Shown: positions 1-64,000 of the stretch, piece after piece | How the letters are laid out: each line of letters starts with the position of its first letter | Position numbering within the stretch: the first letter of the stretch is position 1 | Sequence record: PV245934.1 | Direction: 5' to 3' (one strand) | DNA from: Escherichia phage sutha | DNA: 64,000 nucleotides | Made by a program: the position numbers and the translations under genes | Notes under the pieces: generated by a model | Told to the model about the DNA's origin: nothing | Database searches by the model: none | Seen by the model: the letters and a program-made list of their open reading frames with translations, nothing else

Positions 1-114
1 ACCCTGAGCTAAAGCTTGCGAAAACACACTGCTGGCATCAATACAGATAGTTAAAACACATGCTACTATCCAACAAATAAATGAAATAACTCCTAATAAT
101 TTTGCGATATTCAT
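1..114 (-). CDS. Ac-like small membrane protein (paralog of ac); gene runs off the window start
   Basis: ATG at 112-114 with GAGGAG SD; hand translation MNIAKLLGVISFICWIVACVLTICIDASSVFSQALAQG... still open at position 1; shares SVF-QA-AQG motif with adjacent 51-aa ORF. Confidence 0.45.
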   Translation of the reverse strand, partial: MNIAKLLGVISFICWIVACVLTICIDASSVFSQALAQG

Positions 115-124
115 AATATTCTCC

Positions 125-280
125 TCAACTATTTTTAGAACCAATGTACGCGAATAATGATAAAATCGCTAATACGCCCTGAGCTGATGCTTGCAAAAAT
201 ACTGAAGTTTCTCCAGTTATTACTGTTCCGATACATAAAAAGAACCAACAGAAAAAGGCTATACCGTGAACAAATTTCAT
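125..280 (-). CDS. ac: Acriflavine-resistance small membrane protein Ac (51 aa)
   Basis: Hand-translated ORF MKFVHGIAFFCWFFLCIGTVITGETSVFLQASAQGVLAILSLFAYIGSKNS, SD GAGGAAAAT upstream; size and position next to stp/ndd match T4 ac; below ORF-track size cutoff. Confidence 0.55.
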   Translation of the reverse strand: MKFVHGIAFFCWFFLCIGTVITGETSVFLQASAQGVLAILSLFAYIGSKNS

Positions 281-287
281 ATTTTCC

Positions 288-368
288 TCACTGGCGTCCG
301 AAGACGCCTTTGGTTTTAAGATTGTTACGATAGAACTGCATCACGTGTTCGTTGTGGAAATTACTCAT
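288..368 (-). CDS. stp: Stp peptide (26 aa), activator of host anticodon nuclease PrrC
   Basis: Hand translation [26 protein letters not shown] matches remembered T4 Stp; start overlaps ndd stop (TAATG); not in ORF track because <60 aa. Confidence 0.8.
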
Positions 369-826
369 TAATATGCCTGCAAAACAAATTTAAAGTTATC
401 AGCCAACATACGGTTCATTTCTTCAAGTGTTTGATACTCAGAATGATGATTACGAGTAAACGCTAAAGCTAACTGACCTTTACCAAATCCTGTCGTCAGA
501 GGTTTCATCTTAGAAGCAGGCAGATAAAACACTGTGTATGGAACATTGTTATTTGCAATAGTACGCGCAAGTTGAGACCGACGTTGACGAATATGACTTA
601 GAACTGCACTGAATCCTTGCTTAGAACGCTGATTACCTACATAAAATCGTGCAGACACACATGGATTACTAAATGGACGACCATCTAATTTACTTACTAA
701 AAAGTAAAATCCAGGTTTAGATAAAATATCTTTATGCGGAGTTCCTAAAAACCACTCACCGCCCTTGATTGTACCAATAACAGTAGCGCCTGCGTTGTTC
801 AGATCAGTAACAGTCATGTATTTCAT
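368..826 (-). CDS. ndd: Nucleoid disruption protein Ndd
   Basis: ORF 368..880; start moved to internal ATG (MKYMTV...) at 826 with SD GAGGAAA 8 nt upstream, giving about 152 aa as in T4 Ndd. Confidence 0.75.
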
Positions 827-884
827 ATTAATTTCCTCTAAATTATTTTCTACTCCATGGCCGCATGAATACGCGGCCATTAAA

Positions 885-1100
885 TTAATCGTCGCAGTCG
901 ACGCTCAATTCCCAAAACTCTTCTACAGTATAAGTTTCAGTATCATTTTCAATACAGAAACGTTCATTACTGTTATTTGCTAAAGTAGCATTAACTGTCG
1001 GTTTCTCGTTAGTGCTCTTAAGAGGTGAAATACGAATTAACTGATCACCGTTATCTAAACAAAAAATTTCACCAACTTTTACATCTTTAAAACTTTTCAT
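885..1100 (-). CDS. hypothetical protein (ndd-denB interval)
   Basis: 71-aa ORF in compact leftward array. Confidence 0.4.
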
Positions 1101-1215
1101 AATTCACCTCAAGGAGTATAAAATCCAAACGCAGTTGTTGACCATCCCATCCAATATGGGAAATTTGCACCAATGTAAAACATAAGAATATAAAACCAAA
1201 TGCTTAGTAAATTCA

Positions 1216-1434
1216 TCATTTTACACCATTCCAAATTGTTTCAACCACAGATTTTAAACCATTTTGATGAATATCAATTCCGACTACTGTCATCAAATAG
1301 ATTCCAACTACAACTGAACCTAAGGCAAAAATCAGCATGAAAATGAATAAAGCCGGAAAAATATTATCGAAAAACCACTCAATAAATGTAAAAGCACTGC
1401 GTTTACGCTTCATATTTTCCTCACATAAATCCAA
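1216..1434 (-). CDS. hypothetical small membrane protein
   Basis: 72-aa ORF with hydrophobic stretch FPALFIFMLIFALGSVVVGIYLMTVVGI. Confidence 0.4.
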   Translation of the reverse strand: MDLCEENMKRKRSAFTFIEWFFDNIFPALFIFMLIFALGSVVVGIYLMTVVGIDIHQNGLKSVVETIWNGVK

Positions 1435-1534
1435 AGTAAACGTTTAATACATCAATCATTAAAACGATTGGGAATATACTCAAAACTATTAGTATTATAA
1501 CTACATTCCATATAGCTTTAACAATCTTTTTCAT
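1421..1534 (-). CDS. hypothetical small membrane protein (37 aa)
   Basis: ORF 1421..1669 trimmed to internal ATG 1532-1534 preceded by GGAGGAACAGAAA leader and an early promoter cassette; MKKIVKAIWNVVIILIVLSIFPIVLMIDVLNVYFGFM. Confidence 0.4.
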   Translation of the reverse strand: MKKIVKAIWNVVIILIVLSIFPIVLMIDVLNVYFGFM

Positions 1535-1545
1535 TTTCTGTTCCT

Positions 1546-1594
1546 CCGTAGTTGATAGTTGTATAGTACCACGGAAGAACAGTCTTGTAAACAA
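1546..1594 (-). promoter_or_regulatory. early promoter cassette (-35 GTTTAC, -10 TACTAT-like, conserved leader ending GGAGGAACAGAAA-ATG)
   Basis: + strand ccgtagttgatagttgtatagtaccacggaagaacagtcttgtaaac; repeated nearly identically at 2050, 28518 and 54938. Confidence 0.55.
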
Positions 1595-1777
1595 CTTTTT
1601 TAAAAATATTCGTAATAAATGTGAATACCAACTACTACCGCTGAAACCTGTGCAACCCACCACGCACAAGCAATACGTACAGAATTCAAAATTTTCATAA
1701 TAACCTCATCACAAAAGTAAATGTTAAACAAATTACTGGAATACTAATTAACCAAACAAAACACCACCATAATGAAC

Positions 1778-2041
1778 TCATAGTTCAATCTCAATAATTT
1801 CAAGATTATTTTCTTTAATAGCTTTCTTTAAATCATCGTAAATAAGAACTTCCCAAGAATTGTTTAAATCACCATTCAACAAACGCTCTTGTTGCAATTT
1901 ATCAGTAAGATATGGTTGGTTTGATTCATATTTAGACAATCCCAATGAAATAAATGATGTTGCATCGTCAATTTCAGAATATTGTACATAAACAAATTCA
2001 CCTGTGATTTTATGTTTAACATAAAAGAATTTAAATTTCAT
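1778..2041 (-). CDS. hypothetical protein
   Basis: 87-aa ORF; ATG 2039-2041 preceded by GAGGAACAAAA leader and promoter cassette. Confidence 0.45.
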   Translation of the reverse strand: MKFKFFYVKHKITGEFVYVQYSEIDDATSFISLGLSKYESNQPYLTDKLQQERLLNGDLNNSWEVLIYDDLKKAIKENNLEIIEIEL

Positions 2042-2049
2042 TTTTGTTC

Positions 2050-2099
2050 CTCTGTAGTTGATAGTTGTATAGTACCATGGTCCTTGTAGTATGTAAACT
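2050..2099 (-). promoter_or_regulatory. early promoter cassette (repeat copy)
   Basis: + strand ctgtagttgatagttgtatagtaccatggtccttgtagtatgtaaac. Confidence 0.55.
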
Positions 2100-2114
2100 A
2101 GTTTATGAAATTTT

Positions 2115-2672
2115 TTAGATGGAAAGATACCATCCGTTGTAGTTGCTTTTTCGCACTACCTTACGAAGGTCTTCTCTATCACCAATGAACTTCGGAGTGT
2201 ACTGGATGACACCTGGATGAATTTCTTTAGTGTTGAATATAATTATACAGTCCGCGACTTGATGATTTAGAATGGGCCCTAGATTTATTCCAGAACCATA
2301 TGGATACTCTCCGCTGCATCCTGTTGTTACCGAAATCCAACGTGAGTCAGTTTGATGTGTCTTAACTTCTACACGGAGCCCACAGTATTTTGGATGTGCT
2401 AAAACATCCCATGCATATGTGTACGGATCATCGACATCTTCTTGACCTTTGTTAACATACCCGCTTAGCCAATCTGCTACAAAAAACTCTGCGTACACAG
2501 CGATACGGCATCTTTCGATAACTTCTGCCTTATCCTGATTCGGATTTTGTTTTAAAGAGTATCTTGCTGTATCAGAAATTTTGACCTTCATTTCACTAGT
2601 CAAGTCACCGTTCGATAGGGTAAATGCCGGAATCTGAAATAGTCTCTGTAAACCCGGATTCGTTTTCTGCAT
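2115..2672 (-). CDS. denB: endonuclease IV DenB
   Basis: 185-aa ORF adjacent to rIIB, same size and position as T4 denB. Confidence 0.6.
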   Translation of the reverse strand: MQKTNPGLQRLFQIPAFTLSNGDLTSEMKVKISDTARYSLKQNPNQDKAEVIERCRIAVYAEFFVADWLSGYVNKGQEDVDDPYTYAWDVLAHPKYCGLRVEVKTHQTDSRWISVTTGCSGEYPYGSGINLGPILNHQVADCIIIFNTKEIHPGVIQYTPKFIGDREDLRKVVRKSNYNGWYLSI

Positions 2673-2934
2673 TTAGACTTTCCTTTTTACCACTGAGATA
2701 AGCGTTATATACTTTAAGAGCGCCGTAATAAATTCGGTCATTTTCATCTAAAGACTCGCGGTCAAGTTCATCGAGCTCCTTTTTATCCATGACTATAACA
2801 TCATTACAGTAAAGAAACCCAAGTTTTTCGTGACCAAACTCAAATTTATTACAGTACACAATATTAGCGTGATGATTTCCGTGCAGTTTAATCTCTTTTA
2901 TGTCGGAATCACCGATATTCATACAATAAATCAT
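2605..2934 (-). CDS. hypothetical protein (overlaps denB 5' end by 68 nt)
   Basis: 109-aa ORF; overlap leaves one of the two starts uncertain. Confidence 0.35.
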   Translation of the reverse strand: MIYCMNIGDSDIKEIKLHGNHHANIVYCNKFEFGHEKLGFLYCNDVIVMDKKELDELDRESLDENDRIYYGALKVYNAYLSGKKESLNAENESGFTETISDSGIYPIER

Positions 2935-2951
2935 AATTTTTCCTTAAAACA

Positions 2952-2969
2952 AAAGGGCCGAAGCCCTTT
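2952..2969 (-). terminator. CUUCGG-type stem-loop (intercistronic hairpin, possible terminator/RNA stability element)
   Basis: + strand aaagggccgaagcccttt; transcript GGGCUUCGGCCC. Confidence 0.55.
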
Positions 2970-2972
2970 ATT

Positions 2973-3167
2973 TTACTTGAATTGTGCAATTCTTTTCTCT
3001 AGACATTCAGCATAAGATTTCATTGAGATAAACTGCGAAAGTAGCAGTTCTTGCTCAACTGTGCTAACTGTTAGAAACTTTGCGCTTTCTAAAAATTTGC
3101 TCAGTGCATTAATTTTGAGCATTAATTGATCGTATTCTTCTTTTACTCGTGCTTGATAACCTAACAT
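2973..3167 (-). CDS. hypothetical protein (64 aa)
   Basis: ORF between rIIB stop hairpin and hairpin at 2952-2969. Confidence 0.4.
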   Translation of the reverse strand: MLGYQARVKEEYDQLMLKINALSKFLESAKFLTVSTVEQELLLSQFISMKSYAECLEKRIAQFK

Positions 3168-3185
3168 AATTTTCCTTAATGTGAT

Positions 3186-3203
3186 AAGGGCCGAAGCCCT
3201 TAT
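3186..3203 (-). terminator. CUUCGG-type stem-loop overlapping rIIB stop
   Basis: + strand aagggccgaagccctta. Confidence 0.55.
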
Positions 3204-4138
3204 TTAAATTGTTCAGTAACGTCTTCAACTACTTCGTATTGGCAGGTACGCATTTTAGCATCGTTGTAATCAATCGGAATTGATACTACATCACGCGGAT
3301 GTACTTTAACTTTTACAACTCGGCTGGTTGAACTGCCAAAGTGACGAATATAAGATTTAGAACACACATGCAGACCATGAGAACAAGTTTGTGTATCATC
3401 GTCATTCACACGAGTACGTGGCATTTTAACTACTTTACCCGGACTGTTATCAAAGGTGTTTGAGTGACAGTCAAAGTAATTGCTACGAACTACTTTCCAA
3501 GCATAGAAGTAACCATCTTCTGTAATTTCAATATCGTTTGCTACCAAGAAATCAAAGAGTCGAGATACCGCTTTTTGGCTTGGGTTTTCCAACAGATTTT
3601 CCAAGAACGGAAAATAAAATTCAAAGTTTTCGCCTTTTTCCATCGAGTCAAGAATACGATCAACCAAACCAGACCGCAATTCAATATTTTGATAGAACAA
3701 GCTTCCACCTTCAATTCGAACATCGCCGGAAATATATTTTTCAACAGCGCGACGAACATTAATTTTTTGTGCCGCTTCTTCCAACTTATCCGCTACAAGC
3801 AGATTAAGAATTTCCTGGAAGTTTGAATGAGTATTAGGAGTTGCGTTATAAGTTACACCGTCAACAGTAATTGAAATGAATTTTTTAGATGCATTCCAAA
3901 TAATGTCAGATTTAGCAACTGGAGCAATAACTGCATCGCTATTAACTTTAACTGTAATATCACCGCTAATAGTAACTTTAGGGCGTTTAGCTTCTTCAGC
4001 ATTTTTCAAAACACGACGGATTGTGTCAACCGATACATCCTTCCAATAAGCTAATTCCTGCTGAGTGTAATTACCACTTGAATACAGTTTAACAATTTCA
4101 GCTTGTTCGTTTTTGGTCAGGCATTTAATATTGTACAT
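3200..4138 (-). CDS. rIIB: rIIB protein
   Basis: 312-aa ORF immediately downstream of rIIA, as in T4 (rIIB 312 aa). Confidence 0.85.
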   Translation of the reverse strand: MYNIKCLTKNEQAEIVKLYSSGNYTQQELAYWKDVSVDTIRRVLKNAEEAKRPKVTISGDITVKVNSDAVIAPVAKSDIIWNASKKFISITVDGVTYNATPNTHSNFQEILNLLVADKLEEAAQKINVRRAVEKYISGDVRIEGGSLFYQNIELRSGLVDRILDSMEKGENFEFYFPFLENLLENPSQKAVSRLFDFLVANDIEITEDGYFYAWKVVRSNYFDCHSNTFDNSPGKVVKMPRTRVNDDDTQTCSHGLHVCSKSYIRHFGSSTSRVVKVKVHPRDVVSIPIDYNDAKMRTCQYEVVEDVTEQFK

Positions 4139-4149
4139 AATTTTCCTTA

Positions 4150-6327
4150 TTAGGCCGCAAGGGCCTTCATAGTTTTAGCGATTTGAGAAACTTCATCATC
4201 ACTTAAAGAGTTGCGATATCCGATGAAGTCGGAAACAATACGGAATTTCTTGGTAAACTCAGCAACCATTTTATCACTGTTTTTTGAAGCATTATTTGAT
4301 AATACATCAAAAAGATTAGTTACTGTCCAGATGTCATGACCGATGGTATCTCTTCCACCATTAAAATATACACCCTGTAATGAACTAACCATATTAGCAA
4401 GTCGTGTATATTCTTCAGAAACTTCATCTACACTGAAGTACTTCATCATAAAATCTAACTCAGGATACTTGATAATTTTATCAATATATCGTTTAGCTGA
4501 ACTTGAATAACCTACATACTTATCATAATCTACATCATCAAAAGCATCTACATATAAATCACGCAAAGCTTCAAAAATACATTGGCACTGACCGAGTTCT
4601 TTTACCTTTTTCTGTAAAAGCGGACGAATAACATAAAATTCATTAATGCCAATAAGATTAGCCATACGAATCAAAATATTCATAGATGGATGACAGAGAG
4701 ATGTAGTACCATCCATAGAGAAAATATCAGAACGATGCATATACGCTACATAACCAGTAATTTCATCTGCTTCTGATGTGAGCGTAAATAATTCCTCTTT
4801 TTCCCACCGCCCGTCTTTAATTTCAAACTTAAATGCTGTAGCAGCTTTAGGACGAGGAGCTTTACTTTTAATTACCTTTGGAATATAGCTTTTAACTAAA
4901 GCTTCAATTTCTGACAAATAATGAATGTTAACTTCATCACTTTCAAACATTGCCATAATATCAGGAAGTAAATCAATCTGTGATTCTACTTCTGGATTAA
5001 TAAACAGAAGACGTTCGTTATGATGAATATTCAGAGTGTTATTAAATTCACTATCATCTAATGCACGTGCTAATCCACGGACAATATTAACACGATTTTT
5101 AATATTATCAATAACGATATTAATTTTTGTTGTATTAATACCAAACAGACGATAACTTGATGCAATGGCTGAAGTTTCATGACTTTGCTTAATGCGCTTC
5201 AGTCGAGGGTCAAGATTTACTTCATACACAACCCCTGCATTACATAACTTACTATCAGGTTCAAACATGCTCTGCATCTTTTTATATGACAGATTTTTAG
5301 TCGTGAATTTGACTGAATTACTAATCATATAATCTCGAGCAGAATATCCCATCTTCATTAATTCGCGATATGTATGACGAGGAGATGTAGATTCTTTAAA
5401 TCGTTTTACATCTTCATTAAATGCTTTCTCACTGAGTTCTTTAACTCGTTCAATAATATTTTTACGAGTACGATCATCCAATGAAAGAGCCTCACGAGAT
5501 GGAGCAATATCAAGTGAACCCATTGGAAACTTAATGTAATTCACTTCATTACGGATGCTTAGCCAGTTACGGTCTCTAATAACACCATCGATAGGATAAA
5601 CAATACCGCCATAGATAGCATATAATCCACCGCGATCAGGCCAGTATCTTTCTGGATTTACACCGTAATAGTCATCAAAATCCGGAAAATAATCAATTTC
5701 GCGGTCAAGACCATTAATGATAGCCAAATCTTTAAATGGTCGCATGATATAAGAAACTTCATAAGCAAAGTTTCTAAAGTCTTTTTCTTCAACTGGAACT
5801 ACGATTTCAATACCAGTTTTATCATTTGGACCCATTTCTTTTACGAATGTAGGTTTAATCTGCGGACCGTCACCATCCATGTAAGCTACATAACCACGAA
5901 TTTCACCTTTATGATACGAAGTAATACTAAACGTATCAGTATAACTAAATGGAGATTTAGAACCTAAACCAAATCCACCAATGAAATCATTAGATTCAGC
6001 CTTAGATGAACTGAAGTATGAATTATACAAACCAGGAGAATTATCATCACCCTGAATATCAAAATCACTCATACCGGGACCAAAATCTCGGCAAACAAAT
6101 CGTGGATCTAAACGTCCAGGAACTTGAATGATAAATTTTTCAGGATTTCCATTAAGAGCATGGGCATCAATCATGTTAGTAATCAATTCACGGACTACTG
6201 CGCGAATCTTGTTTGTATACAAATCAGATGACAGAATTTTAAATACTTTAGGATTTGCTGCGATGCTAAATGCTTTTGATTTAGAACCATTACCAAGAAT
6301 TGTTTCTTTTTCAGTGGTGATAATCAT
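4150..6327 (-). CDS. rIIA: rIIA protein (GHKL-type ATPase fold)
   Basis: 725-aa ORF, N-terminus [27 protein letters not shown]...[10 protein letters not shown]; size identical to T4 rIIA. Confidence 0.9.
4152..4166 (-). terminator. GC-rich stem-loop within rIIA 3' end
   Basis: + strand aggccgcaagggcct. Confidence 0.4.
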
Positions 6328-6337
6328 AATTTCCTCA

Positions 6338-6541
6338 TTAATTCATATTACGCTTAATAACTTCAGCAACTTCTAGTAGTTCATCTTTAGTTGCAGTGTC
6401 GGATTGAATTTTATCTCTAATATCTTTAAAGCGGTTTTTAAACTCTTCGGCTTCTCCCATATCGAAAAAGCGTTGAATGATTCTATATTCTCGATGAACT
6501 GCTTTATCAAAAAGTTCTAAATTTACTTTATATGATTTCAT
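6338..6541 (-). CDS. hypothetical protein rIIA.1
   Basis: 67-aa ORF between gene 39 and rIIA; own promoter (GTTTAC-17-TATAAT) upstream. Confidence 0.5.
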
Positions 6542-6565
6542 TTCAATATCCTCATTTGCCCAATT

Positions 6566-6597
6566 AATTATACCACATCCTTGTGGTAAAGTAAACT
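6566..6597 (-). promoter_or_regulatory. early promoter (GTTTAC-17 nt-TATAAT) for rIIA.1/rIIA/rIIB
   Basis: minus-strand reading gtttactttaccacaaggatgtggtataat. Confidence 0.6.
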
Positions 6598-8416
6598 ACT
6601 GGCTCATCCATTCTTTGCGAAGGTCAGCATTATCTCCCATGAGCATTTCAAAAAGCTCTTTCCAGTTCTCAGGAAGTTTAACAACATCATATACTGGATT
6701 TTGAATCATCTCACGATATTCAGATTTTTCCAACGAGCCAAGTCCCTTAATATAGCGGATGCTATGTTTAGGTAGAGCATCTTTGGCACTCTCATATTCA
6801 GCGACTGTATAAAACCATTCTTGTTTTTTACCGACCTGAGCGATGATTACAGGAGTTTTGACAAAGCGAATTCGTCCTTGCTCAAACAATTCTGGCCAAT
6901 TACTAAAAAATCCGAGCAGAGAAGGATAAATGCTTCCTAGACCATCATGGTCAGCATCAGTCATAATAGCAATATTATGATAATTCAAGTTTTCAGCTTT
7001 TTCACCAAGAACTAATCCAGTGATTGCGCAAATATCAAATAGTTCTTTGTTTTTAAGCATATCTGCATAAGACATACCCCAACTATTGAGAACTTTACCG
7101 CGTAATGGATAACCACCGTGAAGTTCTTTATCACGAACATCAATAAGATATCCGATAGCAGAATCACCCTCAGTCAAGAAAAGAGTAGTGTCAGCATCTT
7201 TACCACAAAGATTCGCTTTGATATGTTTATGAACCTTAGCTTTAGAAGCCTTTTTAGCTGCTTTAGTTTCTGCTGCTTTTTCTGCCGCCAATTTACGAGC
7301 CAAAGCAGCTTCAATAATCGGCATTAGAATTGCTTCATTATTTAGAATAGCACGTGAAATCTTTTTAGCATCAAGTTGAATATGACTACGAATTTCACCA
7401 AAAGGAGAAGTAAGTCGTTCTTTAGTTTGAGAATCAAATCGCATGTTTTTCATATCACGAACAAACATAACGATAGTCAAACATTCTTTAACGCGTGCTT
7501 TAGTTACATCAATTTTGAACTTACGTTTGATTTGTGGAATAAGGTCTTCACAAATATCATCCATCACACAGTCAATGTGATGGCCACCATTCTTAGTGTG
7601 AATGTTATTGACGTATGTTAATTGACGAAATCCATCCGGTGAACGACCAACCGCAATAGAACAATTTTCTTGTTCTTGAACAATAGCATGCTCATCATAT
7701 TGGCGTGCATATTTCTTAAAATTGCCCTGAACCTTTTTACCATTAAAGGTAAATTGAATATCAGGATAAACAACAGCAAGTGTCTGGAGACGATCTAGTG
7801 TAATGTCAAGATAAACCTGAGATAGCTCATTAGTTTCAAATGACATAAAATCAGGAATGAAAGTAACACGGGTTCCTTTCCATTTTCCAGGAATATCTTC
7901 CCATGATTTATTTTCCATGCCATTTGAACAACGAACTACAATATTATTTTGACCATCGCCAGTTTCACCGACAAACATCACAGAAAAAATGTTTGTCAAA
8001 CTAGAACCAACACCATTCATACCGCCAGTGACGCGTTCTTTATCATCACCGAAGTTACCACCTGCTTTTGGAATAGTCCATGCAGCAACAGGACCAGGAA
8101 TTTCTTCACCGGTAGGTGTTTTAACCATCGCCTGTGGAATACCGCGACCGTTATCTTCAACTGTTACTTGATTGTTTTTAATAGTAACATTAATTTTATT
8201 TGCGAATTTAAACTTAGTACGAATACCTTCATCTACTGAGTTATCGATAATTTCATCAATAAGCTTAACAAGACCAGGTACATACTGAACACTTTCCCAT
8301 TTACCAAACAGAAAGCGCTCATGCATTTCATTAGCTGAAGAGCCAATGTACATGCCGCTACGCTTTTTGATATGTTCAATATCGCTCAGAATTTTAATTT
8401 CATTCTTAATCATCAC
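6596..8416 (-). CDS. 39: DNA topoisomerase II large (ATPase) subunit, unsplit gp39 (covers T4 gp39 plus gp60)
   Basis: 606-aa ORF; N-terminus MIKNEIKILSDIEHIKKRSGMYIGS, GHKL ATPase motifs, C-terminal Toprim segment IAIMTDADHDGLGSIY that T4 encodes in separate gene 60. Confidence 0.9.
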   Translation of the reverse strand: MMIKNEIKILSDIEHIKKRSGMYIGSSANEMHERFLFGKWESVQYVPGLVKLIDEIIDNSVDEGIRTKFKFANKINVTIKNNQVTVEDNGRGIPQAMVKTPTGEEIPGPVAAWTIPKAGGNFGDDKERVTGGMNGVGSSLTNIFSVMFVGETGDGQNNIVVRCSNGMENKSWEDIPGKWKGTRVTFIPDFMSFETNELSQVYLDITLDRLQTLAVVYPDIQFTFNGKKVQGNFKKYARQYDEHAIVQEQENCSIAVGRSPDGFRQLTYVNNIHTKNGGHHIDCVMDDICEDLIPQIKRKFKIDVTKARVKECLTIVMFVRDMKNMRFDSQTKERLTSPFGEIRSHIQLDAKKISRAILNNEAILMPIIEAALARKLAAEKAAETKAAKKASKAKVHKHIKANLCGKDADTTLFLTEGDSAIGYLIDVRDKELHGGYPLRGKVLNSWGMSYADMLKNKELFDICAITGLVLGEKAENLNYHNIAIMTDADHDGLGSIYPSLLGFFSNWPELFEQGRIRFVKTPVIIAQVGKKQEWFYTVAEYESAKDALPKHSIRYIKGLGSLEKSEYREMIQNPVYDVVKLPENWKELFEMLMGDNADLRKEWMSQ

Positions 8417-8465
8417 TTATCCTCGTTTGGTTTCGGGAATATTATACTCCGGTAATCATAAAGCT

Positions 8466-8483
8466 AAAGGCCCGAAGGCCTTT
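8466..8483 (-). terminator. CUUCGG-type stem-loop after lipoprotein gene
   Basis: + strand aaaggcccgaaggccttt. Confidence 0.55.
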
Positions 8484-8743
8484 TATTTAAAACGGATAGT
8501 CGAATCCTTGAAGAATAGACCAGAACATACTGTTCCTTCTACTTTCTGCCCAGTAGGTCCAATAGCACGAAATCCAGTATGCTGGAAATCATTTTCAGAG
8601 CAACCGAACCAATTATATCCAGTGATTTCAATATTAGTAAAACCACTTGAAGACAAAACTTTAGTTGCATTATCAGCATCAGTACATCCTACTAAAGACA
8701 CTGCTAATACTAATGCTGCGATAGAACGATTAATATATTTCAT
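8483..8743 (-). CDS. putative lipoprotein
   Basis: 86-aa ORF with signal peptide and lipobox LVGC. Confidence 0.5.
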   Translation of the reverse strand: MKYINRSIAALVLAVSLVGCTDADNATKVLSSSGFTNIEITGYNWFGCSENDFQHTGFRAIGPTGQKVEGTVCSGLFFKDSTIRFK

Positions 8744-8745
8744 AA

Positions 8746-8922
8746 TTACCCTTTAAGCAAGTCGTAAAATCCACCATTCACATGCTTAGGAGCGGAAACT
8801 AACCGAATAGCAATCCGATGACAATCAGGACATACATCAGTATCCCTTTCAGAAATTTTCTTGATTTTTTCGTATTCTTTTGCACAGTCTTTGGATTGAC
8901 ATTTATAATCATAAAGAGGCAT
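8746..8922 (-). CDS. small zinc-ribbon protein (CxxC...CxxC)
   Basis: Hand translation MPLYDYKCQSKDCAKEYEKIKKISERDTDVCPDCHRIAIRLVSAPKHVNGGFYDLLKG; fills gap between goF and lipoprotein gene; below ORF-track cutoff. Confidence 0.45.
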   Translation of the reverse strand: MPLYDYKCQSKDCAKEYEKIKKISERDTDVCPDCHRIAIRLVSAPKHVNGGFYDLLKG

Positions 8923-8924
8923 AA

Positions 8925-9344
8925 TTATTCCTTAAAGTGAGCTTTCAACATCTGATACAAGGACCATGCTTGTTCATTATTTTCAATAGTAACTTTCATT
9001 ACCGGGAATTCTGTGAAATCTTCTATTTGTTCTTGCTCTTCCTGCTCTTGTTCTTCAGCAGCCTGATATGGATTTTCAACTTCATCAAAGAACCCAGCTT
9101 CGTTAGTAGAAAGCCAGATAAAGTTTTCGCCAAGGATATCACCATATGTTGAATATCCAACTGTGCCAGTAGATGTCACAATTTTAGTAGGACGCCCGTA
9201 ATAGTCAACATCTAAAATTTTAAAAGGTTCCATACCTAAACGGCGTGCATAGATTCCGTTATAAGTATGGTCTTTAATAAAAGCTTCTTGGGCTTGTTTA
9301 TTTTTAAATTGATACCATTTATTAACTTCAAATTTAATAGCCAT
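8925..9344 (-). CDS. goF: GoF-like protein
   Basis: 139-aa ORF at T4 goF position with acidic [10 protein letters not shown] tract. Confidence 0.45.
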
Positions 9345-9559
9345 TAATAAATTTCCTTCCAGTAAGTTGTGCCGTCTTCAGTAATTTCACGAAATACACC
9401 GTAAATTGGCTGTTTATCACCGACTTTCTCATACACATAAACAGAAGTCAAGTGAGTAAACTTGCTAGTATGTTCCTTTTGAACTACTACCAAATTTGGA
9501 TCAAATAATACATCTTCAAATTCATCATTAGTGCAATTCTGAACAATTTTACGTTTCAT
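9344..9559 (-). CDS. cef: Cef-like protein (71 aa)
   Basis: 71-aa ORF at T4 cef position and size. Confidence 0.4.
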
Positions 9560-9572
9560 TACAATTTCCTCA

Positions 9573-9842
9573 TTAATTGAACAGTGTAGCGATGCGTTTC
9601 AGAAGAGTGGCAGCACCTTTGGCGAATTTTACATCATGAAAAACAGTTTCTTCTTCCGTTACAGCACGAGCTTTAATGTTTTCACAACCCCAATTTTTAC
9701 GAACAATCTTCAAAAGCTGCAGTAAATCTTTACATTCTGCAATATCGATAACACATCCACGAGAATCTTCCATTATCGCACGATAACCGTAAGCCATACC
9801 ATAATCGTTGAAAGATTGTTCGATGATAATTAAGTTTTCCAT
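9573..9842 (-). CDS. hypothetical protein
   Basis: ORF 9573..9854 trimmed to ATG 9840-9842 preceded by TTGGAGAATAAA leader. Confidence 0.4.
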   Translation of the reverse strand: MENLIIIEQSFNDYGMAYGYRAIMEDSRGCVIDIAECKDLLQLLKIVRKNWGCENIKARAVTEEETVFHDVKFAKGAATLLKRIATLFN

Positions 9843-9865
9843 TTTATTCTCCAAGTTGTTTTCTG

Positions 9866-9900
9866 TATCAGTAGTTGATATTGATATAGTACCATAATCA
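9866..9900 (-). promoter_or_regulatory. degenerate copy of the promoter cassette (-35 not recognisable)
   Basis: + strand cagtagttgatattgatatagtaccat upstream of ORF 9573..9842. Confidence 0.3.
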
Positions 9901-9939
9901 ACTACCGATGTATATAGTTTTATGAAAAAATTTTAAACT

Positions 9940-10437
9940 TTATGCATAGCGGGCTTTGCTATAGTGTTTAATCCAACTTTCAGGAATGACTTTGTATGTT
10001 CCTAAAAATACCGCGTTGTACAACTTAACGCCATCTTCTACCCACTGATCGGTAATGTATGCACACATAGCGCGAGTACGGTGTTTTTGAACAACCCCTT
10101 CCTCATCTTCAGTAAATTCGAATTCATAAGGAGCAACGAACTTAATAGCTTGACCGAGTTTCCACTTAAAGTCTACGCCTACGTGCGAAGTATCAATCGT
10201 TTCAATTCCTTTAGCAGGAACAGCTTTCAAAAACGCAGACTCAAGAAATTTCGCACGAACATAGCCAAACTGAGGTTTAGACTTTCCATCTTTAGGAATG
10301 ATACGCACTTTTACTTCAGAATCTTCATCTTTAACGCCGTGTTTAAGCTGAATGCTTACAATTTCGACCAATTTTCCTGCTGCTTTAGAACGGGATTTAT
10401 CAGATACACGAGCAATTTCACCAATATTAATAATCAT
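9940..10437 (-). CDS. motB: MotB-like protein
   Basis: 165-aa ORF at T4 motB position; strong early promoter upstream. Confidence 0.45.
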   Translation of the reverse strand: MIINIGEIARVSDKSRSKAAGKLVEIVSIQLKHGVKDEDSEVKVRIIPKDGKSKPQFGYVRAKFLESAFLKAVPAKGIETIDTSHVGVDFKWKLGQAIKFVAPYEFEFTEDEEGVVQKHRTRAMCAYITDQWVEDGVKLYNAVFLGTYKVIPESWIKHYSKARYA

Positions 10438-10479
10438 AGTTATCTCTCACTTGTTAAAAAGATTTTATACTCCACAGGA

Positions 10480-10512
10480 CCATTATACTCTGGTCCCAAG
10501 AGTTTGTAAACT
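10480..10512 (-). promoter_or_regulatory. early promoter (GTTTAC-17-TATAAT) upstream of motB
   Basis: minus-strand reading gtttacaaactcttgggaccagagtataat. Confidence 0.6.
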
Positions 10513-10513
10513 A

Positions 10514-11053
10514 TTAATTCAAAATAGCTACCACTGCACTACGAGGTACTACACTAAAATCACCTGCATGAACAACGTTCAGAAGTTCAACACCATCTTC
10601 AATCCACTGGTCTGTTACCCAACCACAGACCGAAATAAATGGGGTCTTGATAGCTACAGCACGAGTTAGAAGGTCAGTAGGATCGCATTCTTGGAAGAGG
10701 ATAAGCTCTGCTTCAAAGACTATAGTTTTAATTACTTCATCATTATCTAAGCGTTGTGCTCGAATCACATAAGCTTTATTCTTATCATGCCAATTACTTT
10801 TTGAAAAACTTTTAACCACAAACTCGCCTTCACCCAAAACACTGGTCAATGCTTTATAACCCAAACTTAGTTCAGTAGTTTTAATTTCAGTTTCAACCAG
10901 TTTGTAGGTTTTGCCGATTTCAATAGCGGTAGTCATAGTAGGTTCCTTAATTTCCAGTGGTTTAACAGGGCATACATAAGTGCTTACAACATCAAAATCA
11001 ATCAGTTTAGCTACCGGATTTGGAGTGTATTCAGGATTATAATTAAATTTCAT
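10514..11053 (-). CDS. MotB paralog (motB.1 position)
   Basis: 179-aa ORF; shares motif C(G/A)(W/Y)(V/I)TDQW(I/V)EDGV(E/K)L with ORF 9940..10437. Confidence 0.45.
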   Translation of the reverse strand: MKFNYNPEYTPNPVAKLIDFDVVSTYVCPVKPLEIKEPTMTTAIEIGKTYKLVETEIKTTELSLGYKALTSVLGEGEFVVKSFSKSNWHDKNKAYVIRAQRLDNDEVIKTIVFEAELILFQECDPTDLLTRAVAIKTPFISVCGWVTDQWIEDGVELLNVVHAGDFSVVPRSAVVAILN

Positions 11054-11055
11054 AA

Positions 11056-11556
11056 TTATCTCATTTCAATAAAATCTATAAGTTCAGCATGGGATTTACG
11101 GAACATTACTTGATGTCCGCCAATGATAACTTGGTCATCTGGCACTTCGTATACAGCAAGATAAAATCCTTTAGAAGATAATTCTTCACGCTCTTCTCGT
11201 GTGAACCATCTCATCATATCATATTCACTAGCGAAAGCAAAATGATAAAGAGCTATAAACCATCCTGGAATATGATATTCTACTCCAACATAATCTTTCT
11301 TGAACTTAGTATTAATTACTATATTAGCGTTTTTAACTAATAGTTTATCTTCATGTGGTACAGGAATTCTTTTATTATCATCGCTATGATGCATAAAATT
11401 AGGTCTACTATAACCTACACGTAATAGCCACTCTTCGCTCCATGAATCTATTATACTCCTGTACGGCGTTATTTGAACACAAAGATTTCGACGTATTGTT
11501 ATAGCATCTTCATAATCAAGAATACTAAACGATGATTCAACACGATAAATTTTCAT
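11056..11556 (-). CDS. hypothetical protein (motB.2 position)
   Basis: ORF 11056..11595 trimmed to ATG 11554-11556 (SD GAGGA) because the upstream ATG lies inside the promoter. Confidence 0.4.
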   Translation of the reverse strand: MKIYRVESSFSILDYEDAITIRRNLCVQITPYRSIIDSWSEEWLLRVGYSRPNFMHHSDDNKRIPVPHEDKLLVKNANIVINTKFKKDYVGVEYHIPGWFIALYHFAFASEYDMMRWFTREEREELSSKGFYLAVYEVPDDQVIIGGHQVMFRKSHAELIDFIEMR

Positions 11557-11580
11557 TTTATTATCCTCAGTAGCTATGGT

Positions 11581-11614
11581 GTTATAATACCACAACTAAC
11601 CGAGGAAGTAAACA
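11581..11614 (-). promoter_or_regulatory. early promoter upstream of motB.2-position gene
   Basis: minus-strand reading gtttacttcctcggttagttgtggtattataac. Confidence 0.55.
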
Positions 11615-11619
11615 ACTTT

Positions 11620-12303
11620 TTATCGTTTTGTTGGAAGAGATAGAGGATCGCAATCTTCCTCTGATGGAGCATCTTCAAGACCCATAGCGTATCGCAAAGC
11701 ATACTTCATCATCAGGATGTCTTTCGCACAGTCATGAATAGAATTATGCGCAACAAATCCATCTAAAGTTCCCTTTGGAAGGGGACACGTTGTCATATCA
11801 CGAACAAGTAGAAGTGCTTCAATTCTGGTACGAATATCACGCTGATTCCAGAATTTACATGGTTCTAACTTAAATGTGTCAAGTTCATTCTCAGAAACAC
11901 CATTAAGACGTTGAATATCACGAATGAGATCGACTAAAATTGGAAAATCAAACGACATTCCACGGCACCAGCCTTGAGATTTCCAAGGATCGATATTATG
12001 TGCATTGATGTAATCATTAAATTTCGCAATACCGTCGATAGTGCTTACATCTTCATCGGACGGTGCAATATTTTTTCGAGCTTCAGGAGACTGATTTTTC
12101 CACCATTCGATAGTGCTTTTAGTAAAAAGACGATGTCCTTTTTGACTTTTTAAATCAAATTTGATTTTAATGCCGCGTGAAACTAATTCATCAAACGTTT
12201 CAACTACTTCTGGATTAGGGTCAAAGGCAATAACAGCCAAATCAATAACAGCTGCCTTTTCACCACTTCCCATTGTTTCAAAATCTATAATAAAATCAAA
12301 CAT
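11620..12303 (-). CDS. dexA: exonuclease A (DnaQ-like 3'-5' exonuclease)
   Basis: 227-aa ORF, N-terminal exo motif FIIDFETMG; size equals T4 DexA. Confidence 0.75.
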   Translation of the reverse strand: MFDFIIDFETMGSGEKAAVIDLAVIAFDPNPEVVETFDELVSRGIKIKFDLKSQKGHRLFTKSTIEWWKNQSPEARKNIAPSDEDVSTIDGIAKFNDYINAHNIDPWKSQGWCRGMSFDFPILVDLIRDIQRLNGVSENELDTFKLEPCKFWNQRDIRTRIEALLLVRDMTTCPLPKGTLDGFVAHNSIHDCAKDILMMKYALRYAMGLEDAPSEEDCDPLSLPTKR

Positions 12304-12545
12304 TAAATTTTCCTTGCTAAATCGCGAATTTGACCTACAGTATAATCTTGAATATAAACTTTATTAATAGGTTCATCAATAAATTTTGCCATAGATTCAA
12401 TATCTTTTTGTATTTCTTCAAGACTGTATACTATCTTTAAAGCTTTTTCGCGAATAGTAATATTTTCAGGACCCTGATTTTCTTCAATGACAGCTTTAAC
12501 ATTTGTCATAAGAGATTTAAACTGGTACCAACTCAATTCAATCAT
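12303..12545 (-). CDS. hypothetical protein dexA.1
   Basis: 80-aa ORF; weak paralogy to next ORF. Confidence 0.4.
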   Translation of the reverse strand: MIELSWYQFKSLMTNVKAVIEENQGPENITIREKALKIVYSLEEIQKDIESMAKFIDEPINKVYIQDYTVGQIRDLARKI

Positions 12546-12798
12546 TAATAATCGCCTTATAAAGATAGCTAATTTCGCCTAAAACGTAATCATTGATTGT
12601 AACAGTTTTCACTTCACCACAAAAGAATTCTAACGCAATTAAATCTCGTTCAATTTCTTCTAATTGAAGCCTCAACTTACTAGATTCTATTTTTACAGTT
12701 TCACGATTTTTGCTATAAGCAATTTCATAAATTTCGCTTACTTTATCTTGAAGAAGATAAAACTGATCTTTAGTTATTTCCACGAATAGCTTCCTCAA
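12538..12798 (-). CDS. hypothetical protein dexA.2
   Basis: 86-aa ORF. Confidence 0.4.
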   Translation of the reverse strand: MRKLFVEITKDQFYLLQDKVSEIYEIAYSKNRETVKIESSKLRLQLEEIERDLIALEFFCGEVKTVTINDYVLGEISYLYKAIIND

Positions 12799-12804
12799 AT
12801 TTAA

Positions 12805-14124
12805 TCATACATAAAACACATCATAACGACCACGGGTAACACCAACATAAAGAAGTTGTTGAGCCAATTCAGCATCTGCATAATGAATACAAGGCGTATA
12901 GATGAAAGCACGGTCTACAGACATGCCCTGAGCTTTGTGGAATGTTGATGCAGGAAGTGCTTTCACTTTACTGAACTGTGATTTAGCATCCCAAAAATCA
13001 CTCCATGGAGCTTTTCCACCTTTATTCCAATTTTTATAAGTTTCTGCCGTTTTACCTAAAAATAGGTTAAACTTATATAGCTCTTCATCAGATGAAATTA
13101 TTTTAATCTTTTCACGATAATATTCATCATCGCCGTAAGTTTCTACTGTTAAATCCCAATGACGAATTAGATATTCTCCAGAAACACCACGAGCTTTAAC
13201 AAACGTCGATGTATACTCTGCTTCTATAATACGAACTAATTGTCCGTTATTAAAAATAATTTCTGACACAGGCTTTCCATCAATTTTATATGTTTTAATT
13301 AATGGTTCCTGCATTACAATAATTTCACCGACAATAAAATCTTTATCAGTTTCAAAAATCTTTTTACGAATAATGCTATTTAACTTGTCAACAGATTTAT
13401 TCGTAAATGCCATTACGCGATTTTCAAACAAATCATCTAGAGATTTGACGATTGAAAAATAATTTACCATAAAATCGCGTAAAGCGGTATCACCAGTAAA
13501 TCCACGTACTCCATGCCCGTCAACAACTTTATCATAAATCCACTTACCGTTGCGAACATCAGTAGCTACATCAATAATAGGAGCATTACTGCGTTTAACT
13601 TCAGTAAGTTCACACTGATAAAAATCTTTGTGTGTAAAGAATGGACTGATATAAGCAGTATTTTCTCCTGGGTCAACAGGTCTAATTTGCTTATTATCGC
13701 CTATTCCAATTATAGTACACCATGGTGGAATAGTTGAAAGCAGAATTTTAAATAGCTTTCTATCATACATTGACACTTCGTCGCAGATTAATACCCTGCA
13801 TTTAGCTAAATCCGGTACTTCTTTTTGTTCAAAAAGAACGTTTTCTTCGTATGTTACTGGGTTAATTTTGAGAATACTGTGAATAGTACTCGCTTCTTTC
13901 CCTGATAGTTTTGAAAGAATCTTTTTAGCTGCATGTGTAGGAGCTGCTAAAATAATGCCAGTTTCGCCCGTAGATATTAAGGCTTCAATGATGAACTTAG
14001 TAAGAGTAGTCTTACCGGTACCAGCAGGTCCATTAATAGTTACATGATGTTTCTTTTCTTTAATAGCCCTCATAACGATGTTAAAGGCATTTTTCTGGCC
14101 TTCTGTCAAATCATCAAATGTCAT
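12805..14124 (-). CDS. dda: Dda DNA helicase (SF1)
   Basis: 439-aa ORF, Walker A GPAGTGKT, Walker B LICDEVSM; size equals T4 Dda. Confidence 0.9.
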   Translation of the reverse strand: MTFDDLTEGQKNAFNIVMRAIKEKKHHVTINGPAGTGKTTLTKFIIEALISTGETGIILAAPTHAAKKILSKLSGKEASTIHSILKINPVTYEENVLFEQKEVPDLAKCRVLICDEVSMYDRKLFKILLSTIPPWCTIIGIGDNKQIRPVDPGENTAYISPFFTHKDFYQCELTEVKRSNAPIIDVATDVRNGKWIYDKVVDGHGVRGFTGDTALRDFMVNYFSIVKSLDDLFENRVMAFTNKSVDKLNSIIRKKIFETDKDFIVGEIIVMQEPLIKTYKIDGKPVSEIIFNNGQLVRIIEAEYTSTFVKARGVSGEYLIRHWDLTVETYGDDEYYREKIKIISSDEELYKFNLFLGKTAETYKNWNKGGKAPWSDFWDAKSQFSKVKALPASTFHKAQGMSVDRAFIYTPCIHYADAELAQQLLYVGVTRGRYDVFYV

Positions 14125-14432
14125 CGTAAATTCCCTGCAATTGGTATACTAACAATACGCCCAGTATCTAAAATTCGCCGATATAATCTTTGTGTGTCTA
14201 CATCAGGCTTAACATGTTTAACTTCTATTTTATTAAACCAAAACTTGCGTGGAGTCTCAACTAATCTCGGAATTCCCATACCTAAAGCTAGTCGATACTG
14301 CTCTTTAAGAGTAGTAAATACTTTATCAGCAATCTCCCTTTCAAAAAATACAGCAGGACGATGTTCATCAAGAGGAACAGGCACCGCAAATCCATCTTTA
14401 TCTCTATACACTATCGCATATACATAAAACAT
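14121..14432 (-). CDS. hypothetical protein dda.1
   Basis: 103-aa ORF overlapping dda start by 4 nt. Confidence 0.45.
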   Translation of the reverse strand: MFYVYAIVYRDKDGFAVPVPLDEHRPAVFFEREIADKVFTTLKEQYRLALGMGIPRLVETPRKFWFNKIEVKHVKPDVDTQRLYRRILDTGRIVSIPIAGNLR

Positions 14433-14433
14433 A

Positions 14434-15180
14434 TTATCCTCGGATAAGTTTAAAAATTGAACAATTTAGCGGGTATCCTCTTTTCAGTTTAAGTTTATCA
14501 ATAAAAGACAAGTTTTGATACCGCTCTACACCTTGAATAATTTTATCACACATATCATATTGCATTTCTGCTTCTGACAACTTTTTCACAGTTTTCCAAT
14601 CCGAGCCTTTAAGAAGAACGTTCAATTTAACAACTTCAGCGCCTTCTGCTATACGAGAACCATCAATACGAGCTTTGAGTGCTATAATCGTTAGCTTAAC
14701 GTCAGAAGTTTGTTTTGATTTAGAAAGCTGAGAAATGTGTTCAATTCGGTTTTCACGTTTTTTCTGTATAGCTTTAATTTGATTATAAGTCTTTTTGATT
14801 TTAGCCCATTTCTTTTCATCTAAATTTAGTTTATGAACTTTTTTCGCAGATGAACGACCAATTCGTAAAGCAAACAAATCACGCTTTTCAATCAACTCTT
14901 CTAAAGTATAATCAGAACGAAATGTATTATACTTTTTCTTTACTGCAATAACATTCCCTTTAATGTATCCAACGTTATTATCAAAACGTTCTAATGATAA
15001 TTTCTCTCCTTCAATACGATTATCAAAAGGTTCTCCCGAGTAAGCGCAAACTTTCTGATCTAAAATGTTCTTAATGTAATTGAAGTCTAAGTTAAAATCT
15101 TTAGAGCGTCTTTTAGCAGATGCCTGAGTGTGCTCTAGACGACGTGTAATTTTACGAATTTGATTTTTAGACAGTTTCAT
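14434..15180 (-). CDS. srd: Srd-like protein
   Basis: 248-aa basic protein at T4 srd position between dda.1 and modA; early promoter upstream. Confidence 0.4.
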   Translation of the reverse strand: MKLSKNQIRKITRRLEHTQASAKRRSKDFNLDFNYIKNILDQKVCAYSGEPFDNRIEGEKLSLERFDNNVGYIKGNVIAVKKKYNTFRSDYTLEELIEKRDLFALRIGRSSAKKVHKLNLDEKKWAKIKKTYNQIKAIQKKRENRIEHISQLSKSKQTSDVKLTIIALKARIDGSRIAEGAEVVKLNVLLKGSDWKTVKKLSEAEMQYDMCDKIIQGVERYQNLSFIDKLKLKRGYPLNCSIFKLIRG

Positions 15181-15204
15181 ATTTTTCTCACGGACGGGTT
15201 AACT

Positions 15205-15241
15205 ACTTATACTATAACATTTTTACTTCAGCTTGTAAACA
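15205..15241 (-). promoter_or_regulatory. early promoter upstream of srd-like gene
   Basis: minus-strand reading gtttacaagctgaagtaaaaatgttatagtataa. Confidence 0.5.
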
Positions 15242-15296
15242 ACTTTATGAAAAATGCTTTAAAACTTTCATGGTATAATGAATCTAAGTCCTTCCA

Positions 15297-15899
15297 TTAT
15301 AGATTAAATCCTTCAAAATCAAGAGTATAGATAGTGTATGTTGAATACTTTTTATACTCATATCTATCCGCAATTCTAAATACACTTCCAGCTGGTATCA
15401 TTACTTCTTGTTCATCTGAAACTAATTCCATATTACGATAACGATGGCTATCCGGAAATTTAAAACTCGGACTATATTCTTTACAACGTAGAGCTTTTAT
15501 AGCATACTCCTGAAAATTAAATACCATAGGAGCTTTGAATTCAAAAATAACTTGCGTGTTGTATTCTAATCCAGAAGCAAAATGCAGAGCTATATTTTTA
15601 TCATATGAAGCTGATACTACTTTATCAAATGTAATAATATCAATTCCTTGATTTAACACCTGCTTAGTCTCAACTGGAACACCTCTCCAAAGAGGTTTAT
15701 CGTTTGGAACCAAACGAGATTTGATTATTTCATTTAACCAAGAATGATCGTCTGGCTTATTAGTAATACAATGAATTAAAAGTTCAATTTCGGATAAATT
15801 AAATCCTTCAGAAAGTAATTCTTCACGAATAGAAGCACGCACCGATGCATCCATTGATTTGATTTTAAAATCTTTTAATTGCATTGCTGAATATTTCAT
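15297..15899 (-). CDS. modA: ADP-ribosyltransferase ModA
   Basis: 200-aa ORF, same size and position as T4 ModA; paralogous to next ORF. Confidence 0.7.
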   Translation of the reverse strand: MKYSAMQLKDFKIKSMDASVRASIREELLSEGFNLSEIELLIHCITNKPDDHSWLNEIIKSRLVPNDKPLWRGVPVETKQVLNQGIDIITFDKVVSASYDKNIALHFASGLEYNTQVIFEFKAPMVFNFQEYAIKALRCKEYSPSFKFPDSHRYRNMELVSDEQEVMIPAGSVFRIADRYEYKKYSTYTIYTLDFEGFNL

Positions 15900-16519
15900 T
15901 CAACTACCTCAATATCATACACTTTAAATGTTCCAAATGAATCGTGTAATTTTTCTTTTGAAATAGAAGTTATTTTATACTTTCCAATTGGAATCATCCA
16001 TTCTTGTTCACGCACAATCATCATTAAGTTATCAGTACGTTCTGAATCTAATCCATCAGTATCTTCATATGTATACTTAAATTCAGTATTAGGAGAAGAA
16101 AGTATAATATCGCTGATATGGTCAGAGTAATTAAAAGCTTTATCAGTTTTTAAGCGAAGTACTATTTCAGTGGAATATTCAACATAAGAAAAACCGCATG
16201 CTGTGTGCAAACTAGTAGTAAATGAATCTACTCTATTCGTTGAAAACACTTCTCCAACTTGTAAATCTTTAATGAGCTCTTTTGTCGATTTTGATATACC
16301 ACGATATAACTGATGAGGTGATTCAGTTAAATGCTTTTTAATGATTTTATTCAACTGCCGATGAAGAGCTTCATTCTTTTTGGCTTCCATACATTGCCAA
16401 AGAACTGACTGTTCAAAGTCAGTAAATTTTTCACAGACCTTTTTATACATATCATATTGAAAATCAACGCTTTCAGCTTTTATAGATAACTGTTCAACAT
16501 CTGCAAGATTAATAATCAT
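15896..16519 (-). CDS. modB: ADP-ribosyltransferase ModB
   Basis: ORF 15896..16531 trimmed to ATG 16517-16519 (SD GGAGG), 207 aa as T4 ModB. Confidence 0.7.
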   Translation of the reverse strand: MIINLADVEQLSIKAESVDFQYDMYKKVCEKFTDFEQSVLWQCMEAKKNEALHRQLNKIIKKHLTESPHQLYRGISKSTKELIKDLQVGEVFSTNRVDSFTTSLHTACGFSYVEYSTEIVLRLKTDKAFNYSDHISDIILSSPNTEFKYTYEDTDGLDSERTDNLMMIVREQEWMIPIGKYKITSISKEKLHDSFGTFKVYDIEVVE

Positions 16520-16544
16520 GATAGCCTCCATATACTTCAGAAGC

Positions 16545-16576
16545 TATCATATCATTGTTAGGAAGGAAAGTAAACA
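16545..16576 (-). promoter_or_regulatory. early promoter upstream of modB
   Basis: -35 gtttac preceded by A-rich tract (aaaaagttgtttactttcc). Confidence 0.5.
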
Positions 16577-16586
16577 ACTTTTTGAA

Positions 16587-16769
16587 TTATTTTGCCCAGG
16601 GAGCCCAGGGCGGAGGGTCAAGATGGTATGAAGCTAGTTCTTCTAGAAGAGCATCTGGGGCTTCAATTCCATAATTCTGTAATACTATACGGTACTCTTT
16701 CTTATAATCACTAGAATCATTCTGGATATTCGTAGAATGATTATCTTCTAACATCTCAAATAAATCCAT
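16587..16769 (-). CDS. hypothetical protein (60 aa)
   Basis: ORF in compact leftward array. Confidence 0.35.
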   Translation of the reverse strand: MDLFEMLEDNHSTNIQNDSSDYKKEYRIVLQNYGIEAPDALLEELASYHLDPPPWAPWAK

Positions 16770-16777
16770 ATTAATTC

Positions 16778-17248
16778 CTAGCGATAAAAACCAAATTGAC
16801 GATTAGCTTCAATAATCTTTCTTTCTTCTTCGGACATTCTCCAGCGTAGTCCAACATCAAAATGAGCCCAGACCATCTTAACGAATGCATTTATATCTTT
16901 AATATCTTCAATAATGAATGTTTTACTTTTAGAAGGTTGACTCGCTAATTTAACTTTATCGTCTTCAAACAGGTCAAAAAGACCATATTCATGAGCTCTT
17001 TTATAGCCTTTAATAGTTAAAGCTTCAGAAGAAGAAAATGGTGAATCAGTATTCTGCAAAATATCTTCAGTATGCTTTATAATTAGAATAACATTTTCTG
17101 GATATTTTCTTTCTTTTATATCTTTAATTAAAATATCCGGATTTTCTGCTAAAGGAATAATTAATGAGCACTCTTTATCAAGTGTATTTACTGATTTACC
17201 TTCTTTAGACATAAATTCTATTGAATAATGTTTTGCTACTTCAATCAT
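16778..17248 (-). CDS. hypothetical protein (mrh position)
   Basis: 156-aa ORF. Confidence 0.4.
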
Positions 17249-17401
17249 GTGATTTCCTCTTGCCTACTAATGGGCCGTCAGGAATTTTGTTTTCCTGGAT
17301 ATATTTCTCATTTTCTTCCATCATTTTACTGCCAATTTTAAGAAGCAAATCCAATGCTTCATTTGCTTTAGCCTTGGCCTCTTCTAGCGTCATATCTCTG
17401 T

Positions 17402-17605
17402 TCACGATTTATCCCCATAGATGTCTCTCATCAATTTAAGCGCTGAGCGTTCTAATTTCTTTTCTTTCTCAGCACTAATCATTGATTTCATCCATTCTTC
17501 TGATTCGTTCTGCATTTCTTTATTTGCTTGTTCAACCCAACCATCGTCAATATACATTGAGTTTGGTCTATTGAACCATTCAAACATTTTCTTCAGAACT
17601 TTCAT
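17402..17605 (-). CDS. hypothetical protein (67 aa)
   Basis: ORF in array. Confidence 0.35.
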
Positions 17606-18077
17606 TTGTTTTACCTAAAACAACAGTAGGAGCATCGTCAAATTTATGAATTTTGAGTAAATTTGGATTTAAATTATTCCATAAAGATGTAATAAAATAT
17701 GATAGTGCATTTTCTTCTGTAATTATAAATTTATTTCCCTTATCTATTTTCCAGTCATATATTGAATCATATGAATATAATGGTAATGGTTTATTGTTAT
17801 AATATGATTCAGCAACATCAATATAGTTAGATTTAGTAAATGCTTCAATTGCTCTAAACGGACTATTTGGCACAGTTTCAATAATTCCGATCTTTTTAAG
17901 TTTTATTTCAACATCTTCTGGAACTGGCATTGAAATAAAATCTTCTACTAGATACATGCTATTATCATATCTTTTATCAATCATTACTGCTACAGTAATT
18001 GGAACGTCTTTAGCAAACGACATACTATTACTGCTAATATACATTTCAAACAAAATCGCTTCCATAATTTTCCTCAA
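17580..18077 (-). CDS. hypothetical protein (165 aa)
   Basis: ORF in array. Confidence 0.4.
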
Positions 18078-18415
18078 TCACAAGATGTAGATGAACAACT
18101 AGAATCACAAGAACTTCCACATGAATCGCCCGTCCATACATGAACAGGAACATTAGTGTCATATGAATCAGAACTAGACTGTGTATTCTGCGTATTAGAT
18201 GATGTAGTAGGTGTTGACCAACGCCAAGGATTTTTATAATATTCTTGGGCTTCTTCATAAGTCATAGTAACTGCTTCTACTGTTCCATCTCCCATATAAA
18301 CATATTCAACTACAGTTAAAGGAAGGTAGTCGTTTGAAATAGGAACTACACCTTCTCCAGGAGCTGTAGAGAAAAAATCCGTAAAGAAATTTTTAAACCA
18401 GTTAAAGATAAACAT
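18074..18415 (-). CDS. hypothetical protein with Cys/Ser-rich C-terminal tail
   Basis: 113-aa ORF ending ...[17 protein letters not shown]. Confidence 0.4.
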
Positions 18416-18627
18416 TACAAAAAGCCTCTTTGAAATTCGATTCTTTGAAATCCACCCCAGTCAGTGTATCGCATTTCAGCATTGAACTCGACTGAACCAT
18501 CTGCATGCATCATGAATGAATGCGTGACGATATCACAATCCCAGCTTTTCATGCCCCATTTATCAGAGATAGCTTTATCAAGAACCTTCTGGAGGTCTTC
18601 ATTTGGTTTAATCCAGCGATTTAACAT
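18415..18627 (-). CDS. hypothetical protein (70 aa)
   Basis: ORF with early promoter upstream. Confidence 0.4.
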   Translation of the reverse strand: MLNRWIKPNEDLQKVLDKAISDKWGMKSWDCDIVTHSFMMHADGSVEFNAEMRYTDWGGFQRIEFQRGFL

Positions 18628-18651
18628 AGTGCTCTCCTCTATAAGATAATT

Positions 18652-18684
18652 CTATTATACCATACTCATTTTGGAAAGTAAACT
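18652..18684 (-). promoter_or_regulatory. early promoter
   Basis: minus-strand reading gtttactttccaaaatgagtatggtataat. Confidence 0.55.
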
Positions 18685-18698
18685 GGCAAAATGAAAAA

Positions 18699-18719
18699 AG
18701 GACTCCCGAAGGAGTCCTT
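18699..18719 (-). terminator. stem-loop with UUCG tetraloop and U-tract after soc (terminator-like)
   Basis: + strand aaaaaaggactcccgaaggagtcctt; transcript GGACUCCUUCGGGAGUCC + UUUUUU. Confidence 0.65.
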
Positions 18720-18725
18720 GAATTA

Positions 18726-18971
18726 TTAACCACCAGTTACTTTCCACATATCTTCGTTTGCAGCAATCCATGCATCACGTTGATTTTCTTCGTATACAGT
18801 AGTATATGCTGCTTTTTCTGAAGGGAATATCTGGTAATGAGCACCAGAAATTTTGTGAACGTCAGAATAAAGAGGGAAAGCTACAGAAATTTCTTTTCCT
18901 TCAATTTTCTTATTTCCATCTAATTTCTGCTCAAACGTTTTGATATTAACATAACCGCGAGTACTAGCCAT
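18726..18971 (-). CDS. soc: small outer capsid protein Soc
   Basis: 81-aa ORF MASTRGYVNIKTFEQKLDGNKK...; late promoter TATAAATA upstream; hairpin downstream. Confidence 0.85.
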   Translation of the reverse strand: MASTRGYVNIKTFEQKLDGNKKIEGKEISVAFPLYSDVHKISGAHYQIFPSEKAAYTTVYEENQRDAWIAANEDMWKVTGG

Positions 18972-18999
18972 GTAATTCTCCTTTTATTTAAATTACATG

Positions 19000-19012
19000 A
19001 TTATTTATATCA
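19000..19012 (-). promoter_or_regulatory. late promoter TATAAATA upstream of soc
   Basis: + strand tatttata at 19003-19010 = TATAAATA on coding strand, about 30 nt before soc ATG. Confidence 0.55.
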
Positions 19013-19183
19013 GTCTTCAACGAAAACTTGTGCCAGGAATTCATGTTCATCTTGAATTTGTTTATATAAAGCCATTACAGCATTTATATTAGAGCTATCT
19101 ACTTTAAGCTGATAAGCATACCACTCGTATAAATTAATTAAAGCTTTTTGACGTCTAATAAATTCTTCTTTGGATATTTTCAT
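19010..19183 (-). CDS. hypothetical protein (57 aa)
   Basis: Hand translation MKISKEEFIRRQKALINLYEWYAYQLKVDSSNINAVMALYKQIQDEHEFLAQVFVED; ATGA overlap with upstream ORF; below ORF-track cutoff. Confidence 0.35.
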   Translation of the reverse strand: MKISKEEFIRRQKALINLYEWYAYQLKVDSSNINAVMALYKQIQDEHEFLAQVFVED

Positions 19184-19380
19184 TTTGAATGTTCTATAAT
19201 TAATTTTAAGGCTTCTTCGCTGACAAAAATTTCATCAGGACCTTCTTCTACAACCCAATCAACCACACGAAGCTGATTAGATAAGAGCTCGCATACGAGC
19301 TCTTTGTCATAATTTTTAAATAGCTGGTCAATACGTTTCTTGCGGGCTTTCTTAAGCTGGCGTTTATTTAAACGAGCCAT
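19180..19380 (-). CDS. hypothetical protein (66 aa)
   Basis: ORF between gene 56 and soc. Confidence 0.4.
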   Translation of the reverse strand: MARLNKRQLKKARKKRIDQLFKNYDKELVCELLSNQLRVVDWVVEEGPDEIFVSEEALKLIIEHSK

Positions 19381-19898
19381 TAATAACCTCGATCTTGACG
19401 AGCGAAGTTTTCAGCATTCTTCAAATAATAAAGTTTAAAGATTTCTTCAGCCGTAAGACCGAGACCTTGGAACATGTTCAGAACGAAATGAAGAATATCA
19501 ATCATTTCAAATTTAATTTCCAACTGGTCTTGAGGAGACAAATCAGTAATTAGAGTTTCACGACGTTCACCATGCTGCGACTTCCAAGGCTTCCATACAG
19601 CAGATGCATCTTTTTCACCATTGCTCATACCACCAAGAGAAGTCAGAAGTTCACGGAATTCATCATCAATGTAATCTTTCTGATTACGCAGCCAATCAAC
19701 AACTTCGCCTGCAGTAGCCAAATCATCAGGATGACGGTTATATTCAGGTTTATCTTTAGCTAAACGAACCTGCAAAGATTTCTGCATATCAAGCATAACC
19801 TGCAGCGGGTCTTTTTCATCACCGAGAATATCCCAATATTCGTTTTGAGCTTTATCAGCGCCTTCGATCAGTTGTGAACATTCATTAAAGTATGCCAT
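19380..19898 (-). CDS. 56: dCTP pyrophosphatase (dCTPase/dUTPase) gp56
   Basis: ORF 19380..19991 trimmed to ATG 19896-19898 (MAYFNECSQLIEGADKAQNEYWDILGDE), SD AAGGA; 172 aa, close to T4 gp56. Confidence 0.8.
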   Translation of the reverse strand: MAYFNECSQLIEGADKAQNEYWDILGDEKDPLQVMLDMQKSLQVRLAKDKPEYNRHPDDLATAGEVVDWLRNQKDYIDDEFRELLTSLGGMSNGEKDASAVWKPWKSQHGERRETLITDLSPQDQLEIKFEMIDILHFVLNMFQGLGLTAEEIFKLYYLKNAENFARQDRGY

Positions 19899-19969
19899 TA
19901 TTTTTCCTTTCAATTCATGGATTAGTAGATTAATTATACAATAAATATATAAAGCAATAAGGAGGACAT

Positions 19970-20170
19970 ATGGTACAAAAATTAATGGCACTTGTTAATG
20001 CCATCAAAGGTAATAAAAAACGTATAGCTTTTACTATTTCTGCTATGATAGGAATTTTACTTTGGAATTTTGTTTTATCGCCAGTTGCTCTTGCTCATGG
20101 CGTTAGTATTCCAGTAATTACTCTTGATACATTCGTAGATTTAGCATTTGCTTTAGTTGGGTTAATTTAA
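19970..20170 (+). CDS. hypothetical small hydrophobic protein; the only plus-strand ORF in an intergenic gap
   Basis: 66-aa ORF with consensus SD AAGGAGG 5 nt before ATG; hydrophobic; between divergent gene 56 and convergent gene 61. Confidence 0.4.
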   Translation: MVQKLMALVNAIKGNKKRIAFTISAMIGILLWNFVLSPVALAHGVSIPVITLDTFVDLAFALVGLI

Positions 20171-21195
20171 ATCTTAGCATATTTAGATAGACGCATTTTA
20201 GCCATCAACCCCTGAGCAATATTATTTTTCATATATTCCATAATTTGTTCAGGGGTTGCACCTTCCTTTCTAATCATATCATTAACATCTTTTGATTTCC
20301 AGGGAGATTTGTCCCAAAACATAACCCTTTCTCCTGCATCAACCAATTTAGTCATTCGTTTAATAGTGTCAGGATGACGAGGTTCATTATCTAAAACCCA
20401 TACACGTCTATCTTTAAATGGAACAATTTCTAGGTCTAATTGACCACCTGTAATAGCTATACCATTTTCAATAAAAAGTGAATCTATAGGTCCTTCTAGA
20501 ACATATACATCACCATCTTTGACTCGTTCGACTCCATATATTTTTGTTGCCTCAGGATAAGCTTTGATGGTGATATATTTTTGAGGAGCATCTTTCTTTA
20601 ATGCACGTCCTTGAAAAGACTCAGCTTTTCCATTAGCATTATAAATTGGAATAACAAGACGAGGCTCAGGTATTTCCTTTTTGTATGTTCCTGGTGCTAT
20701 GCTATTAACTAATTTAGGCCATTCGGTTGTAAACCAAAGATATTTCCATTTGTCCTTTGGAATACAACGAGCTTTTACGTATTTTATAATTGGATGGTCT
20801 TCCGCCAGTTTATCTAATCTAATACATGATGGAAGAGATTTAATTATTTTCTTCTCGGGTTGTTTAGGAAGTTCTTTAGGTTTTTCTACTGAACGACTTT
20901 TACCTTTTTCTTTTCTTATTTCAAAGATATACTCACGATATAAATCGGGTTCAAACTCCTTTAAATATATTCCGATTGGTGCATGATAGTTACAGTTATA
21001 ACAATGAATATTTCCTTCATTATTATCACCATAATACCATCCACGGGCTTTATTTTGGTCGGTTTTTGAATCTCCACAAACAGGGCATCTAAACCGCAAT
21101 TTAAAAGTTGAACTATTATTTACTTGTGTGAATTTAGGTAAATGAGCTAATGCACGGTATGCAAACTCATTATCAATCCAAGGTATTGATGACAT
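20167..21195 (-). CDS. 61: DNA primase gp61
   Basis: 342-aa ORF, zinc-binding CPVCGDS...CYNCNYH and Toprim-like core; size equals T4 gp61. Confidence 0.9.
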   Translation of the reverse strand: MSSIPWIDNEFAYRALAHLPKFTQVNNSSTFKLRFRCPVCGDSKTDQNKARGWYYGDNNEGNIHCYNCNYHAPIGIYLKEFEPDLYREYIFEIRKEKGKSRSVEKPKELPKQPEKKIIKSLPSCIRLDKLAEDHPIIKYVKARCIPKDKWKYLWFTTEWPKLVNSIAPGTYKKEIPEPRLVIPIYNANGKAESFQGRALKKDAPQKYITIKAYPEATKIYGVERVKDGDVYVLEGPIDSLFIENGIAITGGQLDLEIVPFKDRRVWVLDNEPRHPDTIKRMTKLVDAGERVMFWDKSPWKSKDVNDMIRKEGATPEQIMEYMKNNIAQGLMAKMRLSKYAKI

Positions 21196-21197
21196 TT

Positions 21198-21362
21198 TTA
21201 CTCTTCTTTTTCTTTAGATTCCTCTTTTTTCTTTTTAGGAATCTGTTCAGGACCTTTATTTACTACAGCGCCTGACGTTGTTCCAGTAGAGATATTTTCA
21301 GGATTACCACCTGAATCTCCAGCGACCATATCTTCTTTAATAAATTCTTTATATGTTTTCAT
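21198..21362 (-). CDS. hypothetical protein 61.1 (54 aa)
   Basis: Hand translation MKTYKEFIKEDMVAGDSGGNPENISTGTTSGAVVNKGPEQIPKKKKEESKEKEE; below ORF-track cutoff. Confidence 0.45.
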   Translation of the reverse strand: MKTYKEFIKEDMVAGDSGGNPENISTGTTSGAVVNKGPEQIPKKKKEESKEKEE

Positions 21363-21363
21363 A

Positions 21364-21990
21364 TTAACCTCTATTCATAAAAGCATTAAAAATTTGATCG
21401 TCAATAGAAACTTTTACTTTAGACTGTTTTTCTGATGGCAATTCATATCCGCATATTACAATTTTGTGATCAATATCAAAATACACAGAAGCAATATGAT
21501 TAATGATGTTTTCAGTAAAGTCTAAATCAACATCAATATCTTTTTGACCACAACCTAAAGGATAAATAATGCGAGTAATTCGATTATCTTTAACAAAGAT
21601 TCCACCGACATACTCTGTGCTGCGTTTAAAGTCTACACGCCGACGAAATGAAAAATATTCAGGCTCTTTATGAGCTCTGCTCATAGGACATAACGAGTAA
21701 CTAGAATAAGAGATGTCAAATCCTACGCCTTCAATATGAGCCAAATTATCATGATTAAACCAATTATAATCGTACGCCAAGTCCATTAGATTATAATATG
21801 TAAAAGGCACCGGATTAACGTCATTAGTCACAAGCATGTAATTAGCAACTGCTATAATTTCATTGTTTTTAACGAATACAAACCGTGATTGATGCGAATG
21901 ACCTGGACCCGCGTTTTCACGATTAATGATATAACACTGGGCACCTTTATATTTGTATGTATCTTTGCACTTGTGCATTTGATAGAGCAT
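21364..21990 (-). CDS. 61.2-position protein (T4-family 61.2 is the anti-DarT factor AdfA; assignment here positional)
   Basis: 208-aa ORF between 61.1 and sp. Confidence 0.45.
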   Translation of the reverse strand: MLYQMHKCKDTYKYKGAQCYIINRENAGPGHSHQSRFVFVKNNEIIAVANYMLVTNDVNPVPFTYYNLMDLAYDYNWFNHDNLAHIEGVGFDISYSSYSLCPMSRAHKEPEYFSFRRRVDFKRSTEYVGGIFVKDNRITRIIYPLGCGQKDIDVDLDFTENIINHIASVYFDIDHKIVICGYELPSEKQSKVKVSIDDQIFNAFMNRG

Positions 21991-22283
21991 TATTCACCTA
22001 CCACTTCAGCGATGATATTTTTATTATTGAAGTTTTTATCACAATACAGAACGTAATTATACTGCATTACACCACCAGACTTAAGCTGTTTTTGTACTTC
22101 AGCTTTCATTTCAGGGCGATCACGCTCAACGATATTCATAATATCTGCTTCAATCTGAGTTTCAACCTCAGTCTGATCTGCGGTCATAGACCATTCACAC
22201 AAATCTTTATCATAACCTGCCATAGCAGGCTGAGCAGCACAAGAAGCCAAAGCAAAAATTGCAGCAAAAACAAATTTTTTCAT
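21990..22283 (-). CDS. sp: Spackle (Sp) periplasmic protein
   Basis: 97-aa ORF with signal peptide MKKFVFAAIFALASCAAQPAMA; size and position as T4 sp (61.3). Confidence 0.7.
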   Translation of the reverse strand: MKKFVFAAIFALASCAAQPAMAGYDKDLCEWSMTADQTEVETQIEADIMNIVERDRPEMKAEVQKQLKSGGVMQYNYVLYCDKNFNNKNIIAEVVGE

Positions 22284-22304
22284 GATAATCTCCTCAGTAG
22301 TTTA

Positions 22305-22342
22305 TGTTTATATAGTATCTCAATTTTCAACAAAAGTAAACA
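22305..22342 (-). promoter_or_regulatory. early promoter upstream of sp
   Basis: -35 gtttac at 22336-22341 (RC), -10 region atactatataaac. Confidence 0.5.
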
Positions 22343-22343
22343 C

Positions 22344-22601
22344 TTATTTTAAAACTTCTGCATAATCACATGTTACAAACTGTTTCTCTAACTTGACGAT
22401 TTTACGAAAGTATCTTTTGCATTGACGAATCTGTCGCTTCGTAGGGCGCACAGCAAACTTAATAAATTCCACTCGACCAAATGGAGGACTTTCTTCTGCT
22501 GGAATATCTAACACCAATTCCCACGTATCTGCAACAAGTGCTTTGAATTGAGTATTTTTCCTGACATTATACGGGGTAGGTTTAAATAAAACAATATGCA
22601 T
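22344..22601 (-). CDS. hypothetical protein 61.4
   Basis: ORF 22344..22643 trimmed to ATG 22599-22601 (SD GAGGA) just after dmd stop. Confidence 0.4.
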   Translation of the reverse strand: MHIVLFKPTPYNVRKNTQFKALVADTWELVLDIPAEESPPFGRVEFIKFAVRPTKRQIRQCKRYFRKIVKLEKQFVTCDYAEVLK

Positions 22602-22602
22602 A

Positions 22603-22785
22603 TTATCCTCGACAATCAACTTCACATACTTTCTTGTCATCAATGAAAGCTTTAACTAATGCTTTATTAACTTCAGCATATTGAGTAGTAGCCCATTGAA
22701 CGTCATCTTTCATCATTGTGATTTCTTTAGTAAACATGCTTTCATTCTTAAACCACCCCATAAAAACTACCTTTACTAATTCCAT
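22603..22785 (-). CDS. dmd: Dmd, antitoxin against host RnlA/LsoA
   Basis: 60-aa ORF at 61.5 position directly downstream of gene 41; size equals T4 Dmd. Confidence 0.75.
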   Translation of the reverse strand: MELVKVVFMGWFKNESMFTKEITMMKDDVQWATTQYAEVNKALVKAFIDDKKVCEVDCRG

Positions 22786-22811
22786 AAAAATCTCCTCATT
22801 TAACCAACAAG

Positions 22812-22845
22812 ACTACTATACCATAGTCTTGTCAGCTTGTAAACT
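22812..22845 (-). promoter_or_regulatory. early promoter upstream of dmd
   Basis: minus-strand reading gtttacaagctgacaagactatggtatagta. Confidence 0.5.
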
Positions 22846-24271
22846 AAAATTTTAATTCATTTGCCAAAGCATCTAACTGAGCTCGAGCCGATTCATTTCT
22901 TTGATAGCGGTTCTGTTCAGCCTGAATCTGCTGTGAACCTGCTACTTCGTTCACTTCAGTTGGAGTAGAATCTTGTTCAATTTCTACCCATTTCTGATTT
23001 CCTTTTTGAACACCCATCAAAAACTTATTCCATTTATTCTTATCACCATATCGTGATTTGATTTGCTTAATGAGTTGTTGTTCAGCAGCTGCTAACTCCT
23101 CGGTTTCAATGACCGCAAGCATAAAATCGGCTGTTGCTGGAAGACCGGCGGATTCTGCAATATCGCTCATGTTAACATCAGAAGAATCCCAAGCTTGCTT
23201 ACCAACCTGCGCTGCAGTCCAAAGAACAGTTTCGGTTTCAACAGCCAGAGCACGCAATTCTTCTGCGATGGCTTTAACAGTTGTGTAACTATTTTCTGAA
23301 TAAACTCTGATGCGACAAGATTTACAAATACCCAAATAGTCAACAATAATGATTGTTGGAACAAAATTCTTCTTGAGCTTTAATTCGTTTAAAAGCGATC
23401 GAAATGTATTAGCGTCTGCTCCACCAGTAGGATACTGTTTAACGATTAAACGTCCAAGGGTAGATTTCTCACGCCATTTTTCCATTTTTCCTTTATATTC
23501 AGCGTAAGAAATATGCCCATCATCAATGTCATCAAGAGAAACATCGAGCATATTAGCGTCAATACGCTTAGCACAGACTTCTTCTGCCATTTCCATGGAA
23601 ATGTAAAGAACATTATGTCCAAGCTGTAAATAATCTGCTGCCAATGAACACAGACCTAATGACTTACCGACGTTAACACCAGCCATTAAAACGTTCAGTG
23701 TTCCAGTCTCAGCTCCGCCTTTAGTAATTTTGTTTAGAATTTTGAGTTTAAATGGAACCTTACGAGCTTTATTCATATAAGATAGCCAACGTGCTTCGTA
23801 GTCATCCATCCAATCATGACCAACGTAGCTATCAAATGAAATTGATAATGCTTGACGCATGATGTCAGGAATAGCACCTACATCTGGCATTTTCTTATTT
23901 CGTTTTTCCGGAGGAAGCTCAGCATTAGTTTGAATTTCAATTATTTTAGACGTAGCATTAAACATCGCCCTTTGCTGAACATATTTTTCTGTTTCTTTTA
24001 CTAACCAGCTGTGGTCTTCTGGCGAATCGGCCAGTTTTGAAATAAGTGTTTTTACACCAGAATATTCTGTTTCAGTAAATGAACTATTTTCTAATGCAAC
24101 ATTTAACGCATTAATAGATGGAACGCTATGGTACTCATTGACATGAGATTTAATTAATTTGAATGTATTTTTAGCTGGACCACTTTCAAAATATTCTGAA
24201 TCCATATATGGCCAAACTTTTGAAAAATAAGCTTGATCAAATATGAGATGAGAAAGAATAATTTCTACCAC
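22844..24271 (-). CDS. 41: replicative DNA helicase gp41 (DnaB-like)
   Basis: 475-aa ORF, Walker A GVNVGKS; size equals T4 gp41. Confidence 0.9.
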   Translation of the reverse strand: MVEIILSHLIFDQAYFSKVWPYMDSEYFESGPAKNTFKLIKSHVNEYHSVPSINALNVALENSSFTETEYSGVKTLISKLADSPEDHSWLVKETEKYVQQRAMFNATSKIIEIQTNAELPPEKRNKKMPDVGAIPDIMRQALSISFDSYVGHDWMDDYEARWLSYMNKARKVPFKLKILNKITKGGAETGTLNVLMAGVNVGKSLGLCSLAADYLQLGHNVLYISMEMAEEVCAKRIDANMLDVSLDDIDDGHISYAEYKGKMEKWREKSTLGRLIVKQYPTGGADANTFRSLLNELKLKKNFVPTIIIVDYLGICKSCRIRVYSENSYTTVKAIAEELRALAVETETVLWTAAQVGKQAWDSSDVNMSDIAESAGLPATADFMLAVIETEELAAAEQQLIKQIKSRYGDKNKWNKFLMGVQKGNQKWVEIEQDSTPTEVNEVAGSQQIQAEQNRYQRNESARAQLDALANELKF

Positions 24272-24280
24272 ACTTACTCC

Positions 24281-24625
24281 TTAAAAGAATTTAAATTTTT
24301 TCTTTGACCTTTTATTAAATGCATCTTGTAGTTGCATTGTAATACATTTTTCTACATGAGGAGCTAACTCAGCTTTTCTTTCTTGGTCAAGAACAGCAAA
24401 GTCCATTACGACTTTTCCATCAACCCAATCTAATTTTGTCACATACACAATGTGTGTAGAACCGTCTTCTAGTTTAATGACAATCTCCTGGATAACATTT
24501 TCCATAGCAGATTTAATTATCTTAAGAGATTCATTAAAAAGACGTTCTTTTCTTTCTTCTTCCCCCTCCGAAGAGGGGGATTCATCGATAATTTCTAGAT
24601 CTAAATCTAAATCATCTTTATTCAT
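24281..24625 (-). CDS. 40: gp40-like protein
   Basis: ORF 24281..24643 starts at GTG in track; ATG at 24623-24625 (MNKDDLDLDLEIID...) more plausible. Confidence 0.5.
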   Translation of the reverse strand: MNKDDLDLDLEIIDESPSSEGEEERKERLFNESLKIIKSAMENVIQEIVIKLEDGSTHIVYVTKLDWVDGKVVMDFAVLDQERKAELAPHVEKCITMQLQDAFNKRSKKKFKFF

Positions 24626-24687
24626 TAAATTCTTCCATATCACTTAACTGATCTAGGTCAGTTTCTAAATCAGCTGCTGATTTACTT

Positions 24688-25800
24688 TTACTTTCTGGAG
24701 ATTTTAAATTTTTCAACCTTTGAGTTAATCAATTCATCAACTTCAGCTTCAACAATTTCATTACTATCAATAGCACCTAACTGATAAGCACGTTTAATAG
24801 CATCTCGGAATGGTTGATGCTTAAATAAAGGACCCCAGAATGTAGTGCAATTGGTATCTTTTGCACGCCAAGATTTTTCTTCGCGAATCATCTCACCGGT
24901 TTCTTCATCAAGAAATTCACGAGCATACCAACCATTTTTAGGTTTTACTACAAATCCTAATTCAAGAGCCATATCTAACAATCCAGAATAAGGATCGATA
25001 CCACCGTCAAATTTAACATCAATAAAGAATTTACTTTTTTCTTTGACGGTACGAGATTTTTCTACATTTAGAACAAATTGATACCCCTGAAGATCAGAAC
25101 CATCTTTAATCTGGCGCTTACCGATAATGAATACAGTATCAGCCGAATACATTACGCCTGTACCACCTGTCATCACGGTTTTACTAAACATTTCAATTGT
25201 TTCAATTGTATGGTTAACCGCAACACATGGAATGTTTTTAATACTAAAATAAGGAGTAACAATACGGAATAATGACTTCAGTGATTTAGCACGAGTCATA
25301 TCTGCCACAGATTTTTCATTCAAGGCATCTTCCGTTTCTTTCTTAGAAGCCATATTACCAATTGAGTCGATGAATACAATAACCTTTTCACCACGCTCAA
25401 TAGCTTCAAGCTGATTCACCATATCAATTTTCAGCTGTTCAACTGACTGAATTGGCGTATGAATTACTCGTTCCGGGTCAACCCCCATGGATCGCAAATA
25501 AGCTGGAGTAATACCAAATTCGCTATCATAGAATAGACAAACTGCATCAGGATATTTGTTCAAATATGCCGCAACCATAGTCAAAGACATATTTGATTTA
25601 AAGTGTTTAGAAGGCCCTGCGAAAATAGTTAAACCAGACTGCATACCGCCATTAATCGCACCAGAAATAGCAATATTAAGCATTGGAATTTTTGTACGAA
25701 TTACATCCTTTTCATTAAAGAATTTAGATGTAGTCAGTTCAGCAGTCATTTTAGAAGTGGAAGCTTTAATCAAACGGGATTTTAAATCTGCAATAGACAT
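24688..25800 (-). CDS. uvsX: UvsX recombinase (RecA family), C-terminally truncated by apparent frameshift
   Basis: 370-aa ORF with RecA-like core; ends ...KFKISRK*; +1 frame continues 27 codons to stop at 24618-24620. Confidence 0.9.
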   Translation of the reverse strand: MSIADLKSRLIKASTSKMTAELTTSKFFNEKDVIRTKIPMLNIAISGAINGGMQSGLTIFAGPSKHFKSNMSLTMVAAYLNKYPDAVCLFYDSEFGITPAYLRSMGVDPERVIHTPIQSVEQLKIDMVNQLEAIERGEKVIVFIDSIGNMASKKETEDALNEKSVADMTRAKSLKSLFRIVTPYFSIKNIPCVAVNHTIETIEMFSKTVMTGGTGVMYSADTVFIIGKRQIKDGSDLQGYQFVLNVEKSRTVKEKSKFFIDVKFDGGIDPYSGLLDMALELGFVVKPKNGWYAREFLDEETGEMIREEKSWRAKDTNCTTFWGPLFKHQPFRDAIKRAYQLGAIDSNEIVEAEVDELINSKVEKFKISRK

Positions 25801-25878
25801 TCATTTTTTTCCATAGGCATCATTATATTTTCCTCACTGGTTAAAGATAGAGTAATTATAACACAATAAATTTAGGCA

Positions 25879-26727
25879 TTAATCAACTGCTATTGGATGA
25901 ATAGCATTAAACTTATGAAATGCTTCTGATTTTTCTTTACGCGAAACACACATGCGAAGAACCTTTAGTGGTTCATCTTCTTCACCCAACGATTTTCGTT
26001 TTTCAATATTCGATGTTTTCCAACGAGCTTGCTCTGGAAACTCTCTATTGATTTGTTCAAGCGCTCTATTATGTTTAGAATTACTACGAATTGAACTACA
26101 CCCGCCAGGAGCTTGTGCTTTTCCAGATACAACTAGATATTTGAACAAGGCCAAATGCGGATAACCTTGATTAATTAAATTGAGAAATGCATACATATCT
26201 TCGCATAAATCAATTTTTCCATACCCAATTTGTTCTGTAGTAAGTTTTCCAAGGTCATACCATGTATTCGTGAATCCATATGAGTTTTCACGATAATTAC
26301 CCCAAGATGAAGTAATTTTAAAAATTGGTAGACGAGCATGGCCATGATAATACCCGCAATCCATGGCATCCTCAACGTATTGAATCAATTCATAGAACTG
26401 TTCACGAGTTAATTGATTAATTTTATCTACACATCGGCGATCATCTCTTTTTCGCATTGAACTCATACGAATAGTAGTATCATCGTCAATCATCCAGATT
26501 CGTTGACCTGCATACATATCAGTAATTGCTTTACGAGTACCGGCAATTCCATTAACATCATCAGGAATAGTTACAATTTTAGCTTTAGACCCGTAAGCGT
26601 CATAATAAGCTTTTTCTTCATGTTCACGTACTACAATATGGGGTTCATAATCAGTCGGAAACATATCAAGGGCAGAAACTGCCCCTACGCGTTGATAACT
26701 TGGAATTACGAATTGAATCATTTCCAC
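25879..26727 (-). CDS. putative GT-A fold glycosyltransferase at the beta-gt locus (candidate beta-alpha-glucosyltransferase as in T2/T6)
   Basis: 282-aa ORF with IWMIDDDTT (DxD-type) motif; occupies slot between uvsX and 42 but does not resemble T4 beta-gt as I recall it. Confidence 0.45.
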   Translation of the reverse strand: MEMIQFVIPSYQRVGAVSALDMFPTDYEPHIVVREHEEKAYYDAYGSKAKIVTIPDDVNGIAGTRKAITDMYAGQRIWMIDDDTTIRMSSMRKRDDRRCVDKINQLTREQFYELIQYVEDAMDCGYYHGHARLPIFKITSSWGNYRENSYGFTNTWYDLGKLTTEQIGYGKIDLCEDMYAFLNLINQGYPHLALFKYLVVSGKAQAPGGCSSIRSNSKHNRALEQINREFPEQARWKTSNIEKRKSLGEEDEPLKVLRMCVSRKEKSEAFHKFNAIHPIAVD

Positions 26728-27458
26728 TCACCATTATAATCTTTTTTCGCAATATGAGTTTCGCCAGTTTTCCACCAATGGTCAACCAAATAAAAATGAC
26801 GGGAATACACATGAAGACTTCCGACATTCCATATAATGGAACCTGCTTTATACTGACGAGTTGAATCGCCTGCATTCAAATCAGATACTAATTTATCTAA
26901 TACGTATTTTTGCCATGCATAATCATTACGGAATCCGAAGACCACGTCATTTGAGCGCATGCTTACTACTGCATTGACTTTCTTATCACGAATCAGGTAC
27001 TGTACTGTATTCGTACACATGAAATCTGACATACCATTTTTATTGTAGTCAAATTGCATGGATGGACGAGTATAAATCATGATACCACGTCGAGAATCAG
27101 GATTTTGACCAAGTTCAGCTAAACACATGTCATATTGAGCATAGTTATCTTCTGACCAGATAGCCCAACCATAATTCGAGTTAATTTCACCTTTAGAAGA
27201 TGCTACCTGCTGCCAAATCTTTGGTGTTTCACCTGGAATATCTTTAACAAACAGACTTTGAGACTTGTACCATTCAAGTTCACGCTGAATGTATTCATCA
27301 TTAAGAGCGCCAAAAATAAACGGTTCATCTGCTACAAATGATGCGCCAATAATTTCAATAGTTTTAACACCAGTTTTATCAACTACGAAATCTTTTTCTT
27401 TTAATGCAAGCCCCAAATGAAGACGGATTTCTTCAACTGTCAAAGAGTCACTAATCAT
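26718..27458 (-). CDS. 42: dCMP hydroxymethylase gp42
   Basis: 246-aa ORF, thymidylate-synthase-like fold; size equals T4 gp42. Confidence 0.9.
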   Translation of the reverse strand: MISDSLTVEEIRLHLGLALKEKDFVVDKTGVKTIEIIGASFVADEPFIFGALNDEYIQRELEWYKSQSLFVKDIPGETPKIWQQVASSKGEINSNYGWAIWSEDNYAQYDMCLAELGQNPDSRRGIMIYTRPSMQFDYNKNGMSDFMCTNTVQYLIRDKKVNAVVSMRSNDVVFGFRNDYAWQKYVLDKLVSDLNAGDSTRQYKAGSIIWNVGSLHVYSRHFYLVDHWWKTGETHIAKKDYNGEWK

Positions 27459-27611
27459 TTAAACCTCAATTGATACATTCATATTTAACTTGTAACAGTA
27501 ATAAACCCCAACCTAAAATAATAGTTGGAATCATAAGAGGAACCGTTACACTATAGTATATACTTATTATAACCATCAAGATTAAAAGCAATGCTGTTAT
27601 AATTTTGCTTT

Positions 27612-27863
27612 TCATTCCTTCTCTCTGATGATAATTACCTGATTTGGCTGCGCAGACTTTTTAGTTTCACCTGCAATTGACCAAATAAATGTAATAAACC
27701 AACCAATAATTGACCAGTTAAACAGTAAAGATGTGAAAAAGATTCCTACTGTCGATTTTGACCCACGCATCAAGGCGATAAACCATGGAAGCATGTATAT
27801 AATAATAGCCAACACGCCTGAAACTAAAACCATAAAAATTGAACCTGCTACTAAAGTTTCCAT
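27612..27863 (-). CDS. imm: immunity (superinfection exclusion) membrane protein Imm
   Basis: 83-aa ORF with two hydrophobic segments; size and position as T4 imm. Confidence 0.7.
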   Translation of the reverse strand: METLVAGSIFMVLVSGVLAIIIYMLPWFIALMRGSKSTVGIFFTSLLFNWSIIGWFITFIWSIAGETKKSAQPNQVIIIREKE

Positions 27864-27870
27864 GTTTTCC

Positions 27871-28251
27871 TCACTTAGTCAAATTTTTTACACATGAATT
27901 ATAAGAATTCACTACATACTCCATCGGAGCGTTTTTACCAGTACGCCATTGGTAATTATTAGCCCAATTAGCCCAAAGCTCGGCGCAGTAGTTTTCAATT
28001 TTTTCTTCGTGTGTAATTACATCCGAATTACGATATGCTTGAGCAGATTCATCTGGACGAATAGCTTCGTCAAAATTCGCCTGCATTTGTTCTACTGTCT
28101 GTTTTGGAGCTTCTTTATAGCACTTGACATTAGGATTATAAAATTTGCTTGAACAGTTTACAATTTTTCCTACATCAGACTGATTTACTACCGGTCCTTG
28201 AGCTACACAACCAGTAAGACCTAATGCAATAACCAAAATAGCGATTTTCAT
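27871..28251 (-). CDS. putative lipoprotein (imm.1 position)
   Basis: 126-aa ORF with lipobox LTGC. Confidence 0.45.
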   Translation of the reverse strand: MKIAILVIALGLTGCVAQGPVVNQSDVGKIVNCSSKFYNPNVKCYKEAPKQTVEQMQANFDEAIRPDESAQAYRNSDVITHEEKIENYCAELWANWANNYQWRTGKNAPMEYVVNSYNSCVKNLTK

Positions 28252-28261
28252 AATAATTTCC

Positions 28262-28498
28262 TCAAATACAAGTAGTAATTACTCCAGTAGTGCTTACACA
28301 GATATTACCTAATTGAACACCCAGCGTTCCATTAGTATTCATATGAAGATTATCATCAATTTTTGTTGATACTTTACCATTCATGTGAATAACAGTATTA
28401 GATTCAATCACATTCTGAGTATCATTTTCAATATCAATAAATGGAACAGCTGCTAATGCAACTAAACACACTGCTAAGCAACCATAAACAATTTTCAT
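28262..28498 (-). CDS. hypothetical secreted protein
   Basis: ORF 28262..28510 trimmed to ATG 28496-28498 behind TTGGAGAATAAA leader; signal-peptide-like N-terminus. Confidence 0.4.
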   Translation of the reverse strand: MKIVYGCLAVCLVALAAVPFIDIENDTQNVIESNTVIHMNGKVSTKIDDNLHMNTNGTLGVQLGNICVSTTGVITTCI

Positions 28499-28514
28499 TT
28501 TATTCTCCAAATCC

Positions 28515-28566
28515 GTATCAGTAGTTGATAGTTGTATAGTACCATAGAAGAACAGGGATGTAAACA
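28515..28566 (-). promoter_or_regulatory. early promoter cassette (repeat copy)
   Basis: + strand cagtagttgatagttgtatagtaccatagaagaacagggatgtaaac. Confidence 0.55.
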
Positions 28567-28652
28567 GTTTTGTGAAAAAATTTTTAGGGAATCCAAAGGG
28601 TCCAGAATCATCTCTTTTTCATAAGTATAGATTTATATTACTTGTATGAAAA

Positions 28653-28670
28653 AGGGACCTGGAGGTCCCT
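28653..28670 (-). terminator. GC-rich stem-loop after gene 43
   Basis: + strand agggacctggaggtccct. Confidence 0.5.
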
Positions 28671-28682
28671 AGATTTATTCTA

Positions 28683-31379
28683 TCAGCCAAACAGGAAGTC
28701 TAACGAAGCTTTTTCTTCATAGTCCATGCCAGCCGATTCACACATACCCGCAAGCGGTTTAACAAACGATTTTTGGAACAAAGTTGAGTGGTCAATCCAA
28801 GATAGCACATCAGAACGAATTTCTTTTGGAAGTTCTGTACCCGATGGCCAAGCAATGCACTTGTCACCAAATGGATTTCCTTCACGTAATGGAAGAACCA
28901 TTACTTTATTTCCATCCAAAATTGGAGCTACACCCAGACCACTAACAGCTCGACGATAAGTTAGCACACCGCGAATATGGAACGGGCATTTAAATCCTGG
29001 CCAACCTTTATCATCATATTTCGCTATATCGTTCGCAGTTTTTACTTCAGCAATAACTTTATAGTCAAGTTGACGATATTCTTTCTCGAAGTTCTTGTAG
29101 TATTCTTGGACAGACTCTTCACCTTCCTGAAGAATACGACGAATACTTTCTTCGAGAGCTTCTTGCACTGCTTTTGGTGTTGAACTCTGCTGAGTTTCCA
29201 TACCCATGATTTTTAGATGCGGTTCAGCAAATCGCTTATCTTCCATATCATAAACGTTCAGAGCATAACGCTTTTTCGCTTTCCAAAATCCACCAACGCC
29301 CTTTGAACCAAGTGGAGGGCAAGAAATAGCTTCACGGTCCATATGCATCAGATGCTCGCGGTTATTCATATAATCACATAACTCACGATATGCAACATCA
29401 ATCATAGGTTCCATCTTTTTCTTACCGAACTGATTCATGAATTCAACTAAATCGTTCTGCTCTTTGAATCGGTCAAGACCAACTTTTTCAATAACTTTAT
29501 CTACACAGACATATACCGAATCAGTATCACCTGCTGCGATAAAATCTTCATCATTAGTTCCACATACTTTATTCAGATATTCATTAATTTTACGAGCAAT
29601 CCACTGAATACCAACTTGGCCGAAAATTGTGATAGCAGTAGCATTTCGCAAATCATAGTAACGGAAATGAATATTACCAAGAGCACCATAAAGACTGTTA
29701 ATAAGAATTTTACGGTTCAGCTGATTTGTATTAGCAAGTGTAGCAGCTTTTTCACATTCTTCAATCAGACTATTGAGAACAGATTCAGTATAATTCGATA
29801 GTTCATTTAAGAAATCATCACTGAACTTAACATATCGTTCAACTTCTGGTTTAGTTGAACAAGACCCTGCGCCTTTCATAATAATCTTTTTAATAGCTTC
29901 GGCATTCATTTCTTCAGCGAACATTTTCTTTTTCCAGTCTTTACGCTGGAAAAATACTTTAGCGATTTCCTTTGGAATGATACCTTCTTGATGCTTATCA
30001 TACATCCATCCATTCGGAGAACAAGAATATTCATCACTCGGTTTAGGAGCTGTTCCTGCGATATATTCATGAATTGGATGAACTTTAAACTGCCCACGAA
30101 TAGTCTCAGGACTAATGTTAACCTGACGAATAATGCTCGGATACAGAGACGTCAAGTCAAAACTCATAATATATCGACGAGCAATTGGTTTAGGTTCAAA
30201 CACAAATGCACCCGGAAAACTCTGTTTAACGTGCGAACCCTGTTGAGGAATAACCTTATGTTCACCTTTCAATGAGTTAAAAATAATAGCATCCCAAGTT
30301 TTAATAGGACTCATTACACCGGAAAAAGGCATTTTAGCGTAATAAGACATACTTAAAACTAGATCGATAAACCCGCGAATTTTATCAATTGCTTGAACTG
30401 ATTCTACGTCAATGATGTTATAACTAATGTATCGTTGATGATTAGTCTCACGAAGTTTATTAATAGGACCATCGTACGGTAATTTACCTTTTTTGGTTTC
30501 ATGTTGAGCAACTGATTCCAAAGAGAATGACGGCAAATTAGTAAATGCGAATTTCTTATACAAATCTAAATAATCAAGAATAGATACGCCATCAATAGAA
30601 TAAATTTCTTTGCTACCGTACACATTTTGAATTAGTTTAGATTTTACTCGACCGATTGGAGAGAAACGTTTCATACTACGTTCACCGAGAACCATTTTAA
30701 CGCGATTCATGATATACGGAACGTCAAACCCCTCAATATTCCAACCAGTAAAAATGGCAGGTCGTTTCTGTTCCCAGAGATTGATATATTCCATGAGCAT
30801 ATCACGCTCATTATCAAATGGCATATAAATTACTCGGTCAAGAATTTCTTGAGGAACTTCATCACCACCTTCACAGTCAAGCTTAGCAGCTAACTTTGCA
30901 TCCCATTTTGATACTGAACCGTACATTGAATTCAACAAATCAAAGACGTAAAAACGATCGTCAATTGAATCATAATGAGTGATAGCATCAATTTCATATT
31001 CTGCTTTCATTGGGTCAGGAAATTTATCACCAGTAACCTCAATGTCACAGTTAGCTACACGAACAAATTTTCGGTCATAAACAATTTCTGAACCATATGT
31101 ATCACTGATATAAGCGAGTTTAAAATCGTTCATACCGAGAGCTTCGAGACCGATGTCTTCCATTCGCTTCATCCAGTCTCGTGCATCTTTCATTGATGGA
31201 AATTTTTGAGGAGCGCAATTTTTACCATAAATGTCTTTGTATTTTGACTCTTCCTTACAATGCCTAAACATAGTCGGAAGATATTCTACTTCACGAGTAC
31301 GTTCCTTTCCGTTTTCATCAATATAACGCTCAACAATATTATTTCCGACTGTTTCGATAGAGATATAAAATTCTTTCAT
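28683..31379 (-). CDS. 43: DNA polymerase gp43 (family B)
   Basis: 898-aa ORF; exonuclease and polymerase motifs (DTDS); size equals T4 gp43. Confidence 0.95.
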   Translation of the reverse strand: MKEFYISIETVGNNIVERYIDENGKERTREVEYLPTMFRHCKEESKYKDIYGKNCAPQKFPSMKDARDWMKRMEDIGLEALGMNDFKLAYISDTYGSEIVYDRKFVRVANCDIEVTGDKFPDPMKAEYEIDAITHYDSIDDRFYVFDLLNSMYGSVSKWDAKLAAKLDCEGGDEVPQEILDRVIYMPFDNERDMLMEYINLWEQKRPAIFTGWNIEGFDVPYIMNRVKMVLGERSMKRFSPIGRVKSKLIQNVYGSKEIYSIDGVSILDYLDLYKKFAFTNLPSFSLESVAQHETKKGKLPYDGPINKLRETNHQRYISYNIIDVESVQAIDKIRGFIDLVLSMSYYAKMPFSGVMSPIKTWDAIIFNSLKGEHKVIPQQGSHVKQSFPGAFVFEPKPIARRYIMSFDLTSLYPSIIRQVNISPETIRGQFKVHPIHEYIAGTAPKPSDEYSCSPNGWMYDKHQEGIIPKEIAKVFFQRKDWKKKMFAEEMNAEAIKKIIMKGAGSCSTKPEVERYVKFSDDFLNELSNYTESVLNSLIEECEKAATLANTNQLNRKILINSLYGALGNIHFRYYDLRNATAITIFGQVGIQWIARKINEYLNKVCGTNDEDFIAAGDTDSVYVCVDKVIEKVGLDRFKEQNDLVEFMNQFGKKKMEPMIDVAYRELCDYMNNREHLMHMDREAISCPPLGSKGVGGFWKAKKRYALNVYDMEDKRFAEPHLKIMGMETQQSSTPKAVQEALEESIRRILQEGEESVQEYYKNFEKEYRQLDYKVIAEVKTANDIAKYDDKGWPGFKCPFHIRGVLTYRRAVSGLGVAPILDGNKVMVLPLREGNPFGDKCIAWPSGTELPKEIRSDVLSWIDHSTLFQKSFVKPLAGMCESAGMDYEEKASLDFLFG

Positions 31380-31398
31380 AGATATTCCTTAGTTTATA

Positions 31399-31418
31399 GC
31401 CCGAGTTATTAGGCTCTT
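31399..31418 (-). promoter_or_regulatory. gene 43 translational operator hairpin (DNA polymerase autoregulation site)
   Basis: mRNA reads GAGCCUAAUAACUCGGGCU then AAGGA SD and AUG; matches the T4 gp43 operator hairpin with AAUAACUC loop as I recall it. Confidence 0.6.
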
Positions 31419-31427
31419 GATATATTA

Positions 31428-31445
31428 TACTCCAAATAAGGGGCC
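31428..31445 (-). terminator. CUUCGG-type stem-loop between regA and gene 43
   Basis: + strand aaggggccgaagcccctt. Confidence 0.55.
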
Positions 31446-31457
31446 GAAGCCCCTTGC

Positions 31458-31826
31458 TTAATTACCAATCGTATATTTAGGAACGAGTTTCCATTCATGT
31501 TTTTGTTTAAAAGAAATAACTCGGAAGTTATTAGTTAAATCTTTCATAAAAGTTCTTTGACCAGGGACGATTTCAATCAGTCCCCAATCTTCTAATAGCC
31601 ATGCAATCGAATCACGACGAACTTCATCTTCTTCTGTCATTTCAACTTGGCGACCATCCATACGAAGCATTTCTTTAAAATGAACGATATAGTATAGTCC
31701 TTTTTTCTGAAGAATATGACAGGACTGATACAGAACTTTATCTTTATTATTAGCAATTCCCATACGAGTCAAAGTTTCTTTTACTTTCAGAAAATCTTCA
31801 GGTTTTTTAAGAGTAATTTCAATCAT
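31458..31826 (-). CDS. regA: translational repressor RegA
   Basis: 122-aa ORF MIEITLKKPEDFLKVKETLTRMGI...; size and position as T4 RegA. Confidence 0.85.
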   Translation of the reverse strand: MIEITLKKPEDFLKVKETLTRMGIANNKDKVLYQSCHILQKKGLYYIVHFKEMLRMDGRQVEMTEEDEVRRDSIAWLLEDWGLIEIVPGQRTFMKDLTNNFRVISFKQKHEWKLVPKYTIGN

Positions 31827-31827
31827 T

Positions 31828-32391
31828 TTACCATTTCAATGCTAGTTTTTTGAGTTGTTTCTGTTCTTTTACGTTCTTAGTCACTTCTTTCAAAAAATCA
31901 TCCGTGACTAAACCTTTTAGTTCTTTTAATACTAAAGGAAGTTTTCCATTTTTAGTAAGAATTGATTTATAGTTAATTGCATCATTTGTATTAACTTGAT
32001 ACCGCTTAGCAAGTAACTTAATAATCAATACTTCGGTAGAATCTTCAACCAGTTTTGCCCATTTACCATATCTTTTACCACGAGGAACTGCAGCCATCAG
32101 ATAATTAAAATGAGCTTCATCACTTAAACCTGATCCAATTAAATTCATAGCATATACAGCTGGCATGCATTCAGGAAATTGTGATAATGCATTCTCAACC
32201 ATGTATTTTGAATAATCTTTTTGAGCAATAGAGCATTTAGTTTTATTATTAATAGCTCCAATTATTTCAAAAAATTCATTTTCAGCTTTTTCTTTAAAAG
32301 AATCAGCAGCGGATTGGACAGCTGTCCAATCTTTTGAATACCAAGCAACTTGATGCTCGTTTAATTGAATATCATCTTCAAATAAGCTCAT
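31828..32391 (-). CDS. 62: clamp loader small subunit gp62
   Basis: ORF 31828..32412 trimmed to ATG 32389-32391 giving 187 aa (T4 gp62 size); ATGA overlap with gene 44 stop. Confidence 0.75.
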
Positions 32392-32392
32392 A

Positions 32393-33352
32393 TCACTTCC
32401 ACTGCATTTCACATGCCAATTGAATGAAAAGATAAGCTAGATGCAATTCAGTATTAGCTGCAATACCATGATACTGGTTATTTTCGCCGACAATTTCGTA
32501 CATACGAATAATACTTTGCGGAGTTACGCGTGTATAGATTTCTTCGGCAAGTTTACCTACGAACCACGAATAATCAGCTGCATATTTTGGTGCTAAAGCT
32601 CTGAGTTGTTTAACATCTTTATTTTTGAGAGACTCAAGAACATCATCAATAGCACCACGATCGTTAGTAACCAGTGATAAAATACCAGCATCCAAAACAC
32701 CTTTAGATGAATAACTATCGAGCTCGCCAATAGTTTTACGAAAATCAGGAAAATTCTTTTTAACCAAAGCCGCTACAACTTTCATATCAGCTATAGCAAT
32801 TCCTTCATGCTTGCAGATTTCAGTCAATCGACGAATCATCTGCTTCATCATTTCAATTTTATCTTCATCGGTCGGTTGACCGAATGTAATAACTCGGCAG
32901 CGTGACTGAAGCGGTTTAATAATACCATCAATATTGTTAGCAGTAATAATAATACTACAGTTTGAACTATAAGCTTCCATAAAGGAACGAAGATGTCGCT
33001 GAGACTCTGCTAACCCTGAACGGTCAAATTCATCAATAACGATTACTTTTTGACGACCATCAAATGAAGCTGCACTGGCAAAATTAGTCAAAGGACCGCG
33101 AACGAAATCAATTTTACAATCTGATCCATTCACAAACATCATATCAGCATTTACATCATGACACAATGCTTTTGCTACAGTTGTTTTACCTGTTCCTGGA
33201 GAAGGAGAATGAAGAATAATATGTGGAATCTTACCTTTACTTGTAATAGATTTAAAGGTTTCTTTATCAAAGGCGGGAAGAATACATTCATCGATAGTAG
33301 ATGGACGATATTTCTGTTCAAGAATGTGTTCTTTTTCATTTACAGTAATCAT
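32393..33352 (-). CDS. 44: clamp loader large subunit gp44 (AAA+)
   Basis: ORF 32393..33367 trimmed to ATG 33350-33352 (SD GAGGA) giving 319 aa; Walker A GTGKT, Walker B VIDEFD. Confidence 0.9.
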
Positions 33353-33385
33353 AATTTCCTCATTCAAGTTTTAGTGTAAATTATA

Positions 33386-33403
33386 AAGGGCCGAAGCCCT
33401 TTA
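33386..33403 (-). terminator. CUUCGG-type stem-loop between genes 45 and 44
   Basis: + strand aaagggccgaagcccttt. Confidence 0.55.
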
Positions 33404-34090
33404 TTAAAAATCGTGGGTAGAATCAGCTTCAAGAGCTACTACATAATTCGCGTGTTCACCTTCAAATTTAGCAGCGCCTTGTTTACCTTTTGCCCAGAGC
33501 AGAAGTTTATAATTTCCTGGTTGCATTTTCATATTTGCCATATTGATAATGAAATTAAATGTATTTTCACCATCATAATCACCAAGAGTCAAAGAATATT
33601 TAACACGGGTCAGAGCAGAATCTTCTACTTTATTAAAACCGTTAATTACGATTTTACCTTCTTTTACCGTGATAGCAATTGTATCAATTTGCAGACCACG
33701 AGATACACGCAACAGTTGTTGAAGGTCTTCAGCTTTAATTTCGGTAACAACAGATGCTACCGGGAATGGAATTGGTTTATTAGGAGCAACTACTGTACTC
33801 GGATCGGCTGCTGGCCAAAAAATTGTTGAACGGGCATCAGCAATTTTAATATTTCCATCTTCTGACTGGGAAATTTCTGCATCATCATTAACTAAAGACA
33901 GAATACCGAGAAAACCGTTCAAATCGTAAATTGCTACATCAAAATCAATAACGTCAGAAATATTTGCTTCCGCATAAGTTGTACCATTAACTGCGCGAGT
34001 CATAATAAATTGACCGGATTTAAGCATAATACCGGAGTTAATAGTAGCGAAATTTTTAAGCAGAGCAGTAGTATCTTTAGACAGTTTCAT
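33404..34090 (-). CDS. 45: sliding clamp gp45
   Basis: 228-aa ORF; size and position as T4 gp45. Confidence 0.85.
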   Translation of the reverse strand: MKLSKDTTALLKNFATINSGIMLKSGQFIMTRAVNGTTYAEANISDVIDFDVAIYDLNGFLGILSLVNDDAEISQSEDGNIKIADARSTIFWPAADPSTVVAPNKPIPFPVASVVTEIKAEDLQQLLRVSRGLQIDTIAITVKEGKIVINGFNKVEDSALTRVKYSLTLGDYDGENTFNFIINMANMKMQPGNYKLLLWAKGKQGAAKFEGEHANYVVALEADSTHDF

Positions 34091-34145
34091 GTAATTTCCT
34101 TCAATTCAAATGAGATTTAATTTTATAACTAATTTAATAAAGCAA

Positions 34146-34535
34146 TTAACGATTAAAATCAGCTGCGATTGTTTCAGCAACAATTTGAGCAGCAACAATT
34201 AGACGTTCATCTGCATTACCGCAATAATCATCTTCAAGACGTTCACCGCATGAAGTCATAATAAATTTAGCACCGGCGTTTAGGGATTCTGTAGTATGTT
34301 TGCGCATTAGTTCAATCCATTTATTACTTACTTCACGATCGATAGCTTCATAATACGCATGACGAGCAGGTGCAGATTTAATTTTGTTCTGAATAACTTC
34401 CATTGCGTTATCAGAAAGAGACAAAACCCATGCTCGACGAATTTTATTTTGGTTTTGTGGATTTGATTCAGAACGCACGTGTTTTGGCTGAATATCTTTT
34501 ACGTCAACAGTATAATTCACAGTAATTTTAGTCAT
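34146..34535 (-). CDS. rpbA: RNA polymerase-binding protein RpbA
   Basis: 129-aa ORF at T4 rpbA position and size. Confidence 0.65.
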
Positions 34536-34544
34536 AATACACCT

Positions 34545-34745
34545 TTAGTCATAATAATCAGTAACAGTCCAAGCTTCATTTCTATTGGACATTATTTTTG
34601 TATATTCTGCTTTAAATGCATTCCTAAGCATAGATTCAGTAACTATATGCTCTTCATTAGAAAAATTATTTCTCAGAATATATCGTTTTATTTCAGGAAT
34701 AGTTAATAGATGTTGTCCAGTTGAATATTCCATTTTTTCCTCCAT
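34545..34745 (-). CDS. hypothetical protein (66 aa)
   Basis: ORF in array. Confidence 0.4.
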   Translation of the reverse strand: MEEKMEYSTGQHLLTIPEIKRYILRNNFSNEEHIVTESMLRNAFKAEYTKIMSNRNEAWTVTDYYD

Positions 34746-34787
34746 AGAGATTATACTCTAATAAATTAAAGCATAATCTCTTATAAA

Positions 34788-36470
34788 TTAAACCATTACA
34801 GTAAATCGACCAACTTTCTTCATTTGAAGATGCTGACCATATTCTTGTGGGTCATGGTCTTTATGCGAAATTATAAAAACATTAGTATTTTTCATTGAAT
34901 TTATAATATTAGCTACACCTTTAATACCTTCGGCATCAAATGACCCATCAAACACTTCATCAAGAATTAATGTACTAATACTAACACCAGATACAATAGA
35001 AGCAATATCACGCCAAGTAAATAAAAGAGCAATATCAATTCGTGCTTTTTCACCTTCACTAAATGAAGCATAACTAAAATCTTCACGACCACGGGATTTA
35101 ATGGTCTCATTAAATTCTTCATCTAATGTAAACACATAATCCGCTTCCATTATTTTAAGATAATGGTTAATCTGCTTATTAAATAATGGAATGTACTTTT
35201 TAATAATAGCACCTTTAATACCAGAATCTTTGAGCATATCAGTCAAAATTCCTCGGTGGTATTTTTCCATTACTAAATTAGTTTTTGTCTTAACAATTTT
35301 ATCAAGTTCTTCTTGAAGCAGTGCTATTTCATCAGCATGGTCAATAAATTCAGAAGATGCTTTTTCTATAGCCGCTTTAACCTTTTTAGCTTTATCTACC
35401 GTCGTGATTAGAGATTGCTTTTTATTGCGAATATCATTTGCTAATGACTGTTGGGTTTTAATATTATCTCGGTATTCATCAACAAGAACTTTTAAATTAT
35501 CGCGATGCGTTGAAAGCTGTTCAAACGAATGCGTACATTCAGAAACTTTATCTTTAATTTTAGAAACAACTTTATCACCGGAACTTAATTGTGACAAACA
35601 GGTTGGACATAATCCACCTTCGTGATACATATTAATGACTTTATTATACGAGTCAATTTTTGATTTAATTAAAAATGCTTCTTGACCGATTTTATTAAAT
35701 GCATCAGTCGGGTCTTCATCCAAAACAATATTAACTAATCTTTCATTAGCTTCTTCTATTTCCGATTTTAGCGTTCTAGCTTCTTTTGCTAAATCATCAT
35801 ACATATTCTGCAGACGAGTAAGGTTATCACCAGTTAATTTTTTCTGGCGTTCAACGTTATCATTATATATTTTAATTTGCTGGATAATACTATCTTTTTT
35901 AACATCAAGCACTTGGTTTTGTGAATTTAATTCACGTATTAGTGCTTTATTAAGCTTATCCATTTCAGCTAATGTTCCTACCTCAAGCAGGTCTTCCACA
36001 AGCTTTCTTCGCGCAGGGGTCGACAAACCCATGAAAGGGGTATACCCTGCTGTACCAAGGACAACAATCTGCTTGAAACTGGCATATGACATTCCGATAA
36101 GCTGTTCAAATTCTGCTTGGAAATCTTTACTGCTGGCAGATTCATTAAGACGTGTACCGTTAACGGTGATTTCGAAAACGTTTGGTTTTTGTCCTCTTTT
36201 GATATAGTACTTTTTCTCATCATATTCCATCCACAGTTCAACTAAAAGCTCTTTCTTATTTGTGCTGTTTATTAATTGGCCTTTCTTTACATCACGGAAT
36301 GGCTTGCCAAAAAGCCCAAATGTGATGGCTTCTAACATAGTAGACTTACCACCACCATTTCGTCCAGTAATAAGAGTTTTTTGAACCTTATCTAATTGAA
36401 TGTCAATAGGATTTCCACCTACTGACATTATATTTTGATACCTAACTCGGTTTAGTTTAAAATTCTTCAC
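34788..36470 (-). CDS. 46: recombination nuclease subunit gp46 (Rad50/SbcC-like ATPase)
   Basis: 560-aa ORF, Walker A GRNGGGKS, coiled-coil middle, CPTC zinc hook, Walker B LILDE. Confidence 0.9.
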   Translation of the reverse strand: MKNFKLNRVRYQNIMSVGGNPIDIQLDKVQKTLITGRNGGGKSTMLEAITFGLFGKPFRDVKKGQLINSTNKKELLVELWMEYDEKKYYIKRGQKPNVFEITVNGTRLNESASSKDFQAEFEQLIGMSYASFKQIVVLGTAGYTPFMGLSTPARRKLVEDLLEVGTLAEMDKLNKALIRELNSQNQVLDVKKDSIIQQIKIYNDNVERQKKLTGDNLTRLQNMYDDLAKEARTLKSEIEEANERLVNIVLDEDPTDAFNKIGQEAFLIKSKIDSYNKVINMYHEGGLCPTCLSQLSSGDKVVSKIKDKVSECTHSFEQLSTHRDNLKVLVDEYRDNIKTQQSLANDIRNKKQSLITTVDKAKKVKAAIEKASSEFIDHADEIALLQEELDKIVKTKTNLVMEKYHRGILTDMLKDSGIKGAIIKKYIPLFNKQINHYLKIMEADYVFTLDEEFNETIKSRGREDFSYASFSEGEKARIDIALLFTWRDIASIVSGVSISTLILDEVFDGSFDAEGIKGVANIINSMKNTNVFIISHKDHDPQEYGQHLQMKKVGRFTVMV

Positions 36471-36730
36471 AAAAGATTCCTTTTAATGTATCTTTTAGAC
36501 CATTCTATCATATCATCATAATCTAAAAAGTATTCATCAAATTCAGCCATGCAAACAACACCTTGTGCTGCTTTTGATGTGATATAAATTATTCCAACAT
36601 ATCTAGAATCTTCTTCGGTGTAATCAATATTTGCTATGAATTCATCGTTAATGTCAAATGTCGAAAACTTCACAGTATGCATCCTTAATACAAGATACAG
36701 CCATATCTTGTAATGATTTAGGTGTGTCAT
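36467..36730 (-). CDS. hypothetical protein (46.1 position)
   Basis: 87-aa ORF; 5' overlap with next ORF makes start uncertain. Confidence 0.35.
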   Translation of the reverse strand: MTHLNHYKIWLYLVLRMHTVKFSTFDINDEFIANIDYTEEDSRYVGIIYITSKAAQGVVCMAEFDEYFLDYDDMIEWSKRYIKRNLL

Positions 36731-36917
36731 TATCTAAAATGTTGAAGTTAAAAGATACAGCCCAGTCAGTGCAGACCGTAACCTTTTTAATACAATTATC
36801 TTCAACCTCTAACGGTTCAAACCAATATTCAATAATTTCTTTATGCCCAATATCATCTTTTACTTCGCATTCAAAATGCTGGCTCATCATAACATTTTTA
36901 AATTCATCAAAAGTCAT
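36654..36917 (-). CDS. hypothetical protein (46.2 position)
   Basis: 87-aa ORF. Confidence 0.35.
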   Translation of the reverse strand: MTFDEFKNVMMSQHFECEVKDDIGHKEIIEYWFEPLEVEDNCIKKVTVCTDWAVSFNFNILDNDTPKSLQDMAVSCIKDAYCEVFDI

Positions 36918-37933
36918 TGTGTTGCCTCTACATATAACTGATTTGCATATTGAATAAGTGCTTCACGGTCAGAATCAGTGATGTCTGGAATTGCATTAAT
37001 GTATTCTTCCATCAACGTCTGAAGAGATTGAACTTCAACTTCTTCGCTATCATCTGACTCGACAGAGTTATCAATCTTTGACACAACTCGTAATGAATGC
37101 ACAACTTTTTCTAGTTCAGATTCGAACTTCGTTAGATTTTTGTCTACCTCAGTTACTATAACACGTACTGATAGATTTGTAAAATCTTTATAGTCAATTT
37201 TTCCCTTAAATGGATATTGAATTCGACGATGCCAGGTAGTGTTGTTTGGAATAAATTCCATTCGTTCTGTTTCTGTATCAAACATCCAGAACCCACGAGG
37301 GTCATTCTCGTCACCTGCAGTTAGTGTCCATGGTGTCCCAATATATCTGACGTTAGCAGCCTCAGAGATAGTATGGAAGTGACCAGACCACACCTCTTTA
37401 TAAGTCTTAAGGAAATCAGGTTCAAGACCGTGAGATTTCATTCCTTTATAAAAATAAAATCCATTCAGCTCCCAGTGACCGACACAAAAAGAAGCAGATG
37501 AAGTTTTGATGTGTTCAAGAATTTCACCAGTATTTTCTTCGCACATCCAAGGAATTAAATCAATCAAACATCCGTCAAAATCTACTGTAGTAGGCTTATC
37601 ATATACTTTAACATTAGGATATTTAGCCAAAAGCTCAGTAGAAGCATTTGGATGCATTACATTTTTATAGTGGAGATCGTGATTTCCTACAATAGTATGT
37701 AATGTGATTCCAGCGTCATCAAGCATTTGAACTATTTCACGGGCAAACTCCATAGTTTTATGCGTGATCGCTTTTCGTACATCAAAAATATCACCGTATT
37801 GAATCCATACAGTAATTCCATTTTTCTTAGAATATTCTATCGCTTGCTTAATTCCGTCAAGTTGAATACCGCGAATCCATTCATCATCAGCTTTAACGCC
37901 TAAATGCCAATCACCCAAGTTTAGTATTTTCAT
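36914..37933 (-). CDS. 47: recombination nuclease subunit gp47 (Mre11/SbcD-like phosphoesterase)
   Basis: 339-aa ORF, metallophosphatase motifs GDWH, GNHD; size equals T4 gp47. Confidence 0.9.
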   Translation of the reverse strand: MKILNLGDWHLGVKADDEWIRGIQLDGIKQAIEYSKKNGITVWIQYGDIFDVRKAITHKTMEFAREIVQMLDDAGITLHTIVGNHDLHYKNVMHPNASTELLAKYPNVKVYDKPTTVDFDGCLIDLIPWMCEENTGEILEHIKTSSASFCVGHWELNGFYFYKGMKSHGLEPDFLKTYKEVWSGHFHTISEAANVRYIGTPWTLTAGDENDPRGFWMFDTETERMEFIPNNTTWHRRIQYPFKGKIDYKDFTNLSVRVIVTEVDKNLTKFESELEKVVHSLRVVSKIDNSVESDDSEEVEVQSLQTLMEEYINAIPDITDSDREALIQYANQLYVEATQ

Positions 37934-38534
37934 GGTGTCTTTTCCATCCTAATTTAGCTGCTTTTGAAACTAGTTCTTTAATTTTTCCTTTTGTCCATTC
38001 AGGACCAGGAGGTTCATGACATAACATTTGCTTAACTCCGTTATTATACCATTTTTTACCTTTATTATGCGATGAAGCTTTAAATTTATTTGACCTTCCT
38101 TTTACATAGCCTTCTGGAATATACGGTAAAAAGGCAGATTTTCCTGTTAATGGGTCATGTGAATGTATGTTTCCTTTACAATTATGAGAACCATATAATG
38201 GATGATTTTGTCCTTTAATATCTCTTCCAAATGAACCTTTTGGAGCAGCATATGACATATTAAAGAATAATGGATTTTTAACCGCATCATGCAAACGTTG
38301 ATAATATAACTCACATTTAATAGCTTCTTCGCGCGTATCAAATTCATCTAAAATGCATGAATCAAATAAATGTGGGTTATCTGAAAGTTCTTCATTATAA
38401 ATTTTCTTATACTTTTTAGATAAAACTGATCCATGATATCCGGCTAAATGCCTATCTAAAGATGTAGATCCAATATAAAAAGGAGGAAGTTTATCTCCAC
38501 TATATATTGTTAAATAAGTTATATATTTTTTCAT
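37911..38534 (-). CDS. GIY-YIG family (Seg-like) homing endonuclease
   Basis: 207-aa ORF with N-terminal YITYLTIYSGDKLPPFYIGSTS (GIY...YIG) motif; 3' end overlaps gene 47 start by 23 nt. Confidence 0.55.
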   Translation of the reverse strand: MKKYITYLTIYSGDKLPPFYIGSTSLDRHLAGYHGSVLSKKYKKIYNEELSDNPHLFDSCILDEFDTREEAIKCELYYQRLHDAVKNPLFFNMSYAAPKGSFGRDIKGQNHPLYGSHNCKGNIHSHDPLTGKSAFLPYIPEGYVKGRSNKFKASSHNKGKKWYNNGVKQMLCHEPPGPEWTKGKIKELVSKAAKLGWKRHHENTKLG

Positions 38535-38694
38535 ATATCAAGAACCGTCATTGAAATGCAAAATAAAATTATTGAAATAAATCCATCTGGAGTACTAAAG
38601 AACCCAATCCAACATGCTCTAGTGAATAGATAAAATGCAAGAAAAAGTATCACATATCCAAGAAATATCATTATATCAAACTCCGTATAAAGCT

Positions 38695-38712
38695 AAAGGG
38701 CCGAAGCCCTTT
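38695..38712 (-). terminator. CUUCGG-type stem-loop after alpha-gt
   Basis: + strand aaagggccgaagcccttt. Confidence 0.55.
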
Positions 38713-39913
38713 ATTTTGTAATAATGTCAAACTGTTCTTTAAAGCAGAAGCTTGAATCTTGGTGCTGATACAAAAATTCATAAGCTTTTTCGCGTTCACG
38801 GTCATAAAGAGCTCGGTCAGATGACAGTTCTTTAATACGCTCAAATGTTGATTCCATGCCATTTTCATCAAACCAAACGATACCGCTATCATGTGAAATT
38901 AACGGAGTATTATCAACACGGAATTTTAAATTTTCACCAGTAGATTTCCAAAATACTGGAATTGTTCCGCATGCACCAAGCTCGAGATGAGTATATTCTA
39001 AAGAACGTTGTAGATATTTTTTGTCCAACTTACTCAGCTGATAACCAAATCCGGATTTACGCATACGTTCAAGCATTTCGCTATTTACATAACGGTCAAG
39101 AATTTGCGTTGGCAAATTAGGAGCAATTTTAATTTGGTCTACTTGATGAAGACGATAATACTCGTATGGAATTCCTTTTTCTTTAATAGGAATGAACGCT
39201 GGAGAACGTTCCAGACCTTCCATAATAGTACTTAGTCCTGCAGGTTTAAGATGTTTTTCATGAAAATCAAACATCTGATAAAAGCCTTTCCATGTAGTAG
39301 TACGACCAATCCAACGGTTGATATTCATGTTAATTTCAGAAACATCTTTCCAGTAGGTTGATCGAACTTTCGCAATATCCATAGGAGGCTGAAAGTTATA
39401 TACGGTCGGTGCTTCTTCAATATCATCAAACAGAGAAACAGTTTCCGGATACCATTCTTTCATCAAAACTTTATTAAAGTCACCATTATCAGAATGACTA
39501 AAAATAACATCAGCTCGACGAACAGTTTCTTCTAATCCCAAATTTCGGCGCAAAGAAAGAGAAGAATGGTCATGTTGATAAACTACAACACGAACCGAAG
39601 GTTTAATGTTATCAATAATTTTTTTATAGTTATTAATTGTGTCTTCTTCAACTGAAGTAGCAGGAACTGAATTGATAATTAGAATATCACAATCATTTAC
39701 CAGCTTAAGGGTTTTATCGTATTCTTTTGCCAATAAAACCGGAATTGAAAATGATTTATAATCATGTGCGCAATTACGAGTAAATGATTTATCTTTAGCA
39801 TAAACCAAAGTTACTTCATGACCATTTTTAATAAACCAATCACGCTGCTCAAGAGAAAATTTAGTTACACCGCAACCTTCAAGACCTCGAGCCATAAAAA
39901 TACATACTTTCAT
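38711..39913 (-). CDS. a-gt: DNA alpha-glucosyltransferase
   Basis: 400-aa ORF MKVCIFMARGLEGCGVTKFSLEQRDWFIKNGHEVTLVYAKDKSF...; size equals T4 alpha-gt. Confidence 0.85.
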   Translation of the reverse strand: MKVCIFMARGLEGCGVTKFSLEQRDWFIKNGHEVTLVYAKDKSFTRNCAHDYKSFSIPVLLAKEYDKTLKLVNDCDILIINSVPATSVEEDTINNYKKIIDNIKPSVRVVVYQHDHSSLSLRRNLGLEETVRRADVIFSHSDNGDFNKVLMKEWYPETVSLFDDIEEAPTVYNFQPPMDIAKVRSTYWKDVSEINMNINRWIGRTTTWKGFYQMFDFHEKHLKPAGLSTIMEGLERSPAFIPIKEKGIPYEYYRLHQVDQIKIAPNLPTQILDRYVNSEMLERMRKSGFGYQLSKLDKKYLQRSLEYTHLELGACGTIPVFWKSTGENLKFRVDNTPLISHDSGIVWFDENGMESTFERIKELSSDRALYDREREKAYEFLYQHQDSSFCFKEQFDIITK

Positions 39914-39919
39914 TTAATA

Positions 39920-39962
39920 TCCTCATTGTTTTGGTTTATTTTACCAAAAATTTATAAAGCAA
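39920..39962 (-). promoter_or_regulatory. middle-mode (MotA-dependent) promoter upstream of alpha-gt
   Basis: minus-strand reading attGCTTTAtaaatttttggTAAAATaa: MotA box TGCTTTA about 12 nt before -10. Confidence 0.5.
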
Positions 39963-39965
39963 TAT

Positions 39966-39981
39966 AGGAGCCGAAGCTCCT
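39966..39981 (-). terminator. CUUCGG-type stem-loop upstream of alpha-gt promoter
   Basis: + strand aggagccgaagctcct. Confidence 0.5.
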
Positions 39982-40156
39982 ATCCGCATAATACACCGTA
40001 CAGAGGCTCATTAGAGCTTCTAAATTTAATACGCTTATATGTTATAGTTCCTTCTGCTTTAGCTTTATCATGAGACTCTTTAAAGCGTCTCATCATTTCT
40101 ACTTTAGAGGAACGAATTTTATTATAATCTATTTCAGAAGTCTGGGTGTTCATCTT

Positions 40157-40363
40157 TCACAGTTGCCACCATTTTTTGACTTGATAAGAATCAACCCACA
40201 CTTTCATATTAGGGTCTGCTTTTACAATAGGAGGATTAACTTCTTTAATTGAACTATCATGGTATTCTTTTTCAGAAATTTTCACACAAAGATGACCATT
40301 CAAAGATTCAGTAAATCCTGCATTAATTTTAAGACGCTTGAATTTTACGTGTGTAAGCATCAA
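40157..40363 (-). CDS. hypothetical protein (68 aa)
   Basis: ORF in array. Confidence 0.35.
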   Translation of the reverse strand: MMLTHVKFKRLKINAGFTESLNGHLCVKISEKEYHDSSIKEVNPPIVKADPNMKVWVDSYQVKKWWQL

Positions 40364-40646
40364 TCATATCCTCAATCTGTGATCTAGTAGTCTTCCAAAG
40401 AATACTAATGAGTTCATCGTTATATGGCTGTTTTAGAATATCCCGACTTTTCTTGATAGCATATTCGTATTGAGCAAAATTATTGTTTTCAGCTGCAATC
40501 TGAGCGTGTTTATAAAGACGGTTCAGTTCGCGTTTGTTTTTAGACAATAACTTATTTGCTTTTCTTTCTGCTTCAAGACGGTTCTTTTCTTCAATAGAAG
40601 AAATAAGCTTTTCCACTTCATCATTAATTTCGGGTTTATCAGTCAT
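40329..40646 (-). CDS. hypothetical protein (105 aa)
   Basis: ORF in array. Confidence 0.4.
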   Translation of the reverse strand: MTDKPEINDEVEKLISSIEEKNRLEAERKANKLLSKNKRELNRLYKHAQIAAENNNFAQYEYAIKKSRDILKQPYNDELISILWKTTRSQIEDMIDAYTRKIQAS

Positions 40647-40647
40647 A

Positions 40648-40866
40648 TTATTTCTCTAATATAAAATAAAAATCATCATCTGTTAAATGATACCGATAGT
40701 TTAATTCTACACCATTAGATTTAAAAGCGGTATCATACGGATTTTCTGGATCAATATCAATGTCAAGAGCTAAAACTTCCCTGAGATACATTTTAAGTAA
40801 ATAGGGAATAGCTTCAACTTCAGGTATTTCTTCCAAGAATCCGGAGAGGTTAATCGTTAGCCTCAT
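40648..40866 (-). CDS. hypothetical protein (72 aa)
   Basis: ORF in array. Confidence 0.4.
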
Positions 40867-41413
40867 ATAAAAAATCCAAACTAGGAGAATCGTCTACAAC
40901 ACTTTTCTTTTCAGCCCCCGGTGTTCTATAGGTTGATTCTTCGTAATGCGTCATTTTATCGTAGATGTCTTGAATAAAAGTTTCATCTACTAACGCAACC
41001 ATATCGTCGTCACGACTGTCATAGACATTGTGAACGAAGTAACTATATTTCTTTGCAACTTCCTTACGTTCTTTTTTAATACGTTGGACGAATGCATTAA
41101 AACAAGCTTGAGTTATATATGCATGTGGGTTTTTATATTTCGTTTCATCAAAATTATGAAGTCCCTTAATAGAAGCTTCTATACCATCTGCAATCATTTC
41201 TTGTTTCCAAGACTGGGTGTATCCTGAAAAGTTGAAACGTTTAGATAAGCCTTCTGCAATAAGCATAATGGCTAATCCGATAGTATCATTCTGACGAACT
41301 ACTTTATTTGGGTCTTTATTATTTGCTAATTCTGTTTTCCAATCAATAATAGCTTGTAAAAGCTCTTTATTGTTTACGTAATTATATTTAGGCTTAGTTT
41401 CTGACATTTTCAC
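40850..41413 (-). CDS. 55: late-transcription sigma factor gp55
   Basis: 187-aa [29 protein letters not shown]...; size and position as T4 gp55. Confidence 0.85.
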
Positions 41414-41485
41414 CTCTTAGCTCAATTCATAGATCTATTATATCATAATATTTGAAGATCTATCTTAAAGCATAGAGGATATCAG

Positions 41486-41755
41486 TTATCTAAGTAAACA
41501 GTATGCTTGGAATACTTTCTCCATCATCTTTTTAAATTCATGAATATCTATATAATGACTAGTTAAATCAGCATGATATAAAAAGTCTAAAAACTTTTCA
41601 TGTGTGCTAACATATTCGCTTTCATTTAATTCAGAAACATGACTTTCCCAATATCCAACACCAGTCTTATTTGGGAAAAATGAAATTTTCATATATTGGT
41701 CAACATAGAAAATTCCATAATTTTCAATAGTAATAGAAATATTAATAAATTTCAT
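41486..41755 (-). CDS. hypothetical protein (89 aa)
   Basis: ORF in array. Confidence 0.4.
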   Translation of the reverse strand: MKFINISITIENYGIFYVDQYMKISFFPNKTGVGYWESHVSELNESEYVSTHEKFLDFLYHADLTSHYIDIHEFKKMMEKVFQAYCLLR

Positions 41756-41967
41756 ACATTCATCAACTTAGCCGCTTCAAGAGCTACATCTAACGAATCA
41801 AATTGATCGACATATTCAATCAGTTTGCCGTAATTAGCATATAACCACCATTGGCTAAATTCATACTCAAGGATAAATCCATTTCCTTCAATTTGAGTTA
41901 AACCAATGCCATTTGTATTTACTTCATATCCGGCAAGACGTAAATCGTTAATAAGAGCTTCGTTCAT
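41752..41967 (-). CDS. hypothetical protein (71 aa)
   Basis: ORF in array. Confidence 0.4.
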   Translation of the reverse strand: MNEALINDLRLAGYEVNTNGIGLTQIEGNGFILEYEFSQWWLYANYGKLIEYVDQFDSLDVALEAAKLMNV

Positions 41968-41969
41968 AA

Positions 41970-42296
41970 TTATGCCTTAGTAATTTTCAGGTCAGCAAAT
42001 TTTTTCTTGCGTTGATTTTTCATACGACGAATAGTTTTATCGGAAATTTCATGCTTTTGATAAGCTTTAGATTCTACGCCAAAAGCTTTAACATCAAATT
42101 CTGACAAGATATATTGAACCAACAATTCACGGACAGTGTTGCGTCCAATCTTCTGATCATTCTGTTTCATCATTTGATGAAGCTCTTTTTCCCATTTATC
42201 CAAAATTTGAGGAGTTACAATATCGCCTTTTTCTAGCAAAGAAACTACTTTATCATATGCGTAAGAATTAATGACGTTTTTAATTTGAATAGTCAT
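41970..42296 (-). CDS. hypothetical protein (108 aa)
   Basis: ORF in array. Confidence 0.4.
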   Translation of the reverse strand: MTIQIKNVINSYAYDKVVSLLEKGDIVTPQILDKWEKELHQMMKQNDQKIGRNTVRELLVQYILSEFDVKAFGVESKAYQKHEISDKTIRRMKNQRKKKFADLKITKA

Positions 42297-42334
42297 ACAT
42301 TATCCTCAATTGCGTTAAAATTTTATTATCCAAA

Positions 42335-42350
42335 AAGGGCCGAAGCCCTT
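42335..42350 (-). terminator. CUUCGG-type stem-loop
   Basis: + strand aagggccgaagccctt. Confidence 0.5.
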
Positions 42351-42549
42351 AGCTAAACTGTTTGGCTCCCTTCCAGCCTTCGTACATCATTGCGGCTGAT
42401 ATTAATATTGCTCCTGCGCATTTTGAATATTTGTGATTCCAAAACCAGTTCAGAAAAACTTCGTCATCAATACCTTGGGCTATCATATTTTCAAAGAACT
42501 GACGACGAGCTTCGGCAATTCGTTGCGATAATTTAGATTCAGGATTCAT
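42349..42549 (-). CDS. hypothetical protein (66 aa)
   Basis: ORF followed by hairpin. Confidence 0.4.
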   Translation of the reverse strand: MNPESKLSQRIAEARRQFFENMIAQGIDDEVFLNWFWNHKYSKCAGAILISAAMMYEGWKGAKQFS

Positions 42550-42765
42550 TTAAATTTTCCAGTTACCGTTTTCATCAATAAATTTAATCCAGTCATTTAC
42601 TGACCACTTGGTCGTATCGCCTTTTGGAGCAACATTTAAAGTGTATAATCCTTGTTTAAAAAGCATGCGTTTGATATTCATATTTTCCTCAGCTATAACG
42701 ATAACACTCGTTTGATTTGCGCTTAGCAACTCGTTGAGAAGTATTGTAATCAAAATCATCGTCAA
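42550..42765 (-). CDS. hypothetical protein (71 aa)
   Basis: ORF in array. Confidence 0.4.
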   Translation of the reverse strand: MTMILITILLNELLSANQTSVIVIAEENMNIKRMLFKQGLYTLNVAPKGDTTKWSVNDWIKFIDENGNWKI

Positions 42766-43028
42766 TGTAAACTGATTTTTTTCAACTTTCTTACTTCACT
42801 ACGTAATTGACGATTTAGCTCATCTTTAACTTCTGAATCAATGCCTTTCATTCTACGCCATTTATCAGAGCGAAAAATGTTTTCAACCATATCTTTATGA
42901 CTTACACCATCAGGAGCTTTACGCTTTCCGAAATAGTCATAATCACGTACTTTTAAATCTTTACGACGATACGTTTTACCCATGGAGTTTAATTTCCTTA
43001 GCAACTGAACTAAATACAGCACGATCAC
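42762..43028 (-). CDS. hypothetical protein (88 aa)
   Basis: ORF in array. Confidence 0.4.
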   Translation of the reverse strand: MIVLYLVQLLRKLNSMGKTYRRKDLKVRDYDYFGKRKAPDGVSHKDMVENIFRSDKWRRMKGIDSEVKDELNRQLRSEVRKLKKISLH

Positions 43029-43158
43029 AAATCATCTGTTTATGTAACTTGAGTATAAGATAATAAACTTCAAAACCGTTTACATAAGTAACACGAACAA
43101 CATTACCATTAATAAAATAATATTGTCCCTTTTTAATCTCTTTATCAACCACAACCAT
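42976..43158 (-). CDS. hypothetical protein (60 aa)
   Basis: ORF with early promoter upstream. Confidence 0.35.
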   Translation of the reverse strand: MVVVDKEIKKGQYYFINGNVVRVTYVNGFEVYYLILKLHKQMICDRAVFSSVAKEIKLHG

Positions 43159-43185
43159 ATCAAATCCTCAAAGGCAATTCATATG

Positions 43186-43219
43186 TTAATAATACCACAG
43201 TTTGAACTTGTTGTAAACA
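43186..43219 (-). promoter_or_regulatory. early promoter
   Basis: minus-strand reading gtttacaacaagttcaaactgtggtattatta. Confidence 0.5.
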
Positions 43220-43298
43220 ACTTTGTGAAATTATTTTAGGGAATGATAAGAAGGGAACGATAGCTTAGAATGGTAATATACAGAATGTGAGAAAGAAA

Positions 43299-43311
43299 GG
43301 CCCAGAGGGCC
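43299..43311 (-). terminator. short GC-rich stem-loop after nrdH
   Basis: + strand ggcccagagggcc. Confidence 0.35.
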
Positions 43312-43315
43312 CGTC

Positions 43316-43639
43316 TTAGTCTTCTATGATATCTCTATCATATCCAAGTGAAATGAGAGTTTCTTTGAAGTGTTTAATGTTCTTTTGTCTAGAATCATTG
43401 ATGAAAATGACTGGATAACGAATGTTAAGAGATGTGAATCCAGCACGTTTAGCAAGAGATACAATCAGTGGACGATCATACTCAATCTTACCATTATTTG
43501 TAAGAACTTTATAGAAAGTAAAAGGAGCATTGAGCTCCTTTAGAAGTTTTGTAACTGATTGACATCCAGGACAACGACCTACTTCATCTGGAATTCCATA
43601 GACTTCAATCTTATTCTTTGAGTTCGAGTTTTGTTCCAC
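43316..43639 (-). CDS. nrdH: NrdH-like glutaredoxin (CPGC redox motif)
   Basis: ORF 43316..43768 contains KIEVYGIPDEVGRCPGCQ; N-terminal 43 codons of track ORF overlap upstream gene; GTG at 43637-43639 with SD AAGGA proposed as start. Confidence 0.5.
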   Translation of the reverse strand: MEQNSNSKNKIEVYGIPDEVGRCPGCQSVTKLLKELNAPFTFYKVLTNNGKIEYDRPLIVSLAKRAGFTSLNIRYPVIFINDSRQKNIKHFKETLISLGYDRDIIED

Positions 43640-43922
43640 GAGAAATAATTCCTTGATAAGCCCAGTATGGCGGGTTAACAGAATCATCGCCAGAATTTTC
43701 TTCAGGAAAATAAACCTGGATAACAAATCCAGATGCATCAAAGGTAAAATAAACCGTAGGTAATTCACCTAACAATTCAGCACGGTTATTAATTTCTTCA
43801 AGTTCTCGTTCTCGTCCAGCCCAAAAACTAGGATTTAGACTACATTCATAGAAATAATAGTCATTACCGAACATATCAAAACCCTTCCAACTCTCTACCA
43901 CATATCGCTCAAAACTAATCAT
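43611..43922 (-). CDS. hypothetical protein (103 aa)
   Basis: ORF in array. Confidence 0.4.
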   Translation of the reverse strand: MISFERYVVESWKGFDMFGNDYYFYECSLNPSFWAGRERELEEINNRAELLGELPTVYFTFDASGFVIQVYFPEENSGDDSVNPPYWAYQGIISRGTKLELKE

Positions 43923-43924
43923 AA

Positions 43925-44140
43925 TTAGGCCTTTTTATCAAGAACAGCATTTAGTTTGTTAGTAATTTTATCCAGACGCTCATTGAACTCGCTAGAAGAT
44001 AAGCCTTTTTCTGGAGAAATTAAGCTAATCACGAAAAATATAGCAATAAAAGGAATAAGGAAAATAGCTCCAACTGCCATAAACAGAAAGAATGTTACAG
44101 TTGTAAGAAAATCAGCTAAACCTTTACGAAATTTATACAT
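43925..44140 (-). CDS. hypothetical small membrane protein
   Basis: 71-aa ORF with hydrophobic segment. Confidence 0.4.
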   Translation of the reverse strand: MYKFRKGLADFLTTVTFFLFMAVGAIFLIPFIAIFFVISLISPEKGLSSSEFNERLDKITNKLNAVLDKKA

Positions 44141-44255
44141 ATTTTACCCTTAATTGATTAACCAAGCATTGATAAGCACTAAACTATACTGTGAATAAAA
44201 TTCTGGACCAAAATGAAAAATCATATCATTTATAGTATCCATAATGTAATTCAAT

Positions 44256-44747
44256 TTAATCATGTTTCCACACCCCATCGGTATTTGACCAAAGTCGCTG
44301 ATTATCTGATCCTCGCCACAGCTTTTTGGTCGGAAGATTTTTCTCATACTTCCCATCAATAATAACATCAACATATTTAAGCATTTCTAGTTGTTTAATA
44401 TCTTCAAACTTATATCCTGTCCACAACCAAATGCTTTTATTGGGATAAAGATTTTTTACTGTTTGAACAATGCAATGAATAACATCTCGGTTATCAGGAT
44501 AGAGAGGGTCTCCTCCAGTTATAGTTAATCCTTCTATATAATCATTATTCAAACATTCAATTAATTGTTCTAGTGTTTCACCAGTGAATGGAACGCCATT
44601 TCTAGCATTCCATGTTGATTTATTATAACACCCTTCACATTTATGCAAACAACCTGTAACGAAAAGAACGACCCTGCATCCAGGACCATTAACAAAGCAG
44701 CAAGGGTATATTCTGTCATAATTCATAATAATATCCAATTTTTCCAA
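44256..44747 (-). CDS. nrdG: anaerobic ribonucleotide reductase activating protein NrdG (radical SAM)
   Basis: 163-aa ORF with Cys cluster CxxxCxxC-like GCLHKCEGC. Confidence 0.8.
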   Translation of the reverse strand: MEKLDIIMNYDRIYPCCFVNGPGCRVVLFVTGCLHKCEGCYNKSTWNARNGVPFTGETLEQLIECLNNDYIEGLTITGGDPLYPDNRDVIHCIVQTVKNLYPNKSIWLWTGYKFEDIKQLEMLKYVDVIIDGKYEKNLPTKKLWRGSDNQRLWSNTDGVWKHD

Positions 44748-45557
44748 GCTTCATCAGTAGAATTACAGCGTTTTAGTATAAGATGTCTAGAAACTTTTAT
44801 GGCATTTGAGCACTTTTTAATTGAATCATATTTAATACCGTCAACTGAAACGGTTTTGCTAGTTGGAGAAATTTTTCCATACATTGGATTTTTTGAACCA
44901 ACTTGAAGTCCTTTTAAAGCTTTTGAAAGCTTTTGTCTAGATTCCAATGACATGGGAGAATTCTTTTTACCTTCAATAATTCGCTTGCGATGAAGTTCGC
45001 GTTCTTCTTCACTCAAAGAATTGTAATATTTTTTAACACCGTTTGATATAGATAATTTATCTTTCTCAGACCGCTCTCCAGCTAATTTACTTCTAACATC
45101 TTTTCGCTTCATAGCTATGCTTACGGCTTTATTTAAATTTGCTTGATGCTCTGGCGTACGTTTATATTTCTTTAAAGCACGTGAAATAGCTATTTTAGTT
45201 TCTTCTGTTCTCTTTTTACCTTTATTTGCTAAACTATTTTTGCGGCGATGTTCAAGTGTCTGTTCATAGGCAGTTCCACCTTTTCCACCAGGTTTAATAT
45301 TATATGTATTTTCTTTTAGACAATACTCTTCGGTTACAAGTTCAGCTTCTTTATCATACATTTGTTTTTCATTATCAAAAACATGTAAAATTTCTTTATT
45401 AAAATTTTTTCTACCATGTTTTAATAAAGCGGCACGAATCAATGTTCCTGACCCCATATAACCGTCATTTATTTATGTTATCGGTGCTATGCGCACCGAT
45501 ATATTCCTTTGAATTAATTATATTTGTTATTTTATAAATTATATAATACCTATGCAT
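44723..45557 (-). pseudogene. GIY-YIG homing endonuclease gene split by frameshift (29-codon catalytic N-terminus + 244-aa body)
   Basis: ATG 45555-45557 opens MHRYYIIYKITNIINSKEYIGAHSTDNINK* (GIY-YIG motif), stop at 45468-45470; body ORF 44723..45457 in +1 frame carries NUMOD-like repeats; A-rich site ataaataaatgacgg. Confidence 0.5.
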
Positions 45558-47367
45558 GTTTTACTCGTTTTACCATTTCTTTCATTTTACCTAAATTCCA
45601 TGGAACAACGCTAGGAGTTCCAAGATATCCGCATGTTCTTCTTATTGTATTCATCTTTTTAGGATCAGTTTCTCCACAAATAGAACAAACAAATCCGTTT
45701 TCAGTAGGAGTCATTTCATGGGTACTTCCACACGTAAAACATTTATCTACTGGCATATTAACACCAAAATAATCTAAATGTTGTGCAGCATAATCCCATA
45801 CAGCCTCAAGACCTTTTAGGTTATTTTTCATATCAGGAAGTTCAACATAAGAAATGTGACCACCTGTCGCAATGAAATGATACGGTGCTTCGCGAGAAAT
45901 CTTTTCAAACGGAGTAATATTTTCTTCTACTGAAACGTGGAAACTATTAGTGTACCAGCCTTTATCGGTAACATCTTTTACACTTCCATATTTTTCGGTA
46001 TCAAGTTTACAGAAGCGATAACACAGGTTTTCAGCAGGAGTAGAATACAAGCTAAAAGCAAATCCGGTTCTTTCAGTCCACTGTTTAAGACGAGCATTCA
46101 TTTTAGTCAAAATTTCTTGCCCAATATCACGACCGACAAGAATATTCAATTCGTGAATACCGATGTATCCCAGGGATACTGAACTTCTACCGTTTTTAAA
46201 TAACTCAATTATATCATCATCGGGTTTAAGACGAACCCCGAATGCACCTTCTTGGTAAAGAATAGGAGCAACAGTAGCTTTAACTCCTTTTAATGAACTA
46301 ATTCTACACATCAATGCTTCAAAACATAAATCCATTCGCTCATTGAACAATTCGGCAAATTTCTGTTCATTGAATTGTGTTCCAATATAAGAATCTAACG
46401 CAATGCGAGGAAGATTCAGTGTTACAACGCCAAGATTATTACGTCCATCAAGAATTTCATTACCAGTCGAATCTTTCCATACGCTCAAGAAACTACGGCA
46501 ACCCATTGGAGAAACAGGAATAGATGAACCTGTGATAGCTTTATTGTTCTTAGCCGAAATGATGTCAGGATACATTCTTTTGCTTGCGCATTCTAAAGCA
46601 AGCTGCTTAATATCATAGTTCGGATCGTCTTTATAAAGATTAACACCTTCTTCAACAAACATAACAAGTTTAGGGAAAATAGGAGTTATCCCATCACGAC
46701 CAAGGCCTTTAATACGATTTTTCAGAATTGCTTTCTGAATCATTCGTTCAGTCCAGTCAGTTCCCGTACCAAATGTAATTGTTACAAAAGGCGTTTGTCC
46801 GTTTGAACTAAAGAGAGTATTTACTTCATATTCATAAGCTTGGAATGCATCGTATACATCTTTTTCTGTTTTAGATTGGGCATAATTCAACGCATCAGCG
46901 ATTTGCCATTTTTCTGCGTCCTCAATATGTTTTGCATAGGTGCGTTTAACATAAGGAGAAAGGACTTTATCTACATTCGCAAAAGTCGTTCCACCGTATT
47001 GATGGGAAGCAACCTGTGCAGTAATTTGTGCCATAATTGCAGTAGCAACACCGATTGATTTAGGAGTTTCAATCTGTGCATTACCGAGCTTAAATCCGTT
47101 CTCAAGCATTCCTTTTAAATCTACTAAACAGCAATTAGTAAATGGAAGAGCAGGGGAATAATCAATATCATGGAAATGAATAATTCCGCTTTCATGCGCT
47201 TTCATAATAAAAGACGGGACCATATTTTTGGCAATGTGTTTAGACACAATACCAGCCATAAGGTCCCGTTGAGTTGGAAAAACACGAGAATCTTTATTAG
47301 CATTCTCGTTTAAAAGGTCTTTATTAGTTTTATGAATCAATCCTTCAATTTCTTTTTCAATTGTCAT
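45550..47367 (-). CDS. nrdD: anaerobic ribonucleoside-triphosphate reductase NrdD (glycyl radical enzyme), uninterrupted
   Basis: 605-aa continuous ORF with C-terminal zinc ribbon CxxC...CxxC and glycyl-radical region; size equals spliced T4 NrdD. Confidence 0.9.
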   Translation of the reverse strand: MTIEKEIEGLIHKTNKDLLNENANKDSRVFPTQRDLMAGIVSKHIAKNMVPSFIMKAHESGIIHFHDIDYSPALPFTNCCLVDLKGMLENGFKLGNAQIETPKSIGVATAIMAQITAQVASHQYGGTTFANVDKVLSPYVKRTYAKHIEDAEKWQIADALNYAQSKTEKDVYDAFQAYEYEVNTLFSSNGQTPFVTITFGTGTDWTERMIQKAILKNRIKGLGRDGITPIFPKLVMFVEEGVNLYKDDPNYDIKQLALECASKRMYPDIISAKNNKAITGSSIPVSPMGCRSFLSVWKDSTGNEILDGRNNLGVVTLNLPRIALDSYIGTQFNEQKFAELFNERMDLCFEALMCRISSLKGVKATVAPILYQEGAFGVRLKPDDDIIELFKNGRSSVSLGYIGIHELNILVGRDIGQEILTKMNARLKQWTERTGFAFSLYSTPAENLCYRFCKLDTEKYGSVKDVTDKGWYTNSFHVSVEENITPFEKISREAPYHFIATGGHISYVELPDMKNNLKGLEAVWDYAAQHLDYFGVNMPVDKCFTCGSTHEMTPTENGFVCSICGETDPKKMNTIRRTCGYLGTPSVVPWNLGKMKEMVKRVKHA

Positions 47368-47837
47368 TTTAAACTCTTTCTAAGCTGCTTCTTAAATGAA
47401 GTTATTAATTGTGTTTTGGTGTCAGATTCATTATATTCAAATCCTCTTTGAAGCATCTCAGCCATCATTTCCTCTTTTCCTAAACGAGAAAATTCCTTTG
47501 ATTTATCTCCAACAAAGTTAGGGTGAATATTATTTTGGGTGTAATCGGATTTTAAATAAGTAAGTAAATTTTCTAACCATTCAAGATAATCAACACCTTG
47601 CCCCTTTAAGCCAGAACGATTAAATTTATGTTTCATTTGACCTTCTGCAGCATTGCAGAGATTACATAGCAACCCACGTACCTTTCCTGCTTTTGGTCCA
47701 TTTAATTCATGGTCATGGTCAAGGTGATTAGCTTGAACATCAGGATTTAGTTCTCGTTGGCAAATTAAGCATTTACCGCTTTGTGCATCATAAAATTTCT
47801 GTTTTTCTTCTTTGTATAATTTGCCAGTCAATAACAT
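47364..47837 (-). CDS. 49: endonuclease VII gp49 (Holliday junction resolvase)
   Basis: 157-aa ORF, zinc-binding CLICQ...HLDHDH...CNLCN; size equals T4 gp49. Confidence 0.85.
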   Translation of the reverse strand: MLLTGKLYKEEKQKFYDAQSGKCLICQRELNPDVQANHLDHDHELNGPKAGKVRGLLCNLCNAAEGQMKHKFNRSGLKGQGVDYLEWLENLLTYLKSDYTQNNIHPNFVGDKSKEFSRLGKEEMMAEMLQRGFEYNESDTKTQLITSFKKQLRKSLK

Positions 47838-47885
47838 AATAAACCCTTACCTTAAATAGATAAGGGTATTTATTATTTTCAAGTA

Positions 47886-48350
47886 TTAAAATGCTCGTTC
47901 AGAAAAAGAAATTTGAGTTTCAAGCCATTCAATATATTCTGCTGCAGCTTGCATCAAATTTCCTTCATAGCCATCGTTATTTTCTTGTGCAGCTAATTTA
48001 GCTAATGCATATGAAATACGTTCACCCTGAAAAGCGGCTTTAGGTTTATGAATAGCTTGATCAACTCGTTCTACAACTTCTTCAATTTCGCCATTTTCTA
48101 CTGATTCAGTATTCCACAAGCACCAATACGTAATTGGCTTATCATAGATGTTAATAATCTTTCCATCAGAAAGTTCAATTTCAATAATTCCAGTATCAGG
48201 TTCTATATCATCTTCACATTCTTTTGCAAGTTCACGAACTTTAAAGACAGTACCTGCACTAAGTTCCGGCCAGTAATTACACAGCCCTTTATCAGCACGA
48301 TTAATTCTAAACCACTTATCTACTGTAATCATGTCCCATCTCCATATCAA
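47886..48350 (-). CDS. hypothetical protein (pin/49.x position)
   Basis: 154-aa ORF. Confidence 0.35.
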   Translation of the reverse strand: MIWRWDMITVDKWFRINRADKGLCNYWPELSAGTVFKVRELAKECEDDIEPDTGIIEIELSDGKIINIYDKPITYWCLWNTESVENGEIEEVVERVDQAIHKPKAAFQGERISYALAKLAAQENNDGYEGNLMQAAAEYIEWLETQISFSERAF

Positions 48351-48455
48351 TTATGTCATTTATTGTAGGTTCATTATATACTGTTTCTTCATCAGTGTAA
48401 ACCGGTTCTTCCGGTTCTGGCTCTACTGTTTCCCATCTAGCCGCCCACCAAGGTT

Positions 48456-48776
48456 TTATAGCGTAATCCATTCTCGTATTGTCTGAGTTACTACACGTTC
48501 ACGGGGCTCGACTAGTTCAACAGTCGGAACTGCATAATACCAGTCAGAATGGTAAGAACCTGAGCGAGATTCATTTACAGACACATGAACGTTATGTTTT
48601 GGACTAAAATAAACGCACTGCCGATACTGGCATTTGCCATCTTGTACCCAATCTTCTATTTCGACAGGTTTAAGATAATCCGAAAAATCGAAATCATAAT
48701 TTTCTGAAAATGCATCATGGTCTTCGATGATTTCACTCAGAACTGCATCAACATCTAATTTATTTTCAATATTCAT
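48456..48776 (-). CDS. hypothetical protein (106 aa)
   Basis: ORF in array. Confidence 0.4.
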   Translation of the reverse strand: MNIENKLDVDAVLSEIIEDHDAFSENYDFDFSDYLKPVEIEDWVQDGKCQYRQCVYFSPKHNVHVSVNESRSGSYHSDWYYAVPTVELVEPRERVVTQTIREWITL

Positions 48777-48786
48777 TTTTCACCAA

Positions 48787-48996
48787 TTAATTTCGCAATT
48801 TATTAAGTTCTTCATAATCAATCCAGGATTCTAGTCCTGATGGCAAATCAGATTCAATTTCCCAAAGAAGTTCTTCAATTTTCTGAAGACGATCTAATTC
48901 TTCAGCAGGAATAGTAACCATTGACGGAGTTCTTGATACACTAATATCGTAAATCATATTTATCCCAGTTTGACCATACAATCGCCGTATTTCCAT
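48787..48996 (-). CDS. hypothetical protein (69 aa)
   Basis: ORF in array. Confidence 0.35.
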   Translation of the reverse strand: MEIRRLYGQTGINMIYDISVSRTPSMVTIPAEELDRLQKIEELLWEIESDLPSGLESWIDYEELNKLRN

Positions 48997-49175
48997 TTAG
49001 AAATAGACTTTTCACCATTAGAATAGTAAACTTCGAGTTTAGCACGATTATTTTTAATTTGAATAACCTTTGCTGTCATCAAAGTTCCATACCCGTAATA
49101 AACTGCAACCTCATCACCTACATATACCGCGCTTCCGCGGTAGTCATGGATATAATCAGTTCCTTCGAGCATCAT
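48960..49175 (-). CDS. hypothetical protein (71 aa)
   Basis: ORF in array. Confidence 0.35.
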   Translation of the reverse strand: MMLEGTDYIHDYRGSAVYVGDEVAVYYGYGTLMTAKVIQIKNNRAKLEVYYSNGEKSISKWKYGDCMVKLG

Positions 49176-49435
49176 TTAAAGTATTCCCGCAATTGGTCAA
49201 ATCCACCAATATGACTTCCATCAGGAGCAAATACTTGTGGCATTGTCAACCCAATTTGAGTATCACGACCTAGTTTCGCCAGAAGCTCAGCGATTTTCTC
49301 ATCATCAAAAACACCTTTTTCCGGCATAATGTTGATAAATTCAAACGGCTGTTTCTTCACAGTCAAGAGACGTTTTGCATTATCGCAATATACGCATTTG
49401 TGGATGTTGCTATCATAACCATATACTTTAAACAT
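49172..49435 (-). CDS. nrdC: thioredoxin/glutaredoxin NrdC
   Basis: 87-aa ORF with CVYC redox motif; size equals T4 NrdC. Confidence 0.7.
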   Translation of the reverse strand: MFKVYGYDSNIHKCVYCDNAKRLLTVKKQPFEFINIMPEKGVFDDEKIAELLAKLGRDTQIGLTMPQVFAPDGSHIGGFDQLREYFK

Positions 49436-49436
49436 A

Positions 49437-49679
49437 TTATTCCTTAATTCCTAGTACTTGTTTAAAAGTCTCGTCGTAATCAAGACTTTGACCTGTTTGT
49501 TCTTTATGTTTGTATATAATATCACTTACTTCTGATAGCATATTTTTATATGAACGAGTTAAAGCAGATTTAAGTACGCTGTATCTATCAGGAAATTTAC
49601 CGTGTTCATTATAATACGCTATTGCTAATTCACGGACTGCCTTTTCAGCAATCTCCATATATTCTTTACGCTTTGTCAT
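49437..49679 (-). CDS. hypothetical protein (80 aa)
   Basis: ORF in array. Confidence 0.4.
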
Positions 49680-49984
49680 TTTTTTTCTCGGTTAAATCGG
49701 TGTTTGCAATGACGGCATTTATAACGAAGATTACTAGTCTGCCAATGAACTAATTGAACCTGTTCAGTACCGCATTCAGGACAATTAGGAACGTTTTTAG
49801 AAGCCCTTTCGCGGCGTTCAACCATAGCCATAATGGCATCCCAAGCAGGAGGTTTAAAGTCTAGATCGTCACAACCATGAATCTTTCCACGCATTTCTAA
49901 ATCGTCTTCTTCACCAGCCATAATAATTTTAATTAGACTGGAATTACTTGAAGCTGCAATATCTTCTAATAGACGCTTTTTCAT
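49676..49984 (-). CDS. hypothetical zinc-ribbon protein
   Basis: 102-aa ORF with CPECG...CRHCKH. Confidence 0.4.
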
Positions 49985-50892
49985 TTCAATACCTCAATAG
50001 CATTACGTAAACCATTTGCTTTTGCATTAAGAGCTTTTAACAATTTAGTGTGTTCGGCAATCTGAGCTTCAACTTCAACTAGTCGAGATTTGAGGTATTC
50101 ACGTTCTTCACTCAGATTATCAACCTTTTCTGCTTTAGGTTCTTTTACAACTTGCTTATATGTATTAGGGTTCTTCAGTTTAATTAGAATGCGTGAACTG
50201 TATAACATTGAACCATTATCTTCGGTTTCATCATACATTTCCACCATCGTGCAGAGTTTATAAGACAACGAACGAATAGTTTTGTTATGCTTATTAATTT
50301 CTCTAGCTGTCATGGTGCCGAGATTACGTGAGTAATAATAAGGAACCTGGATATTAATTAATACTGATGAACCACCTGGCTTGTGTGTTACTTCATCAGC
50401 AATAACCCAATCCTTAACATGAACTGTATTTGTACGGTCATCGCCTGCGGTAAATAGTTTGCGAGCATGCTTAAAAAGCATATTCACTTGGTCATTGAAT
50501 TGACAAGCAAATTTATCAGCAAATTTAGTTTCAGGAATGGTAGATAACCAATCAGCCAAATGGGTCTTTTTAACATCGTTAACAATAGTAAATTCAACCA
50601 AATCAGTTATAGATGTCTCAGATTTAATAAAGCTCGGCTTCATAAAGTTTTTAATGTTATCACGAGCTATCACAGAAGATAGTAATCGGGAACGTTTGAA
50701 CCACTCTAGCAAAGAACCAAGAGAATGTGAATACGCGTTTTGTGTATCTTTACAAATATGGTTTTCCCATCCAATATAGTCTAAAAAATCACGAAGAATA
50801 TTATTGATTACTGCTCTGTGTCCTATCTGATAATTACGATGTTTAGTAATAAGACTATCAAAATAATCAATATAATGTTTACGAGTTTTCAT
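49981..50892 (-). CDS. hypothetical protein with C-terminal coiled coil (paralog family member 1)
   Basis: 303-aa ORF; N-terminus MKTRKHYIDYF; heptad-like C-terminal 50 aa. Confidence 0.5.
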   Translation of the reverse strand: MKTRKHYIDYFDSLITKHRNYQIGHRAVINNILRDFLDYIGWENHICKDTQNAYSHSLGSLLEWFKRSRLLSSVIARDNIKNFMKPSFIKSETSITDLVEFTIVNDVKKTHLADWLSTIPETKFADKFACQFNDQVNMLFKHARKLFTAGDDRTNTVHVKDWVIADEVTHKPGGSSVLINIQVPYYYSRNLGTMTAREINKHNKTIRSLSYKLCTMVEMYDETEDNGSMLYSSRILIKLKNPNTYKQVVKEPKAEKVDNLSEEREYLKSRLVEVEAQIAEHTKLLKALNAKANGLRNAIEVLK

Positions 50893-50944
50893 GTTCTTCT
50901 CACTTGGTTAATGATTTATGCTCCGAACCATCCTTGGCTTTAAA

Positions 50945-51946
50945 TTACTTAATTAACTGTAAAGCTTGTTCCAAACGATCAAGGCGATTAACAGATTCTT
51001 CCCAAATCCTTTTAGCCTTCTCATATTCTTTCTGCGCTTTATTAGAAATTTCTAGAACTTCTTTATAAGCTTTTTCTAGTGCAATAACTTCTGGACGAAT
51101 TTCTATCGGTTCAGGCGAATCATCAAGATTATCCATTAGTTCCTCAAGTGTAGTTTCTTCTTTAGGAGTATTCACAATTTCATCACATTTTTGTTGGTAA
51201 ATTTCTTTATCAGTCGGTGAATAAGCACATTTCACTTCACGAAGACTAACTACAATTTTGTATCCTTCCCAACCACACGTATTTTTAAAAGGATAAGTAT
51301 GAATATTTTCTACCGTTTCCATACAAAGTAATGCAGTCTCTAATTGCCAAGTTATATCACTAGCAATTGAGAAAAATTTATTAATGTTCTTTTGATTAGT
51401 TTCTGGTGTAAAAAATCTGTAATTAATAAAAATAGCTACTTTGTTTTTATCAAGCTCATATTCTTCTGCTATAATCATATCATCAGCTAATGGATGAATT
51501 TGACGATAACCGCCATAGCATAATTTAGAAGCTGATTTTAGAATTTGCTTCGTAAAACTCCTAAATTCACTAACCCAACGACGAGTAAAAATATTCTCAG
51601 GGTCTTCTTTATTATTGAGATGATAAGAATTAACATCACCGAACCAATTATATCCTACTACATCTTTAGTTCGTTTAATTTCTTTCCCAAATTTACCAAG
51701 AATATCTCTGTTGACTAAGTATGAAAGAAGACGAGACCCTTTAAAGGTTTTCTTAATGTCATCTTTATCTGTACGACTAGAAATTTCACGAACTTCATGA
51801 ATAAATTTGCCAGAAGAAACAATGCTTACATCAATATTATTGAGCCATTGATTGATAATAGAAAGAACACTATTCTGACTAGACATAGGTTTAACTTTAT
51901 CATCAATAACACTGTTGAATGATTTGATATATTCGTTACGAGTCAT
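50945..51946 (-). CDS. hypothetical protein with C-terminal coiled coil (paralog family member 2)
   Basis: ORF 50945..51997 trimmed to ATG 51944-51946 (SD GAGGAG; upstream ATG lies inside promoter); shares SFTKQILKSASKL block with member 3. Confidence 0.5.
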   Translation of the reverse strand: MTRNEYIKSFNSVIDDKVKPMSSQNSVLSIINQWLNNIDVSIVSSGKFIHEVREISSRTDKDDIKKTFKGSRLLSYLVNRDILGKFGKEIKRTKDVVGYNWFGDVNSYHLNNKEDPENIFTRRWVSEFRSFTKQILKSASKLCYGGYRQIHPLADDMIIAEEYELDKNKVAIFINYRFFTPETNQKNINKFFSIASDITWQLETALLCMETVENIHTYPFKNTCGWEGYKIVVSLREVKCAYSPTDKEIYQQKCDEIVNTPKEETTLEELMDNLDDSPEPIEIRPEVIALEKAYKEVLEISNKAQKEYEKAKRIWEESVNRLDRLEQALQLIK

Positions 51947-51973
51947 ATTAATCTCCTCAGTAGAAAGTAAGAA

Positions 51974-52005
51974 CATTATACCACATCCTTGTGGCAAAGT
52001 AAACT
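51974..52005 (-). promoter_or_regulatory. early promoter upstream of paralog family member 2
   Basis: minus-strand reading gtttactttgccacaaggatgtggtataat (near-identical to the promoter at 6566). Confidence 0.6.
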
Positions 52006-53032
52006 AGTTCAGTGCATTTAGTGCATTGTTCAGTTTAGAACGTTGCTTCGTAAGATTTTTGACTTTTTCTTGAGCTTTTTCTAGTATCTTTTCAGCTTCT
52101 AGCACTTCATTAGTTGCTTTAACGAGTTCATCATCTACTGCCTTGATAGACTTCTCAATCGCATCCGCGTGCCATTTTTCAACAGGTTTAAGACTCGGAT
52201 TTTCAACAGGAAGAAAATTCACTTTATTGAATTTCCATGCATCATTATTACCTGAACTATACATCCAAAATTTAGGATCGTTTGATGAGTAATTGGATAA
52301 ATTTAAATTTAAGTTATCTTGCACTTCTTGCTTTTTCTCTTGCGGGACTTCGTCCTTTCTCAAAAAATCGTATTTAAATGAAACGATCATATCAAGTTCA
52401 TACGTTGTTGTGTCTAATTTAAATCGTTCAAAACGAGGTAAAATCTTAGATTGAACAGCAGCAACAACATCCATATACTTAAATGCTTCTGTCAACTGCG
52501 ATTTAAGGCATTCGCAAATTGAAAGAGAATTTTTTGTATTAGGTTTAAAGCTAATTCGTGCAGTTCTATTATTTTCTTTTAATGGTCTTACTTCCATCTG
52601 AAGAGTATAACCATCAAATTTCAGATTCTTTAAGTTAATATCAGAACCTTTTAACCGACTCGCAGTTGATAAAATTTGCTTTAATTGTCTACGGAACAGA
52701 GCAATAAATCTCCATTCAATACGATAATGATTTGGATTGAAAAATCCAGATGATAAATCGACCTTACTTTGACCAACGCCTTGAACAAATAGAGGATTTT
52801 TATAATCAATAGTTTTACAGAAATCGGTGAGCTGCTCACGGGCCGTCATTTGTGTAATATACCCTGCTTTACTAAAATTACGCACCCATTCACTGCTATT
52901 CGTATACTTAAAGTGATGAATAACACGATTAACTTTATCAGGGTCTAAATTATTTTCACACAAAAATGTCATAGCATCACGAGTATAGCTGGCATTACGA
53001 ACCATATCTTCAATTTGAGAACGAGTTTTCAT
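52004..53032 (-). CDS. hypothetical protein with C-terminal coiled coil (paralog family member 3)
   Basis: 342-aa ORF; N-terminus MKTRSQIEDM; block RRQLKQILSTASRL. Confidence 0.5.
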   Translation of the reverse strand: MKTRSQIEDMVRNASYTRDAMTFLCENNLDPDKVNRVIHHFKYTNSSEWVRNFSKAGYITQMTAREQLTDFCKTIDYKNPLFVQGVGQSKVDLSSGFFNPNHYRIEWRFIALFRRQLKQILSTASRLKGSDINLKNLKFDGYTLQMEVRPLKENNRTARISFKPNTKNSLSICECLKSQLTEAFKYMDVVAAVQSKILPRFERFKLDTTTYELDMIVSFKYDFLRKDEVPQEKKQEVQDNLNLNLSNYSSNDPKFWMYSSGNNDAWKFNKVNFLPVENPSLKPVEKWHADAIEKSIKAVDDELVKATNEVLEAEKILEKAQEKVKNLTKQRSKLNNALNALN

Positions 53033-53040
53033 GGTATTCC

Positions 53041-53949
53041 TTAAGATTTAAGTAAATCAACAATTTTAATTAACTTTTCACGCTCAGATTTAGCTTTACT
53101 ACTCAGTCCAGATAGTCTGAAAATTTCATCATCATATTGTTGAATAGAAATATTCAGCTCTTCAATCTGCTTATTAAAATAATCAATTTGTTCAGAATGT
53201 TTTTCGTTACTACGAACTGGTACAGGTTTTGCAGGCAATGTAGTTGAACTGGATTCATCCGGGCGATAAATTAAAATACAACTTGAACCAATAGGGCATT
53301 TTGCACCAGATGAATATTCTAATGTTCCAGCTTCTTTTAAAACTTCAAAAGCTAAACAGAGATGATGCCCCATATTAACATAATCTGTAGAGTGAGCTCT
53401 GATGTAATAATCATCTCCACGAGTACTAAATTTAAAGCATTTAAGGTCTTCTGTATTATTGGTCTTAAAAATCATTTGTTTATCTAGACCTTTAGCTAAT
53501 CGAGCACCTAATGCTAATAATCGTCGTTGATTTTCCCACAAATCTGCGATCATTTGGTCAAATGATAATTTCGGCATTAGTCGACCATAAAGGTCATATC
53601 CTTTATTATAATTGCGAAGGATTTCACTCGCATTAATACGAGACAACGCTCCAATTTTATTAAGGGCTTTCATAATGCGATTAGATAAAAGCATTCCAGA
53701 CCCGTTTGTTCGTTGTAAATGTTTTTCTAATCCAAATCCAATATCAACTTTAAACTTATCTAAAATTTCGGCGTGAACATCTTTATCAATAACATTTAAA
53801 TTTAGTACTGGGTTAAATTTATGAAAAAATTTATCTGACTCGTCGTGTTGAAGTACAGTCCATTCATTTGATTTTTTATTAACTAAAGATTTAATTACTG
53901 CATTGACATTATTAATTGCTACTGACATATTTTCCTCACTCAATTTCAA
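53041..53949 (-). CDS. hypothetical protein with C-terminal coiled coil (paralog family member 4)
   Basis: 302-aa ORF; block NQRRLLALGARLAKGL; coiled-coil C-terminus. Confidence 0.45.
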   Translation of the reverse strand: MKLSEENMSVAINNVNAVIKSLVNKKSNEWTVLQHDESDKFFHKFNPVLNLNVIDKDVHAEILDKFKVDIGFGLEKHLQRTNGSGMLLSNRIMKALNKIGALSRINASEILRNYNKGYDLYGRLMPKLSFDQMIADLWENQRRLLALGARLAKGLDKQMIFKTNNTEDLKCFKFSTRGDDYYIRAHSTDYVNMGHHLCLAFEVLKEAGTLEYSSGAKCPIGSSCILIYRPDESSSTTLPAKPVPVRSNEKHSEQIDYFNKQIEELNISIQQYDDEIFRLSGLSSKAKSEREKLIKIVDLLKS

Positions 53950-54343
53950 TTTTACTAAATATACAGAATAAGATGGAACAGACTATATAAGCACCACACA
54001 CAGATTGAACTAATACCATTCCAAAGAACCAAACAATATTATCAAACAGTGTCTGTTTTACGTCGAAAGGACGTAAACTTACAGTAATATTATCACCTTT
54101 TTCTATTGAAGAATACATCTCTGGGGAAATATATTCACTAAATCTATAACCGTCTTTGAGTTCATATACGGCAATAAACGATAAACTAGACCCTTTTCCT
54201 TGTGTTCCTGTAATGGTATTAACTACAGTAACATCATAATCTTTATAATGCATATAATCATTAATAGCATAATAACCGTATGCAACTACTACGCATAAAC
54301 AACATATCAATAAATTCAATCTTTTAATTATCAACTGTTTCAT
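53936..54343 (-). CDS. hypothetical membrane protein
   Basis: 135-aa ORF with two hydrophobic segments. Confidence 0.4.
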   Translation of the reverse strand: MKQLIIKRLNLLICCLCVVVAYGYYAINDYMHYKDYDVTVVNTITGTQGKGSSLSFIAVYELKDGYRFSEYISPEMYSSIEKGDNITVSLRPFDVKQTLFDNIVWFFGMVLVQSVCGAYIVCSILFCIFSKIEIE

Positions 54344-54398
54344 AATAATCTCAATTAAAAGGGCTTAGAACCATTATACCATCCTTGGTATAAAGCGG

Positions 54399-54926
54399 TT
54401 ATGCGAGTACCGTCTTTAACCGTTCTTCAAACTTCCGAAGAGTATTTTGGCGTTCAGCTCTTTGCTTTTTGTAAGTTTCAATACGCTCTGAAATGAGAGT
54501 GTATCGTTCATTTACTGATTCTTTCATAAAATCAGGAATTTCACGAGAAGCTTTAATCTCATCAAATTTATCAATAACAGCTTGCTCTTCAGCAATTAAG
54601 TTATCATACATCAAAATATCTTTCTTGATGAACTCAATATCTTCTTGAGTTACACGAGATAATTTAGATGCTTTATCCTTTTTGTACTGTTCGTTAGTAT
54701 CACGAGACCAGTGTAATGTACGATTTTTATTCGTATTCTTGTAAATTTCTACAATACCAATCTCATCAATAATAACGATCCAATTCCAACGGGATTTGTA
54801 AATTTGTCCTCCATCAACAGTGATTTCACCTCCGATTGAGATGTCATTAAAGAACTTGCTTTGTGCTTCAGATTTAAATTTACCATCGTTGTAATTTACC
54901 AAGTTGAAAATATCTTTAGCGTTCAT
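54399..54926 (-). CDS. hypothetical protein with C-terminal coiled coil
   Basis: 175-aa ORF behind promoter cassette and GGAGGAACAGAAA leader. Confidence 0.45.
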   Translation of the reverse strand: MNAKDIFNLVNYNDGKFKSEAQSKFFNDISIGGEITVDGGQIYKSRWNWIVIIDEIGIVEIYKNTNKNRTLHWSRDTNEQYKKDKASKLSRVTQEDIEFIKKDILMYDNLIAEEQAVIDKFDEIKASREIPDFMKESVNERYTLISERIETYKKQRAERQNTLRKFEERLKTVLA

Positions 54927-54937
54927 TTTCTGTTCCT

Positions 54938-54984
54938 CCGTAGTTGATAGTTGTATAGTACCACAGAGGAACAGTCTTGTAAAC
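54938..54984 (-). promoter_or_regulatory. early promoter cassette (repeat copy)
   Basis: + strand ccgtagttgatagttgtatagtaccacagaggaacagtcttgtaaac. Confidence 0.55.
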
Positions 54985-54986
54985 CA

Positions 54987-55301
54987 CTAAAAGAAACTTC
55001 TTTCACAATTTTTTCCACTGAACCAAGCGCTCACTGCTTTCTTAGTCTCAGGAGCAGTGTTATCCATAAACCATTCAAAGGCAGCCTTTTTATGATTCTG
55101 GAGGGCTTCTCGGGCTTTAATCTGCTCACGGTCTATTAACACTAACATATGAGCCTTTCTTGTCACCAGGGGCTTCTTATGATTTTTTGAATATTCCCAA
55201 TCATTTGTCCATCGCATCGTTGTTGCGAACTGAAATACTGCTTCTTTAATTTTAGTTTCGTAAATTTCACGAGCCTTTGAGTATAACATCATTACCTCCA
55301 T
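54987..55301 (-). CDS. hypothetical protein (104 aa)
   Basis: ORF in array. Confidence 0.4.
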   Translation of the reverse strand: MEVMMLYSKAREIYETKIKEAVFQFATTMRWTNDWEYSKNHKKPLVTRKAHMLVLIDREQIKAREALQNHKKAAFEWFMDNTAPETKKAVSAWFSGKNCERSFF

Positions 55302-55391
55302 TTACCAGTTTAATTCTAGTCATCTTTTTAACGGCAGTCCATATAATCTATTTCTGAACTGCCTTTTTGTCTTAGAAGGCCTCTTATGAAT

Positions 55392-56360
55392 TTATTTCAG
55401 AAGAGTAACCTCAGCGATTTCTTGCCAACCGTTTTTGTCGGTCATAATAAAGTCAGCAAGATACAGAGCAGTACGCAGTGAAACATTGCGTAAACGATTA
55501 ACATTGACTTTCATCCATGATAATGCTTTATAAGTTTCTTCATCAGAAAGACCGCGCTTTTGCATCATGTCGGTTGAAAGAATAACATCTTCAACCCTGA
55601 CCATAATTTCTTCATTAGTGTGAACACCCAAATCCAAATAAACTGAGCGGGACACTAATGCTTGTAAATGTGGAGCAAGTTTAGTACCACGGTCTAATTC
55701 GCGGTCAATGTCAACGTTTGTGATAAAAACAATCGTTCCTTTAAATTCAAACTCACGCTCAATGCCTTTTTCTTCTAAGTAAGAAGATGCGGTGCTCCAG
55801 CAGACTTTACGGGTCTCTCCAGTGTCCAGAGCAGCTTTCAGAAGATTAAGAATGTCCATATCAGAGAAAACATCCACATCATCAATCAAAAGGACAGAAT
55901 TCTCTTCACGATTATTCCAAAGCTGTTCATAAAGACCGATACCAGAGATTTTACCATTAATGCTTTTATATTCAATGTATCCATTATCATTTGCTTTATT
56001 CAAAGCTTTATCTAAAGAATACGTTTTACCAATACCCGCCGCACCAGAGATAATCAATGAACGAATATTTCCGTTAATAATACCATTCGTCATCATTCCC
56101 ATAACATTAAATCTTTTATTAATGCGGGTTTTCATATCTTCATATGATTCTTTAACTTCTTCAACTTTTACACCATCATATGAAATATCTGATTTGTAAA
56201 CCCAAACACCGCGACGTTTACCGTCAATTTCAACAAAAACTTTACCATCTCCTTGTGCATCTACCGGAGCATTATCTGGGAACCATTCGCCTAAGAGCTC
56301 AAAAGTTCCAGAGATTTCTTTACCGAAGTAGATACCCTTATTGATAGTTACAGTTTTCAT
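55392..56360 (-). CDS. AAA+ family ATPase
   Basis: ORF 55392..56372 trimmed to ATG 56358-56360 (TTGGAGAATAAA leader); Walker A GAAGIGKT, Walker B LLIDDVD. Confidence 0.55.
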   Translation of the reverse strand: MKTVTINKGIYFGKEISGTFELLGEWFPDNAPVDAQGDGKVFVEIDGKRRGVWVYKSDISYDGVKVEEVKESYEDMKTRINKRFNVMGMMTNGIINGNIRSLIISGAAGIGKTYSLDKALNKANDNGYIEYKSINGKISGIGLYEQLWNNREENSVLLIDDVDVFSDMDILNLLKAALDTGETRKVCWSTASSYLEEKGIEREFEFKGTIVFITNVDIDRELDRGTKLAPHLQALVSRSVYLDLGVHTNEEIMVRVEDVILSTDMMQKRGLSDEETYKALSWMKVNVNRLRNVSLRTALYLADFIMTDKNGWQEIAEVTLLK

Positions 56361-56384
56361 TTTATTCTCCAATTTTACATTTGT

Positions 56385-56426
56385 TTTGATAGGGTAATAG
56401 TATCACACTACTACCCTGCTGTAAAC
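56385..56426 (-). promoter_or_regulatory. early promoter (cassette variant) upstream of AAA+ ATPase gene
   Basis: + strand ttgatagggtaatagtatcacactactaccctgctgtaaac. Confidence 0.45.
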
Positions 56427-56429
56427 AAT

Positions 56430-56693
56430 TTATTTTAATGTTTGCCAAATTTTTACTGCTTCGCGACGAGATACTTCTACGGCGCCAAGTTCTATAGCTT
56501 TTTGGCGTCGCCGAGCGTGTAAGTCATAATGTTTAATGCGTTTATCTTGAAACCAAGAACGTTTCATTCCTATTGCTTCTGCCATTTCGTGAAGCTCTTC
56601 AATATCTCCATCAGTGAACATATGACAATTTTTAGTTGGATGACCGCGAAGTTTCCATCCATGATTCATTAAAACATCTACGTAAACTGTCAT
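56430..56693 (-). CDS. hypothetical protein (87 aa)
   Basis: ORF in array. Confidence 0.4.
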   Translation of the reverse strand: MTVYVDVLMNHGWKLRGHPTKNCHMFTDGDIEELHEMAEAIGMKRSWFQDKRIKHYDLHARRRQKAIELGAVEVSRREAVKIWQTLK

Positions 56694-56839
56694 TGATTCT
56701 TCTCCAAATAAGTTTCGATAATTTTCTGGGCGAGATAAACCGCGTTATCTTCAGTTGCGTCTTCTAAGAAACTTTCAAAACACTCTGAAATTTCTTCTGT
56801 ATCAATCAACTTTTTTACTTCAATTGGTGTAATTTTCAT
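56690..56839 (-). CDS. hypothetical protein (49 aa)
   Basis: Hand translation MKITPIEVKKLIDTEEISECFESFLEDATEDNAVYLAQKIIETYLEKNQ; ATGA overlap with next gene; below ORF-track cutoff. Confidence 0.35.
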   Translation of the reverse strand: MKITPIEVKKLIDTEEISECFESFLEDATEDNAVYLAQKIIETYLEKNQ

Positions 56840-56865
56840 TTTGTTTTCCGTTTAAGTGTTTGTTT

Positions 56866-56906
56866 TGATAGTTGTATAGTACCATAAAGCTTTATGCTTG
56901 TAAACC
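56866..56906 (-). promoter_or_regulatory. early promoter cassette (partial copy)
   Basis: + strand ttgatagttgtatagtaccataaagctttatgcttgtaaac. Confidence 0.5.
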
Positions 56907-56937
56907 ATTTTGTGAAAAAATTTTGAAATAAAAAAAA

Positions 56938-56953
56938 GGAGCCCGAAGGCTCC
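56938..56953 (-). terminator. stem-loop with UUCG tetraloop and U-tract after NTase-fold gene
   Basis: + strand aaaaaaaaggagcccgaaggctcc. Confidence 0.6.
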
Positions 56954-56956
56954 CTA

Positions 56957-57970
56957 TCATTTATAATAACTTCGGTGGTTTTCAAGATAAACCCTCTCAA
57001 GGAAGTCATCCCAGAAACCCATGTCTACTTTTTGCTGCATACCGTTCTTAGAAGCTTCAATGGATGCTGCTTCTACTTGATCGACCACATCTTCCAAAAA
57101 CTCTTGAACAGTTTTAAATGGATGCTTACCCAGCTTCACGTCGAGAATAAATGGAGCATCTTGGAGTGGATAAACCAAGTCACCAGTTTTGTAAATTTCC
57201 AATAGTTGAAGTCCACCACGGCAGGCATGGCTCAGAGCTTTCCAGTCAATGCCTTCGTTGGCTTCGGCCTTACGAGCACGTTCACCGTATTCAGCATCTA
57301 ATTTGTTCAGTGACTGCTTAAGCTCAATAAGAGAAAGCGTTGTCTGATATTTACGACCCAACACAGTGTAGAACGTTTGCGGGCCTGTTTTCTCATGATT
57401 ATGGAACACCCATTCACAGAATTCGTTTTCTGGAAGACGATGCTTAATATCTTCAACTTTAGTACGACGCTGCTTAATGGAACCGTCTTCTTGGTAATCA
57501 ACCCATTGCTCAGGGATTTGATTAACTACTTTCAATACATCGCGTAATGCAGCCAAACGAGAACCCTTGACACCGTATTTAGAAGCTTGCTTGCGGACAT
57601 ATCCTAAATAGGATTTCATGTTAGTCGTATAAAAACGAGAACGGTTGTCTTGAATAAACTTCCACACATCAGGCAAATCAGATTTAACCACTAGCTCAGG
57701 TGGAGTGTGGAGCATATCCAATGCTACAGTTTCACCATCTGCTGCTAATTTAAAGAAATATTTAAGACTGTATAGTTCATGGTCAATATCATCTTTAGTG
57801 TTTTTAGATGATGTGTTGTTAGTGTTTTTACTCATATGCTCTTTAACATTTCCGATAAGAATATCGCGAGCAGGAGGAACAAAGATTTCTTTAAAATCTA
57901 CATCAGATTCTGGAGTAGAAGTTCCATAAAGATGACTACCAAAATAGCTTTTCATTACTGTTTTCATCAT
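56957..57970 (-). CDS. nucleotidyltransferase-fold protein (Pol-beta-like minimal NTase motif)
   Basis: 337-aa ORF with GS-x10-DVD motif (FGSHLYGTSTPESDVDF) near N-terminus. Confidence 0.5.
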   Translation of the reverse strand: MMKTVMKSYFGSHLYGTSTPESDVDFKEIFVPPARDILIGNVKEHMSKNTNNTSSKNTKDDIDHELYSLKYFFKLAADGETVALDMLHTPPELVVKSDLPDVWKFIQDNRSRFYTTNMKSYLGYVRKQASKYGVKGSRLAALRDVLKVVNQIPEQWVDYQEDGSIKQRRTKVEDIKHRLPENEFCEWVFHNHEKTGPQTFYTVLGRKYQTTLSLIELKQSLNKLDAEYGERARKAEANEGIDWKALSHACRGGLQLLEIYKTGDLVYPLQDAPFILDVKLGKHPFKTVQEFLEDVVDQVEAASIEASKNGMQQKVDMGFWDDFLERVYLENHRSYYK

Positions 57971-58437
57971 TCAGCCTTATATTCAATAACAGGACATACT
58001 TTAGCTTTACGCGCTTTTAAAAATTCGACGATAATAGACTTCTTGGGTTGAATAGGAGGTAAACCTTTATACGCCCTATCAATATTTTCTACATGTAAAG
58101 CATAATCCTTTTTCCATTTATAATCTTTATAATCTTTATATTTTTCATGCAGTTGTGCAGGAATAACAAATGAACCAATAATAAGTAAAACAAGCAAAAT
58201 AGCAAGTATAAATGCTGATGGAATAAGAGTCCATAAACTACCAAAAATAAGCCATTTCTGCATGATTTCTGCGCAGATGATAGTTAGACCTGCTAGTATA
58301 GTACATCCGAAAAAAGAAACGAAAAATGTAGGAATAACAATAGACCAAAAATACGCGCACAGTGTCTTAGGTCGTTTCCATTCATCATTAAACATTTTGA
58401 ATAATTTATAGTGCCAAGAGCTTTCATTAATAATCAT
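57967..58437 (-). CDS. hypothetical integral membrane protein
   Basis: 156-aa ORF with several hydrophobic segments. Confidence 0.45.
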   Translation of the reverse strand: MIINESSWHYKLFKMFNDEWKRPKTLCAYFWSIVIPTFFVSFFGCTILAGLTIICAEIMQKWLIFGSLWTLIPSAFILAILLVLLIIGSFVIPAQLHEKYKDYKDYKWKKDYALHVENIDRAYKGLPPIQPKKSIIVEFLKARKAKVCPVIEYKAE

Positions 58438-58439
58438 AA

Positions 58440-58961
58440 TTATCCTTTCATTGAAGGTGTAACAGTTGTTAAATACTTAATCATAGCTTCAGCTTCTGAT
58501 TTTGATAATGAAATTTCTCCATTGTTTTGACGAATAGAAATAAAATCCGGATGACGGTCACCACCAGCTTTTAAAACACACATATAAGTATCAGTTTCAT
58601 CTTCAATATCTGAAATGATTGAAGCAGTTCCACATGAATGTGGTTTTTGATAAATCAATGCAGCTTTTCTTCCACCGTTTGACTGCTCATAGGCTTTTAA
58701 TACATCAAGCAAATCAGTTCTTTTATCAATAGCTAAGATGTTGTTTTCATCTTCAATGTTAAATCCTTCGGATACTTCATAAAGTGTCACCCATAAATCG
58801 CCAATATCAATGACAGCATTCACCTTTCCATGATTTTCAAGAGCATTACAAATTTTCTTGATTTCGTCATAACTCATTTTAATAATATCATCTCCTTGAA
58901 TAAGGAAGATGTCATTTTTAAATTTAACACGAATTAAACCACTTTCACTTGAAATAAACAT
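58440..58961 (-). CDS. hypothetical protein (paralog of next ORF)
   Basis: 173-aa ORF; shares FNIE and YL..V.P.M motifs with 58968..59501. Confidence 0.4.
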   Translation of the reverse strand: MFISSESGLIRVKFKNDIFLIQGDDIIKMSYDEIKKICNALENHGKVNAVIDIGDLWVTLYEVSEGFNIEDENNILAIDKRTDLLDVLKAYEQSNGGRKAALIYQKPHSCGTASIISDIEDETDTYMCVLKAGGDRHPDFISIRQNNGEISLSKSEAEAMIKYLTTVTPSMKG

Positions 58962-58967
58962 ATTTCC

Positions 58968-59501
58968 TCACTTTGAAATCATAGTTGGAATGACAGAATC
59001 AAGATAAGTCTTTAGCGCAATAGCTTCGTCTTTGGTAAATGTGACAATATGCGATCGAAAATCATCAATTTGGCGAATAGTTAAGACATCTCCCTCTTCA
59101 TAGCATTTTGATACATTTAAAAGAGTTTCATCATTCTGATTGCAAGCGTTAGTAATAATAGCATTGCAATTTTTAAGCCATTTTAAACTACGTTTTCTTT
59201 CATTAGAATAATAAAAATATTTAATCTTAGCTATAAAACTATCCCAATGGATAACTGATAAGCATATTGACTCGCTTTCAATATTAAATCCTGGGCATGA
59301 AGAATAAAAATGAATTTTATGCTCATCATTAATGCTTACAATTTTATCAGTATAAGGATTTTCAATTTGGGTTAAATGAATGATTTCACTAGGCGTAAAA
59401 TATAGCATATCGTCTTCTTGTGTCAAACGATACATATTATTTACTTTTTCTATAGCCAATTCACCAAAAAGTGAACTAACTTCTAATACTAATCGTTTCA
59501 T
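58968..59501 (-). CDS. hypothetical protein (paralog of previous ORF)
   Basis: ORF 58968..59522 trimmed to ATG 59499-59501 (SD AAGGA). Confidence 0.4.
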   Translation of the reverse strand: MKRLVLEVSSLFGELAIEKVNNMYRLTQEDDMLYFTPSEIIHLTQIENPYTDKIVSINDEHKIHFYSSCPGFNIESESICLSVIHWDSFIAKIKYFYYSNERKRSLKWLKNCNAIITNACNQNDETLLNVSKCYEEGDVLTIRQIDDFRSHIVTFTKDEAIALKTYLDSVIPTMISK

Positions 59502-59502
59502 A

Positions 59503-59781
59503 TTAATCCTTTTTATTGGCACGAATTTGTTCTAAAATTTTAGAGTATTCCTTTGTATCAGATTTACGTACAATCGATACACAATAAGGCATACTGTCGG
59601 TGTCTTTTATAAAGCGTTCCAAATGACACTCTAATAAAATTTCTGGATTATAAATCGTGTACATCAAATTACCTGTTGCTCCACGATATTGACAGATTTC
59701 TACTGATTGAACACCATTCCATAATTTTGTTAAGACCAAATCACCTACTTCTAATTTAGGAAAGCCCATGTTATTCACCAA
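59503..59781 (-). CDS. hypothetical protein (92 aa)
   Basis: ORF in array. Confidence 0.4.
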   Translation of the reverse strand: MVNNMGFPKLEVGDLVLTKLWNGVQSVEICQYRGATGNLMYTIYNPEILLECHLERFIKDTDSMPYCVSIVRKSDTKEYSKILEQIRANKKD

Positions 59782-59956
59782 TTAAAGTTTCAATATAAGA
59801 ATCAAGATTTACTTTAGCTTCTTCCATAAGAGTTTTGTATTTAATCTTGTTAGCATGTCCGGAGAAAGCTGATTCATCAATAATTGTTGATGTATGAACA
59901 GCTTTACTATACGTCTCAATTAATTCTCTTAATTTAAAAGCCTGCTCACTTGTCAT
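59771..59956 (-). CDS. hypothetical protein (61 aa)
   Basis: ORF in array. Confidence 0.35.
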   Translation of the reverse strand: MTSEQAFKLRELIETYSKAVHTSTIIDESAFSGHANKIKYKTLMEEAKVNLDSYIETLIGE

Positions 59957-60060
59957 TACATACTCCTCTGAATCATATCAATAATGTTGTTCACCAGATT
60001 ATAAGTAAACAAAGGATAATTATATTGAATCATCACATACACAACAAACAAAATTTTCAT
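59956..60060 (-). CDS. hypothetical small hydrophobic protein (34 aa)
   Basis: Hand translation MKILFVVYVMIQYNYPLFTYNLVNNIIDMIQRSM; SD GGAGAAG; TAATG overlap with next gene. Confidence 0.3.
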   Translation of the reverse strand: MKILFVVYVMIQYNYPLFTYNLVNNIIDMIQRSM

Positions 60061-60084
60061 TCTCTTCTCCTTGGCAGTTGACAA

Positions 60085-60119
60085 GATTACTATACCATAA
60101 CCTTGTCAACTTGTAAACC
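60085..60119 (-). promoter_or_regulatory. early promoter
   Basis: minus-strand reading gtttacaagttgacaaggttatggtatagtaat. Confidence 0.5.
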
Positions 60120-60283
60120 GTTAAATGACGTTTTCAATAAAATTCTGGAGTTTTGTGTGAGCATCAACCATGATTTTCATTTCTTCTTTTGCGAAAGCTG
60201 TACCTCTTTCCCGAGCAGAATACTCATAGTCAGAAACTGCATTAGCATATTCTTCAATTAGCTTCATTAAAAACATCTGCTTT

Positions 60284-60478
60284 TCAGTTTTCATTATTCC
60301 ACCTAATCATTTCAAGATATTGAACTAACTTAGCTTTAGATTTATCCAAATCCTTTTTAGCTGCTGCTATACCTTCGTATGAATATCCTTCACAATGCTC
60401 AACTGCCAATTGGTATGAATCTATTTCAACATCACGTACTAATTTAATGATTTTTTCAAACTGTTCGCGTGTCAGCAT
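60284..60478 (-). CDS. hypothetical protein (64 aa)
   Basis: ORF in array. Confidence 0.35.
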   Translation of the reverse strand: MLTREQFEKIIKLVRDVEIDSYQLAVEHCEGYSYEGIAAAKKDLDKSKAKLVQYLEMIRWNNEN

Positions 60479-60480
60479 AC

Positions 60481-60720
60481 TTAAACTCTCGTATTGTGAT
60501 CGATAATTTCATCAAGAAACATATCTAACGCTTCTAAAGCATTATCAACTTTAGCTTCAAGTTCTTCAGCGCCTTTATTTGCAATGCCTGTCGAAAACCA
60601 AGCAAAGTCACTAAGTTCCTCGTCTGCTTTGCGAATTAAAGCTACCAATTCTTTAATTTTATCTGCTTGTTCGATACTAATCATTATTCCACCACATATG
60701 AAAGAGAGAATATTGCACAC
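60481..60720 (-). CDS. hypothetical protein (79 aa)
   Basis: ORF in array. Confidence 0.35.
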
Positions 60721-60917
60721 GCCATATGAGTTGCAGCTTCATCACACATATCATAACGTTTCTTAAGAAGTTCTACAAGTTCTTCACTGGTAACTTCATC
60801 CATGTCGACGAAAAAATCACCATTAATGATGACGTAGATATTTCCTTCTTGATTAAGTGCTTCAATTTTCATGATGTTCTCCTCTTTATCTGATAGTTGT
60901 ATAGTATCACAGCTCAA
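60684..60917 (-). CDS. hypothetical protein (77 aa)
   Basis: ORF with early promoter upstream. Confidence 0.35.
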
Positions 60918-60931
60918 ATGGAAAGTAAACC
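60888..60931 (-). promoter_or_regulatory. early promoter cassette (partial copy)
   Basis: + strand ctgatagttgtatagtatcacagctcaaatggaaagtaaac. Confidence 0.5.
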
Positions 60932-60945
60932 GGTAAAATGAAAAA

Positions 60946-60965
60946 AGTCTCCCGAAGGAGACTAA
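60946..60965 (-). terminator. stem-loop with UUCG tetraloop and U-tract after rI.-1
   Basis: + strand aaaaaagtctcccgaaggagact. Confidence 0.6.
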
Positions 60966-60967
60966 TG

Positions 60968-61354
60968 TTATTCGAGGGAAAGAAGATATTTACTTTGATA
61001 AAACATTCCAGTAATATCATCTATCGTACTTTGAATGGCTGGAGGCATTTCTTTGTAAATGCTGTTAGATTGGTCTAGTATGCGATCAATCATTTTAATT
61101 GTGTCGGTAGGAAGTTTACTGGCATCTGGAATAGAAGGTGTGTATTTTCTACCAGAATACCCCAAATATTGCTCACCAAATTTATCAATCAAATCTGGCA
61201 ACTCAGAGAAAATAAAATCGTATGCTTTGTGTCTAGCATAACTTTTAGTTTCAAAATGCGCAGAATGAAAATAAGCTTGTGCAGCCATTAATAAACCTAA
61301 GTATTCATCTGCCTTTGAAGGTTTTCCACTTTGTGAAAAGTCGCTGAATTTCAT
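60968..61354 (-). CDS. hypothetical protein rI.-1
   Basis: 128-aa ORF immediately downstream of rI. Confidence 0.45.
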
Positions 61355-61644
61355 TCAGTCTCCAATTTAATGTTCATAATTCTAGCGTATGATTGTGCCA
61401 TCTCCGCGCCTCGCTCTATACATTCAAAATCGGAAGAGCACGGGTCATTTTTATAGGTCGTTCGCATAAAACTATAGAACTGTTCAGATGATTCTACGCT
61501 TTTATTTTCAAAAAGCATATAAACGTGTCTAATACCAGATTCCATAAATTTATCAAAATGAGGATCGACATTCGCTTCAATCGGTGGAGATAAAGCAAAC
61601 GCTAATCCTAGCATGGCAAATAGTGCCGTTGCTTTTAAGGCCAT
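61351..61644 (-). CDS. rI: lysis inhibition regulator rI (periplasmic antiholin)
   Basis: 97-aa ORF with signal-anchor MALKATALFAMLGLAFALSPPIEA; size equals T4 rI. Confidence 0.8.
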   Translation of the reverse strand: MALKATALFAMLGLAFALSPPIEANVDPHFDKFMESGIRHVYMLFENKSVESSEQFYSFMRTTYKNDPCSSDFECIERGAEMAQSYARIMNIKLETE

Positions 61645-61656
61645 AAAGGCCTCCTA

Positions 61657-61869
61657 TCATTTTTGTCCTGTATTTACTTTGTGCCGGTGCACGGCCTTAA
61701 CTTTATCAAGGTATTTTTCAAAATTTCGCAATCTAGTATAGTCTGCCGGAGATTGGTTGAGTGATACTTCTCGACGCAAAGCTGAAATGATATTTCCAAC
61801 TTCCCTACGAATTTCATCTAATTGAAGAACAGTAAGATTGCGAAGTTGCTTTTCAGTTAATTGTAGCAT
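61657..61869 (-). CDS. hypothetical protein rI.1
   Basis: 70-aa ORF between tk and rI. Confidence 0.45.
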
Positions 61870-61892
61870 ATATACCCCTTTAGTTAGATAAA

Positions 61893-61904
61893 CCTATTTA
61901 TAAC
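61893..61904 (-). promoter_or_regulatory. possible late promoter TATAAATA between tk and rI.1
   Basis: + strand tatttata at about 61895-61902. Confidence 0.35.
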
Positions 61905-61911
61905 TTTTGCA

Positions 61912-62493
61912 TTAACCGAGCTTTTTAGTTAATTCATTCCAATGTTTTCTACACAAAGAAACATAAATTTCATCACCAATACAGATTTGATCACCTTCTT
62001 TAACTGGTGTTCCATCTTCCATTAATCGAGCCGTCATAATCGTTTTTTTACCGCAATGACAAACTGCCTTTAGTTCAATAAGTTTATCTGCAATCGCCAA
62101 AAGTTCTTTAGAACCTTCAAATAATTTTCCGGCGAAATCAGTCCTTAGACCATAAGCCATAACAGGAACATTATATGTATCAACAATTCGACTTAATTGA
62201 TGCACCTGTTCAGTTTTTAAAAACTGGGCTTCATCTACAAATACACAATGAATATCTTTTTGTGCTTCAGCCCATTTATAGAACTCAAAAATATCCATAT
62301 CATCCGTAATAATATTCGCTTCCTGCTTAATTCCAATGCGAGAAACGACTTCACAGACAGAATCGCGAGTATCAATAGCAGGTTTAAGAACTAATACACC
62401 CATTCCGCGTTCTTTATAATTATGCGCAGCAGTCAAAAGAGAAGCAGATTTTCCAGCATTCATTGCTGCATAAGTAAAAATTAAACTCGCCAT
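61912..62493 (-). CDS. tk: thymidine kinase
   Basis: 193-aa ORF, P-loop YAAMNAGKS, C-terminal zinc ribbon; size equals T4 Tk. Confidence 0.85.
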   Translation of the reverse strand: MASLIFTYAAMNAGKSASLLTAAHNYKERGMGVLVLKPAIDTRDSVCEVVSRIGIKQEANIITDDMDIFEFYKWAEAQKDIHCVFVDEAQFLKTEQVHQLSRIVDTYNVPVMAYGLRTDFAGKLFEGSKELLAIADKLIELKAVCHCGKKTIMTARLMEDGTPVKEGDQICIGDEIYVSLCRKHWNELTKKLG

Positions 62494-62502
62494 ATCACCT
62501 TC

Positions 62503-62709
62503 TTAAAGCGTATTCACATAAGCTATTAATTCGTTTTCTTTCTTATCAAACCGGTCAGCAAATTCTTCTTGCTGTTCGGGAGATAGCGGGCCGTATTCAT
62601 CATAAAAGGTGTTTGCTTCTGTATGCTCATCTAGAAGTTCATGGATAAGCTCAAACAATTTATCTTTTTGTTCTTTACTCAGACTCATAACCATGTAACC
62701 TTTAAGCAA
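62503..62709 (-). CDS. hypothetical protein (tk.1 position)
   Basis: 68-aa ORF. Confidence 0.4.
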   Translation of the reverse strand: MLKGYMVMSLSKEQKDKLFELIHELLDEHTEANTFYDEYGPLSPEQQEEFADRFDKKENELIAYVNTL

Positions 62710-62897
62710 TATTCTTCTACATGTTGTTTACGACCTTTCCTATCAATAAAGGTATATTCAACGAATGTTCCAATATAGTCTTTATCTACATCATGAGGAC
62801 TATTAATTGGGCATTTAGTACGGCAAATGCGTTCCCATTGACGAATAATTTCTGCTTTGTTTTTAGGATCAAACGGATGCGGGTAATGTGCTTTCAT
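62685..62897 (-). CDS. hypothetical protein (tk.2 position)
   Basis: 70-aa ORF. Confidence 0.4.
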   Translation of the reverse strand: MKAHYPHPFDPKNKAEIIRQWERICRTKCPINSPHDVDKDYIGTFVEYTFIDRKGRKQHVEEYCLKVTWL

Positions 62898-63348
62898 AAT
62901 CCACCACTATTAAATCAATATCAGGAGTAAACATGTCGATTAATTTAGAAACCTTATCCCAATCACCGCCAGCAATACCGCAACCTATGCGTGGAATGTA
63001 AATTACTGGTTTAAACAAAAGGGTCTCTGCCTGTAGATTTAATTCTATCATGCAGTTTACTAAAGCACCATAATCAAGATTAGGACCCGGTTCGTATTGC
63101 GTATACAGGTTATAGCATATACCAAATCCCGTAGGACTATGTTTAAAAACAATAGACATATCGCCTAATTTATCGCGAGAACCGTACTCGGTAGTAGTTT
63201 TATCTATTTCTAAAATTTTAGGATAGGCCCTCGCTAATTGACCCGCTACACCTGAACCCATAGTATGAAAGCAGTTGCACCCGTGCGCAATAATATTACC
63301 TTGAAGAAATAGGGCGACAATATCGCCCTTGATATATTTTACAATCAT
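62869..63348 (-). CDS. macro-domain-like protein (predicted ADP-ribose binding/processing)
   Basis: 159-aa ORF; GNIIAHGCNCFHTMGSGVAGQL resembles macro-domain N-terminal motif (VVNAAN..L.GGGV.GAI), IPRIGCGIAGGDW resembles the distal P.IstG.yG motif. Confidence 0.45.
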   Translation of the reverse strand: MIVKYIKGDIVALFLQGNIIAHGCNCFHTMGSGVAGQLARAYPKILEIDKTTTEYGSRDKLGDMSIVFKHSPTGFGICYNLYTQYEPGPNLDYGALVNCMIELNLQAETLLFKPVIYIPRIGCGIAGGDWDKVSKLIDMFTPDIDLIVVDYESTLPASV

Positions 63349-63686
63349 CTAGTACTCAATCCTCGATTATAAGAATCTACCAAACGGTCAACCATTGAAT
63401 GACAAGCGGCTTTATCTTTCTCCTCCGCAACTGAACATTCTAAGGTATTCCACTTTTTAGCATATCGTTTTAATAAAGTATCGTTCTTGTATCTGCTTGA
63501 TTTATCTCTTTCTCCGTCTTTATATGCATATATTAATTTCTGCGCAAATTCAGCTTGGCATGCTTTATTTTTCCCACAATAATCCGCGGCAGTACGGTTT
63601 ACATACTCTCTAATTTCAGTATATGATGTATTTGCTAACGCAGAAAATGAAATTAATCCTATACATAAAACCAAAATTTTAGTCAT
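63345..63686 (-). CDS. hypothetical secreted protein
   Basis: 113-aa ORF with signal peptide MTKILVLCIGLISFSALA. Confidence 0.4.
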   Translation of the reverse strand: MTKILVLCIGLISFSALANTSYTEIREYVNRTAADYCGKNKACQAEFAQKLIYAYKDGERDKSSRYKNDTLLKRYAKKWNTLECSVAEEKDKAACHSMVDRLVDSYNRGLSTR

Positions 63687-64000
63687 TTACTATTTCCAAA
63701 AGTTTATTATTTTTAAGGTAGTTAGCCTTTTCTAGGACTTCAGAAGCATATTTAGAACCTGCTTTAACATTCCATCCCGAATTATAAGAGGATATCGCCT
63801 TTCTTATATCGCCCTTATGTATATTTAACCAATAAGAAAGTTCAATGTACGCCCAGGAAGCTGAATTGGACCGTTTATTCAACATTCTTTTTATTTCGGC
63901 ATCGGTCATATTATAACCAAGTTCCTTAACTCTTGCTCGCATAGTTGGCAAATAATTTTGGAACATTCCATAGGCATGATGTTTTGGTTTAGATTTTAAA
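63679..64000 (-). CDS. lytic transglycosylase (GH23/SLT)-like protein, 5'-truncated by window edge
   Basis: Frame is open from 64000; SLT-like motifs AYGMFQ and SSYNSGWN; ORF-track ATG at 63966 probably internal. Confidence 0.45.
   Translation of the reverse strand, partial: LKSKPKHHAYGMFQNYLPTMRARVKELGYNMTDAEIKRMLNKRSNSASWAYIELSYWLNIHKGDIRKAISSYNSGWNVKAGSKYASEVLEKANYLKNNKLLEIVND

What the first reader, a model, noticed from the sequence alone, without database searches (positions are those of the whole stretch)
44723..45557. GIY-YIG homing endonuclease gene between nrdG and nrdD is split by a frameshift; nrdD itself is intron-free
ATG at 45555-45557 opens a 29-codon frame with a clear GIY-YIG motif (YYIIYKITNIINSKEYIGAHSTDNINK*), and the 244-aa ORF 44723..45457 continues the protein in another frame (INDGYMGSGTLIRAALLKHGRKNF... 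with NUMOD-like repeats). The break is in the A-rich stretch ataaataaatgacgg. Together they would make an intact free-standing endonuclease of about 270 aa. In T4 the nrdD gene carries a group I intron with its own endonuclease; here nrdD is a continuous 605-aa ORF and the endonuclease sits intergenically. This looks like a decaying or recently mobilised homing element, or a second homopolymer error like the one in uvsX.
Basis: seen in the sequence. Interest (0 to 1): 0.5.

Follow-up and report, generated by a model that had tools for sequence, protein, structure and literature searches.

The report
Frameshifted copy of phage segH
This is segH, an already described selfish homing-endonuclease gene of T4-like phages, knocked out here by a four-base tandem duplication; it is ordinary decay of a selfish gene, or possibly a sequence error.

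Summary
On the minus strand, between nrdD (45550-47367) and nrdG (44256-44726), lies a GIY-YIG endonuclease gene split into a 30-codon 5' piece (45465-45557) and a 244-codon 3' ORF (44723-45457).

It is segH, the free-standing homing endonuclease gene described in RB3, LZ2 and T6 (Sandegren et al. 2005). With four bases removed, the product matches RB3 SegH at 275 of 276 residues.

The break is not a homopolymer slip. It is a 4-bp tandem duplication, ATAA to ATAAATAA (45469-45476), that brings a TGA into frame. No other copy examined has it: 72 phage records and three metagenome contigs encoding an identical NrdD.

The 5' piece holds the GIY and YIG motifs, so any product of the 244-aa ORF should be catalytically dead.

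nrdD is intron-free: a continuous 605-aa ORF, with no Rfam match anywhere in the window.

Most likely this is a genuine, very recent loss-of-function mutation. An independent degenerate segH exists in phage PD112, with an in-frame deletion of about 577 nt. A sequence or assembly error cannot be excluded without reads. The window also carries a unique +1 A in uvsX, yet none of its 441 homopolymers of 5 nt or more is associated with a frameshift.

The gene family is known and interest is low.

The parts
45550..47367 (-). nrdD, the anaerobic ribonucleotide reductase large subunit. It is a continuous 605 aa with no intron. Its last ~22 codons (GTPSVVPWNLGKMKEMVKRVKHA) differ from the empty-site and mobC alleles.
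   Evidence: ORF; exact protein is in public collections, within a named NrdD cluster; no Rfam intron; C-terminus compared with T4 and RB14.
45465..45557 (-). segH 5' fragment: 30 codons plus a premature TGA (45467-45465). It contains the GIY (YIIY) and YIG motifs. Its ATG overlaps the nrdD stop by 8 nt.
   Evidence: PHROG 314 'homing endonuclease', E = 6.7e-7 for the 30-mer alone. Y8, T11, N12, Y19, G21, H23, T25 are invariant in 27 homologues.
45469..45476 (-). The lesion: a tandem duplication of 4 bp, ATAAATAA where all relatives have a single ATAA. It shifts the frame by +1.
   Evidence: alignments and coordinates; the best match among 72 phage records is 87/91, which is the 4-base gap in every record.
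44723..45472 (-). segH 3' part in the +1 frame, homologous from I28 onwards. The mechanical ORF starts at Met33 (45457) and is 244 aa. It holds the rest of the catalytic domain (E69, N85), two NUMOD3 motifs and an I-TevI-like C-terminal DNA-binding domain. Its stop overlaps the nrdG start (ATGA).
   Evidence: NUMOD3 E = 1.5e-8; I-TevI_DNA-bd E = 2e-4, below cut-off; PHROG 314, E = 7e-45; profile against I-TevI, 95.8 %.
44256..44726 (-). nrdG, the anaerobic RNR activase, 156 aa. The true start is the ATG at 44726, not the upstream TTG that the ORF lister gives.
   Evidence: translation MNYDRIYPC...KHD* aligned with T4 NrdG; relatives' annotation: nrdG starts 4 nt before the segH end.
45479..45501 (-). 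A perfect 9-bp inverted repeat with a 5-nt loop (TATCGGTGC-GCATA-GCACCGATA) inside the YIG-motif codons, ending 3 nt upstream of the duplicated tetranucleotide. It may act as a pause or slippage promoter. Its function is unknown.
   Evidence: scan; present in both MFE and centroid structures; 141-nt context z = -2.1; invariant in all 7 alleles including KM16, so no covariation test is possible.

Best explanation
The locus is segH, a free-standing GIY-YIG homing endonuclease gene of T-even-type phages (genus Tequatrovirus). It occupies the nrdD-nrdG junction, where T4 has mobC and phages such as RB14 have nothing.

In intact form it is translated from an ATG that overlaps the nrdD stop. That arrangement implies translational coupling and low expression. 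The product has a catalytic GIY-YIG domain joined by NUMOD3 modules to an I-TevI-like DNA-binding domain. It cuts phage DNA near its own locus, so that repair copies segH and its flanks into the cut genome.

In this window a replication-slippage event duplicated the tetranucleotide ATAA (AT-AA-AT to AT-AA-AT-AA-AT, 2-nt microhomology, 3 nt downstream of a 9-bp hairpin). Translation now stops after 30 codons. Those 30 codons carry both Tyr-containing motifs of the active site. Even if ribosomes re-initiate at Met33, 7 nt past the stop, the 244-aa product should bind DNA at most and not cleave it.

The rest of the gene is still essentially identical to functional alleles, so the inactivation is very recent. 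This is the degeneration stage of the homing-endonuclease life cycle.

Shown: the identity of the gene, the nature and uniqueness of the lesion, and the loss of the motifs from the long ORF. Inferred: that the lesion is real rather than an error, the slippage mechanism, and the loss of activity.
For: Identity:
- 99 % DNA identity over 1101 nt to about 70 phages whose gene is annotated segH or homing endonuclease, including the original RB3, LZ2 and T6 entries AY262138, AY262139 and AY262137.
- The repaired product differs from RB3 SegH only by Y46H.
- PHROG 314, E = 2.4e-60. NUMOD3 above the Pfam cut-off.
- A family profile against I-TevI gives hhalign probability 95.8 %, E = 6.6e-9, over the whole length. 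The I-TevI sequence was checked against PDB 1mk0, 1ln0 and 1i3j.
- Homologues carry PF01541 or PF19835.

Lesion:
- Four extra bases forming a tandem repeat.
- Absent from all 72 phage records with this stretch.
- Absent from three independent ENA/Logan contigs that encode an identical NrdD and a 276-aa SegH.

A genuine mutation is plausible:
- The window has 441 homopolymers of 5 nt or more and 69 of 6 nt or more. Only two of 135 ORFs shared with ECO4 carry a window-specific frameshift. The assembly is therefore not generally indel-prone, and a 4-bp duplication is not a typical platform error.
- segH decay occurs independently elsewhere. Phage PD112 keeps only an 80-codon in-frame remnant after a deletion of about 577 nt between AAATATG repeats.
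- Frameshifts, deletions and variable stops are described as typical of phage homing endonuclease genes (PMC10055350).

Three states of the site: empty in RB14, mobC in T4, segH here.
Against: No reads are available, so the duplication cannot be verified. It is seen in this one sequence only.

The same window has a second unique frameshift: uvsX, AAA to AAAA, absent from 506 records. This raises the prior that the sequence contains errors.

60 of 60 listed public copies of segH are full-length in one frame. Disruption is therefore the exception rather than the rule.

Apart from Y46H there is no further decay, which is what an artefact in an intact gene would also look like.

Loss of activity is inferred from motif loss, not measured.
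Confidence: 0.6

Rival explanations
1. Sequencing, assembly or consensus-calling artefact. On this reading the phage has an intact 831-nt segH and the extra ATAA is not in the DNA.
For: The allele is unique among 72 phage records and 3 metagenome contigs. The rest of the gene is undamaged. A second unique single-base indel sits in the conserved uvsX gene of the same window. The exact 244-aa and 370-aa truncated products are not on record in the protein or contig collections, so nothing independently confirms either one.
Against: The change is a 4-base tandem duplication in a non-homopolymer context, not the indel type produced by homopolymer-sensitive platforms. None of the 441 homopolymers of 5 nt or more is associated with a frameshift. 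There are no ambiguous bases in the window.
Confidence: 0.33
2. The split gene still yields some full-length enzyme by +1 ribosomal frameshifting at AAA_UGA_C. The lysyl-tRNA would slip at a 'shifty stop' in the weakest termination context, as in prfB. The product would be SegH with one extra Lys (…NINK-DGYMGSG…), so the duplication would act as an expression attenuator, not a knockout.
For: From the sequence, the premature stop is UGA followed by C and is preceded by AAA. Skipping the U restores the SegH frame exactly at D30. Homing endonucleases need, and tolerate, only very low expression (PMC2988022).
Against: There is no Shine-Dalgarno-like stimulator upstream of the site. AAA to AAU re-pairing is poor. 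The arrangement is not conserved: every other segH is a plain single ORF. It therefore has none of the hallmarks of a programmed site.
Confidence: 0.03
3. The 244-aa ORF is expressed by termination-reinitiation at Met33, 7 nt after the stop. It would act as a nuclease-dead, site-specific DNA-binding protein, for example shielding the SegH target or repressing transcription as I-TevI does at its operator.
For: The ORF retains both NUMOD3 motifs and the I-TevI-like C-terminal domain. The short distance between stop and ATG is compatible with re-initiation. I-TevI is documented to double as a repressor through its DNA-binding domain (PMC2988022).
Against: There is no good ribosome-binding site before Met33. 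The allele is unique, so nothing shows selection for it. The idea is purely inferential.
Confidence: 0.04

Closest known systems
SegH of phages RB3, LZ2 and T6 (Sandegren, Nord and Sjoberg, Nucleic Acids Res 2005; GenBank AY262138, AY262139, AY262137)
   Same: Same gene at the same place. The start overlaps the nrdD stop and the stop overlaps the nrdG start. DNA identity is 99 %, and protein identity is 275/276 once the 4 extra bases are removed.
   Different: This copy carries a 4-bp tandem duplication after codon 29, giving a stop after codon 30, and a Y46H substitution. No other copy examined has either change.
I-TevI, the td-intron GIY-YIG endonuclease of T4 (PDB 1mk0, 1ln0, 1i3j)
   Same: Same architecture: an N-terminal GIY-YIG catalytic domain, a linker with NUMOD3-type modules and a C-terminal helix-turn-helix DNA-binding domain. 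Profile-to-sequence match is 95.8 % over about 200 columns.
   Different: SegH is free-standing, not intron-encoded. Identity is only about 25 %. A single SegH sequence does not reach I-TevI in a PDB sequence search.
mobC of T4
   Same: Occupies the same nrdD-nrdG junction as a promoter-less free-standing endonuclease cassette that overlaps its upstream gene (PMC2988022).
   Different: It is an HNH family protein with no sequence relation to SegH.
Degenerate homing endonuclease genes: T4 I-TevIII (inactive through a deletion; PMC2988022) and the segH remnant of phage PD112
   Same: A homing endonuclease gene left in place but inactivated. This is the expected late stage of the invasion, fixation and degeneration cycle.
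   Different: Those examples are deletions (I-TevIII; PD112 loses about 577 nt in frame). Here the cause is a small duplication that could in principle revert by slippage.

Membership tests
segH (free-standing homing endonuclease gene of T-even phages) | Orthology to the characterised RB3/LZ2/T6 SegH | tested here: met
   99 % DNA identity. The repaired translation differs from RB3 SegH at one residue, Y46H.
segH (free-standing homing endonuclease gene of T-even phages) | Located between nrdD and nrdG, replacing mobC, in the same orientation with overlapping start and stop | tested here: met
   relatives' annotation; T4 mobC; empty site in RB14.
segH (free-standing homing endonuclease gene of T-even phages) | A single intact ORF of 276 codons | tested here: not met
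   A 4-bp duplication gives a stop after codon 30. The locus is a disrupted allele (pseudogene or error), not a functional member.
segH (free-standing homing endonuclease gene of T-even phages) | Site-specific cleavage near its own locus and preferential inheritance in mixed infection | not testable with these tools
   Needs enzyme assays or phage crosses. Reported for intact SegH by Sandegren et al. 2005. That paper is not held in the library. It is known here only through citing papers and from my own memory of its abstract.
GIY-YIG nuclease superfamily | N-terminal GIY ... YIG motifs, followed by a conserved basic residue, Glu and Asn | tested here: met
   Y5/Y8 (YIIY), Y19-I-G21, E69 and N85 are invariant or nearly so in 27 homologues. 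The profile matches I-TevI at 95.8 %. In this window the motifs are split between two frames.
GIY-YIG nuclease superfamily | Curated Pfam profile hit above the gathering score | tested here: inconclusive
   PF19835 SegE_GIY-YIG scores 19 bits against a cut-off of 25, E = 0.0018, for the joined protein. TIGR01453 scores 50.2 bits against a cut-off of 56. Many homologues carry PF01541 or PF19835 in precomputed annotation.
Intron-encoded homing endonuclease (the I-TevII situation in T4 nrdD) | ORF embedded in a group I intron that interrupts the host gene | tested here: not met
   nrdD is uninterrupted, there is no Rfam intron hit in the window, and segH lies between genes.
Programmed +1 frameshift site (prfB type) | Slippery codon plus a poor-context stop, an upstream Shine-Dalgarno-like stimulator, and conservation among relatives | tested here: not met
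   AAA_UGA_C is present, but there is no stimulator. The arrangement is unique to this sequence.

The most novel reading that the evidence does not exclude
The 4-bp duplication is not a dead end but a leaky or reversible attenuator of a toxic selfish nuclease. A trace of active SegH (+1 Lys) would be made by +1 frameshifting at AAA_UGA_C. Alternatively, the tetranucleotide repeat would revert by slippage in a fraction of genomes, while the re-initiated 244-aa nuclease-dead product binds the target site.
Probability: 0.04. Interest if true: 0.45.

Novelty: already known. Interest (0 to 1): 0.1.

Why it matters
It matters little beyond annotation.

For annotation, the locus should be labelled 'segH, disrupted (frameshift)', not two hypothetical proteins or a 244-aa 'homing endonuclease'. 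The comparison also shows that the 244-aa SegH entries in several public genomes (RB5, ACG-C40, fPS-2, one T6 record and others) are start-codon miscalls on intact DNA.

For biology, if the lesion is real this is a clean, very young example of homing-endonuclease degeneration at a site that exists in three states (empty, mobC, segH). Together with the PD112 deletion remnant, it could serve as a natural segH-null control in homing or marker-exclusion crosses.

It opens no long-standing question.

Tried and rejected
1. Searching for the duplicated allele as an exact 33-mer in IMG/VR, JGI metagenomes and GTDB genomes gave 0 hits. The wild-type 29-mer is also absent from IMG/VR and the metagenome set. 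For those two collections the negatives say nothing. No wild-type control was run on the GTDB genomes, so that negative is weak as well.

2. Exact look-ups of the truncated 244-aa SegH ORF, the 30-aa peptide and the truncated 370-aa UvsX found nothing on record. The source genome could not be identified and there is no independent assembly of it. The best whole-region match is only about 96 %.

3. Reading the primary SegH paper failed because it is not held. Citing papers only list it in their references. The cleavage-site position could therefore not be checked against the window.

4. PDB sequence searches with SegH alone and with a 27-sequence profile gave no significant hit. The relation to I-TevI showed only in the profile-to-sequence comparison.

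5. Homopolymer error was rejected for segH.

6. A possible late promoter created by the duplication was considered: CATAAATA against the T4 consensus TATAAATA, 7 of 8. There is no evidence for it and the first T is missing, so it was dropped.

7. The apparent frameshifts relative to ECO4 at about 58660 and about 60980 were checked. The first is shared with many phages, so ECO4 is the odd one out. The second appears to lie in a T-run after a hairpin, between genes.

Full report
**What is in the sequence**

All genes in this part of the window are on the minus strand. nrdD is a continuous 605-codon ORF (45550-47367), preceded by gene 49 (endonuclease VII, 47364-47837).

An ATG at 45557-45555, overlapping the nrdD stop by 8 nt (ATGCATAG), opens MHRYYIIYKITNIINSKEYIGAHSTDNINK. 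This reading ends at TGA 45467-45465.

In the +1 frame the sequence continues I-N-D-G-Y-M-G-S-G-T-L-I-R... down to TGA 44725-44723. That stop overlaps the nrdG start (ATGA; nrdG is 44256-44726). The mechanical ORF in this frame starts at Met33 (45457) and is 244 aa.

**What the gene is**

A megablast of 44600-45700 finds 726 phage records. About 70 of them cover the whole query at 98-99 % identity. In these the interval is annotated 'SegH' or 'homing endonuclease'. They include the original partial records for RB3, LZ2 and T6: AY262138.2, AY262139.2 and AY262137.2. [quoted passage not shown] I could see that paper only through reference lists and the Edgell et al. review (PMC2988022). The paper itself is not held.

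In relatives segH is 831 nt (276 aa). Its start lies 8 nt inside nrdD and its stop overlaps the nrdG ATG.

The site exists in three states. It is empty in RB14, where nrdD and nrdG overlap by ATGA. It holds the HNH gene mobC in T4, which also has the nrdD intron with I-TevII. It holds segH here. EC128 has both an endonuclease ORF within a split nrdD and segH, so the two elements are not mutually exclusive.

**Family evidence**

- PHROG 314 'homing endonuclease': E = 2.4e-60 for RB3 SegH, 7e-45 for the 244-aa ORF, and 6.7e-7 for the 30-aa fragment.
- Pfam NUMOD3 is above its cut-off. SegE_GIY-YIG and I-TevI_DNA-bd are below theirs. TIGR01453 is below its cut-off.
- A database search gives 518 homologues, many with PF01541 or PF19835.
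- In an alignment of 27 homologues, these residues are invariant: Y8, T11, N12, Y19, G21, H23, T25, D30, Y32, G34-S35-G36, E69 and Y84-N85.
- That profile matches I-TevI over catalytic domain, linker and C-terminal domain, with hhalign probability 95.8 % and E = 6.6e-9.

**The lesion**

Alignment with RB3, EC128, ECO4 and T6 was extended to KM16 (90 % protein identity) and to three ENA/Logan metagenome contigs that encode exactly the same NrdD protein as the window. All of them read ...GATAAC-ATAAATGACGG. The window reads ...GATAAC-ATAA-ATAAATGACGG.

The 8-mer ATAAATAA is at 45476-45469. This is a tandem duplication of a tetranucleotide. It can be explained by slippage on the 2-nt repeat AT-AA-AT. 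It lies 3 nt downstream of a perfect 9-bp hairpin (45479-45501). It is not a homopolymer length change.

With the four bases removed, the product differs from RB3 SegH only by Y46H. That position is His in I-TevI (KHG), so the change is unlikely to be damaging.

A 91-nt query across the site matches 72 phage records, and the best identity is 87/91 in every case. No record shares the duplication.

**Consequence**

The 30-codon fragment contains every invariant residue of the GIY and YIG motifs. The long ORF lacks them. Full-length SegH cannot be made by normal translation.

A re-initiated 244-aa product is conceivable, because the stop and Met33 are 7 nt apart. It would keep the NUMOD3 and helix-turn-helix modules but should be nuclease-dead. 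This is inference from the motifs, not a measurement.

**Real mutation or artefact?**

A tblastn screen of 147 ECO4 ORFs gave 135 with hits in the window. Only four show frame changes.

- uvsX has AAA to AAAA at 24702-24705. This truncates UvsX to 370 aa and is unique among 506 records.
- segH has the duplication described above.
- One site near 58660 has the window's state shared by many phages, so ECO4 is the variant.
- One is a T-run that appears to lie between genes.

The window has 441 homopolymers of 5 nt or more (69 of 6 nt or more) and no ambiguous bases. None of these runs is associated with a frameshift. The assembly is therefore not generally indel-prone. A 4-bp duplication is also not a typical platform error.

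Degeneration of segH also occurs independently. Phage PD112 (MH837626) retains only an 80-codon in-frame remnant after a deletion of about 577 nt between two AAATATG repeats.

On the other side, 60 of 60 listed public copies are full-length in one frame. The allele is seen only here, there is a second unique indel in the same window, and no reads are available.

I put a genuine recent mutation at about 0.6 and an artefact at about 0.33.

**Other readings**

The premature stop has the form AAA_UGA_C. A +1 slip there would restore the SegH frame with one extra Lys. There is no upstream stimulator, re-pairing is poor, and the arrangement is not conserved. I give it about 3 %.

A nuclease-dead DNA-binding role for the 244-aa ORF is possible, by analogy with I-TevI autorepression, but it is unsupported.

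**Comparison with what is known, and verdict**

The gene, its position, its family and its mode of action are all known. The only thing specific to this window is a unique 4-bp duplication, plus Y46H.

The flanks behave as expected for a homing cassette. The last 22 codons of nrdD and part of nrdG differ from the empty-site and mobC alleles. That is consistent with co-converted or target-site-variant flanks.

Novelty: already known. Interest: low, 0.1. The main practical value is correct annotation, plus a possible natural segH-null phage.

Noticed in passing
window 24688-25800 (-), A-run at 24702-24705: uvsX carries one extra A (AAATTTAAAT to AAATTTAAAAT). UvsX therefore ends at 370 aa (…VEKFKISRK*) instead of 391-393 aa. 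The normal acidic C-terminal tail survives as a separate 32-codon ORF (24618-24716). None of 506 phage records with this stretch has the extra A.
   Followed up: partly
window 45479-45501 (-): A perfect 9-bp stem with a 5-nt loop (TATCGGTGC GCATA GCACCGATA) lies inside the codons for the YIG motif of segH. It is invariant in all alleles seen, including KM16 at 90 % protein identity. It might be a regulatory RNA structure or merely a slippage-promoting hairpin. No covariation is available to test this.
   Followed up: partly
public records (RB5, ACG-C40, fPS-2, T6 AP018814, LH2, HY03); cluster of P0016: Several GenBank/RefSeq genomes annotate SegH as 244 aa starting at Met33, although their DNA has the intact 276-codon frame. 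This is a start-codon miscall, because the true ATG overlaps nrdD. In several RB-series records (RB3, RB5-7, RB9, RB10) the gene is also mislabelled segD.
   Followed up: yes
L013 (Escherichia phage vB_vPM_PD112, MH837626.1) 1064-1306: An unannotated segH remnant. An in-frame deletion of about 577 nt between two AAATATG repeats leaves an 80-codon ORF that fuses the GIY-YIG N-terminus to the last 34 residues. The annotated nrdG in that record is also shortened.
   Followed up: partly
window 45550-45620 (-) and 44560-44700 (-): The last ~22 codons of nrdD (GTPSVVPWNLGKMKEMVKRVKHA) differ from both T4 and RB14 (GNPNERGFNLGKNKEIMHRVKHQ). The middle of nrdG differs strongly from T4 but only slightly from RB14 over the stretch aligned. 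The divergent flanks presumably travel with the segH cassette or mark its target region. The 9-mer ATGCATAGG that starts segH also occurs in frame (M-H-R) near the end of the segH-less nrdD alleles.
   Followed up: partly
L002 (Escherichia phage EC128, ON210139.1) 1-2474: EC128 has an endonuclease ORF upstream of a shortened nrdD CDS, which looks like a T4-like intron arrangement, and also an intact segH downstream. Intron-borne and free-standing endonucleases therefore coexist at this locus in some phages.
   Followed up: no
whole window; matches at 19002-19009 (-) and 61895-61902 (-): The T4 late-promoter core TATAAATA occurs only twice in 64 kb, against 11.4 ± 3.5 expected from shuffles. 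Both copies are on the coding (minus) strand. This is consistent with avoidance of spurious late promoters in this early-gene region.
   Followed up: no
window 25879-26727 (-): The glucosyltransferase gene next to gene 42 is a 282-aa ORF matching the 843-nt 'glucosyl transferase' of ECO4. From memory, that size fits the T2/T6-type enzyme rather than the longer T4 beta-glucosyltransferase, which would place the phage with the T2/T6/RB3-like Tequatroviruses.
   Followed up: no

Follow-up and report, generated by a model that had tools for sequence, protein, structure and literature searches.

The window analyzed here, a stretch of 64,000 nucleotides from Escherichia phage sutha (PV245934.1), encodes at 62869..63348 on the minus strand a macrodomain protein of 159 aa with a single domain, which belongs to the TARG1/ALC1-like class and is the ortholog of T4 Tk.4 (AdfM); its fold, class, orthology and active-site residue conservation are shown here. 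Judging by this orthology and by the conserved residues of its active site, this tk.4 gene probably (at roughly 65%) encodes an early counter-defense enzyme that removes DarT2-added ADP-ribose from single-stranded phage DNA. The original prediction of a macro-domain protein with a counter-defense or regulatory role was essentially right in observation and interpretation, yet the finding is already known, the domain having been described in 2006 and the function in 2025.

Genomic context of tk.4

The reading frame is real (ATG start, minus strand, 159 aa in the ORF listing), and both motifs first quoted as macro-domain-like are present in its translation, GNIIAHGCNCFHTMGSGVAGQL as residues 17-38 and IPRIGCGIAGGDW as residues 118-130. 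Two synteny anchors flank the gene on the same minus strand. Upstream lies vs, the valyl-tRNA synthetase modifier (63345..63686; PHROG 1256 at 6.5e-40; 96.5% identical to T4 Vs), and downstream lies tk.3 (62685..62897; Pfam DUF7202 at 8e-38; 92.9% identical to T4 Tk.3). Farther out are a tk.2-like ORF of 68 aa carrying DUF7438 (62503..62709, between tk and tk.3), tk itself (61912..62493; Pfam TK at 2.5e-59) and vs.1, annotated in T4 as SLT-transglycosylase-like, which occupies 63679-64000 and runs past the window end. The C-terminal 95 codons of vs.1 that lie inside the window are 100% identical to T4. The gene order in ime09 and T4 is tk, (tk.1), tk.2, tk.3, tk.4, vs, vs.1, regB, and the neighbors of the 159-aa ORF, identified through Pfam and PHROG, fit this order; placed between tk.3 and vs, the ORF is therefore tk.4. 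It had been described as lying next to tk, which holds for the neighborhood but not as direct adjacency, since two small ORFs, the tk.2-like ORF and tk.3, separate the two genes. A megablast search with 61800-64000 matched 833 phage records, headed by T4-like Tequatroviruses at 98-98.6% identity (Shigella phage SH-1, Escherichia phages HY01 and ime09), and the source of the window is a T4-like Tequatrovirus.

The stop codon of vs and the start codon of tk.4 overlap in the sequence ATGA (63345..63348, minus strand), an arrangement also annotated in T4 and ime09, which suggests translational coupling of the two genes within one transcription unit. At its other end, tk.4 overlaps the start of tk.3 by 29 nt according to the ORF coordinates (62869..62897, minus strand), and this packing with both neighbors is typical of a tight T4 prereplicative transcription unit. 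Consensus scans of 61800-64000 revealed no excess of promoter-like sites (7 against a shuffled expectation of 10.0) or terminator-like sites (2 against 1.4). A G+C-rich hairpin of 19 nt, AGGGCGATATTGTCGCCCT, is found at 63311-63329, within tk.4 near the 5' end of its coding sequence, and was flagged as terminator-like on both strands.

Other genes for ADP-ribosylation conflict are present in the same genome. ModA and ModB, whose presence had been part of the original argument, are both encoded on the minus strand; ModA (15300..15899) is 97.5% and ModB (15899..16519) 95% identical to its T4 counterpart. At 21367-21990 lies gp61.2 (95-97.5% identical to the T4 protein), which we take to be the T4 counterpart of RB69 AdfA. 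With ModA/ModB and gp61.2, the window therefore has at least two ADP-ribosylation-conflict loci besides tk.4. As to the upstream neighbor of tk.4, the HIDEN-SEQ study reports vs as the T4 gene most strongly depleted in minimal versus rich medium.

Macro fold and structural class

The macro-domain resemblance is not due to chance. The profile search proposed with the original prediction gave a Pfam Macro match (PF01661) of 32 bits, above the gathering threshold of 22, with E=1.3e-7 and coverage of profile positions 2-117 of 118. Additionally, phmmer against PDB sequences matched solved macrodomains, namely BT1257 (3.7e-10), Poa1p (1.6e-9), SCO6735 (8.5e-8), Mycobacterium tuberculosis DarG (4.9e-5) and human TARG1 (0.01), and with a profile of 66 homologs the PDB macrodomain matches improved to between 6e-19 and 5e-12.

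The AlphaFold2 model built on the 66-homolog alignment (mean pLDDT 93.7, pTM 0.89) displays the three-layer alpha/beta/alpha macro fold, with a C-terminal tail, PASV (residues 156-159), that is absent from T4 and modeled at pLDDT <50. The top Foldseek match is human TARG1/OARD1 (4J5R/4J5S), with TM values of 0.72-0.75, and the structure is nearer to TARG1, DarG, SCO6735 and Poa1p than to MacroD-type, PARG-like or viral macrodomains. The protein is a TARG1/ALC1-like macrodomain and therefore does not belong to the YmdB/MacroD class, from which YmdB had been suggested as the comparator. Binding of ADP-ribose is predicted through the conserved loop 1, which carries N25, and the Gly-rich phosphate loop.

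Active-site residues

Three elements contribute to the predicted active site, all on the minus strand. Loop 1, HGCNCFHTMGSG (residues 22-33; 63250..63285), contains the invariant H22 and N25, which align with His24 and Asn27 of SCO6735, and G23, which stands where SCO6735 has Val25. The NLYTQ motif (residues 80-84; 63097..63111) contributes the invariant Gln84 at the catalytic-Lys position. The phosphate-binding loop, PRIGCGIAGGDW (residues 119-130; 62959..62994), aligns to LPRIGCGLAGGTW of SCO6735 and contains G124, the counterpart of SCO6735 Gly128. Within this loop GCGIAGGDW of the window protein and GCGLAGGTW of SCO6735 are nearly identical, whereas GAGIGKGNW of T4 Tk.4 deviates more, leaving the window loop as the more canonical one. 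Across the alignment of 66 homologs (A1; 38-97% identity), H22, G23, N25, C26, N80, Y82, Q84, P119, G122 and G124 are invariant.

Gln84 aligns with the catalytic Lys of TARG1 (K84), DarG (K80) and PhiKZ gp104, and with Gln85 of SCO6735; its placement comes from an HMM alignment to TARG1 and two MAFFT alignments (A2, A3). The SCO6735 sequence (chain residues 23-176) was obtained from a PDB alignment with BT1257 as the query, and its numbering was confirmed. The TARG1 sequence used in the alignments agrees with the PDB alignment. A Gln at the catalytic-Lys position is common to the window protein and T4 Tk.4. Human TARG1/OARD1 shares the loop lengths of the window protein but differs in its catalytic dyad, Lys84/Asp125, which is replaced by Gln84/Ala126, with A126 occupying the Asp125 position. 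The HSCNCNGSWG motif of Poa1p aligns its His23 with His22 and its Ser30 with Thr29, in an alignment that is confident over the N-terminal half only.

A Gln-centered site of this kind has been described for SCO6735. Although it has no Lys/Asp residues, SCO6735 is efficient at cleaving the thymidine-ADP-ribose that DarT makes, and it shields cells from DarT (PMC9411070). In the same study Q85A is dead, N27S nearly dead and G128E strongly impaired, and H24Y is inactive via misfolding (PMC9411070). All four positions are kept in the phage protein, with Q84, N25, H22 and G124 corresponding to Q85, N27, H24 and G128. Two further features of SCO6735 are not shared: the mobile loop of the window protein and of T4 Tk.4 has the TARG1/DarG length and is free of lysine (YEPGPNLDY), and Val/Ile25 is replaced by a Gly23 that is invariant in the phage family. 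Val25 is considered mechanistically important in SCO6735, and Lys89 and Lys94 of its longer mobile loop are implicated in DNA binding (PMC9411070). The comparison thus predicts lysine-free chemistry of the SCO6735 type in the phage enzymes rather than use of the DarG/TARG1 lysine, and it singles out Q84, N25 and G124 as residues for experimenters to mutate.

Relation to DarG and to cellular macrodomains

The only PADLOC match of the window protein and its best NCBIfam match are both DarG, restricted to the macrodomain part. PADLOC aligned model positions 3-144 of 329, and NCBIfam NF048014 aligned positions 2-142 of 338 with a score of 27.7 bits, where the equivalog cut-off is 250. DarG (PDB 5M31, 5M3I, 7OMU; NF048014) uses a catalytic Lys80 (T. 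aquaticus numbering) where the window protein has Gln84, and its model spans about 340 positions, compared with the 159 aa of the window protein, which is a macrodomain only. Identity as DarG was rejected on the score, the missing C-terminal domain, the missing catalytic Lys and the lack of an adjacent darT; a partial, low-scoring match without the DarT-binding domain makes the protein DarG-like, not DarG.

A scan of 185,579 species genomes returned at least 566 cellular relatives, the best 80 of which reach at most 44% identity, span many phyla and are mostly stand-alone ORFs of 140-180 aa. Within 4 kb of these 80 best loci, tblastn at E up to 10 detected no DarT2-like sequence (0/80), the query having been a single P. 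aeruginosa DarT2 that divergent DarTs could escape. The genes sampled next to the cellular relatives have no relation to it and are mostly of the housekeeping kind, ileS and rpoC among them. Capture of a DarTG antitoxin as the origin is accordingly unsupported, and with relatives that mostly stand alone and no sequence like the queried DarT2 detected within 4 kb of the best 80, the phage family looks akin to free-standing hydrolases like SCO6735 and BT1257 rather than to an antitoxin captured of late. In 7 of the 80 best loci (L007, L013, L035, L041, L048, L056 and L062; five Hyphomicrobiaceae, one Jannaschia and one unclassified Pseudomonadota) the macrodomain gene stands directly downstream of an isoleucyl-tRNA synthetase gene on the same strand. 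Considered as an echo of the phage vs neighbor, this class-I tRNA synthetase, seen in some Alphaproteobacteria, was set aside as coincidence, because it is IleRS rather than ValRS and just 7 of 80 loci have it.

SCO6735 (PDB 5E3B) and BT1257 (2FG1/2AFC) are 25-27% identical to the window protein and are cellular, whereas the latter is viral. Both have a mobile loop five residues longer, with lysines implicated in DNA binding, and Val/Ile25, where the phage family lacks the extension and has Gly23. Their pI values of 9.5 (SCO6735) and 8.4 (BT1257) contrast with 5.0 for the window protein. Net acidity as an argument against DNA binding was nevertheless rejected; it is not disqualifying because PhiKZ gp104 (pI 5.05) removes DarT2-added ADP-ribose from DNA in vitro (Cell Rep 2026, PMC13309987). 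Also named AdfM, PhiKZ gp104 resembles the window protein as an acidic single macrodomain of a phage that counters DarTG2, but it is only about 21% identical, is DarG-type with a PTK lysine and is imported into the phage nucleus (PMC13309987). Despite their shared name, PhiKZ gp104 and Tk.4 appear to be independent lineages. The name AdfM is thus carried by two macrodomains, PhiKZ gp104 (Lys-type, known from biochemistry) and T4 Tk.4 (Gln-type, known from genetics).

A second anti-DarT route is encoded by T4 itself. AdfN (gene 30.3, NADAR; PMC11825919), a functional analogue of Tk.4, is an orphan hydrolase of antitoxin type that undoes the ADP-ribosylation of DNA by DarT, but its NADAR fold is unrelated and it acts on the guanosine adducts of DarT1, not the thymidine adducts of DarT2. 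TARG1 is reported to remove thymidine-linked ADP-ribose (PMC9411070).

A divergent allele of tk.4

BLASTP of the 159-aa window Tk.4 against the 155-aa T4 protein aligned 155 aa without a gap at 58% identity (E=1e-70). Full-length homology together with the position between tk.3 and vs establishes orthology to T4 Tk.4/AdfM. The two proteins share the tk.3-tk.4-vs locus, the length class, the fold and H22/N25/Q84; they differ at 42% of residues, in the phosphate loop compared above and in the four additional C-terminal residues of the window protein, which overlap tk.3. This divergence is local. The proteins of rI.-1, rI, rI.1, tk, tk.3, vs and vs.1 are 93-100% identical to T4, and sliding-window nucleotide identity to T4 delimits an island of allelic divergence at 62854..63333, with 49-72% identity over 62854-63213 and 80-85% over 63214-63333 (the first ~130 nt of the gene). 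The flanks show 90-100% nucleotide identity, and the edge is sharp at the vs junction. A second, smaller island at 62494-62709 holds the tk.2-like ORF, 54% identical to T4 Tk.2, and lacks tk.1; tk.3, between the two islands, is 93% identical to T4.

Among 50,697 phage records, the window-type allele is represented by 312 at ≥90%, including Dhakavirus JS98 at 93%, and the T4-type allele by 224 at ≥90% plus 159 at 80-90%. Because both allele classes are common and sharply divergent, tk.4 behaves as an exchangeable or fast-evolving cassette. The ligand-contacting motifs are kept in both alleles. Both active and inactive alleles are known for AdfA and AdfB, so allele identity can matter for anti-DarT factors. 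The Tk.4 family could even form a distinct phage-adapted catalytic subtype, marked by the Gln site, the short mobile loop, Gly23 and an acidic surface, with the dimorphism as the trace of an ongoing arms race, an idea that we regard as doubtful; were it true, the alleles could differ in the toxins or substrates (DNA thymidine, RNA bases) they neutralize.

Proposed function and alternative explanations

That tk.4 orthologs carry an A1pp/macro domain has been in the literature since 2006 (PMC1524935). When a T4 transposon library was grown on a DarTG2-expressing host, tk.4 was the single significant hit, and a clean T4 tk.4 knockout becomes DarTG2-sensitive; the gene was named adfM, anti-DarT factor Macrodomain (preprint, November 2025, 10.1101/2025.11.20.689424). 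The same authors describe T4 Tk.4 as structurally similar to the M. tuberculosis DarG macrodomain and consider that enzymatic ADP-ribose removal "seems likely," their support being genetic (10.1101/2025.11.20.689424). This genetic protection against DarTG2 lends support to the counter-defense role first proposed for the window protein. In cells infected with T2, the Tk.4 protein has been detected, and tk.4 mRNA occurs in RIL-seq chimeras with host ArcZ. Relatives of tk.4 are found in 2,789 of 50,697 phage records (~5%), many of them labeled "phosphatase" or "hypothetical"; "macro domain protein," "Poa1p-like" and "RNase III inhibitor" are further GenBank/RefSeq labels.

In the mechanism proposed here, Tk.4 would be made early from the prereplicative vs-tk.4-tk.3 transcription unit. 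Infection would free DarT2 from the host DarTG2, whereupon thymidines of single-stranded phage DNA would become ADP-ribosylated and replication blocked. With loop 1 and the Gly-rich phosphate loop as its contacts, Tk.4 would bind the ADP-ribose and hydrolyze the N-glycosidic (base-ribose) bond in the SCO6735 manner, in a water-mediated reaction in which Gln84, held by Asn25, would act with His22. Stripped of ADP-ribose, the phage DNA could be replicated again. From the T4 and SCO6735 precedents we infer that the 58%-identical window allele is active, that dT-ADP-ribose is its substrate and that protection is catalytic. Several observations weigh against this reading: the 42% of positions at which the window allele departs from T4 include the phosphate loop, there is no counterpart of the catalytic Lys found in DarG and TARG1, and the analogy to SCO6735 is partial, the Lys-bearing loop longer by five residues being missing and Gly23 standing for Val25.

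Tk.4 might also counter other or broader ADP-ribose defenses, instead of or besides DarTG2, and the window and T4 alleles could then differ in spectrum; we consider this unlikely. T4 tk.4 scored solely under DarTG2 among the defenses screened, and the retention of ligand-contacting motifs in both alleles argues for the same chemistry. Candidate targets of such activity include CmdTAC-type RNA ADP-ribosylation, RNA ADP-ribosylation at uracil or thymine bases and ADP-ribose-derived immune signals, and one study on reversible uracil-base RNA ADP-ribosylation (PMC13036486) reportedly discusses TARG1 and DarG. CmdTAC targets T-even phages through mRNA ADP-ribosylation (PMC11618068). An island of 58% identity inside flanks of 93-100%, with both alleles common, fits conflict-driven diversification.

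The database label "phosphatase" reflects another reading, in which the protein clears ADP-ribose metabolites as an ADP-ribose-1''-phosphate phosphatase or an O-acetyl-ADP-ribose deacetylase like Poa1p and the DarTG2 effect is secondary, but the label is inherited from the domain name. ADP-ribose-1''-phosphate (Appr-1''-p) is a product of Tpt1-type tRNA splicing, and to our knowledge T4 RNA repair (Pnk/Rnl) yields none. The one reported phenotype of the T4 gene is specific to DarTG2, and SCO6735, whose active site has the same residues, uses DNA and proteins as substrates, leaving a metabolite-clearing role decidedly improbable.

It is also very improbable that, as in the regulatory variant of the original prediction, Tk.4 erases or regulates the marks that the phage's own Alt, ModA and ModB place on host RNA polymerase, on translation factors or on RNAylated proteins. 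In favor of this idea, the window also encodes ModA and ModB (15300..16519), and SCO6735 and TARG1 also de-modify proteins. The residue modified by Alt, ModA and ModB, however, is arginine, and enzymes of the ARH1/DraG type take off Arg-ADP-ribose, whereas the bonds cleaved by macrodomains of the TARG1 class are Glu/Asp esters and thymidine adducts; those specific for arginine, MavL for instance, are an exception and differ in structure. Moreover, tk.4 is unlinked to modA/modB, at a distance of ~47 kb, which speaks against such a role, as may the presence of the family in many phage groups (FelixO1-like, Pseudomonas, Acinetobacter and Vibrio phages).

A mainly non-catalytic function, by which Tk.4 would bind and block DarT2 or would shield or sequester ADP-ribosylated sites, could draw on the missing canonical catalytic Lys, on SCO6735 Q85A, which still inhibits DarT in vitro (PMC9411070), on the reported inhibition of DarT through interaction by catalytically dead SCO6735, DarG and TARG1, and on ICP1 AdfB, a 77-aa DarT binder with no macrodomain that neutralizes DarT by binding alone, but it is highly unlikely given that the C-terminal DarT-binding domain of DarG is absent and that strict invariance of H22/N25/Q84/G124, across distant homologs and also in free-living bacteria where no DarT2-like gene was detected within 4 kb, suits a conserved enzyme better than a toxin-specific binder.

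Significance

With tk.4 read as an early enzyme that probably reverses DarT2 modification of phage DNA, its value as a discovery is low, the domain having been on record since 2006 and the T4 role against DarTG2 since 2025. The additions of the present analysis are modest: Gln rather than Lys at the catalytic position together with the short loop, and the two-allele island. The occurrence of two common, divergent alleles in near-identical T4-like genomes offers a ready-made test of specificity tuning in an anti-DarT macrodomain, a question that bears on host-range prediction for therapeutic T4-like phages.
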